From Parachlamydiales bacterium (lineage in GTDB: Bacteria; Chlamydiota; Chlamydiia; Chlamydiales; SM23-39): DNA of 64,000 bases. Below are positions 1-64,000 of the stretch, in pieces. A program made the translations under genes and the position numbers. The DNA lies in the NCBI GenBank assembly GCA_016931275.1, contig JAFGFA010000003.1:69026-133025 (forward strand). Reading direction: 5' to 3'. The notes beneath the pieces were generated by a model, which saw only the letters and a list, made by a program, of their open reading frames with translations, had not been told where the DNA came from and searched no databases. Position 1 is the stretch's first letter. Every line of letters starts with the position of its first letter.

Positions 1-197
1 TTCTGATCGAGCTCTCTTCCTCTTCTCCTTTCGGTCCTGAAGAAATTTCCTTACGGGAGATGGAAAAAAAGCATATCCTTCAGATGTTGCAAAAGCACAA
101 TTTCAACAAAACTAAAACAGCAAAAATCTTGCAAATCAGCGTTAAAACCTTGAGAAACAAATTGAAAATGCTTTCGATCAAAAATGAAAACTTCTAA
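1..197 (+). CDS. 3' end of a sigma-54-dependent (NtrC/CtcC-type) transcriptional activator; only the C-terminal Fis-type HTH lies in the window
   Basis: Frame 3 is open from the window edge to TAA at 195-197. It translates ...LREMEKKHILQMLQKHNFNKTKTAKILQISVKTLRNKLKMLSIKNENF*, the typical C-terminal Fis-type HTH of NtrC-family enhancer-binding proteins. Confidence 0.6.
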   Translation, partial: LIELSSSSPFGPEEISLREMEKKHILQMLQKHNFNKTKTAKILQISVKTLRNKLKMLSIKNENF

Positions 198-2580
198 GAA
201 GCAATCTTTGCATGATAAAATGATAAACATGATGCGCAAGAAATTTTTCTTTTTTTTATTATTTTTCTATTTTTCTTCGATCCAAGGTTATGAAATAAGC
301 CATATGACACTAGAAGAAAAAGTGGGGCAATTATTCATGGTCTATTTCGATGGAGACTATGCCAATGAAACCGCCCAAAACCTGCTAAAAGAAGCAAAGG
401 TCGGCGGGATTATTCTCTATAATCAAACCAATAAGTTAGAGAATCCAAGACAAATACAGGCCCTATGTAGAGGCCTTCAACAATCGGCCCTCAGCTATAT
501 TGGTATTCCCCTGTTTATAGCGATAGATCAAGAGGGAGGGTTAATCGCTCGACTAAAAACCGGCTTCACGGATTTTCCCAGCAATGCCGCCTTGGGACGG
601 ACCAAGCAGCCGCAATTGGCCTTAAAAGCAGCGCAATATATAGGAGAAGAGCTCCTCGATGTCGGAATTAACTGGAATCTTGCCCCTGTAGTCGATATTG
701 ATAATAATCCCCAAAACCCCGTTATAGGAATCCGCTCCTTTGGAGACAATCCTAAATTAGTGACCCAATTTGGAAGAAAAAGTATGGAAGGCTATCAAAA
801 TGCCGGAGTAATACCCTGCTTGAAACACTTCCCCGGTCATGGAGATGTAACGGTAGATTCTCACGAAGAACTACCTGTTGTTTCCAAGTCTTTATCACAA
901 TTATGGGACTGTGAGCTATATCCTTATCGATCTCTCGCTAAGAAAGCTCCAGCCATCATGACCGCGCACATTTTATTTCCTCAAATTGATCCTCAAAATT
1001 GTGCTTCGTTATCTTCTATTTTTTTAAAGGAACTATTGCGTGAAAAACTTTCTTTTCGGGGCGTATTAATAACAGATAGTCTCACGATGCTAGGCGCTTT
1101 AAACGCACACAACAATAGCTATAGCTTAGAACAGGTTGTTTTCAAAGCGATCGCGGCTGGCAACGATATGGTATTGATCGGTCAACGAAACTCCAGAGAT
1201 ACAATAAACGAAAAAGCTCATATAGAAGAGATTGTTAGAATCGTTCATCATGTCGTTCATGCTGTTAGGACGGGAAAAATTCAGGAAGATAGGATTGATG
1301 AATCAGTCCGAAGAATTCTTCTTCTAAAAAATTCCTTGAGAGAAGATCCGTCATCGATTTCTTATTCCAGGTTATCCCCCAACCTACAATCCAAAGAACA
1401 TCAAGATCTTTCCAGGGAGATCGCGTATCGTTCTGTACAAGTCCGCAAATGGGACTTGACACAAGATCTGTCTATCGGACATATCGCAATCGTAGCGCCA
1501 AACATCCTGGAAAAAACCATTTACAGCACCGATCTGATGCAACTAGGAACATCAGCGACATTGCATCTATTTGAAGGCTTATCTCCCTCGGACCGAGAGA
1601 TTCAAAAGATTGAAGCAATGGCAGAAAATTGCGACTATATTCTTTTTTGTTCTTATAACGCCTGGAAATTTTCGAAGCAATCGGAACTGTGCAACAGAAT
1701 TGCTAAAAAAAAGCCTCTGATATATGTGGCTACCAGAGATCCCCGTGACCTTGCTATTTCCCATCATTCAGTCATCGACATCGCAACATACAGTCCTTCT
1801 GTCTCTTCTTTACAAGTGGTCTCGGATTGGCTGCAAAAAAATACAAACCCTTTAAGAATCTCGAAAGAGCAAATGCGGGAGATTGGACATAAAATTTGGC
1901 ATAATGAATGTAACAATCGAGAAGATCAACTCACTTTTTGGAATGAAAAAGAACCCTTTCCTTCTATAGGAATAGGACATTTTATTTGGCCACCTAAAGA
2001 CTATAACGGCATTTTTTCGACAGGCCGTTTTCATTATGTATTGGAATTTTTACAACAACACAAGGTCTCCCTTCCTTCATGGCTTTCCAACACACAATTT
2101 TCTCCTTGGGCCACAAGAGAAGAATTTTATAAAGAATTTCGGTCTGAAAAAATGGAAGAATTGAGGTCTTTTTTAGTAAAAACCATTCCTTATCAAGCCT
2201 TATACATGGTCCAACGATTAAACAGATCTTTTTTTGATATAGTACTAAACGTTCCTTTCGAAAAAAGAGAAAACATCATCCATCAATTTTTTCGGGTAGC
2301 TAACACACAAAATGGTCCTTACATTCTTGTAGATTACTGCAACTTCAAAGGAACCGGAACAGATCCCAAAGAACGTTATTGTAATCAAGGATGGGGCTTA
2401 TTACAGGTACTAGAATCTATGGCCTATCGTCAAAATCCTGATTTCCTCCCTGAAAAACAGTTTGCAGAAACGGCAAAATATTTATTGCAACAAAGAATAA
2501 AAAACTCCCCTAACCCGGAAGAACAACAAAAATGGCTTCCGGGATGGTGCGATCGCCTTAAGACTTATGATAGTAACTGA
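184..2580 (+). CDS. Secreted GH3 beta-N-acetylhexosaminidase (NagZ-like, two-domain) fused to a C-terminal T4-lysozyme-like domain
   Basis: GH3 motifs EEKVGQLFMV, IDQEGG, KHFPGHGD, ITDSL. Signal-peptide-like MMRKKFFFFLLFFYFSSIQG suggests the true start is 229/232. C-terminal domain begins WHNECNNREDQL...PSIGIGHFIW (compare T4 lysozyme E11..D20..TIGIGH). Confidence 0.75.
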   Translation: MKTSKKQSLHDKMINMMRKKFFFFLLFFYFSSIQGYEISHMTLEEKVGQLFMVYFDGDYANETAQNLLKEAKVGGIILYNQTNKLENPRQIQALCRGLQQSALSYIGIPLFIAIDQEGGLIARLKTGFTDFPSNAALGRTKQPQLALKAAQYIGEELLDVGINWNLAPVVDIDNNPQNPVIGIRSFGDNPKLVTQFGRKSMEGYQNAGVIPCLKHFPGHGDVTVDSHEELPVVSKSLSQLWDCELYPYRSLAKKAPAIMTAHILFPQIDPQNCASLSSIFLKELLREKLSFRGVLITDSLTMLGALNAHNNSYSLEQVVFKAIAAGNDMVLIGQRNSRDTINEKAHIEEIVRIVHHVVHAVRTGKIQEDRIDESVRRILLLKNSLREDPSSISYSRLSPNLQSKEHQDLSREIAYRSVQVRKWDLTQDLSIGHIAIVAPNILEKTIYSTDLMQLGTSATLHLFEGLSPSDREIQKIEAMAENCDYILFCSYNAWKFSKQSELCNRIAKKKPLIYVATRDPRDLAISHHSVIDIATYSPSVSSLQVVSDWLQKNTNPLRISKEQMREIGHKIWHNECNNREDQLTFWNEKEPFPSIGIGHFIWPPKDYNGIFSTGRFHYVLEFLQQHKVSLPSWLSNTQFSPWATREEFYKEFRSEKMEELRSFLVKTIPYQALYMVQRLNRSFFDIVLNVPFEKRENIIHQFFRVANTQNGPYILVDYCNFKGTGTDPKERYCNQGWGLLQVLESMAYRQNPDFLPEKQFAETAKYLLQQRIKNSPNPEEQQKWLPGWCDRLKTYDSN

Positions 2581-2599
2581 AGCCCCTCTAAACTTTCTT

Positions 2600-4246
2600 T
2601 TAGACTAGGAGCTCATGATTCTTTTTCAGAGATGGAGCGTCTGCTTTCAAACATTGTTGCAGATATTTTTTTATGATGATTCCATAAGAAGAAGACCCCC
2701 TCATGTCCTTCACTAAGGAGACTAGAGGTTTTAAAAATAATCGATACGCGAGTTCTTTTTCCAGGAGAGCCTGTATCATCCCATCTTCGACACAATCATC
2801 GTTTTCCTCTACGCCGCTTATTTGCATAAGAGATAATATCGTTTTAATACTGCTGCGCACCGTATAAAAATAATGCTCAATAGCGCTATCGGTAACCTGT
2901 ACTGGGGTATCGGCAATTTGCCTTTTAATTTTTTCTTCTATAGGGCCGATCTTCTTTCCCTTCCATTGCTCAAAAGGAAGATAAGGAATATGGGACATTT
3001 GCATTCCCTCATAGGAAGCGGTATATATCTTGACGGAGGAATGCTGTTGTGCGAACAGATTCAAAGCATTGGCCTCTAACTGCCATGCAAAAGTAGTCGC
3101 AATCTTCTGTCCATTATTGCACAGTGAAAACAACGGATGTTCTACAAGATCTTTCTCTATAAGAGTTCCAGGAACTCCATGGGCATAATGACGCTTATGG
3201 ACATATCCCAGATCAACCCCTAACAGGATAATGGGATTACATCCTAAAAAATGCGCTAAAGAAAGCATCCGAGTCGTTACGGAAACAGATTGAGGATTAT
3301 CGTCTTTGATGACCGAAAAATTCCTATGAAGATGTTGGCAAAGGCTCTGTTCCCACATGGTATTGGAATGCATATATCCCAAAGAACCGGAAAACAAGGA
3401 AAACACTCTCCGATGCAGACGACTAGAATAGATAAGAGGCATAGAATAAGGAGCCCATTTTTTTAAATGAGAATACTCCGAAGAGGTAGGATCAACCGCT
3501 ACGGCCAAATGAGGAACAATCCCTTGTGCGGACAAGGCCGCGATAGCAGACCCTCCAGCCATGACAAGAGATCGGTTTAAACAATCCTTAAGCCTTGTGA
3601 TATGACCATCGATACTAGGCCCCGCTCCACAAATAATTGCAGGGACCTGATGAAAACTATTTTTCCATTTCCCCACATCCCATGATCGAGGAGATCTTTT
3701 CATCGAAGTTTTAAAATTTTTCCATAACTGTGGAGCCTGAAAAATATCGCTCATCCGGGCATGAACAAAAAAATTTTTTTCTAAAATATCTTTTTTCATC
3801 CGGAAAAATTTTTGTTTTTTTCGGAGCCTCTTGTCTGAAAGAACCGCAATTTTTTCGGCACAAACAGGAACAACCTCTTGAATCAAAAGGTCCCTATTAA
3901 AACAATTGAGAAAAAAGACTCTCTGATCTTCCAAGAGAAAAAAAGAATTTTTCTGATGCAAGAAACAAGCAAATTCATCCAGATCATCGACAATACATAC
4001 TAATTTCTGCCCGAAAGATTTCAGCCAATTTTTCCATAAAAAAAACCCGTAGTTTCTTTCAAAGCCATAGCAATAAAGCGTCTGAATTTCGCTATCGGGA
4101 AGAAGCTTGTCCTCAGAGTTTTTTTTCGAAGGCATCTTGATGGAACGACGCCAGCTGTCAGAAAACAGAAGATGTGCATAAAGATCCGGAAATTTTTTTT
4201 GAAGAAGAGAACAGTTTTTAACAAACACTAAATTTTTACAATCCAT
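2600..4246 (-). CDS. Maf-like (motility-accessory-factor family) DUF115/MptE-like domain protein, putative glycosyltransferase, paralog 2
   Basis: N-terminus VFVKNCSLLQKKFPDLYAHL and central PAIICGAGPSIDGHITRLK...GGSAIAALSAQGIVPHLAVAVD match the Maf/DUF115 pattern (F.KN...L...P.L; GAGPS(L/I/V)D...PD..v..D). Paralogous to the adjacent ORF. Confidence 0.65.
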   Translation of the reverse strand: MDCKNLVFVKNCSLLQKKFPDLYAHLLFSDSWRRSIKMPSKKNSEDKLLPDSEIQTLYCYGFERNYGFFLWKNWLKSFGQKLVCIVDDLDEFACFLHQKNSFFLLEDQRVFFLNCFNRDLLIQEVVPVCAEKIAVLSDKRLRKKQKFFRMKKDILEKNFFVHARMSDIFQAPQLWKNFKTSMKRSPRSWDVGKWKNSFHQVPAIICGAGPSIDGHITRLKDCLNRSLVMAGGSAIAALSAQGIVPHLAVAVDPTSSEYSHLKKWAPYSMPLIYSSRLHRRVFSLFSGSLGYMHSNTMWEQSLCQHLHRNFSVIKDDNPQSVSVTTRMLSLAHFLGCNPIILLGVDLGYVHKRHYAHGVPGTLIEKDLVEHPLFSLCNNGQKIATTFAWQLEANALNLFAQQHSSVKIYTASYEGMQMSHIPYLPFEQWKGKKIGPIEEKIKRQIADTPVQVTDSAIEHYFYTVRSSIKTILSLMQISGVEENDDCVEDGMIQALLEKELAYRLFLKPLVSLVKDMRGSSSYGIIIKKYLQQCLKADAPSLKKNHELLV

Positions 4247-5858
4247 GCCTTACAAAAGGGTCGCAACCTACTTTCTCTATAAATTGCGCGACAACATTTT
4301 GTAAAAACAAAAATTGATGGAGCAATACTCGTGTGTCAAAAGAAACCTCGCTTTGTTCTTGCTCGACTTCTCGGATAAAGATCTGTTTCCATATATGCCA
4401 AATTGGCAAAAAAACAACCTGATAAAAAGGCTCTTTTTCGATCGATTCTTTTTCTTTACAAAAAGAATCCCACTCACTACAAGCGTTTTGAACCTTTTTC
4501 ATACTCTTTTGCAACTCCTGATATCGCAAATTCCTATCAACCGTCAAGATTTCCCCTTCAAACAATCGGTGGAGATCCTCTTTTGAGAGCCGGGGCAACG
4601 ATACAAGAAAATCCCCCTCGTCACAGGCAATATTTTTTATATCAAGCCCCTGATGGGTCAGATCTAAAAAAGTCGTTTCAGAATGTATTGAGACAAATGT
4701 TTCAATCCAATTTTTTGCCAAAAGCCAATCTCTTTGCGTACGTACCATTTTTCCTTCACGATTTTTGATAGAGATAAGATCCTGGGTAAAAGGAGGGGTT
4801 GTCACTCCTTTCGCATAACGGTCTTTAGAAAAACAAAGGTCGACCCCGTAAAGACAAATAGGATCACAGCCCAGATAAGAAGCCAAGGCGATCAAGAAGG
4901 TCGTCCCATTCCACCCGCTATCAAAATCAATCAGAGGAAAATCTTGATAGAACCATTTTTCAAAAGCCCTTTTCTCAAAATCCTGCACGGCTATTTTCGT
5001 TCCCTTGACAAGGGCTAAAACATCCGAAGAGATTCTATTTTGGTAAAAAAAGGGAGCTTTTTGATGAAATTCCATCGTCTTCCTAAAAGGAACGCTATAC
5101 ATATCCACATGAGCGATAATATCGGCGGCCACCCCATGTCTATATAAAACCTGAAGGCTGCTTCCTGAAGCAAATATACAACTAAAGGGAAGCAATTTTT
5201 TTAAAACATCTATCTTATCATCAACGGAAGGACCTGCTCCGACAATGATCGCTGGAATTTTATGCAATCGATGACGTAATTGATCCATGGAAAATCGAGG
5301 AGGATAATGAAAGGCATTATGCATGATACGGCTAATCGCTTCTACTCCAAAATCCGCACTCAACGAAGCCAGAAAATGCACTGAAGAAAATATTTGTTCG
5401 AAAAGAGCCTGCACGGGAGTCTCTGTTTCCTTTCCGGGAAGAACGGTCATTTTTGCCTTTAAAAAAACAAATTTCCAGGCCTGCTGAGTAAAAAACAGAT
5501 CCCACGAGAACCCTGAAGGAACATATTCTATAAAAACTTTTGGATGTTGTAAAATTTCATGGCTCTGCTCCTCCGCTAAAAAAGCACATAGCTTCTCGAT
5601 ATCTTCTTCCAGAAATAGAAGATAATGATCTTTTTGTACCAACCAACGGGACAAGACCTGATATACGGCCTTATCCAATCCCACACAAAAAATCACATCA
5701 GCCTCCAAAAGAGGTCTTGTCTGCTTTTCAACTTCTTTGATAGAAAGCTCTGGATACTTCCGTTGCGAAAAAAGAAAAGAGTCCTTCCATGCCTCATGCT
5801 GCGGAAATTTTTCTAAAAACCGTTGCCGATTTTTCTCAAAAACACTGATTAATTCCAT
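4236..5858 (-). CDS. Maf-like (motility-accessory-factor family) DUF115/MptE-like domain protein, putative glycosyltransferase, paralog 1
   Basis: N-terminus SVFEKNRQRFLEKFPQHEAW and central PAIIVGAGPSVDDKIDVLKK...SGSSLQVLYRHGVAADIIAHVD. Overlaps the downstream paralog by 11 nt. Confidence 0.65.
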   Translation of the reverse strand: MELISVFEKNRQRFLEKFPQHEAWKDSFLFSQRKYPELSIKEVEKQTRPLLEADVIFCVGLDKAVYQVLSRWLVQKDHYLLFLEEDIEKLCAFLAEEQSHEILQHPKVFIEYVPSGFSWDLFFTQQAWKFVFLKAKMTVLPGKETETPVQALFEQIFSSVHFLASLSADFGVEAISRIMHNAFHYPPRFSMDQLRHRLHKIPAIIVGAGPSVDDKIDVLKKLLPFSCIFASGSSLQVLYRHGVAADIIAHVDMYSVPFRKTMEFHQKAPFFYQNRISSDVLALVKGTKIAVQDFEKRAFEKWFYQDFPLIDFDSGWNGTTFLIALASYLGCDPICLYGVDLCFSKDRYAKGVTTPPFTQDLISIKNREGKMVRTQRDWLLAKNWIETFVSIHSETTFLDLTHQGLDIKNIACDEGDFLVSLPRLSKEDLHRLFEGEILTVDRNLRYQELQKSMKKVQNACSEWDSFCKEKESIEKEPFYQVVFLPIWHIWKQIFIREVEQEQSEVSFDTRVLLHQFLFLQNVVAQFIEKVGCDPFVRHGL

Positions 5859-6314
5859 CTATTGATCCTTTTGTAGGGCGCGTATCATCTGCGGATAGGA
5901 GGGCAAGAAATCCACTTTCTGCACTCTATTTTCCAGATCTTGCCACATTACCTGTATTTGCCCTTCATTGGCCACTGCCACAAAATAAGCCCCGACAGTA
6001 TAGTTATACCCCAGAACTTGTTCTATCACTTCTCCAGAGAGGGGCGTCGCCTTACATTCTACTAAAAGAAGCGGATAGAGAAGATGCTGGGGATGGATAT
6101 CTTTTCCGAAACAAATGATATCGACGCGTCTTTTTAAATGATGGGATTTTTTTCCGGACAAATGTGGTAAAAGGGCTATCTCTTTTTCCACAGCGATATA
6201 ACTTTGGGGATACTGCAAGTCTTGAATCATGTGATGCAAAAGCTTTTGTCGCACTCTTTCCTCAGGGAGATCCGGAACCCACATTTCCCGAATAGGATCA
6301 AAAAGCTCTGTCAC
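5859..6314 (-). CDS. Small stand-alone PD-(D/E)xK protein of the 'type I restriction enzyme R protein N-terminal (HsdR_N)' type
   Basis: PEERVRQKLLHHMIQDLQYP...RRVDIICF...LLLVECKA gives a D...ExK nuclease-fold motif. 151 aa. Directly abuts the Maf-like gene and overlaps hpf by 4 nt. Confidence 0.55.
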   Translation of the reverse strand: MTELFDPIREMWVPDLPEERVRQKLLHHMIQDLQYPQSYIAVEKEIALLPHLSGKKSHHLKRRVDIICFGKDIHPQHLLYPLLLVECKATPLSGEVIEQVLGYNYTVGAYFVAVANEGQIQVMWQDLENRVQKVDFLPSYPQMIRALQKDQ

Positions 6315-6943
6315 TGCAATTCAATGATTCCAAAATCATCATCTTCCCTTCTATAGATGATCTTCAATTTTTGATCTTCTTCCGCTTTATAGGGCATAAA
6401 AGTATCGCCAGACAATTCCATTTTCATAATCGCCTCATCTTGAGTAAGAATTTTCAACGGACGATTTTCATTGGCGACAATTTCGTGAAATTTATATTTT
6501 TCCAAATCTTCTTTTAAATTTTCATTCTCGATCTCATCATTCACATACACAGTGTCGTCGAAATGTTTGGACCGCAAAACATTGACATTGAGATCTACAG
6601 TAGCTAAATGTTGAAAATGATAATCTTGAAGGCGTGTTTTGTATTTTCGAATCAACAAGATTAATCGGTCTGTCGCCTTATCAATTGCCGCATAGAGATC
6701 TTCGGTATTGGCTTCCACTTTAATTTTCGTATGGGCAAATTTCATAATGATGGTAACGATATGAGACAACTTTTGCACTTCTAAAGTCACCATAATATCT
6801 ATAATGCTATCTGCAAAACGGTCGATTTTTTCCAACTTTTCCATAAGGTAATTTCTGATAGCATCGGTCATTTGCAAATTTTTTGTTTTTACCGATAGAG
6901 TATACCCTTCTGATATAAATTTTGATTTGTCTACCATCTTCAC
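6311..6943 (-). CDS. hpf: Ribosome hibernation promoting factor, long form
   Basis: S30AE/HPF N-domain (LQMTDAIRNYLMEKLEKIDRF...VTLEVQK...EANTEDLYAAIDKATDRLILLIRKYKTRL) plus the long-HPF C-domain (LKILTQDEAIMKMELSGDTFMPYKAEEDQKLKIIYRREDDDFGIIE). The ORF opens with GTG; the first ATG is at 6937. Confidence 0.9.
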   Translation of the reverse strand: MKMVDKSKFISEGYTLSVKTKNLQMTDAIRNYLMEKLEKIDRFADSIIDIMVTLEVQKLSHIVTIIMKFAHTKIKVEANTEDLYAAIDKATDRLILLIRKYKTRLQDYHFQHLATVDLNVNVLRSKHFDDTVYVNDEIENENLKEDLEKYKFHEIVANENRPLKILTQDEAIMKMELSGDTFMPYKAEEDQKLKIIYRREDDDFGIIELQ

Positions 6944-7057
6944 CTACCCATTTTTTATAACTAAAACTATCATGTCATCCACTATCTCGCAATCTCCTTT
7001 TTCTGTGTAAGAACCGATCTTCGCCGAAAAAAGAGCCCTTTAAAAACCAAAGAAAAA

Positions 7058-7131
7058 CGCACCGAAAGGGACTCGAACCCCCAACCCCTTGGTCCGAAGC
7101 CAAGTGCTCTATCCAATTGAGCTATCGGTGC
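7058..7131 (-). tRNA. tRNA-Arg (anticodon UCG)
   Basis: Reverse complement folds as a cloverleaf: gcaccga/ta/gctc-aattggat-agagc/a/cttgg-cTTCGga-ccaag/gggtt/ggggg-ttcgagt-ccctt/tcggtgc/g. No encoded CCA. Confidence 0.9.
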
Positions 7132-7211
7132 ATGAAAAACATTGTATAAGAAGAGAAACATTTTTTCCAAAAAATTGATGAATTTCTTCTAAAAAACCCT
7201 ATACTGGAAAG

Positions 7212-7883
7212 ATGCAAGAAAATAAAACTGAGGGTATTACCCTTCAATCCACCCCTTTTCGAGAAAAACAAAGACTGATTATTATATTTACCCCTTATAT
7301 GGGACTTCTCTCGTGTATCGTTCCTATAATGCCCACCAGGTCCGACCTTCTTTCGATCTCCTCCGGATTTTGCCTTAGTGAATTTATCTATAAAAAGGGA
7401 CGGTCTGATCTTCTTTCTCTTGTAGAGGCCTCCATTATTGAAGAACACTTTTTTCTCCGTCAAAATCTTTCTTCCTTAGAAGCCGCCGCCTTTATGGGAA
7501 AAATGATCCTTCACACCCAACCACCTCCTAAAATATCTCCTGCTATCTACAAGCTATTCAAAAAATTCTTACAAAAATTACATCAATCTAAAGTCCCTAG
7601 AATCCTAGCGCTTAGCTTTTCTCTAAAAGTCCTGCAACATGAGGGCTTTATCCATGTTCTTCCTCTATGTAATACCTGCAAACAAGAAAAAGCGCATATT
7701 CTTTGCGGAGGAGAAAGCCTCTGTTCTCATCATGCCCTTCCCTATGGAACTCCTTATACTGATGAAGAGTGGTCTATCCTCACCGCTTTAATACAAGAGA
7801 ACTCTTTTTCCTCTCTAGAAAAAATAATTCTTGCTCCTCAAATTGCTATGAAAATAGAAAAAAATATTCAAGAATTCTTATAG
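7212..7883 (+). CDS. recO: DNA repair protein RecO
   Basis: N-terminal OB-fold pattern (GITLQSTPFREKQRLIIIFTPYMGLLSCIV) and a C-terminal Cys cluster (LCNTCKQEKAHILCGGESLCSHH), at a typical RecO length. Confidence 0.8.
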   Translation: MQENKTEGITLQSTPFREKQRLIIIFTPYMGLLSCIVPIMPTRSDLLSISSGFCLSEFIYKKGRSDLLSLVEASIIEEHFFLRQNLSSLEAAAFMGKMILHTQPPPKISPAIYKLFKKFLQKLHQSKVPRILALSFSLKVLQHEGFIHVLPLCNTCKQEKAHILCGGESLCSHHALPYGTPYTDEEWSILTALIQENSFSSLEKIILAPQIAMKIEKNIQEFL

Positions 7884-7886
7884 AAA

Positions 7887-7970
7887 TGCGAGAAAGGGGA
7901 CTCGAACCCCTACAGGAATACTCCCACTACCACCTCAAGGTAGCGCGTCTACCAGTTCCGCCATCCTCGC
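7887..7970 (-). tRNA. tRNA-Leu (anticodon GAG), long variable arm
   Basis: Reverse complement: gcgagga..ctacc-ttGAGgt-ggtag-(long variable arm tgggagtattcctgt)-agggg-ttcgagt-cccct-ttctcgc-a. Begins 4 nt after the recO stop. Confidence 0.9.
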
Positions 7971-8047
7971 AAAATAATGTGAAAAATATACCGATTTTTC
8001 CCTATGCGAACAAGAAAAAACATCTTAAAATGCACATATCCGAAACA

Positions 8048-9700
8048 CTACTCATGAGCAAATTCTTCCATCCAATCTTTACTGTTTAAAGGATGACCCA
8101 ATACATGTTCGATCAATATTGGCCAAGAATAGGAATCTCCTGGAGCAAAAAGTTTTTGTTGCAAAAACTTCCCTGTCTTGGGATTCCACATATTCCCGTA
8201 AGGGGAAAACATTTTAGCTTTTGCTTGCAAAGAGGACGCAAACATCTCTCCCAAAAGATAACTATAATAATATACAGGAGCAAAAGCGATATGATATTTT
8301 GCCGCCCAATCCCCCTTCATCTTACGCCCCTTCGGAGGATGAATTTTTTGATATTTTTCACAAAGGCTCCACCAAAGAGCGTTGAGATCCTGATGGGGAT
8401 TTTCATATAGCGCTTTTTCAAACATCGTGATCATCATGACAAACCGGCTGAACAAGAGCTGCGTTCTCTGCTGACTCTTTTCTATATGCGACAAGATCTC
8501 TTTTTGCTCTCGGGTAGGAACATGGACAAAGGCAGTAAAAAAATCCGGATGAAATACCGCCCTGCCGACCAAAAGAGCCATGGCTTCCGTAGTGCTCATA
8601 TGGGGAGGCGTCCTAAGAAGCCAGGGAAGATTGCCGGCGATATGTTCGTCATATAAAGCATGGCCTAATTCATGCAACAAAGTGGCCAGCCAATGAATCG
8701 TTGGAACCATATTGCACAAAATACGAACATCATTTTTTCGATCAATGGAGATACAAAAGGCATGCTGATTTTTATTATCTCTGGGATACAGATCACTTCT
8801 TTGCAATATATTTTCAATAGAAAATCCCATCGCATCGTAAAATTTTTTACTTACGGCAATAGGATCCAAAGACGATACCAAATCATCGATATTCTTAGGT
8901 TCTAAAGGATCTTTTTGACAAAAAGGATCGCTCCACGCCCAAGGAAGAACTTCAGGCTCCGGCAGATGATATTTTTGGGCTAAGTCTGTATGGATCTCTC
9001 CTATCATGATATTATACTTTTTTTCAGAATCTTCTCTTAATTTTTCAAAAAGACGCTCTATTTCCGGAAAATCCACCTCTGACAGATCCAAGCTCATCTC
9101 AAAATAATTGGCATATCCCATTTGTCGGGCGTATTGATTGCGTAAAACAACTAACTCTACAATGTGAGGAGCTAAAATATTTCCGATCTCTTTAGAAAGT
9201 TCCCATATTTCTTGACGCACTGAGATATCCGTTTCTTTTTCTAAAATTTGAGAAATATCATTTTGCGTTACTATTTTTCCCTTATAAGTAGGCCGAAAAT
9301 CGACATATATCTGGCTTAATTCCGCTTCTTTTTGTGCAAGAGTTTGTATCAACTCTTCAGAAACACGGCTTGTCTTAAATTGACGAAGAAGAATTTTTAG
9401 CTCTCTTTGTAAAAGAGGATTTTTCCAGGTATCTATACTGGCATTCCATTGTAGCAGCTGATCATAGACTTTTTCATTATGAAATAGCTGAGAAAGCTTA
9501 ACCTCATAGGCAACGACCAGTTCCACAGCATCTTTAGACCCTGTTGTTTCCAAAATCCAATGCAATTTATTCAACCGTGTACTGATCTTTTCCACTTTAG
9601 GGACAAATACATCTAAGAACTTTTGAAATCCCTCTTCTTGAGAAAGAGCTTCAAGAGATAAAAAAAACAATACCGATAGGATAAATCCTAATTTTTTCAT
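8048..9700 (-). CDS. Secreted neurolysin-fold zinc metallopeptidase (M32 carboxypeptidase-Taq-like / M3-like)
   Basis: HELGHALYD zinc motif, DVRILCN (compare M32 DxRxT), [30 protein letters not shown] (compare M32 HW..G.FGYFP.Y.LG). The ORF extends to 9772, but ATG at 9700 yields the signal peptide [20 protein letters not shown] and avoids overlapping yidD. Confidence 0.7.
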
Positions 9701-9730
9701 ATAATACATCCAAAAAGTTACTTTCCCTTT

Positions 9731-9940
9731 ATGAAACAGGTTTTTATTTTTCTCATCAAGCTCTATCAACATACGATCAGCCCCTTTTTGGGAAACCCTT
9801 GCCGTTTTTATCCCTCTTGTTCCGATTATTCTATCGAGGCTTTTTCTAAATATGGTTGTCTTAAAGGATTTTGGCTTACCTTAAAAAGAATCGTCAAATG
9901 CCATCCCTTTCATCCCGGCGGCGAAGATCCCCTTCCGTAG
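9731..9940 (+). CDS. yidD: Membrane protein insertion efficiency factor YidD
   Basis: [62 protein letters not shown] is the full YidD signature. Confidence 0.9.
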
Positions 9941-10018
9941 GATTTTCTCCTTAGAGCCTTTCTTGCCTGGAGATAAAGATCCGCTTTAAAAAGCTTCAAA
10001 TATATTATTATTAGTCAG

Positions 10019-10240
10019 AGGATATTATTTTGGAGAGGCAACTTCATCAGTGTTAGAGGACATCTCAGAAAAAGCTCCGTGAAAACACCTTCAAGGACAC
10101 AAAAGACCCTGCCTCCGGCTCAAGTGCTTTGGAAATATCGAACAAGCATTGTAAGAAGGTGCTCTTAGTAGAAATTTCTGATACCAATGAGTACCTAACC
10201 ACTAATCTTTTGAAGGCTTTTCCATAATAAGCTCCATCAC
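10019..10240 (+). pseudogene. Decayed internal fragment of an MFS transporter gene paralogous to 11624-12859
   Basis: 10019-10222 aligns by eye with 12147-12355. The core 10088-10153 is identical to 12208-12273 apart from a single g/a difference (ccttcaaggacacaaaagaccctgcctccggctcaagt[g/a]ctttggaaatatcgaacaagcattgtaa). In the transporter frame it reads RILFW.G....LRKSS...PSRTQKTLPPAQVLWKYRTSIV and then hits several stops. No start or remaining TM segments are present. Confidence 0.8.
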
Positions 10241-10296
10241 AATTACGGTTATCGCTAAGAAAACTCGGAAATCTATAAAAGATTTTTTGAATCGCT

Positions 10297-10869
10297 TTAT
10301 CTGACAACTTTTAGTTTAAACCAAGCAAAGCAAGTACTTATCAGGGCAATAATTGAGATTCCAATTGCCAAAGCCTTTCTTGAACAAGAACCTTCATCCG
10401 TTGTAAACAGACGGACAAAATTCCTCTTCAATCGACTAGCATTGACAGAACAGCAGAATATAAAATTCTCTGCTTTTCTACTTGCAAGATTATCCCAGTA
10501 AAACTCTGCACCGGAAGGACGAGCAAAATGCTGATGCCATACGAGATGATCCCAAATTTCTTCTTCTTCTAGAACTCTCGCTGCCGCTTCGGTTCTTAGA
10601 TAATTTATTGCTGCGGGTGTCTGAGGGCGGTTTCGGGCCTCTTCTTGCATCCATAAGACACTACGTTGTAAAAAGTAGCCTTTTCTCCGACCGTCTATAG
10701 CGTTGAGAATGTCTATTTTTTCTTCTCGGTTTTCTTCTTGTGTGGCCGCCCATTCCGCCTGTAACCAAAGATCTCCCAAACAGTGATAGTGTTGTATATT
10801 GGTGGTGAGTTCATCGCGCGCACTCACTCCTCTTCGTAATTCCAAATTATATGTTTTCCGCATGCGCAA
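10297..10869 (-). CDS. Hypothetical protein with a C-terminal transmembrane anchor
   Basis: 190-aa ORF with a TTG start and locally GC-richer sequence. C-terminal hydrophobic segment ALAIGISIIALISTCFAWF. No family recognised. A 36-codon ORF (ATG at about 10962) ends in a different frame just upstream, so it may be frameshifted. Confidence 0.35.
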   Translation of the reverse strand: MRMRKTYNLELRRGVSARDELTTNIQHYHCLGDLWLQAEWAATQEENREEKIDILNAIDGRRKGYFLQRSVLWMQEEARNRPQTPAAINYLRTEAAARVLEEEEIWDHLVWHQHFARPSGAEFYWDNLASRKAENFIFCCSVNASRLKRNFVRLFTTDEGSCSRKALAIGISIIALISTCFAWFKLKVVR

Positions 10870-11550
10870 TTAATTCTTCTTGCGATCTTTGATCTCTGAA
10901 AAAATCAAAAAATATAGGATTGGCTCCTATTACAAAATTTATTGCTGAACTGGCTACAGACATGTTTATCCTCTTTTAAAGATCTCTATGTTATCACATC
11001 GATAATAAAAACCCTATTTTTTTTCATTCTACCGGGGATCTAGCTTTCTAAATATTTTATTTGATACACTAATACTCCTTAAAACAACTTTAGGAGCACA
11101 ATATATCTCAAAAACACTTTCAATGTCTTTCAAATGAGCAATAGAATTTGATCCAGTCTTTCATGGCTTGAAAACCTCCTTTGCAAAGAGGAACTTCTCA
11201 CACAGATTTTAGAAAAATTGGAATTCTATTTTTTATGTTTTATCTCATGGATGTCGGCGGAGTGATATCCCTATAGCTACGCATTATGCTCATAGAGCTA
11301 CAGCACATAGATGGTTGATGATACAGGAAAAGAGTATTGGATCGAGTGCTTAGTCTTCTATTACAAAGAGCCCTGAATGCGAAGAAAGTAGATCCTTCTT
11401 CTCTTTTGGTAGATAGATCTTTTTTCCTCTGCGCCTGGTCGCTTGTTCCTGTATACTCCTCAATAATACTGTATTATTGTACCATTAAAATTTACTGTTT
11501 TCAATTTTGCATCCCCTCAAAAATTCTGATTCGTGATAAAATCTTCTTTT

Positions 11551-11623
11551 ACCTATCAGGGGTGCCTGTTTGGGCTGAGATGATACCCTCACAACTTGAT
11601 CCGGATCATACCGGCGAAAGGAG
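11551..11623 (+). promoter_or_regulatory. TPP (thiamine pyrophosphate) riboswitch / THI element
   Basis: caGGGGTGCCtgtttGGGCTGAGAtgaTACCCtcacaACTTGATCCGGATCATACCGGCGAAAGGAGatg matches the conserved THI-box cores (GGGGUGC, CUGAGA, ACCC, CCUGAUCYGGAUAAURCCRGCGNAGGGA). The AGGAG Shine-Dalgarno of the downstream gene lies inside the 3' conserved segment. Confidence 0.85.
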
Positions 11624-12859
11624 ATGTTTACGCGAAAAAACAATATTCTGATCGTACTGATCGGAAATCTCTTATATCATTTTGATCGAGCCTTATTTGA
11701 TCTGCTTATTCCCTTTCTTGTTCCCGTCTTTTTTCCACAACAAGACCCTGTTTACGCTCTTATTTACCTGTATGCAATAGGTCCTTTGAGCCTTTTTATC
11801 AAACCTCTTGGGGCTCTTATATTCGGACATTTTGGAGATCGATTAGGAACAAAAAAAATCCTGTCCATTACATTACTGGGGATGGCGATCCACACAGGGA
11901 TGATGGGCTTTTTGCCTACCTATGCCCAAGCGGGACTATTTTCCCCCTTGTTACTTGCACTTACCCGTCTGATGATCAGTTTTTTTTCTTCTGGAGAGAC
12001 AACGGGAGGGGCGATCACATTATTTGAGAACACCTCTCCAGCAAAAAGAAATCTGATTAGCTCTTTATATGATGCCTCCGGAGTTTTAGGGATCCTTATC
12101 GCTTCTTTTTCTGTGTGGATATTACATTCCACTTTGGATTTCTGGAGGATATTATTTTGGAGCGGCAGCATCATCGGAGCTATTGGATGGTATCTCAGAA
12201 AAAGTTCTCTTGAAGAACCTTCAAGGACACAAAAGACCCTGCCTCCGGCTCAAGTACTTTGGAAATATCGAACAAGCATTGTAAAAATAATGCTTCTCGC
12301 AGGATTTTCTTATGCCAATTACTACCTCACCACCAATTTTATGAACGGCTTTTTACACATTATCAGTTCTATTACAAAAGAAAAAGCTATTGGATTAAAT
12401 AGTGCTTTATTAGCCTTCGATTTACTTCTTTTACCTTTATTTGGAATATTAAGCTTAAAAATACGCAAAGAAACGCTAATGATCCTCTCCATTTTGGGGA
12501 TTATTTTCTGTGGCTGCCCTCTATTTTTTTTACTGAAAGACACGACCCTTTTTAAAGCTTCTTTTCTTAGAATTCTTCTGATGGTTTTCGGAGTGATTTT
12601 AGCGGCGCCCTATCATGCTTGGGTATATGAAAAAACTCCCGAGAATCATCGATATTTACTAGGAGCTTTTAGTACCGCTATGGGAGGAAGAATAGGATCG
12701 TTTATTCTCCCGATGGGTCTTTGGTTATATCATAAAACCAACCTAACGGCTGCGCCGATTTTCCCTTTAATTGTCCTTGGATTTTTTTCACTTATCGCTA
12801 TTGGACAGAAAGAATCGATCAAAGCCAAACAACCCTTGCTAGACTATCCAGAGCCATAG
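11624..12859 (+). CDS. MFS transporter controlled by the TPP riboswitch (candidate thiamine / thiamine-precursor transporter)
   Basis: About 12 hydrophobic segments. MFS motif A GHFGDRLGTKK after TM2. N-terminus resembles metabolite:H+ symporter-type MFS (LLYHFDRALFDLLIPFL). The start codon immediately follows the riboswitch. Confidence 0.8.
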   Translation: MFTRKNNILIVLIGNLLYHFDRALFDLLIPFLVPVFFPQQDPVYALIYLYAIGPLSLFIKPLGALIFGHFGDRLGTKKILSITLLGMAIHTGMMGFLPTYAQAGLFSPLLLALTRLMISFFSSGETTGGAITLFENTSPAKRNLISSLYDASGVLGILIASFSVWILHSTLDFWRILFWSGSIIGAIGWYLRKSSLEEPSRTQKTLPPAQVLWKYRTSIVKIMLLAGFSYANYYLTTNFMNGFLHIISSITKEKAIGLNSALLAFDLLLLPLFGILSLKIRKETLMILSILGIIFCGCPLFFLLKDTTLFKASFLRILLMVFGVILAAPYHAWVYEKTPENHRYLLGAFSTAMGGRIGSFILPMGLWLYHKTNLTAAPIFPLIVLGFFSLIAIGQKESIKAKQPLLDYPEP

Positions 12860-13075
12860 AATTTTCTTTTCTCAATATTCTGTTTTTGATCTCTGACGGC
12901 GTAAAAACCATTCCTTTAGGGTTGGGACACCGGCGCCTTGTGTTAAATTCCATAGCATAGTATTCTTTCTGTATCGCCCTAGGAATGTATGGCGCGGGTA
13001 TCCAATCCCGGAAGTTCTTGCTTTTAAGCGAGGGAACATTCCCGGATTAGACCATTAACAACTTAAAGAAATATT

Positions 13076-15430
13076 ATGCGTGTTCCTCTTTCTCTTTTAA
13101 AAAAATATATCGATGTCGATCTTCCTATTGCCAAACTTACAGAGCTTTTAACACTTACGGGATTAGAAGTAGAAAGCGTAGAGAATCAAGTGCCTCCTTT
13201 TGATCATGTCGTAGTGGGAAAAGTTGAAACGGTCAACAAACATCCTAATGCTGATTCTCTAGTCATAGCTTCCGTCAACGACGGAAAGGAAACGGTACAG
13301 GTAGTCTGCGGAGCTCCCAATTGTAGAGAAGGGTTGTTGACAGCCTTTGCAAAAATAGGGGCTCATCTTACGGAAGAGGGAAAAACGATCACCATTAAAA
13401 AATCCAAGCTTCGAGGGATAGAATCTTTTGGCATGCTTCTTTCGGAAAAAGAGCTTTCTCTCTCCGAGAATCACGAAGGCATCCTCGAGCTCCCTTCCTC
13501 TTTTACTGTAGGATCCGATCTCTCCGTATTAGCGGATCCGGTACTGTTATTGTCTCTTACTCCCAACTTGGGGCATTGCTACAGTATTATTGGAGTCGCA
13601 AGAGAACTAGCCGCCCAGTTAAACAAAAAGATCTCTTATCCCGAAATATCTTTTGAGGAAGGATCTACTCCTATAGAATCAAAAATTTCCGTCTCCGTTC
13701 TTTGTCCGAATGTCGTTCCCAGATATGCATTACGCCTCCTAGAAGGCATTGAAATGGTACCGTCTCCATTTTGGTTGAAAAAAGCTCTTTTGGCCTATGG
13801 GATGCGTCCTATCAATGTTATTGTCGACGTTCTTAATTTTACCATGATCGAGATGGGGCAACCTTTACATGGATTCGATTATGATACTTTGGAAGAAAAA
13901 AAAATCGAAATACAACAACTATCTTCTCCCCTAGAAATGTTGGCCTTAGATCATGAGACCAAAATCTGTCCTTCTTCTTCGATCGTGATTTCCAATCATC
14001 AAAAGGCTATTGCTCTAGGAGGAATCATAGGGGAAATGCATTCTTCTATAAAAACCTCTACAAAAAACGTTTTGATCGAATCGGCTATTTTTGACCCTTT
14101 GATCATTCGCAAAACTTCTTCTGCCCTTATGCTCCGCACGGAAAGTAGTATGCGGTTTGAAAAAGGATGTGATAGGGGCAATGTAATTACAGCTCTGAAT
14201 CGCGCCTGCAGCCTTATTCAAAGACTTTGTGGAGGAAAAATCGCTAAAGGAGCGATTGATACACAATCAGAAAAGATCACTCCAAGAATCATTCCATTAC
14301 GTCCTCAAAGAGCCAATTCCATTCTAGGAACGAAGATAAGTCTCAACGAAATGATCTCTTTGTTACAAAGACTTGATTTCGAACCTGAAGAAAAACAAAG
14401 CATGCTAGAAGTAACCATACCGACCTTCCGAAATGACATTCACAGTGAAATTGATCTGATCGAAGAAGTTGGAAGGTTATATGGGTATAACTCCATAGAA
14501 AAAAAATCTCCCTATTTCACGATCTCTCATTGCAATCATTCTCCGGTCTATGTCATGGAACGAAAAATGAAAAACGTTTTGATGATGGAAGGATTACAGG
14601 AATGGATCACACCCGATTTAATCAGTCCAAAAATGGCGACAACCGAAAAATCCTCCATCATTTCTGTGCAACATACCAAATCGATAGAACATTCTATCCT
14701 TCGGTCTTCTTATCTCTCCTCTTTTCTCGAGATTATTCGATATAATACCGATCATCAAAATGAAGAAATGATGGGATTTGAAATCGGAAGGCTTCACTTT
14801 GATCAAGAAGGAACCATCATTGAAAAGCCTGCTATGGGCATGATTCTTACCGGAAATGAAACACCCAAACACTGGTCCGCCAAAGAACGTCCGATCGATT
14901 TTTACACGATCAAGGGCATCGTAGAAAATCTGATGATCCGATTTTCTCAAAAAGTGTCTTTTCATCCTTCTGCTCATTCTTCACTCCATCCTTCAAGACA
15001 AGCTGCGATTCTCCTAGAAGGAAAAGAGATCGGTATTGTCGGAGAAGTTCATCCCTTGTTAGTTCAAGAATGGGAGATAAAAAACCGCGTTCTTTTCTTT
15101 GCGGAACTCGATACGACTTCTTTGATTTCTCCAAAAGAAAAACAATACCTCCCCTATGCTCTTTATCCCTTTTCTTCTAGAGACTGGACTCTCTCTTTGA
15201 AAAAAACGTTCCCTTATGAACAACTATCTTCGCTCATTGAAAAAAATCGTCCTTTGCTCCTTGAAGATTTTTATCTTTTGGATATTTATCGTGATCCTGC
15301 TCATTCGGAAATGCATAATATGACCATACGCTTCATCTATCGAGATACAAACAAAACGGTTTCTTACGACGAGGTGGAAAGGAATCATCAGAAAATCTTA
15401 CAAAAAGTTTCCAAAAATCTTTTCCAATAG
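13076..15430 (+). CDS. pheT: Phenylalanine--tRNA ligase beta subunit
   Basis: MRVPLSLLKKYIDVDL start, tRNA-binding OB domain VVVGKVETVNKHPNADSLVIASVNDG...VVCGAPN, and B3/4 and B5 regions, at the typical 784 aa. Confidence 0.95.
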   Translation: MRVPLSLLKKYIDVDLPIAKLTELLTLTGLEVESVENQVPPFDHVVVGKVETVNKHPNADSLVIASVNDGKETVQVVCGAPNCREGLLTAFAKIGAHLTEEGKTITIKKSKLRGIESFGMLLSEKELSLSENHEGILELPSSFTVGSDLSVLADPVLLLSLTPNLGHCYSIIGVARELAAQLNKKISYPEISFEEGSTPIESKISVSVLCPNVVPRYALRLLEGIEMVPSPFWLKKALLAYGMRPINVIVDVLNFTMIEMGQPLHGFDYDTLEEKKIEIQQLSSPLEMLALDHETKICPSSSIVISNHQKAIALGGIIGEMHSSIKTSTKNVLIESAIFDPLIIRKTSSALMLRTESSMRFEKGCDRGNVITALNRACSLIQRLCGGKIAKGAIDTQSEKITPRIIPLRPQRANSILGTKISLNEMISLLQRLDFEPEEKQSMLEVTIPTFRNDIHSEIDLIEEVGRLYGYNSIEKKSPYFTISHCNHSPVYVMERKMKNVLMMEGLQEWITPDLISPKMATTEKSSIISVQHTKSIEHSILRSSYLSSFLEIIRYNTDHQNEEMMGFEIGRLHFDQEGTIIEKPAMGMILTGNETPKHWSAKERPIDFYTIKGIVENLMIRFSQKVSFHPSAHSSLHPSRQAAILLEGKEIGIVGEVHPLLVQEWEIKNRVLFFAELDTTSLISPKEKQYLPYALYPFSSRDWTLSLKKTFPYEQLSSLIEKNRPLLLEDFYLLDIYRDPAHSEMHNMTIRFIYRDTNKTVSYDEVERNHQKILQKVSKNLFQ

Positions 15431-15474
15431 AAAGAAAAAACATATAATAATGCCGATGAATCAACCGGAGGTTC

Positions 15475-16482
15475 ATGATGAAAAATTTACGCTGGATTCT
15501 AATAGGAATAACAGCAATTACTCTTATTGGATGCAATAAGAACGAAAATGATTCGAATGTGGTTGCTCAACGTTTTGTTCACAAATATGGTTTTGAATTA
15601 TCTCCTAATGAATGGAAAGAACGACAAGAAGATGGTCAGATCATCACCCAATTAGACAATGGCGTCACAGTAACAAGCAGCTATGTCCATGGGGTTCTCA
15701 ATGGAACGACCACCTATTCTTATCCAAACTCTACTCTTATTGAACGTTTGGCAGAATACGATGATGGTACTCTGCTAAAAACAGTCCTCTATGACATGTC
15801 TGGCATTCCTTATCGAGAAGAAGTATATGAATTTGACAACAAAAGGGTCATTTCAACCTGGGATGAAAAAGGGATTCCTCAATCTATTGAAGAATATCAT
15901 GGAAACATGCTCATGAAAGGAGACTATTTTACTTCGAATAATGAACAGGAAGCCAAGGTAGAGGAAGGAGCCGGAACGCGGATTCAAAGAAACCGTCAAG
16001 GACTCCTTTTATCCAAGGACACTATAGCAAATGGAGAACTGGTTCAACGAACATCTTTCCACCCTAATGGACAGGTCCATTCCACTTCTTCCTTCAAAAA
16101 CTATGCTCTTCATGGGAAACAGGTTTCTTTCTCTCCAGAAGGATCTATTCTTTTAGAAATCGACTGGAACAATGGCCTGATCGATGGAAAGGAGATCCAT
16201 TATTTAAAGGGAACAAAAATACAAGAAGTTCCTTATATAATGGGTAAAAAGCAGGGCATGGAAATGCAATATAACCCGCAGGGAAAAATTCTGGCCCAAA
16301 TTCAATGGGACAACGATATGCGTCATGGAAGCTCTCGTTTTTATGATGATGAGGTAACCTCTATTGAATGGTATTACCAAGATGAAAACGTAGGCTTTAA
16401 AAAATTTCAGATGATGGAATTACGTGATAAGCTTATGGCAGAACTGGAAAAAGCTCCCTCTTCTCCTCGTATTCATCAATAA
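15475..16482 (+). CDS. Lipoprotein with MORN-variant (YwqK-like) repeats
   Basis: Lipobox ITLIGC near the N-terminus. Repeated G-x-hydrophobic-x-Y/F-x-x-G units (HGKQVSFSPEGSILLEIDWNNGLIDGKEIHY..GKKQGMEMQYNPQGKILAQIQWDNDMRHGSSRFY). Confidence 0.6.
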   Translation: MMKNLRWILIGITAITLIGCNKNENDSNVVAQRFVHKYGFELSPNEWKERQEDGQIITQLDNGVTVTSSYVHGVLNGTTTYSYPNSTLIERLAEYDDGTLLKTVLYDMSGIPYREEVYEFDNKRVISTWDEKGIPQSIEEYHGNMLMKGDYFTSNNEQEAKVEEGAGTRIQRNRQGLLLSKDTIANGELVQRTSFHPNGQVHSTSSFKNYALHGKQVSFSPEGSILLEIDWNNGLIDGKEIHYLKGTKIQEVPYIMGKKQGMEMQYNPQGKILAQIQWDNDMRHGSSRFYDDEVTSIEWYYQDENVGFKKFQMMELRDKLMAELEKAPSSPRIHQ

Positions 16483-16488
16483 AAAAAA

Positions 16489-16528
16489 AGATCCCCAAGA
16501 GACTATTTTCTCCGGGGATCTTTTTTAT
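16489..16528. terminator. Rho-independent terminator shared by the convergent genes
   Basis: agatcccc(16489-16496)/ggggatct(16514-16521), a perfect 8-bp stem with an A-run before it and a T-run after it. Confidence 0.7.
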
Positions 16529-16553
16529 TCGATCGTTTTTAATAAAAAGTTAA

Positions 16554-17024
16554 TTAATATGTCTCATCTTGATCTTCCTGATCAGAAGAATCTTGATCTT
16601 GATTAGGCTCATCTTGATCTTCCTGATCAGAAGAATCTTGGTCTTGATCTTGATTAGGCTTCTCGCTCTTTGGAGACTCTTCTGCATCCTCTGAAGAATT
16701 CATCTCTTTTTTATATTCATCCATTTGTTTTTGCATTTCTTCTTTTTGACTTTGCATCATGTCGCTATCTTCATCAGCGCCATTTACATCCTCATCTGAT
16801 GGTTCTTCATCTTGTACTGCTTTTGTTTCATCAGTTTGAGGTGTTTTATCCAAAGTATTTTGATTCTCATCTTGTTGAATATTTTTATCTTGAGATTGAG
16901 AATTCTGTTGGATGATCTTTTCTTGTTTTTTCTCATCATTATTCTTTGAAGAGGGGCTTGATTCTTTTGAACATCCGAAAGTTGTCAACAAAAGAGCTGC
17001 TAGAGCCATAATTTTTTGTCCCAT
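16554..17024 (-). CDS. Highly acidic low-complexity lipoprotein with a tandem-repeat C-terminus
   Basis: Lipobox LLTTFGC. D/E/Q/S-rich sequence. C-terminus DQDQDSSDQEDQDEPNQDQDSSDQEDQDETY is encoded by the tandem DNA repeat. Confidence 0.6.
   Translation of the reverse strand: MGQKIMALAALLLTTFGCSKESSPSSKNNDEKKQEKIIQQNSQSQDKNIQQDENQNTLDKTPQTDETKAVQDEEPSDEDVNGADEDSDMMQSQKEEMQKQMDEYKKEMNSSEDAEESPKSEKPNQDQDQDSSDQEDQDEPNQDQDSSDQEDQDETY
16563..16658. repeat. Two-copy in-frame tandem repeat (45 nt + 51 nt) inside the acidic lipoprotein gene
   Basis: ctcatcttgatcttcctgatcagaagaatcttgatcttgattagg (16563-16607) repeats at 16608-16658 with a 6-nt insertion. Confidence 0.85.
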
Positions 17025-17102
17025 AATTTCACTCCTTTTTCTCTACTATTTATAGTTGAAGAGTACTCGCACAATTTATTGAAATCAACAGAAAAAGGGA
17101 GT

Positions 17103-17118
17103 TGGCACACTTTATGCA
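17103..17118 (+). promoter_or_regulatory. Candidate sigma-54 (RpoN) promoter
   Basis: TGGCACactttATGCA versus the consensus TGGCAC-N5-TTGCW: correct -24 GG / -12 GC spacing and one mismatch. It lies about 32 nt upstream of the ATG at 17150. Confidence 0.5.
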
Positions 17119-17149
17119 TCATACTTTTAAGTGAAAAAGGAGTATTAAA

Positions 17150-17335
17150 ATGAAAAAAACAGAATTATTAAAAAAAATAGCTAAATTAGAAACAATTAAT
17201 GACCAGTTAATTTCAGAACTAGAATCTCTAGACCATCTTACCCGCCAGCTCGGATTTTCCGAGGGGATAAAATCTCTAAAAGAAGCCGGCATCGAATTAT
17301 TACAAGACCTGGACGAAGAAGGACAGACAGGATAA
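17150..17335 (+). CDS. Small (61 aa) coiled-coil hypothetical protein
   Basis: Strong SD (aaaggag, 7-nt spacer). Heptad-like helical sequence LLKKIAKLETINDQLISELESLDHL. Sits downstream of the sigma-54-type promoter. Confidence 0.5.
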   Translation: MKKTELLKKIAKLETINDQLISELESLDHLTRQLGFSEGIKSLKEAGIELLQDLDEEGQTG

Positions 17336-17446
17336 GCATAAAGGGAAAAAATTACCTGCTCTTAGGGTAAAATTGTCCCTCTTAGCACAAAAAGTCTTCT
17401 CAAAAGCAAAACTAAAAGATACAATTTTTCTAAAATTCGGAATATT

Positions 17447-18091
17447 GTGTCACAAAGACTTTTTTTTTCCAGGTTACGCGCATTATGGTATCTTTCTCGC
17501 CAAGATAAACAGCATATTCTTCTATCCTATTTTCTAAAACATCCCTTTAAACATGGAAAAAATTTACTTCTATCTCTGATTAAAAAAAATCCTTACCGAA
17601 ACAAGGGCGATCCTTACTACTTCGGTCTTCGTGACGACCAAGACTGGACCTTTACAAAAAACTCCAACAATACCCATCTCTTAGTAGGCTTCCCCTATTG
17701 CATGAGACCTCTTGATTGTCCCGCAAAACGCTTTTCTTCGCAATGTTTGTGCAGATCTTCTTTTCCCTGTAATACCTGCCTCATCAAACATTCCCGACAG
17801 AATAGCAATGCCGAAATTTTGATCATTCCAACACTTTACGAGATCGCGAAAAAAATCGTTCTCTTTCGCAAGCAATATCCCCATAAAGAGCTCCTTTTTT
17901 TGATTATTTCCTGTCCTATGACCATTCATTTTTGCGCCGATCTTGCCAATATGATCGAGCTAAAAGGGGTAGCGCTCCCTTTAGAAGGGGATCTATGTAA
18001 AAACTTTTTGACTTTTCTCTCTGCTGAAAAAGGAATAAAAAAGAAACAAACATCTTTCAATCAAGAACTTATATCCCGTTTTCTTCGTTAA
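17447..18091 (+). CDS. Cys-rich hypothetical protein (possibly DUF116-like)
   Basis: GTG start. Cluster CMRPLDCPAKRFSSQCLCRSSFPCNTCLIKH. The family assignment is from memory only. Confidence 0.4.
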   Translation: MSQRLFFSRLRALWYLSRQDKQHILLSYFLKHPFKHGKNLLLSLIKKNPYRNKGDPYYFGLRDDQDWTFTKNSNNTHLLVGFPYCMRPLDCPAKRFSSQCLCRSSFPCNTCLIKHSRQNSNAEILIIPTLYEIAKKIVLFRKQYPHKELLFLIISCPMTIHFCADLANMIELKGVALPLEGDLCKNFLTFLSAEKGIKKKQTSFNQELISRFLR

Positions 18092-18196
18092 ATCCATCTG
18101 TTCACAACTTTTTATCCATTATTATTTATTCTCTTTTAAAAATTCTCTTTTCATTTTAAAAATAGCTAAAAAACAGTATAATTTTTCTATTATTCC

Positions 18197-19384
18197 ATGA
18201 TTGGAGAAAAAAAACTCATGTCTATTACGATTACGGAAGTACCTTTTTGGAACACAAGGCTACATTTCGATCCTGAATATTCCTCCCATAAAAACATTTT
18301 GTGGAAAACAGGTAAGCTGGCAGATCATTTCTTTCGCTGGGTTACGAATCCGAGCCATACTTTTTTTGTCACTACATTCGAAGGAAAAACGGTATGTTTA
18401 TTGGATCCCAACGCAAACCATTCTTCTTCGAAAACACTTCTATCGACCTTAGCGAAAATTTCTCTTATTGTGTTTTTACCACTTGCTTTTCTTGTAAGCT
18501 ATTGTTTTAGAGCAAGTAATAAGTCTCCTGTTTTTGATTACAGCCTTATTTTTACAAAATATCTTCAATTCCTTGCCTTGCAACAACAGACCTCCGCACT
18601 TCTTACTCCCTCTCTTCTTATGCTGGGAACTGCATTAACCGAAATTCCCGAAGATCTTGATACTCTGCTTCCTTCTCTTTCTTTCTTAGAGATTTCTTCT
18701 AACCCTCTAACAGTAACCAGCGAGCAAGTACAAAAAATTCTTAATGTACAATCCATGAAAAATTTATTTGTCTCTCCGGAACAACTGCCGAAAAATTATG
18801 AACGCGAGCTAACAATCGAACAAAAAGCAAAAATAAACCTTCAAAAAAATCCAATAGACCAAGAAATCCAACACCAAAACGCTACGAAAATCAATCCATT
18901 ACGCTCCGCTTCCTATGTCTTATGGACTCAGTTAAACAAACACGATCAAGAAACTATTTTAACAAAGATCTCTCTTCCTGAAGAGATCAAAAAACAATTA
19001 TGTTCAGATCTTTATACACTCACTCTTTACAGCTCCCCCTCCCTTTTTTCTACTAGTGACAATTGTTATTTACCCGGAAAACAGCAACTCATCCTTCAAG
19101 ATGCCCCAAATGCTCCAGAAAATTTACCGCCTCAAAATCGTGAAAAAAATATTTTAAAAGCGCTAAACTCTATTATTGAAAACATGCCGAATCTAACAAC
19201 ATTAGATCTCTCTTCTTTTTCCTTCTCTTTCACTAAGCCCCAGCAACTAATCGATTTATTGAAAAAATTTTCCTCTCTCAACGTCACTCTAAGAGAAGAT
19301 CAATTACCTGAAAACCTCAGTCTCCATACTCTAGAAAATGCTTGCTCATACCAAGACCGCATATGCATCTGCGAAAGCCACTAA
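18197..19384 (+). CDS. Hypothetical membrane protein with a few LRR-like motifs
   Basis: One TM segment (LAKISLIVFLPLAFLVSYCF). LSFLEISSNPLT and NMPNLTTLDLSSFSF resemble LxxLxLxxNxL. The start may be the internal ATG (MSITITEV). Confidence 0.35.
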   Translation: MIGEKKLMSITITEVPFWNTRLHFDPEYSSHKNILWKTGKLADHFFRWVTNPSHTFFVTTFEGKTVCLLDPNANHSSSKTLLSTLAKISLIVFLPLAFLVSYCFRASNKSPVFDYSLIFTKYLQFLALQQQTSALLTPSLLMLGTALTEIPEDLDTLLPSLSFLEISSNPLTVTSEQVQKILNVQSMKNLFVSPEQLPKNYERELTIEQKAKINLQKNPIDQEIQHQNATKINPLRSASYVLWTQLNKHDQETILTKISLPEEIKKQLCSDLYTLTLYSSPSLFSTSDNCYLPGKQQLILQDAPNAPENLPPQNREKNILKALNSIIENMPNLTTLDLSSFSFSFTKPQQLIDLLKKFSSLNVTLREDQLPENLSLHTLENACSYQDRICICESH

Positions 19385-19523
19385 CATCGCAAAAACGAGT
19401 CTTTTTAAATTTTTTTTTAATGCCCTATGCGCCTATAAATGTAAAACGCATAAAAAATATTGTGGAAAAATTGTATTTTTCGCTAACATGCTCTTCTAAT
19501 TTTCAAGAACAATTGGAGTTGAA

Positions 19524-20144
19524 ATGAGTCGATATACAGGTCCGAAGAACCGCGTTGCTCGTAAATTTGGAGCTAATATTTTTGGCAGAGCCCGCAATCC
19601 TCTTTTACACAAGCCCAATCCTCCAGGAATGCACGGAGCTAAAAGAAAGAAACAATCTGATTACGGCCTACAGCTTGCAGAAAAACAAAAGCTTTGTGCT
19701 GTCTATGGCATGCTTACTCAAAAACAGCTCCTAAAAGCCTATAAAACAGCTTTACAACATCCAGGAAATACGGCCCATAATTTCTTGCAGTTATTAGAAT
19801 GTCGTCTTGATAATATTGTTTTCCGATTACGATTGGCTCCTACAATTTTTGCTGCGCAGCAACTTGTTGCTCATGGGCATATCTTAGTAGACGGCAAAAA
19901 AGTGGATCGACGATCTTTTCAAGTACAAACAGGGATGGTTGTTTCCATCAAAGAAAAATCGAGAAAAATGAAAACTATTCTCGCCGCGAAAAGCAATTCT
20001 TCCAGAGAAGTTCCTTCCTATCTTGCTTTGATGGAAGATAATTTTGCTGGAAAAATGGAAATGCTCCCGGAAGGGGATCAAATCTCTTTACCAATTTTGA
20101 TCAACATCCCTATTATTTGCGAATTCCTAGCGCATACTACATAA
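19524..20144 (+). CDS. rpsD: 30S ribosomal protein S4
   Basis: MSRYTGPKNRVARKFGANIFG... and the S4 domain LDNIVFRLRLAPTIFAAQQLVAHGHILVDGKKVDRRSFQV. Confidence 0.95.
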   Translation: MSRYTGPKNRVARKFGANIFGRARNPLLHKPNPPGMHGAKRKKQSDYGLQLAEKQKLCAVYGMLTQKQLLKAYKTALQHPGNTAHNFLQLLECRLDNIVFRLRLAPTIFAAQQLVAHGHILVDGKKVDRRSFQVQTGMVVSIKEKSRKMKTILAAKSNSSREVPSYLALMEDNFAGKMEMLPEGDQISLPILINIPIICEFLAHTT

Positions 20145-21732
20145 CTTGTATTTTTTCTTTATCTTTTTTAGAGAAAAATTCCAGCCATTGAGTGATCGCA
20201 TGCACATGGAATATTTTAGCTAAGGAAAACAGGGATAGAAAAAATATGCCTGTCATGCAAGAAAAATGTCCTATCTGCTGTGAAAAACTGCGCCCATATT
20301 CTATTTCCTCGTTTCCAAAAAAGGCCCAAGTAGGATCCTTTAGACAATAATGACCTAATAAAAGGGCTAAAAGGGCACTGAACAAGGAAATGAAGAAAAC
20401 CTTCCTTAACAAAGGGATTATAATCGTCGCTATCGGATATCTTTGTAATCGCCAAAAGAGAAGACCTGTTTGAAAAACAGCACTGATCGTCGTCGCATAG
20501 GCAACACTCGCGGCCTTACCATGGAAATAGAAAATAAAAAGAGCGTTCAAGGCAAGATTGAGAAGAACACTTGCTACCGAAGCGATGGTAGGAAAAAAAT
20601 AATTTTTTTTAGCATAGAAGGCATTGGAAAAAATCAAAGTAGCCACAAGAAAAAAAAGACCGGCGCCATAAACGATAAGGCAATGAAAAGTCTCATAAAC
20701 CGCCACGGAAGAAAATTCTCCCCGGCCAAAGAGAAGATTGACACTAACTCCCCCAAGAGCAAATATGGCAAAGGTTGCGGGAATCATAATCCCGATCATA
20801 CGTTGTAAGCTTGCTACAAGTTTTCTCTCAAATTCTCCCCCGTCTTCCAGAAGGACAGAACGGCAAAGAGCGGGAAAAACAGCCGTAGCAATCGCGACTC
20901 CAAAAAGAGCCATGGGGAGCTGTGCCAGCCGAATGGAATACCATAAATAGACAGGACCCAAAGCATCGGCATATTTAGCAAACAAAGCATCGATGGCGCT
21001 ATTAATCTGTACAGCTCCTATGCCGATAATGCTCAACAAACATGGGTGTATCATTTTTTTTATTTCTGGAGAAAAAACCATCGGACGCAACCACTCTTTA
21101 TATGAGATATAAGGACGCACCATCTGAAAACTGGGTATGGAGATAAAAAGCCATTGCACAAAAAAACCAAGGACGACAAACAAAGACAATTCCTGAACAG
21201 AGCCCTTAAAAAAATAAATTACAAAAGCTCCTATTGTCAAAGCTACATTAAAAAAAAGAGGGGCTACTGCCGGTAAGAAAAAGCGTCGTTCACATTGCAA
21301 AAAAGCAGAGCTTATTCCAAAAAGAGCCATAAAAATAAGAGAAGGAAACATAAGACGCATCAGAGAAAACACTCCCGTTTCCTGTCCCAGATGAAAAAAA
21401 ACGCGCACTGCTTCCAAAATAAAAAGAAGCATAAGCACAATAATCAGAAAACTAAAAAGGGTGTCTCTATAAAACAAAGCCGCTTTTTTGAGGTCATTTT
21501 TTTTTAGCAGCTCATAATGAGGAATAAAGCTTGCATGAAGGGTCGATTCTCCAATAAGCCTTCGGAAGAGATTGGCCATCCTGTAGGCCACCATAAAAAG
21601 GGCTATCTCCACTCCGGCTCCAAAACAATAGGCCAATGCGACATCACGCACAAAGCCGCTGATACGGCTTAAAAATGTTCCGGCAAAAAATTTTTTTACC
21701 CCACCAAAAGAAGACATCTCGTTAGGGACCAT
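20137..21732 (-). CDS. murJ: Lipid II flippase MurJ (MviN)
   Basis: FAGTFLSRISGFVRDVALAYCFGAG and about 14 TM segments. The ORF opens with TTG at 21765, but ATG at 21732 has a GAGGAG SD 7 nt upstream. Confidence 0.85.
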   Translation of the reverse strand: MVPNEMSSFGGVKKFFAGTFLSRISGFVRDVALAYCFGAGVEIALFMVAYRMANLFRRLIGESTLHASFIPHYELLKKNDLKKAALFYRDTLFSFLIIVLMLLFILEAVRVFFHLGQETGVFSLMRLMFPSLIFMALFGISSAFLQCERRFFLPAVAPLFFNVALTIGAFVIYFFKGSVQELSLFVVLGFFVQWLFISIPSFQMVRPYISYKEWLRPMVFSPEIKKMIHPCLLSIIGIGAVQINSAIDALFAKYADALGPVYLWYSIRLAQLPMALFGVAIATAVFPALCRSVLLEDGGEFERKLVASLQRMIGIMIPATFAIFALGGVSVNLLFGRGEFSSVAVYETFHCLIVYGAGLFFLVATLIFSNAFYAKKNYFFPTIASVASVLLNLALNALFIFYFHGKAASVAYATTISAVFQTGLLFWRLQRYPIATIIIPLLRKVFFISLFSALLALLLGHYCLKDPTWAFFGNEEIEYGRSFSQQIGHFSCMTGIFFLSLFSLAKIFHVHAITQWLEFFSKKDKEKIQVM

Positions 21733-21860
21733 AATATTACTCCTCAAGGTTATGATATCGCACAAGGCAAATGTCGAAAAACAGAATCTTTACTTCAGCG
21801 GCTTTTTCCCTATTGAGCATAATCTTTTTTTGTCCTTATAATGACTCTGAGGAAGGGATC

Positions 21861-22712
21861 ATGAAACCTATTCTAATTGGCGCTCACATGTCGGCTGCGG
21901 GAGGAGTTTCTAATGCCCTCTATCGCGGAAAAGAGATCGGAGCCAATACCATCCAGTTATTTACCGCAAATCAAAAGCAATGGAAAGGGAAAAAAATCAC
22001 GCCCGAAGAAGTAGAAAGATGGGACAGGGCAAAAAAAGAAACAGGCATTACCATTGTCACCAGTCATGGGGGCTATTTGATCAATTTGGGGTCTCCTAAC
22101 CAAGAGATCCTTCATAAAAGCTCAGTGGCTTTTCAAGAAGAAATCAAACGATGCCATTTATTGCACATTGACTATCTCAATTTCCATCCGGGATCGGCTA
22201 CAGGCTCTTCAGAAGAACAATGTTTGGACACGATTATCCATAGCCTGCTTCATGTGGCACCTTTGATGAACCAAGGATCTACTACGATGGTTATAGAATG
22301 CACGGCAGGACAAGGGTCTCAAGTGGGTTACCAATTGGAACATCTCGCCTATATTATTCAACATACCCACAAAAAGATCAAAATAGGCGTTTGTCTGGAC
22401 ACTTGCCATATGTTTGCTGCGGGATATGACATCCGTTCCCATCAAGGATGGGAACGAGTCCTCAAAGAATTTGATGCTCTTATAGGCATAGACTATCTGA
22501 AGGCATTGCATCTCAACGATTCTTCTCAAGATCTCGGCTCCAGAAAAGACAGACATGCATCTTTGGAAAAAGGAAAAATAGGCCTTGAATGCTTTCGATA
22601 TATTATGAACTCTTCCAAAACAAAATATCTTCCTAAATATTTAGAAACTCCTTCGGGAGATAAATATTGGAAAAATGAGATAAAATTATTACAATCTTTA
22701 GCACAAAAATAA
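21861..22712 (+). CDS. nfo: Endonuclease IV
   Basis: MKPILIGAHMSAAGGV, HGGYLINLGSP, NFHPGS, LDTCHMFAAGYD, HLNDS...GSRKDRHASL. The ORF opens at 21771, but ATG at 21861 has a GAGGAAGGG SD and matches the usual Nfo N-terminus. Confidence 0.9.
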   Translation: MKPILIGAHMSAAGGVSNALYRGKEIGANTIQLFTANQKQWKGKKITPEEVERWDRAKKETGITIVTSHGGYLINLGSPNQEILHKSSVAFQEEIKRCHLLHIDYLNFHPGSATGSSEEQCLDTIIHSLLHVAPLMNQGSTTMVIECTAGQGSQVGYQLEHLAYIIQHTHKKIKIGVCLDTCHMFAAGYDIRSHQGWERVLKEFDALIGIDYLKALHLNDSSQDLGSRKDRHASLEKGKIGLECFRYIMNSSKTKYLPKYLETPSGDKYWKNEIKLLQSLAQK

Positions 22713-22721
22713 TGGTCTTTT

Positions 22722-24092
22722 ATGCGCACAAAAATTAATGCTATCCTTTTCCCCTCTAATCCTGAAGAAATTTTAGGAAAAACGGTTACTGTCTGCGGTT
22801 GGCTGAAAACGCTTAGAAATCAAAAAAATTGTACTTTTTTAGAGATCAATGACGGGTCCTGTCTACAGAGCCTTCAGGCAATCCTCGAAGAAGGCTCTAT
22901 CGATCTTTCTCAGATGGAGAAACTTTCTACTGGCGCCAGCGTCGCATTAGAAGGAAAAATAGTGCCCAGTCCTGGACACAATCAGTCCTATGAAATGCAA
23001 GTGACCCATATTCACATTTATGGGACGTCTCCTCAAGACTATCCCCTCCAAAAAAAAAGGCATTCTTTTGAATTTCTGCGCTCTATTGCTCATCTTCGCC
23101 CTAGGACCAATACACAAGGTGCCGTAGCGCGGGTTCGTAACTGCCTTGCATTCGCCACCCATGAATTTTTCCAACGCCGAGGCTTCTATTACGTTCATAC
23201 TCCTATTATCACCGCCTCCGACTGTGAAGGCGGCGGAGCCTTGTTCCGTGTCACAACACTAGAACCCGGGAATAAAGATTTTACAAAAGATTTTTTTCAA
23301 ACACCGACCTATCTTACCGTATCCGGGCAGCTCAATGGAGAAGCGTTTGCCTGTGCCTTATCGGATATTTATACATTTGGTCCTACTTTTCGAGCAGAAA
23401 ACTCCCATACCTCTCGTCATCTTGCAGAATTTTGGATGATCGAACCGGAGATGGCTTTTGCCACCCTCAACGACAACAAGGAATGCGCGGAAAGTTATCT
23501 CAAGTTTATGATACAAAAGACTCTTCGACAATGTCCCGAAGACATCAAGTTTTTTGATCAGTTTATAGAAAAAGGGCTTTTAGCCCGTCTGGAACACGTG
23601 CTCACCACTCCTTTTGAACATATGAGCTATACAAAAGCCATTGCCATTTTAGAAAAATCGCATCAAAAGTTCTCTTATCCCGTCAAGTGGGGGATGGACC
23701 TTCAATCGGAACATGAGCGATATCTCACCGAAGAGCATTGTAAAAAACCGGTCATTCTCACGGACTATCCTAAAGAAATTAAAGCTTTTTACATGCGTTT
23801 GAATGACGACCATAAAACGGTGGCGGCCATGGACGTACTTGTACCCAAAATCGGAGAAATCATTGGAGGCTCTCAAAGGGAAGAGAGAGAAGAAATACTC
23901 GAACAACGCATTGTCCAGCTGGGATTTAAAAAAGAAGACTATGGGTGGTACTCAGAACTACGCAAATACGGAACGGTTCCTCATGCAGGATTTGGAGTAG
24001 GTTTTGAACGGTTGGTACAATTTATTACCGGCATGGAAAACATACGCGATGTTATTCCATTTCCCCGCTATCCCGGTCATGCGGATTTTTGA
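22722..24092 (+). CDS. asnS: Asparagine--tRNA ligase
   Basis: Class IIb motifs FGPTFRAENSHTSRHLAEFWMIEPEMAF and GGSQREER...HAGFGVGFERL, with the C-terminus PFPRYPGHADF. Confidence 0.95.
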   Translation: MRTKINAILFPSNPEEILGKTVTVCGWLKTLRNQKNCTFLEINDGSCLQSLQAILEEGSIDLSQMEKLSTGASVALEGKIVPSPGHNQSYEMQVTHIHIYGTSPQDYPLQKKRHSFEFLRSIAHLRPRTNTQGAVARVRNCLAFATHEFFQRRGFYYVHTPIITASDCEGGGALFRVTTLEPGNKDFTKDFFQTPTYLTVSGQLNGEAFACALSDIYTFGPTFRAENSHTSRHLAEFWMIEPEMAFATLNDNKECAESYLKFMIQKTLRQCPEDIKFFDQFIEKGLLARLEHVLTTPFEHMSYTKAIAILEKSHQKFSYPVKWGMDLQSEHERYLTEEHCKKPVILTDYPKEIKAFYMRLNDDHKTVAAMDVLVPKIGEIIGGSQREEREEILEQRIVQLGFKKEDYGWYSELRKYGTVPHAGFGVGFERLVQFITGMENIRDVIPFPRYPGHADF

Positions 24093-24669
24093 CCACTTCA
24101 TAAATTAAAAAAGGATCAAATCCTCTTCGTTGCAAAAGACGCATGGCTTTTTCTTTAGGGTACGCTTGAAAATCATGCATTAATAAATCGACGATCTTTT
24201 TCTTTTGCATTTGTGCGGTCATAATTTTATTTAAAGAATCTTCAATTTTATTTTGAGCGATATATTTTTGGCGAAGTTTTGCTGCAATCCCATTAGGGCC
24301 ATATCCTTTATGCACCTGTTGATGGATAAAATGTTCTAACCATTCCTCATCATTGAGATAATGATGTTCTTGCAATTCAGTTATAACCTTTTCCATTGTT
24401 GTATCGCTTATGTTTTTACTGCGCAATTTTTGCCGCAATCCATCACTGGGATAATTGCGCATAGCAAGCAAGGTGACACAATATTTTTTGACGACACGAT
24501 ATTCCAGAGAGTCAAACCATTCTCGGGCCTCTTCCCAGGAAGAACATTTTAGAGGAAATTCCAGGCTTTTACCAAAAAGTTTTTTAGAGACCTCTTTAAA
24601 AGGCTGATCATTGATCGTGATGACTAAAACAAAGGGATTGGTTTCTTTTGTATGAGAACCAAATTGCAT
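24052..24669 (-). CDS. recX: RecX-family regulatory protein
   Basis: Three-repeat helical pattern: YCVTLLAMRNYPSDGLRQKLRSKNISDTTMEKVITELQEHHYLNDEEW...GYGPNGIAAKLRQKYI...KAMRLLQRRGFD. Its 3' end overlaps asnS convergently by 41 nt. Confidence 0.65.
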   Translation of the reverse strand: MQFGSHTKETNPFVLVITINDQPFKEVSKKLFGKSLEFPLKCSSWEEAREWFDSLEYRVVKKYCVTLLAMRNYPSDGLRQKLRSKNISDTTMEKVITELQEHHYLNDEEWLEHFIHQQVHKGYGPNGIAAKLRQKYIAQNKIEDSLNKIMTAQMQKKKIVDLLMHDFQAYPKEKAMRLLQRRGFDPFLIYEVVKNPHDRDSGEME

Positions 24670-24751
24670 ACCTGCCGTCCTATTTTATTGTGTAACAATA
24701 AAATTTCTGCTAAAAAAAAACTATGAGAATCAATATCTAAAAAGTAAAATT

Positions 24752-25003
24752 ATGAACAAGTCTATTCCCCCCCTTCCCCCAAATTCAGAAAAACCGGTGA
24801 CACCGGCTCCAGAAAAAAAAGAATCCAAACCGTTTCAAGTCAATGAAGAACAGCCTTTTAAACAAATGGCTTTTTCTTCAGCGCAAAAGCAAAAATTTTG
24901 GAGCACAATGATTACGCAAATGCAAGAAACTATCAATCAGTGCCTTGCAAGAGCCAAACGGTCCTCGGAAGCCTTGAAAAAAAGTATAGAAGACCAAGAA
25001 TAA
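24752..25003 (+). CDS. Small hypothetical protein (83 aa; Pro/Lys-rich N-terminus, helical C-terminus)
   Basis: ORF only. It fills an otherwise empty intergenic space. No family recognised. Confidence 0.35.
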   Translation: MNKSIPPLPPNSEKPVTPAPEKKESKPFQVNEEQPFKQMAFSSAQKQKFWSTMITQMQETINQCLARAKRSSEALKKSIEDQE

Positions 25004-25075
25004 GACTTCGATATTTCCAACCTTTTATTCTCTTCCTTTTTATGCTATAATCTTTGAATACGATTAATTTTTTTT

Positions 25076-26014
25076 ATGAACCAGCCGGAAACCATCTTTA
25101 TCATTTATAGTGAAGAGACAAGCGAGAGGATTGATAAATATCTATCCTGTCTTTTCCCTCATTCCCGCACGTACTTTCAATTCCTCCTTGAAAATGGATG
25201 TGTGCTCGTGAACGGAAAAATCGTTAAAAAACGGACATTACTCAAAAAAAATGATGAAATGGATATTTTTTTCTTACAAACTATAGCAAATCCCATCATG
25301 CCAGAAGATATTCCCTTGGATATTCTTTATGAAGACGAACATCTTCTTGCGATCAACAAACCTGCGAATTTTGTCGTTCATCCGGCTCCTGGCAATTGGG
25401 AGCATACGTTTGTACATGCTCTTCTTTTTTATGTAAAAAAAAACAATTTCACATCAGAAACCCTTCGACCTGGCATCGTTCATCGTTTAGATAAGGATAC
25501 CACAGGAGTTCTATTAGCAGCGAAAACTCCTCTGGCCCAACAAAAACTCATCGACCTCTTTGCCCAAAGAGCCTTAAAAAAAACATATATAGCTCTTTGC
25601 TACGGAACCCCACAAGAGGGAGAATATAGAGCTCCTATTGGGCGTCATCCTGTATTACGGCAGCAGATGGCGATCCATGAAAAAGGGAAGGAAGCCGTCA
25701 CAGAGATTCGGGTTTTAGTGAACGCCTCCCCTTTTTCTCTTGTAAAAGCCAGCCCAAAAACAGGAAGAACGCATCAGATTCGACTTCATTTACGGGCTTT
25801 AGGAGCTCCTATTTTAGGAGACACTCTTTATGGCAACAACACAATCAATGAAAAGTTTTCTATGCGACAGCAACAATTACATGCCTATAGCTTAGAATTT
25901 ATTCATCCCTTTTCTCAAAAACTTCTTACAATAAAAGCCCCTATACCTACTTTGATGCAAAATTTTTTGCAAAAGAATTTTTCGCAAGATATCATAACGC
26001 TCTTTTTCTCATAA
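25076..26014 (+). CDS. rluD: RluA-family 23S rRNA pseudouridine synthase (RluD-like)
   Basis: N-terminal S4 domain (RIDKYLSCLFP..SRTYFQFLLENGCVLVNGKIVKK), catalytic HRLDKDTTGVLLAAK, and GRTHQIRLHL. Confidence 0.85.
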   Translation: MNQPETIFIIYSEETSERIDKYLSCLFPHSRTYFQFLLENGCVLVNGKIVKKRTLLKKNDEMDIFFLQTIANPIMPEDIPLDILYEDEHLLAINKPANFVVHPAPGNWEHTFVHALLFYVKKNNFTSETLRPGIVHRLDKDTTGVLLAAKTPLAQQKLIDLFAQRALKKTYIALCYGTPQEGEYRAPIGRHPVLRQQMAIHEKGKEAVTEIRVLVNASPFSLVKASPKTGRTHQIRLHLRALGAPILGDTLYGNNTINEKFSMRQQQLHAYSLEFIHPFSQKLLTIKAPIPTLMQNFLQKNFSQDIITLFFS

Positions 26015-26074
26015 TTTAAAATCTGTATACTCTTTTTTTATGACAAAGAAATAGGATACACAAGGAAATTTATC

Positions 26075-27835
26075 ATGAAGAAAATCATTATCTTGTGTTT
26101 TTTAACATTTTTACAATTTTCTCTTGAAGCTTGGGATGAAGAACGGACGATACGAAATATTTTCGTCACTCTTGGCATCCCTTCAAAAACGGCTTTTTCG
26201 AATGAATTGGTCATTGAAAAAATTCAAGAGGGAAATAATTCTCAAATATTTCGTATTACGATCAACGATTCTTCTTCTTCTCATATCTCCTATTTAAAAT
26301 TTTCTCAAAAAGAAGGTTCCAAAGGAGCCTTTTATATCAAACCTCTGTTCCCTATCGATAACATTACTTTAAGAATGCATTCCGAAAAAAGAAGGGATTT
26401 TTTTCGAAAAGCGATCAAAGGAGTGAACGAGCTTATTCCCCGCGAAAAGGGATGTGAAATTTTTCCTTATTCTCTTCCTTTAAATGTTTTTTCAACCATT
26501 CCTCAAAATACCGTCGAACCAATTTATGAATACCGTCTTTATACAAAACTCAACGGACAAAAACTCCCTTCTACCCTGCAAAATTCCATCCTTACTCGCT
26601 GGTCTCCGACCTTTGGCATCCATATATCTATGAAAAAGCAATCCTTAATTTCTGTCTTTGATCCTATCAACTATCCTGCTTCGACAATCAAAAAAATCTT
26701 ACAAACTTTAATCAAGTTTCAATATGAAAGTACTCGATGGATACAGGCTGAGATCCAAAAAAAGACTGAAAAGAATTCGCTTCCTCCCGACACAATCGAA
26801 GAAAAAATATATAACAAACTACAACATGAATCCCGTAGTTTCTGCTCATTTACTTTTATCTATCAATCTCTGATTCAATGTTTTCATTTACCCGATCAGC
26901 CTATAGAACAGCTCATCAAAGAACTGAAAAACCCCTCATCTAAAACCTTCATTCAATTAAAAGCGGCCGCACAGGAAAAAAAAGCCGAATTGATAAAATA
27001 TATTCATCAAATTATCAATGACTTGGGAGGAAAGGACGAGGGAGATATTATTAATGCGCAAGAACTCTTTTTTGCTCAAAATCCACCTATTAGGGAAAAA
27101 GCTCCCCTCAATCCCATGACTCCTCAAAACCTTCAAACCCATCCTGTCAATAAAATGATTTTTACTGCCGAAAGGGATCACCTCATTCCCCATAAGTATA
27201 TTGTATTAGGGAAAAAAATCTGCTGTGCTCTAGAAACAGAAAGCATTATCGATGATATCGTTTATAATCAGGCCAACAGACTGATCGAAATATTTGAAAA
27301 GCTTGCCAAATATCAAAAAACATTTTTTATCATAGAAACCATGCCTATGGGAGTCTGTTTGCAATCTCCCCATCCTTATAGTTTTATTTATAACAAATCA
27401 GGATCTTATAGCATTATGGCTACCGATGATATTTCATGGGATACATTATATTTGGATTTTGCTCAACTATACATTCAAAAAATCATTCGGGGTATTCTTC
27501 ATAAAAGAATTTCTTTACAAGAAGGAATGGAATTGATGCAGGCAGCTGTCGACGGGTACAATCATGCGGCTCCGACACCTTTACCTAAAGAACATCTAGG
27601 ACTTCTCTGTGATATTTTGATCATTCGACACTGGAGTTTTTTGTCCCAGATTCCCTATTACTATAACCTTAAAGAAGACGATCTCAATACTCTCAATTTA
27701 TCGGTGACTACACAATCTTTTTTAGATCATTTATATACTTTGGAACATTACAAAAAATTTTATCTAGAACAAATGATCCAAGGCATCCGGACAACCTCTC
27801 CACCAAAAGAAAAAACACAAGATATTAGTAGCTAA
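26075..27835 (+). CDS. Secreted hypothetical protein (586 aa)
   Basis: Signal peptide MKKIIILCFLTFLQFSLEAW. No family recognised. Confidence 0.5.
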   Translation: MKKIIILCFLTFLQFSLEAWDEERTIRNIFVTLGIPSKTAFSNELVIEKIQEGNNSQIFRITINDSSSSHISYLKFSQKEGSKGAFYIKPLFPIDNITLRMHSEKRRDFFRKAIKGVNELIPREKGCEIFPYSLPLNVFSTIPQNTVEPIYEYRLYTKLNGQKLPSTLQNSILTRWSPTFGIHISMKKQSLISVFDPINYPASTIKKILQTLIKFQYESTRWIQAEIQKKTEKNSLPPDTIEEKIYNKLQHESRSFCSFTFIYQSLIQCFHLPDQPIEQLIKELKNPSSKTFIQLKAAAQEKKAELIKYIHQIINDLGGKDEGDIINAQELFFAQNPPIREKAPLNPMTPQNLQTHPVNKMIFTAERDHLIPHKYIVLGKKICCALETESIIDDIVYNQANRLIEIFEKLAKYQKTFFIIETMPMGVCLQSPHPYSFIYNKSGSYSIMATDDISWDTLYLDFAQLYIQKIIRGILHKRISLQEGMELMQAAVDGYNHAAPTPLPKEHLGLLCDILIIRHWSFLSQIPYYYNLKEDDLNTLNLSVTTQSFLDHLYTLEHYKKFYLEQMIQGIRTTSPPKEKTQDISS

Positions 27836-27899
27836 ATAAAAAGGGGTCAGGTAGGCTGTTAATGAAAAGAAAACTAATCACTTAACAGAGGATCGAATC

Positions 27900-28139
27900 A
27901 TGAAAGAATTTGTAGAATACATCGTGAAAAATCTTGTTGATAACCCTGACAAGGTCCGTATCAACGAAATCGGTGGTACTCACACACTCATCATCGAATT
28001 ATCTGTAGAAAAAGCAGATATTGGCAAGATTATTGGCAAAAAGGGAAAAACCATCAACGCTATTCGCACCCTTCTTATGGCAGTAGCAAGTAGAACAGGG
28101 GTACGAGTCAATCTTGAAATTATCGAAGAAGGAAAATAA
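27900..28139 (+). CDS. KH-domain RNA-binding protein (YlqC/UPF0109 family)
   Basis: LVDNPDKVRINEIGGTHTLIIELSVEKADIGKIIGKKGKTINAIRTLL, including the GKKG KH motif. Confidence 0.85.
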   Translation: MKEFVEYIVKNLVDNPDKVRINEIGGTHTLIIELSVEKADIGKIIGKKGKTINAIRTLLMAVASRTGVRVNLEIIEEGK

Positions 28140-28167
28140 TTTTACAGATTTAAAAAAAACTTTTATC

Positions 28168-28196
28168 GGGCGAATTTCTATTCGCCCTTTTTATTT
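28168..28196 (+). terminator. Rho-independent terminator
   Basis: gggcgaa-tttcta-ttcgccc followed by tttttatttt. Confidence 0.75.
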
Positions 28197-28268
28197 TCAA
28201 ATATTATTTTTCAAATATCAAACAAATGATTATTCTTCCTTAAAGAAAAGAACTTGAGGAGCCTTTTT

Positions 28269-29987
28269 ATGGGAAAAATACGGATTCTTCTCATTGCCCT
28301 AGCATCATTCATGCTCAGCTTTAGTTTTATCTACGTACAAATACATTATTTTCATCTTCCCACTATTATTCCCTCTCCGATCGACAAAGAACTTTCCTTG
28401 ACCATCATCATTTCCTCCCATAATCAAGAACAACATATTCTCGATCTGTTTCATAGCATCTTTCAGCAATCGTACAAGAACTATCAGGTCATATTCATCG
28501 ATGACGGATCTTACGATGCGACTTATTCTCTAGCAAAAAAAATAGTACAAGACTTTCAAAAAGAAAACATCGTCACGATCAAACGCTATCAAAAAAGAAA
28601 AGGTTCTGTCGGCAGGTTCTATGAAAATATCATCAATCTTCCAGACAACACTGTTGTCGTATGCATGGAAGGAAACACTTATTTTGCTCATCAAGATGTC
28701 CTAAAAAAAATCAATCATATCTATGCCTCTTCCGACACATGGCTAGCCTATGGCCAACAGAAAGAACTCTTCTCCCGCAAGAAAAGTTCTCTCCATCTCA
28801 TAAAAAGCACCAATCTCTTTTCCAATTCTATGAGAAAAAAATATTGGAAACGCCCTATGCTAAAAACCTTCTATGCAGGATTATTCAAAAAAGTCGCTCT
28901 CTCCGATTTTTTCTTTCGAGGTGAATTAGTCGAAGAACCTTTTGATTACGCCTATATGTTTCCCATGTTAGAAATGGCAGCAAATCATGTTCTTTGTACA
29001 CGGGATGTCCTCGCGTTGTATCATGACTACAAACATATTGATAAAAAAAGAGCCTGTTTTCGTTCTCCTTATCAATGCCAACGATATATTCGACGCTCCT
29101 TGCCCTATGAACCATTATTAGAACCGCCGTATCTTACAAAAATTACCAAAAGAGGGCAAGCCGATGTAATCCTCTTCTCTTTTGATTCTCCCCTACAGCT
29201 CCATGCCCTTTTAGAGTCCATCAACTATTTCATGACCGGCATCCATCAAATTTCCGTTCTTTATCGTTCCAGTGATATCCGACATGAACAATCCTATGAT
29301 AAAATCAAAAAACTGTTTCCTAGAGTGCAATTCATTAAACAATCAGAACTGCCTCATACAGACTTTAAGCCCCTTTTAATGCAAATCATTTTCGGGTCCA
29401 CACAAAAATACAGTCAATATCTCCTCTTTGCTACGGATGAATTAATTATCAAAGATTTTGTCGATCTTAATAAATGTATTGCCGCTATGGAAAATACGAA
29501 GAGCTCTTTTTTTTCCCTCTCTTTAGGAAAACATATTGCCTATACACGCCATTTTCCTGTTGCAAAACCTTCTTTTTTAAGCATAGCTCAAAAAATAATC
29601 GGCTGGCAGCTCAATAAAGGAGAAAAAGAATGGGCGGATAATTATAACGCTCATCTTACGGTATATCGCAAAAAAGATATCTTTCCCTATCTGCAAAAGA
29701 TCGCGTTCACTTCTCCAAAAGACCTTCTTCACAAATGGAATATGTTGGCCCATCAAACTATCTCTAAGTATCATCAACGAAGAAGAACTGGGCTTTGCTT
29801 TATCTATTCTAAGGCCATTAGTTTGCCTTATTCTCAATACTCCTCCGATGAATTATTCCAAAAATACGAGCAAGGATCTAGGATCTATATCGATCCTCTT
29901 TTTCAAATAAAAAATAATTCTTTTCTTGTCGATACATCTCTTCCTTTCATAGAACGAGAAGCATTTGATCTGGAGCAAACAGACTGA
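28269..29987 (+). CDS. Membrane-anchored two-domain glycosyltransferase (N-terminal GT2 domain plus a second uncharacterised domain)
   Basis: GT2 motif LTIIISSHNQEQHILDLFHSIFQQSYKNYQVIFIDDGSYDAT. N-terminal TM helix. ATG at 28269 has a GAGGAG SD, whereas the ORF track starts at a TTG at 28254. The second half (ADVILFSFDSPLQLHALLESI...) looks like another nucleotide-sugar-type domain. Confidence 0.7.
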   Translation: MGKIRILLIALASFMLSFSFIYVQIHYFHLPTIIPSPIDKELSLTIIISSHNQEQHILDLFHSIFQQSYKNYQVIFIDDGSYDATYSLAKKIVQDFQKENIVTIKRYQKRKGSVGRFYENIINLPDNTVVVCMEGNTYFAHQDVLKKINHIYASSDTWLAYGQQKELFSRKKSSLHLIKSTNLFSNSMRKKYWKRPMLKTFYAGLFKKVALSDFFFRGELVEEPFDYAYMFPMLEMAANHVLCTRDVLALYHDYKHIDKKRACFRSPYQCQRYIRRSLPYEPLLEPPYLTKITKRGQADVILFSFDSPLQLHALLESINYFMTGIHQISVLYRSSDIRHEQSYDKIKKLFPRVQFIKQSELPHTDFKPLLMQIIFGSTQKYSQYLLFATDELIIKDFVDLNKCIAAMENTKSSFFSLSLGKHIAYTRHFPVAKPSFLSIAQKIIGWQLNKGEKEWADNYNAHLTVYRKKDIFPYLQKIAFTSPKDLLHKWNMLAHQTISKYHQRRRTGLCFIYSKAISLPYSQYSSDELFQKYEQGSRIYIDPLFQIKNNSFLVDTSLPFIEREAFDLEQTD

Positions 29988-30053
29988 GCAGGACTCGAAC
30001 CTGCGACCCTCCGCTTAGAAGGCGGATGCTCTATCCAGCTGAGCTATCAGTCC
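29980..30053 (-). tRNA. tRNA-Arg (anticodon UCU)
   Basis: Reverse complement: ggactga/ta/gctc-agctggat-agagc/a/tccgc-ctTCTaa-gcgga/gggtc/gcagg-ttcgagt-cctgc/tcagtct/g. Its 3' end overlaps the last 8 nt of the glycosyltransferase gene on the other strand. Confidence 0.9.
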
Positions 30054-30625
30054 ATACAACATTTTGTTGATAGTGTTTTCTTCCCTATATAACAATTTAT
30101 TAATTTTATGGGTTCTGGGAATTCATGGCTATGGTTTTTTTTGATAAAAATTTTTACTTTAAGATAATTAGCCTTGCTATCTAGTAATGATTACTTTTCT
30201 AGAATCACACTTTTATATCCATCTTATGAAAGATTTTATTTGATGTAGTTTGATATAGTATATATAGAGAATTTCTTTTGCCAAAAGACACTCTTTTGAG
30301 GAACTATACAAAAAACTGAGAAGATGAAAACTTCCTTGTCCCTAAATTTTTTATCGTCCTATTAGAAAGCCTTTCCTATTCTAGGCGTTAGATTTATGTA
30401 GGCAAAAAAATTATTGAAATAGATTTATAAAAGTATTTTTGAGGCATATAGCACTCCCCAAGTTATCTTAGGGGTGAGAGGGCTTCAAATAAAATATTTA
30501 ACAAGATAGGTCCAAATATGTTATCCGTTTATGATTAATTATTATACAATTTGCCAATAATAAAGAAAAAAAAATGATAAAAATCCTCCACGGACTATAA
30601 TAATTGAAAACTAAAGAGGTAACAA

Positions 30626-31291
30626 ATGCCTATCAAAATAGGGATTATTGGCATATCGGGTACAATGGGACAAGCCCTGCAAGAAGAGATCTTGGAAAAG
30701 CCTGAGTTTATCTTATCCGGAGGTGTTCGAAGGGATCGTGAAGAGTTGTCTTCTCTTGAGACTGCTGATGTACTGATCGATTTTTCCCATCCCGGCATGC
30801 TCTTCTCCTACTTACCTTGGGCTTTAGACCATAAAAAACCTTTAGTGATCGGAACAACCGCTCTTTCTTCTGAAAACAGAAAAGAAATGACCAAAGCCTC
30901 ACAGGAGATTCCTATTCTCTGGAGTGCAAATTTCAGCATGGGAATTGCCTATATCCGTGATTTTTTACAAACATGCCCTCATAAAAAAAATGAGATCGTA
31001 TCCTGCGATATCCTAGAATCCCATCACTCTCAAAAAAAAGACAAGCCTTCAGGGACAGCTTTACAGTTGCAAAAAGATCTATCCTCTTTTATTCCTCTCG
31101 TGACGATTCATTCGATACGAGCTCCGCACATTGTCGGCATCCATGAGATAATTTTTCATTTTGCTCATGAAACGCTCACCATAAAACACGAAGCTTTTTC
31201 TCGAAAAGTGTTTGCTCAAGGAGCTCTTTTTGCAGCAAAGCAACTCTATCAAAAACCTCCCAAGCTTTATACTCTAGAGGAATTATTATGA
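30626..31291 (+). CDS. dapB: 4-hydroxy-tetrahydrodipicolinate reductase (short form)
   Basis: IKIGIIGISGTMGQAL, DVLIDFSHP, PLVIGTT, SANFSMG, ESHHSQKKDKPSGTAL. Confidence 0.85.
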   Translation: MPIKIGIIGISGTMGQALQEEILEKPEFILSGGVRRDREELSSLETADVLIDFSHPGMLFSYLPWALDHKKPLVIGTTALSSENRKEMTKASQEIPILWSANFSMGIAYIRDFLQTCPHKKNEIVSCDILESHHSQKKDKPSGTALQLQKDLSSFIPLVTIHSIRAPHIVGIHEIIFHFAHETLTIKHEAFSRKVFAQGALFAAKQLYQKPPKLYTLEELL

Positions 31292-32115
31292 AAAAAATTG
31301 TTATAAAAAATTTTGCGATCGGCGAAAAGGAAAAGCTCACTCTTATGAGCGGTCCTTGCGTGATTGAAAACTTAGACCATACTTTGCAATGCGCTGAAGC
31401 TCTCGTCAAGATCACCACATCGCTTCCTGTTCATTTGATCTTTAAGGCCAGTTATGACAAAGCAAACCGCTCTTCCCTCCATTCATTTCGCGGGCCCGGC
31501 ATTGAGGAAGGATTAAAAATCTTGCAAAAAGTACAATCAGAATTTGATCTTCCTCTTATAACAGATGTGCATACTCCTCAAGAAGCGGCTATTGCTGCCG
31601 GTGTTTGCGACATGATTCAAATCCCAGCTTTTTTATGCCGACAAACCGATCTTTTGATAGCAGCAGGCAACACACAAAAACCGATCAACATTAAAAAAGG
31701 GCAATTTGTGGCTCCCTGGAATGTGGAGGAGATCCTTCATAAAGTCACTTCTACAGGCAATGAAAATATCCTCTTAACGGATAGGGGAACCTGTTTTGGC
31801 TATAACAATCTAGTAGCCGATATGCGATCCATTCCGATCATGCAAAATTTTGGATATCCTGTCTGCTTTGACGCATCCCATTCAGCCCAGCTTCCGGGAA
31901 GTTTAGGCTCCATCACAGGAGGATTGAGGGAATATATTCCTCACCTGGCAAAAGCAGCTATTGCTGCAGGTGCCAATGTTCTTTTTATTGAATCTCACCC
32001 AACCCCTGAAAAAGCTAAAAGCGATAGCACCACTGTCATGCCTTATGATGCCCTGGAAAAACTTCTTCATGACGTGGTTAAAATTTATGGTATTGTACAT
32101 GAACATTCTTCATAA
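31288..32115 (+). CDS. kdsA: 3-deoxy-8-phosphooctulonate (KDO-8-P) synthase
   Basis: LMSGPCVIE, FKASYDKANRSSLHSFRGPG, DVHTPQE, IPAFLCRQTDL, CFDASHS. ATGA overlap with dapB. Confidence 0.95.
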   Translation: MKKIVIKNFAIGEKEKLTLMSGPCVIENLDHTLQCAEALVKITTSLPVHLIFKASYDKANRSSLHSFRGPGIEEGLKILQKVQSEFDLPLITDVHTPQEAAIAAGVCDMIQIPAFLCRQTDLLIAAGNTQKPINIKKGQFVAPWNVEEILHKVTSTGNENILLTDRGTCFGYNNLVADMRSIPIMQNFGYPVCFDASHSAQLPGSLGSITGGLREYIPHLAKAAIAAGANVLFIESHPTPEKAKSDSTTVMPYDALEKLLHDVVKIYGIVHEHSS

Positions 32116-32704
32116 AAAAATAATCCTGAGTTTCATGATTATCACCATTTTTACCCTAGGAATGATTCGTTATTTTTTTACTCTTTCTTCAAAAGATTTT
32201 TCTCATTATGCCTCCTGGTTACATAAAAAAAATGCGTTAGCTCTGCATAACCATCAAACGCACAATGCCTCACAGCAAAGAAAAAATGTGCAAAAAGATA
32301 TTTATCTAGCCAAAGAAAAAGAACGCCAGCACTTACGGATCTTTTCGGACGCCTCCGATCTCCTCATTAAAGAAAACAAGGGATCCATTAAATACAGCGA
32401 AAAATTTTACAATGTCCAATGCTGGATCCAAGAGCAGGTTTGCCTTTCTCCTCCTTCGCAACAGCTGCGCTATTTTACTGCCGACAGCGGAAAATATTCC
32501 TTTCATTCCCACCATTTCAGTGCGCAAAACACACATATTATATTTCTAACACTTCCTTCTATTGCTATCCCCTCTTCCGTATCTTCTTTTGAGGCCTTTT
32601 TAGTCGGAAATGCAGAAAGTATCGATTACTATTTTTTAGAAAATACTCCCCATTTTCATGCTCAAAAATGTGTTTTTGAATTTAATCCCAAAAAAATGCC
32701 ATGA
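32099..32704 (+). CDS. Membrane-anchored protein at the LptC position (LptC-like)
   Basis: Internal ATG at 32099 gives MNILHKKIILSFMIITIFTLGMIRYF, a single N-terminal TM followed by about 175 aa. It sits between kdsA and lptB. The ORF-track N-terminal extension lies inside kdsA. Confidence 0.4.
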   Translation: MNILHKKIILSFMIITIFTLGMIRYFFTLSSKDFSHYASWLHKKNALALHNHQTHNASQQRKNVQKDIYLAKEKERQHLRIFSDASDLLIKENKGSIKYSEKFYNVQCWIQEQVCLSPPSQQLRYFTADSGKYSFHSHHFSAQNTHIIFLTLPSIAIPSSVSSFEAFLVGNAESIDYYFLENTPHFHAQKCVFEFNPKKMP

Positions 32705-33972
32705 GATACTTACTATTTTCTCTTTTATGCACCCTATCTCTTATAGCTGTAGAAAAGGCTCTACCAGAAAATGTACAAACCATTTCTTCTTTAGGATTAT
32801 TACAGGCAAAAAATATCGATTGGGAAGAAGTACTCGATCAAAAAAATATCTTTAAAATCCTGTTTAATGACGTGGCATTATTTTTGCGCTCTGGAGGTAT
32901 CATCAAGAGTCATTCAGGCAGTTTGGATATCCACAACCAAATGCTTACCCTTACCTCTTCCGATAAGATCTCTTATAAAGATCAGCTGTTTCCTCTAAAT
33001 CTCACCGCCAAGAAGATGGAATGCAATTTGAACGATCTCGATGCTAACAATCCATTTTCCTCCATGACCTTTTCTCAAGACGTCCATGCCATTTTCGATA
33101 CAAACTTTTACTTGGAAGGAGAAAAAGCCTGTTATTTTTTCCGTAATGACCATCGAACCATTTCGTGCTATCCCAAAGAAAATAACTTCTGTGAGCTACG
33201 TATGGATGGACATCCCATACAAGCGCAATTTGCTGAGGTCGACCTCGATGACAAGAGCTGTCGTCTTCAAAAAATCCAAGGTCGCATGCATCATCTTCCT
33301 TTTGCCTTTTCCTCTGATGAACTTTTTTGGAACAAAGAAAAAAACTCTCTAATCTTAAAGAAAAATGTACACATCGACCACATCCATTTTGGCCATATCA
33401 CTTCTGAAGAAGTACATCTCCTTCAAAAAAACAACTCCTTTGAAAAAATTATCTCTGAGGGGACCACACAAATACAGTTCCGCTTTTCCGACCTTCCATC
33501 AGCCACCTTGTATTGCGAAGGCACGATTATTGTAGATAACGAATCCATGGAAATACGCGCACATGCTCAAAATCCGAAAAATCCTATCTGCTTTCAAGAC
33601 AATAATCTCACCATTTATGCGGAAGAAGCAATCTGTTCCTCTATAAAAGAGGAGCAGCATATTATTCCTCAAAAGATCTCTCTTTTTAAAAATGTCCGTT
33701 TCTTTCATAAGACCTCTCCTACTATCACAGGCCTTGGCTGTGCCGATATCATCTCCTATGATCCAAAAACAAAGATCATTTTGTTGGAAGCGGAAAAACC
33801 AAAAAAAGTCCTTTTTTGGCAAGACGACAATGCTTTACGAATTAGTGCGCCAGAGATCCACATTACGGAGGATCGGCAAATTATCGGTAAAGGATGTGTA
33901 CGTTTTGCCTTTAACCTGGAAGAAGAAGAATTTTTTCAAAAACTATTTTCACAATATTTATGGAAACCATGA
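32701..33972 (+). CDS. Secreted protein at the LptA/OstA position of the kdsA-lptB operon
   Basis: Signal peptide MRYLLFSLLCTLSLIAVEKA. Overlaps both neighbours. Assignment is by position only. Confidence 0.35.
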   Translation: MRYLLFSLLCTLSLIAVEKALPENVQTISSLGLLQAKNIDWEEVLDQKNIFKILFNDVALFLRSGGIIKSHSGSLDIHNQMLTLTSSDKISYKDQLFPLNLTAKKMECNLNDLDANNPFSSMTFSQDVHAIFDTNFYLEGEKACYFFRNDHRTISCYPKENNFCELRMDGHPIQAQFAEVDLDDKSCRLQKIQGRMHHLPFAFSSDELFWNKEKNSLILKKNVHIDHIHFGHITSEEVHLLQKNNSFEKIISEGTTQIQFRFSDLPSATLYCEGTIIVDNESMEIRAHAQNPKNPICFQDNNLTIYAEEAICSSIKEEQHIIPQKISLFKNVRFFHKTSPTITGLGCADIISYDPKTKIILLEAEKPKKVLFWQDDNALRISAPEIHITEDRQIIGKGCVRFAFNLEEEEFFQKLFSQYLWKP

Positions 33973-34694
33973 ATCCTTTACTCAAAGTACAACATTTAGA
34001 AAAAACCTATGGAGAAAAAAAGGTCGTCAACGATCTTTCTTTCGAGATCCATTCCGGAGAAGTGCTCGGCTTTTTAGGTCCCAATGGCGCCGGAAAAACG
34101 ACTGCCTTCTACATGGTCATCGGTCTAATTCAACCTGACCGAGGAGATATCTTTTTCCACAATATCAACATCACCCGAGAGCCTATTCATAAAAGAGCCA
34201 TGATGGGGATGGGCTATTTGGCACAAGAGCCCTCGATTTTTACCCAAATGAGTGTCGAAGAAAATATCCTTTGTATCTTACAAACTCTCGATCTTCCTCT
34301 TTTAGAACAAAAAAAACGGCTGGGCCTACTTCTTGAAGAACTATCCCTCACACATCTCCGCAAGAAAAAGGCAGCTGCTCTCTCCGGAGGAGAAAGACGC
34401 CGCCTGGAAATTACCCGCTCTCTTGTGCGGGAACCTACCTTGCTCTTATTAGACGAACCTTTTGCTAATATCGATCCTCTTGCTGTACAAGATGTCAAAA
34501 AACTTATTCTCTTATTAAAGAAAAAAAACATCTCGATTTTAATCACAGACCATAATGCCCGAGAAATATTTTCTATTGCTGATAGAAGTTATCTTATTCA
34601 GGACGGAAGAGTAATGCTAGAAGGAAAAGTCGATTCCCTGATCCATCATCCCGATGCGAAAAAATATTATCTCGGAGAAAATTTTACTTTATAA
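33960..34694 (+). CDS. lptB: LPS export ABC transporter ATP-binding protein LptB
   Basis: Walker A GPNGAGKTT, signature LSGGERRRLEITRSL, Walker B LLLLDEPFANIDP, about 240 aa, C-terminal YLGENF. Confidence 0.85.
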   Translation: METMNPLLKVQHLEKTYGEKKVVNDLSFEIHSGEVLGFLGPNGAGKTTAFYMVIGLIQPDRGDIFFHNINITREPIHKRAMMGMGYLAQEPSIFTQMSVEENILCILQTLDLPLLEQKKRLGLLLEELSLTHLRKKKAAALSGGERRRLEITRSLVREPTLLLLDEPFANIDPLAVQDVKKLILLLKKKNISILITDHNAREIFSIADRSYLIQDGRVMLEGKVDSLIHHPDAKKYYLGENFTL

Positions 34695-35754
34695 TTTTCT
34701 CTAATTCCTTCACGGCACCGAAGACTTCCCGTACCGATATCGTTTCGAGACAATCGGCATATTTACTGCCGCCGCATCCATCTAAAAGACACGGACGACA
34801 GGAAAAATCCTTGACGATCACTTTGCTATATGGATGATCCCATGGCCCCCATTTCTTCTCAGAGGTAGGACCGAACAGGACTACGAGAGGCACCCGAAAA
34901 GCGCTTGCTATATGAGCTACCAACGTGTCTACAGCGATCACACACTGACTCCCGGCAATCAATGCTTTGAGTTCTTCCAGGGAAAATGTCCCGGCAACAT
35001 TCACAACATCCAGACCTTGAGCTATCTCTTGGACCAACATTTCTTCTTCTCGGTTTCCGCTCAAGACAATCTTATATCCCTCTTGGAGCAATAAAGAAAT
35101 ACATTCTCTCCATAATCTCTTATTCCAACACTTAAAACGCCATCTAGCCCCCGGATGCAGGACAAGGTATTTTTTCTCTTCCAAGCATTTTTTTTGTAAA
35201 AACGCTGCAACGCTTTTTTTAGCCTCTGCATCCACTCGCAACAAAAGCTTTTTCTCTTTTGGAACAATGCCTATCCTTCGAAGGACATCTAAATATCGTT
35301 CCACTTGATGCCTAGGAGTAGGACAATCTTTCACCAGATGCGTATACATCGCCTGTTTTTTATAAAATCCCTGATGATGAGTATACCCTACCCTAAAGGG
35401 CGCACCGGAAAAAAAGGCGATAATCGCCCCTCGATCCCCTTCCGTCAAATTGATCACAAGATCATATTGTTCCTTTCGGATCTTCCATAGAAGAAGACAT
35501 TCCTTTACGATTTTTTTTAGGAAAAAAAAATTTTTCCATTTTCGATCCACCACATGCACCTGATGAATACTCGGATGATCTTTTAATAAACAAAAAGCTT
35601 CCTCATATACCATCGCATCAATCCGGCATGTCGATTTATGTTGTTGAATCGTCGTATATAAAGGTGTTCCCAAAAGGACGTCCCCTAAATGACGAAAATG
35701 AACCACTAAAATCTTTTGAACCCGGGAAAAATCGATATATTGTCCATAAGTCAT
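34684..35754 (-). CDS. Glycosyltransferase family 9 (LPS heptosyltransferase-like)
   Basis: [23 protein letters not shown]-terminal GT9 signature and C-terminal [25 protein letters not shown]. Confidence 0.8.
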
Positions 35755-35810
35755 TGCGATATTTGGCCTTATCTCATATAATTTTTTTCATATACCAGGA
35801 GAAATCTATC

Positions 35811-36233
35811 ATGATTGAACACACACTTTCTATTATTAAACCCGATGCTACAAAAAAAAATCAAATAGGAAATATCATCGCCCGCCTCGAAAAAGGAGGC
35901 TTGAAAGTTGTCGCTGCAAAAATGCTGCACCTCACCAAACAACAAGCCGAAGATTTTTATGCCGTTCATAAAGAAAAGCCTTTTTTTGAAAGCTTAGTCT
36001 CTTTTATGACTTCCGGTCCTATCCTCGTGCAAGTATTAGAAGGAGAAAAAGCCATTGAAAAAAATCGGGAGATCATGGGAGCGACCGATCCTCATAAAGC
36101 GGCCATAGGTACTATCAGAAAAGACTTCGCCGAGTCTATCGAAAGAAATGCCGTGCACGGATCCGATGGTCCGAAAACTGCAAAAGATGAAATTGCTTTT
36201 TTCTTTCAAGAAGATGAAATTTGTTCTTCATAA
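35811..36233 (+). CDS. ndk: Nucleoside diphosphate kinase
   Basis: [30 protein letters not shown]...NAVHGSD. AGGAG SD 9 nt upstream of ATG at 35811. The ORF-track extension to 35628 overlaps the GT9 gene. Confidence 0.95.
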
Positions 36234-36340
36234 TATTTAAATTAAAAGAATAAGCCTTGTTAATTACTGAGAACGTAAAAAATATACAATATTTTTATGT
36301 CTTAATTTTATTTTTTAAATAAGAAAAACCATAAAAAAAA

Positions 36341-36374
36341 ATCCTTTCTTTAGCAAAAAAGAAAGGATTTTTTA
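36341..36374. terminator. Bidirectional rho-independent terminator
   Basis: atcctttcttt / aaagaaaggat, a perfect 11-bp stem flanked by an A-run and a T-run, between convergent ndk and 36398-36790. Confidence 0.8.
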
Positions 36375-36397
36375 ATAAAAAACTAAAAAGAATCTTA

Positions 36398-36790
36398 TTA
36401 TTCATCTACTAAAGATTCATTTAAGCCTTCTTCGCTCTCCGTAGAAAGAGGCTTAAATCCTTGACGAACATGAAGTACTCCCCAAGCATTAGAAAAAATA
36501 CTGTTAAAATCCTCTTTAAGAACTGCTGTATTTTTAGTAAATGGTAACGCCACTACATCAATACCAGTAGCTCCTACAAATAATACAGAAGCTACAGCGC
36601 GCTCAATTCTTGCAAGCAGTTCTCTCAAAGCAAATGTTTTTGCTTTATTTCCAACATATACTCCTAAAGTACCTACTGTTTTAACAGCAGACAAAGAAGT
36701 ATTCCACGATACACCACACTTGTCCCAAGACTCATATTCATAAGCGGCATTTCTCATAGCCAAATTTTCAACAACTTTTGATAATCCCAT
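36398..36790 (-). CDS. Hypothetical protein (130 aa)
   Basis: ORF bracketed by the terminator and an AT-rich upstream region. No family recognised. Confidence 0.45.
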   Translation of the reverse strand: MGLSKVVENLAMRNAAYEYESWDKCGVSWNTSLSAVKTVGTLGVYVGNKAKTFALRELLARIERAVASVLFVGATGIDVVALPFTKNTAVLKEDFNSIFSNAWGVLHVRQGFKPLSTESEEGLNESLVDE

Positions 36791-36953
36791 AATTAAACCT
36801 TCCCTTTAAAAAGTTTTTTAACAAAATCGTAAAGGTACTATATCAATTCCAAAGATTATTCGTCTATCATTTTTTTCCCTGTATCCGACAAAGACTTATC
36901 TCATTCATTTTCAGAAGATTCTCGGACAATAAAATAAACAGATCAAAAAAAAT

Positions 36954-37394
36954 TTATTTACTTTCTATTAAAAAAGTAGCCGGTCCATCATTAATAAGCG
37001 CTACTTGCATTGCGGCTCCGAATATCCCCGTCTGAACCCGGGGAAAAATTTTTCGAAGGTCTTCGACAAACCGATCGTAGAGCTCTTTTCCTTTTTCAAA
37101 CGATGCCGCAGAAGTAAAAGAGGGACGTCTTCCTTCAGAGCAATTCGCATAAAGGGTAAATTGAGAAACGACTAAAATTTCTCCTTTGATATCCTGTAAG
37201 GAACGATTCATTTTCCCCTGATCATCGGAAAAGATCCGAAGATGGATCAATTTATCTATCAGATAAGAAACGGAAGGACAAGCATCCTCTGCATGGATCC
37301 CTAAAAACGCTAAAATTCCCTTATTGATAGAACCGACAATTTGTTGATCTACGGTAACAGAAGCTTTTAAAACTCTTTGAATGACAAGGCGCAT
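36954..37394 (-). CDS. dtd: D-aminoacyl-tRNA deacylase
   Basis: MRLVIQRV..., ILVVSQFTLYANCSEGRRPSF, GIFGAAMQVALINDGPATF. Confidence 0.9.
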   Translation of the reverse strand: MRLVIQRVLKASVTVDQQIVGSINKGILAFLGIHAEDACPSVSYLIDKLIHLRIFSDDQGKMNRSLQDIKGEILVVSQFTLYANCSEGRRPSFTSAASFEKGKELYDRFVEDLRKIFPRVQTGIFGAAMQVALINDGPATFLIESK

Positions 37395-38485
37395 TAAAAT
37401 ACTTTTTTTCGCTTAAAGCGATCGAGATATTCTAGTGCTTTTCCGGTGCCAAGGCATACAGCCAGCAAAGGGTTTGGAGCGACAAATACGGGAAGTCCGG
37501 TCTCTTTAATAAGCGCCTTATCCAGTCCTTTCATGAGGGCTCCTCCTCCTGCTAACACCATACCCCGTTCGACAAGGTCTGCAGCGAGTTCCGGAGGACA
37601 TTTTTCCAAGGTCAATTTAACATTCTCGATAATTTGCTGCGTCGGTTCGTTTAATGCTTCTCGGATCTCTACGGAGTTGATCCTTTTGGTAACGGGAAGT
37701 CCTGCTACCTGATCTCTTCCCCGAACCTCCATTTCCAGTTCATTCTGTCCAAGGGGATAAGCCGACCCGATAGTGATTTTAATATCTTCTGCCGTACGTG
37801 GCCCGATCATGAGGTTATAGGTGCGTCGCATATAATTCATAATCACATCATCAAACTCATCGCCGGCGATCCGCAAAGAACGAGATTCTACGATGCCCCC
37901 CAAAGAGATGATGGCTATTTCCGTGGTACCTCCACCGATGTCGATGATCATATTGGCAGAAGGTTCGTGAACCGGGAGATCCACTCCTATGGCCGCTGCC
38001 ATCGGTTCTTCAATCAAAACAACTTCTTGTGCTCCTGCATGAATCGCTGAATCTTCTACGGCTCTTTTTTCTACGCCGGTGATCCCTGAAGGGACGGCGA
38101 TCAATATTTTAGGGCGAAAGAGCGTTCGTGAAGGGGTGACTCTTTTAATCAAAGCTTTTAACATCCCTTCGGCAATTTCAAAATCGGCGATCACACCGTC
38201 TTTCATAGGACGAACGGCATGGATCTTTTGAGGCGTTTTCCCTAACATGGCTTTTGCTTTATGGCCTACTGCGAGCACTTCATTCGTGGAAGAATCCACT
38301 GCGACAACAGAAGGTTCCGCCAGGACAATTCCCTTACCTCGCACATAGACAAGCGTATTGGCAGTACCTAAGTCGATCCCGATGTCCGGAGAGAAAAACC
38401 CAGATAGATGATGGAGTTGATTGGAAAAATTTTTTTTCGTCTTCAGTAAAAATTCTCTAATCCCAAAAGATTCTTTAACGGTCAT
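37394..38485 (-). CDS. mreB: Rod-shape/division actin homolog MreB, with the N-terminal extension typical of chlamydial MreB
   Basis: [58 protein letters not shown]. Confidence 0.95.
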
Positions 38486-38498
38486 AATTTTTTTACCC

Positions 38499-64000: not shown

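What the first reader, a model, noticed from the sequence alone, without database searches (positions are those of the whole stretch)
11551..12859. TPP riboswitch gating an MFS transporter: candidate thiamine(-related) importer
The 73 nt before the start codon carry all conserved THI-element cores in the right order: GGGGUGCC ... GGCUGAGA ... UACCC ... ACUUGAUCCGGAUCAUACCGGCGAAAGGAG. The AGGAG that serves as the Shine-Dalgarno is part of the conserved 3' segment, and the ATG follows 2 nt later, so regulation should act on translation initiation. The regulated gene is a 12-TM MFS protein of the metabolite:H+ symporter type. It is not one of the thiamine transporter families I know (ThiT/ECF, ThiBPQ, PnuT, ThiV, CytX). 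Obligate intracellular bacteria commonly scavenge vitamins from the host. A riboswitch-marked MFS would be a direct lead to how this organism obtains thiamine, TPP or a precursor. A decayed paralog fragment lies 1.5 kb upstream.
Basis: partly seen in the sequence, partly recalled or inferred. Interest (0 to 1): 0.6.

Follow-up and report, generated by a model that had tools for sequence, protein, structure and literature searches.

The report
Vitamin B1 switch on chlamydial transporter
A genuine vitamin-B1 (TPP) sensing RNA switch sits on the start codon of an uncharacterised membrane transporter in a tiny chlamydial genome that cannot make or activate vitamin B1, which makes this transporter the best candidate for taking the ready-made cofactor from the host cell.

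Summary
Rfam RF00059 (TPP riboswitch) matches window 11548-11639 (+) at 67.2 bits, against a gathering score of 54.3. It is the only TPP riboswitch in this 1.21-Mb, 99%-complete chlamydial genome. The 3' strand of helix P1 contains the ATG (11624) of a 411-aa MFS permease, and an SD-like AAGGAG lies inside P4, the junction and P1. Control should therefore be translational, by direct occlusion.

In a 151-genome chlamydial sample, 41 of 64 orthologues have the riboswitch upstream on the same strand. None of 29 more distant paralogues do. Two non-chlamydial homologues also lack it.

The genome has four TPP-dependent enzyme genes. It has no ThiC, ThiE, ThiG, thiamine pyrophosphokinase or ThiL. Twenty-six of the 41 riboswitch-MFS genomes lack both TPP-forming kinases. 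My best reading is that the permease imports host TPP itself (about 0.55). The main rival is import of thiamine or TMP plus an unknown kinase (about 0.25).

I found no paper that describes this. However, this scan has already reported the same riboswitch-MFS pairing on other chlamydial DNA, so this is another member of that recurring finding. No substrate has been tested.

The parts
11534..11542 (+). Putative extended -10 promoter element TGATAAAAT. It would place the transcript start near 11549-11551.
   Evidence: Read from the sequence. A similar TGATATAGT stands at the aligned place in the closest relative L045. The consensus promoter scan did not list it. This is inference only.
11548..11639 (+). 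TPP riboswitch aptamer (RF00059 match). The structured core runs from 11553 to 11627.
   Evidence: 67.2 bits against a gathering score of 54.3, full-length model match. It is the only such match in the genome.
11554..11557 (+). P1 5' strand (UAUC).
   Evidence: From the Rfam alignment. The pairs are U54-G26, A55-U25, U56-A24 and C57-G23, checked.
11618..11623 (+). SD-like AAGGAG. It is split between the P4 3' strand (11618-11620), the junction (11621-11622) and the first base of the P1 3' strand (11623).
   Evidence: The same AGGAG is followed by the start codon 7-9 nt later in relatives L045-L048.
11623..11626 (+). P1 3' strand (GAUG), which contains the start codon ATG at 11624-11626.
   Evidence: It is the only ATG/GTG/TTG in frame before the conserved IGN motif.
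11624..12859 (+). Gene for a 411-aa, 12-helix MFS permease (divergent MHS type). It is the candidate TPP/thiamine importer.
   Evidence: Pfam and NCBIfam. AF2 model with pLDDT 91.5 whose top fold matches are MFS structures. It keeps 19 of the 20 polar positions conserved in the clade.
11646..11666 (+). A 9-bp hairpin inside codons 8-14. It is lineage-specific and its role is unknown.
   Evidence: It is kept with compensatory changes in L045 and L048, but is not general among riboswitch-linked orthologues (mean z -0.17).
10018..10242 (+). Relic of a second copy of the transporter gene, covering the central loop to TM7 region.
   Evidence: blastn gives 80% identity over 234 nt; tblastn gives 74% over 47 aa.

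Best explanation
This is a TPP-sensing OFF riboswitch with no separate expression platform. The ribosome-binding site is part of the aptamer: AAGGAG lies in P4, the junction and P1, and the AUG lies in the P1 3' strand. When cellular TPP is high, the folded aptamer should hide the start site and block translation of the downstream MFS permease. When TPP is low, the weak 4-bp P1 and 3-bp P4 should open and the permease is made. The permease most likely imports host thiamine diphosphate (TPP) as such. The genome needs TPP but has no enzyme known to make it from thiamine, TMP or precursors.

Shown: the aptamer, its overlap with the start codon, the conserved riboswitch-gene linkage, and the gene content. 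Inferred: the OFF logic, the transcript start, the direction of transport and the cargo.
For: Aptamer: RF00059 at 67.2 bits, above the 54.3 threshold, and the only one in the genome.

Overlap with the start site: in the Rfam alignment the P1 3' strand is 11623-11627 and the ATG is 11624. For a transcript starting at 11549-11553, the SD is mostly unpaired in the ligand-free ensemble (pairing probability 0.3-0.6).

Linkage: 41 of 64 orthologues (at least 180 bits) in 151 chlamydial genomes have the riboswitch upstream on the same strand, against 0 of 29 weaker paralogues. All four closest relatives (57-66% identity) have it. The linked genes are scattered through one well-supported clade.

TPP is needed: four Transket_pyr-domain ORFs.

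TPP cannot be made by known routes: no ThiC, TMP-TENI, ThiG, TPK_catalytic or ThiL. The controls found ThiC, ThiE, ThiG and ThiL in 11-14 of 14 model genomes and TPK in 7. tblastn with chlamydial TPK, ThiE-like, SemiSWEET and THI5 proteins found nothing below E 0.1.

Pattern across genomes: 26 of the 41 riboswitch-MFS genomes have neither TPK nor ThiL. Within the window's own family, the five riboswitch-MFS genomes and the five TPK genomes do not overlap, even inside one genus. G035 carries both a riboswitch-SemiSWEET-TPK operon and the riboswitch-MFS gene, while its congener G042 keeps only the MFS.

Clade-specific residues in transmembrane helices: H19, D266 and R316 are conserved in the clade and are W/Y, L/A and A/M in the outgroups. 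This mix would suit a cargo with both cationic and anionic parts.
Against: There is no transport or binding data of any kind.

The share of kinase-less genomes among riboswitch-MFS genomes (26 of 41, 63%) equals the background (94 of 150), so the linkage is not enriched in kinase-less genomes.

Fifteen riboswitch-MFS genomes do have TPK or ThiL, so thiamine would serve them equally well.

In six genomes a ThiE-like gene sits between the switch and the MFS, which hints at precursor or TMP chemistry.

Characterised MHS-family carriers move small carboxylates or zwitterions, not nucleotide-sized diphosphates (my own knowledge).

The 0-nt SD-AUG spacing is unfavourable for initiation. A 10-nt tract at 11541-11550 would lock the SD with or without ligand if it is transcribed. 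The transcript start is unknown.

An unrecognised kinase cannot be excluded.
Confidence: 0.55

Rival explanations
1. The riboswitch is the same, but the permease imports unphosphorylated thiamine (or TMP). An unrecognised kinase then converts it to TPP inside the bacterium.
For: All characterised riboswitch-controlled bacterial thiamine carriers (ThiT, PnuT, ThiBPQ, NiaP class; listed in PMC9026889) are described as thiamine uptake systems. Fifteen of the 41 riboswitch-MFS genomes do carry TPK or ThiL. The conserved D266 and aromatic residues would suit the thiazolium cation.
Against: No TPK or ThiL was found by profile search or by tblastn with chlamydial TPKs, in a 99%-complete genome. The same is true of 25 other riboswitch-MFS genomes. 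Chlamydial TPKs are easy to detect where present (51 genomes, E 1e-13 to 1e-30). Within family f1, TPK and riboswitch-MFS are mutually exclusive.
Confidence: 0.25
2. The permease carries a thiamine precursor or breakdown product (HMP, thiazole, or similar) for salvage.
For: In G087, G104, G138, G147, G091 and G125 a TMP-TENI (ThiE-like) gene lies between the switch and the MFS. Other chlamydiae put THI5-like HMP-P synthase genes under the same switch.
Against: This genome has no ThiE, no credible ThiD (21.8 bits, below cut-off) and no ThiL, so a precursor could not be turned into TPP. Four of the ThiE-like operon genomes also lack TPK and ThiL.
Confidence: 0.05
3. The permease moves something unrelated to thiamine, for example a 2-oxo acid used by TPP enzymes or an osmolyte. 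The riboswitch would only tie its level to TPP status, or the pairing would be a decaying remnant.
For: The family-level hits are to proline/betaine, tricarballylate and shikimate carriers. A third of the orthologues have no riboswitch, even in a sensitive scan. The odd 0-nt SD spacing and the nearby gene relic suggest some local decay.
Against: The riboswitch linkage is kept across 11 chlamydial families. This is the only TPP-regulated gene in a genome that must obtain TPP from outside. An OFF switch at high TPP is the wrong logic for supplying substrates to TPP enzymes. The protein keeps 19 of the 20 conserved polar positions of its clade.
Confidence: 0.1

Closest known systems
E. coli thiM-type translational TPP riboswitch (Rfam RF00059)
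   Same: It has the same aptamer class with all conserved cores, and the predicted effect of ligand binding is to hide the ribosome-binding site.
   Different: There is no separate expression platform or anti-SD hairpin. The SD-like AAGGAG replaces the consensus AGGGA at the 3' end of P4, and the AUG itself is in the P1 3' strand. The SD-AUG spacer is 0 nt here and 7-9 nt in the closest relatives.
Riboswitch-controlled bacterial thiamine uptake systems (ThiT/ECF, ThiBPQ, PnuT, NiaP-type MFS)
   Same: The logic is the same: a TPP riboswitch directly in front of a transporter gene in an organism that depends on outside vitamin B1.
   Different: The protein family differs. Pfam finds only MFS_1 and Sugar_tr, and the best NCBIfam hit is MHS model TIGR00883. 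Membership of the NiaP family could not be tested because no model was available. Those systems feed a kinase (TPK, or ThiK plus ThiL), and this genome has none.
Metabolite:H+ symporter (MHS) family of the MFS: ProP, KgtP, ShiA, TcuC
   Same: It has a 12-helix MFS fold, motif A (GHFGDRLGTKK) and a TM1 GN...D motif, and these are its best profile hits.
   Different: It scores far below every curated cut-off (174 against 443 bits). TM1 reads YHFDR where two of the three outgroups have W in place of H19. The clade-specific residues H19, D266 and R316 are absent from the outgroups. Non-chlamydial homologues at 26-33% identity have no TPP riboswitch.
Eukaryotic TPP carriers (mitochondrial SLC25A19/Tpc1; colonic SLC44A4)
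   Same: They carry the predicted cargo, intact thiamine diphosphate.
   Different: Their folds and families are unrelated, and they have no riboswitch. The comparison rests on my own knowledge and on titles seen.
Cofactor and nucleotide parasitism transporters of chlamydiae and rickettsiae (NTT ATP/ADP and NAD+ carriers)
   Same: The lifestyle logic is the same: take a finished, phosphorylated host metabolite instead of making it. For Rickettsia, ThDP import is inferred with no transporter assigned (PMC5615194).
   Different: The protein family differs. Here a ligand-specific RNA sensor marks the candidate.

Membership tests
TPP riboswitch (Rfam RF00059) | Covariance-model score at or above the curated gathering score | tested here: met
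   67.2 bits against 54.3, E 5e-11 in the window and 2.2e-13 in the genome search.
TPP riboswitch (Rfam RF00059) | Pyrimidine-sensor arm (P2-P3 with J3/2 CUGAGA) and pyrophosphate-sensor arm (P4-P5 with the GCG bulge), closed by P1 | tested here: met
   All are aligned with high posterior probability. Only the optional P3a stem is deleted. P1 has 4 standard pairs and P4 has 3.
TPP riboswitch (Rfam RF00059) | Selective binding of TPP and ligand-dependent change in expression | not testable with these tools
   This needs in-line probing or ITC, and reporter or toeprint assays.
Major facilitator superfamily | Pfam MFS_1 above cut-off, and 12 transmembrane helices in two six-helix bundles | tested here: met
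   MFS_1 at 81.7 bits against 33.4. AF2 model with pLDDT 91.5 and pTM 0.89, showing long helices throughout. Top Foldseek hits are all MFS carriers with TM 0.64-0.77.
Metabolite:H+ symporter family (TIGR00883, TC 2.A.1.6) | Score above the curated subfamily cut-off | tested here: not met
   174 bits against a cut-off of 443.45. It is the best-hitting model over positions 1-393 of 400, so I treat this protein as a divergent relative and not as a curated member.
Known thiamine transporter families (ThiT, PnuT/PnuC, ThiBPQ, ThiV, CytX) | Sequence homology to the family | tested here: not met
   Pfam and NCBIfam scans at E up to 0.01 return only MFS-type models.
NiaP-type MFS vitamin carriers | Sequence homology to characterised NiaP proteins | not tested
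   No NiaP model or reference sequence was available in the libraries used. The family is named as a thiamine transporter class in PMC9026889.
Chlamydial riboswitch-linked MFS clade (defined here) | Placement inside the orthologue clade, and a TPP riboswitch upstream on the same strand | tested here: met
   The clade is separated from outgroups with 100% SH-aLRT support. The window protein groups with G068, G124 and G116, all riboswitch-linked.

The most novel reading that the evidence does not exclude
This MFS clade is a secondary carrier that imports intact thiamine diphosphate from the host cytosol. That would be the first bacterial MFS known to take up the finished cofactor. In many chlamydiae it would be the sole source of TPP, under direct product feedback from a riboswitch whose aptamer doubles as the ribosome-binding site.
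Probability: 0.5. Interest if true: 0.75.

Novelty: new variant of a known kind. Interest (0 to 1): 0.6.

Why it matters
How obligate intracellular bacteria obtain thiamine diphosphate is an acknowledged gap. For Rickettsia, ThDP import is inferred from gene content and no transporter is assigned (PMC5615194). In my searches, the two chlamydial genomics papers I checked do not mention thiamine or riboswitches.

A ligand-specific RNA sensor that marks one permease family across 11 chlamydial families turns this gap into a direct experiment: express the gene and measure TPP against thiamine uptake. This genome is a clean case. It has one riboswitch, one regulated gene, four TPP enzymes and no thiamine enzyme at all.

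If TPP is the cargo, the known substrate range of MHS-like carriers widens. It would also add a cofactor to the list of host metabolites taken ready-made by chlamydiae. If thiamine is the cargo, a missing kinase must exist.

The pairing has already been reported by this scan on other chlamydial DNA, so the value here is corroboration plus the gene-content argument for TPP.

Tried and rejected
1. I first read the 10-position deletion in the Rfam alignment as a missing P3. It is the optional P3a stem, so the aptamer is canonical.

2. A terminator-like hairpin at 11646-11666 could have been a transcriptional platform. It is kept in L045 and L048 but is not general among riboswitch-linked orthologues (mean z -0.17, against -0.58 for unlinked ones), and it lacks a proper U tract. 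I rejected it as a general mechanism.

3. The upstream tract 11541-11550 forms a 10-bp helix with the SD. This would give no regulation, so I assume it is not transcribed. This is unverified.

4. Non-chlamydial homologues (a Marinilabiliales protein at 33% identity and a metagenome protein at 26%) have no TPP riboswitch. One lies near a cobalamin riboswitch on the other strand.

5. A sequence search of PDB with the single protein found nothing. The profile search found only generic MFS hits (OCT1, phosphate transporters). Foldseek gave generic MFS hits. None informs on the substrate.

6. The search for related loci with the 30-sequence alignment failed for lack of a conserved stretch. A 15-sequence alignment worked and found only chlamydial MAGs.

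Full report
**Observation**

The Rfam scan of the whole window gives one riboswitch match: RF00059 (TPP) at 11548-11639 on the + strand. It scores 67.2 bits against a gathering score of 54.3, with E 5e-11, and covers model positions 1-105. The same match is the only RF00059 hit in the whole genome. That genome is 1,209,137 bases in 32 contigs and 99.08% complete.

The alignment shows P1, P2, P3, J3/2 CUGAGA (11575-11580), and the P4-P5 arm with the GCG bulge. The one deletion is the optional P3a stem.

The next ORF, 11624-12859, encodes 411 aa. It matches Pfam MFS_1 at 81.7 bits (cut-off 33.4) and Sugar_tr. Its best NCBIfam model is the metabolite/H+ symporter subfamily TIGR00883, at 174 bits over almost the whole model. 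That is far below the curated cut-off of 443. The weaker hits are ProP, TcuC and ShiA.

An AlphaFold2 model built on 30 homologues is confident (pLDDT 91.5, pTM 0.89). Its best fold matches are MFS carriers of many substrate classes.

The upstream relic is real. Window 10018-10242 is 80% identical to gene positions 522-754, and 47 codons are 74% identical.

**Anatomy of the switch**

Mapping the Rfam alignment onto coordinates gives the following helices:
- P1: U11554-G11626, A11555-U11625, U11556-A11624, C11557-G11623
- P4: C11595-G11620, U11596-A11619, U11597-A11618
- P5: 11601-11604 with 11611-11614

All pairs were checked as standard pairs.

The start codon ATG (11624-11626) therefore lies inside the P1 3' strand. 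The SD-like AAGGAG (11618-11623) is shared between P4, the two-base junction and P1. There is no room for a separate expression platform.

AGGAG ends at 11623 and the ATG begins at 11624.

In the four closest relatives the same AGGAG is followed by a start codon 7-9 nt later. The window has ACG where relative L045 has that ATG. No other ATG, GTG or TTG lies in frame before the conserved IGN motif, so 11624 is the only credible start.

The ligand-free minimum-energy fold is not the aptamer, which is usual for riboswitches.

A pyrimidine tract at 11541-11550 is a perfect 10-bp complement of 11616-11625. If transcribed, it would lock the SD regardless of ligand. A TGATAAAAT extended -10 at 11534-11542 would start the RNA near 11549-11551 and exclude the tract. 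It has a counterpart in L045. With such a start, the SD is mostly unpaired in the free ensemble (pairing probability 0.3-0.6).

**Is the pairing conserved?**

I sampled 151 genomes of the same phylum. RF00059 gives 65 matches at or above the gathering score, in 59 genomes. The window protein finds 64 matches of at least 180 bits and 29 weaker ones.

Joining the two tables by position gives these results:
- 35 of the 65 above-threshold riboswitches are followed on the same strand, within 3 kb, by an orthologue. Most are within 100 nt.
- Counting sub-threshold riboswitch hits as well, 41 of the 64 orthologues are preceded by the element.
- None of the 29 paralogues are.

The 41 linked genomes fall in 11 of the sample's families.

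A sensitive scan of 1.3 kb upstream of 20 unlinked orthologues found no TPP element, so about a third truly lack it.

In a maximum-likelihood tree the orthologues form one clade against three outgroups (SH-aLRT 100). Linked and unlinked genes are interspersed, with at least 7 changes forced. This suggests the link was lost repeatedly. The window protein groups with G068, G124 and G116, all of which are linked and lack both kinases. That subclade mixes three taxonomic families, which hints at lateral spread of the cassette.

A separate scan of public genomes found 15 relatives, all chlamydial MAGs (Rhabdochlamydiaceae, Parachlamydiales and unclassified Chlamydiia). Eight have the riboswitch above threshold, including the four closest. 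Two non-chlamydial homologues at 33% and 26% identity have none.

**What is carried?**

The genome encodes four proteins with the transketolase pyrimidine-binding domain, in ORFs of 680, 676, 666 and 333 aa. It therefore needs TPP.

Profile searches of the six-frame genome find none of the following:
- ThiC
- TMP-TENI (ThiE)
- ThiG
- TPK_catalytic
- ThiL

The controls found ThiC, ThiE, ThiG and ThiL in 11-14 of 14 model genomes, and TPK in 7. The only ThiD-like signal is 21.8 bits, below cut-off, inside a 503-aa ORF. tblastn with chlamydial TPK, ThiE-like, SemiSWEET-like and THI5-like proteins finds nothing better than E 0.16.

With no known enzyme able to make TPP from thiamine, TMP or precursors, the simplest reading is that TPP itself is imported. 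The one gene under TPP feedback would be the importer.

The pattern is wider than this genome:
- TPK is present in 51 of the sampled genomes and genuine ThiL in 7.
- 26 of the 41 riboswitch-MFS genomes have neither kinase, and 22 of those also lack any TMP-TENI gene.
- In the window's own family, the five riboswitch-MFS genomes (G000, G058, G087, G116, G120) and the five TPK genomes (G083, G101, G128, G130, G149) do not overlap. One genus contains both kinds.
- G035 (1.2 Mb) has both a riboswitch-PQ-loop-TPK operon, with the TPK split into two ORFs, and the riboswitch-MFS gene. Its congener G042 keeps only the MFS.

Clade-specific conserved residues in transmembrane helices are H19, D266 and R316. 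The outgroups have W/Y, L/A and A/M at those positions. This mix of acidic, basic and aromatic side chains would suit a cargo with a cationic ring and an anionic tail. That is only suggestive.

**Caveats**

The share of kinase-less genomes among riboswitch-MFS genomes (63%) is the same as in the whole sample, so there is no enrichment.

Fifteen linked genomes do have a kinase.

In six genomes a divergent TMP-TENI gene (54-116 bits, against 170-220 for canonical ThiE) lies between switch and permease. Four of those genomes have no kinase, so that gene's role is unexplained.

Nothing here measures transport, binding or expression.

**Comparison with what is known**

The RNA is an ordinary member of RF00059. 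Its unusual trait is that the aptamer and the ribosome-binding site are one and the same.

The protein is an MFS carrier related to the MHS family, but it fails the curated cut-off. It is not homologous to ThiT, PnuT, ThiBPQ, ThiV or CytX by the scans run. The NiaP class of MFS vitamin carriers is named as a thiamine transporter class in PMC9026889, but it could not be tested.

Literature searches for TPP riboswitch with chlamydia or MFS found only a fungal case (PMC5997356) and unrelated papers. Two chlamydial pangenome papers do not mention thiamine. The Rickettsia reconstruction states that ThDP must be imported and assigns no transporter (PMC5615194).

Notes from this scan show that the same riboswitch-MFS pairing was already reported on other chlamydial DNA, together with riboswitch-controlled SemiSWEET-TPK, NTT-like and mitochondrial-carrier-like genes. 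I reached the linkage counts and the SemiSWEET-TPK, ThiE-like and Cys-rich ORF observations from my own searches before or independently of those notes. I did not test the Rickettsia lead.

**Verdict**

This is a new variant of a known kind, a riboswitch-controlled vitamin carrier of an undescribed family and probably a new substrate form. The interest is moderate to high because the hypothesis can be tested directly.

Noticed in passing
G008, G015, G016, G017, G019, G020 (e.g. G017:C1:762780-762878 and 762976-763512; locus L130): Six genomes of one genus of about 1.0-1.3 Mb (23 sampled, probably Chlamydia proper) have sub-threshold RF00059 hits of 31-34 bits. Each lies about 100-200 nt upstream, on the same strand, of a canonical ThiE gene (170-178 bits). 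This may be a degenerate TPP riboswitch on thiE in genomes without TPK or ThiL.
   Followed up: partly
L036, L037, L038, L039, L040, L041 (G087, G138, G104, G147, G091, G125): A divergent TMP-TENI (ThiE-like) gene of 221-260 aa lies between the TPP riboswitch and the MFS gene. Four of these genomes have neither TPK nor ThiL, so a TMP synthase role makes little sense there.
   Followed up: partly
L010, L012, L014, L018, L026, L028, L031, L127: The TPP riboswitch is followed by a PQ-loop/SemiSWEET-like membrane protein (73 to about 90 aa) and then by thiamine pyrophosphokinase. In G035 the kinase is split into two ORFs, and in G033 it carries a stop.
   Followed up: partly
L007, L009, L011, L016: The TPP riboswitch stands in front of a THI5/NMT1-like protein with the CCCFC motif, i.e. 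a yeast-type HMP-P synthase look-alike, in chlamydiae.
   Followed up: no
L035:2141-2383 (-) and L013:1236-1499 (-): An 80-87 aa Cys-rich ORF directly follows a TPP riboswitch. In G129 it lies between the switch and the MFS gene.
   Followed up: no
L129 (G068:C28:57000-60700): The closest relative of the window's genome has two further RF00059 hits (71.5 and 30.4 bits). They lie in front of a DUF6624 protein (262 aa) and a 385-aa orphan. The window's genome has no counterpart under a riboswitch.
   Followed up: partly
window 11646-11666: A 9-bp hairpin lies 22 nt into the MFS ORF. It is kept with compensatory changes in L045 and L048, where its 3' strand encodes the conserved IGN motif, but it is not general in the family.
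   Followed up: yes
window 11541-11550 and 11616-11625: A pyrimidine tract just upstream of the aptamer is a perfect 10-bp complement of the SD and the first two bases of the AUG. A weaker version exists in L045. Its relevance depends on the unknown transcript start.
   Followed up: partly
window 10297-10869 (-) and 10065-10307 (-): Two ORFs of 190 and 80 aa with no Pfam match lie beside the transporter relic. The patch between the M3-type peptidase gene (8048-9772) and the riboswitch looks like decaying DNA.
   Followed up: no
L060:2055-2255 (-): A cobalamin riboswitch (92.5 bits) lies upstream of secretion-tail (Por_Secre_tail) genes, next to the Marinilabiliales MFS homologue and on the opposite strand to it.
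   Followed up: no
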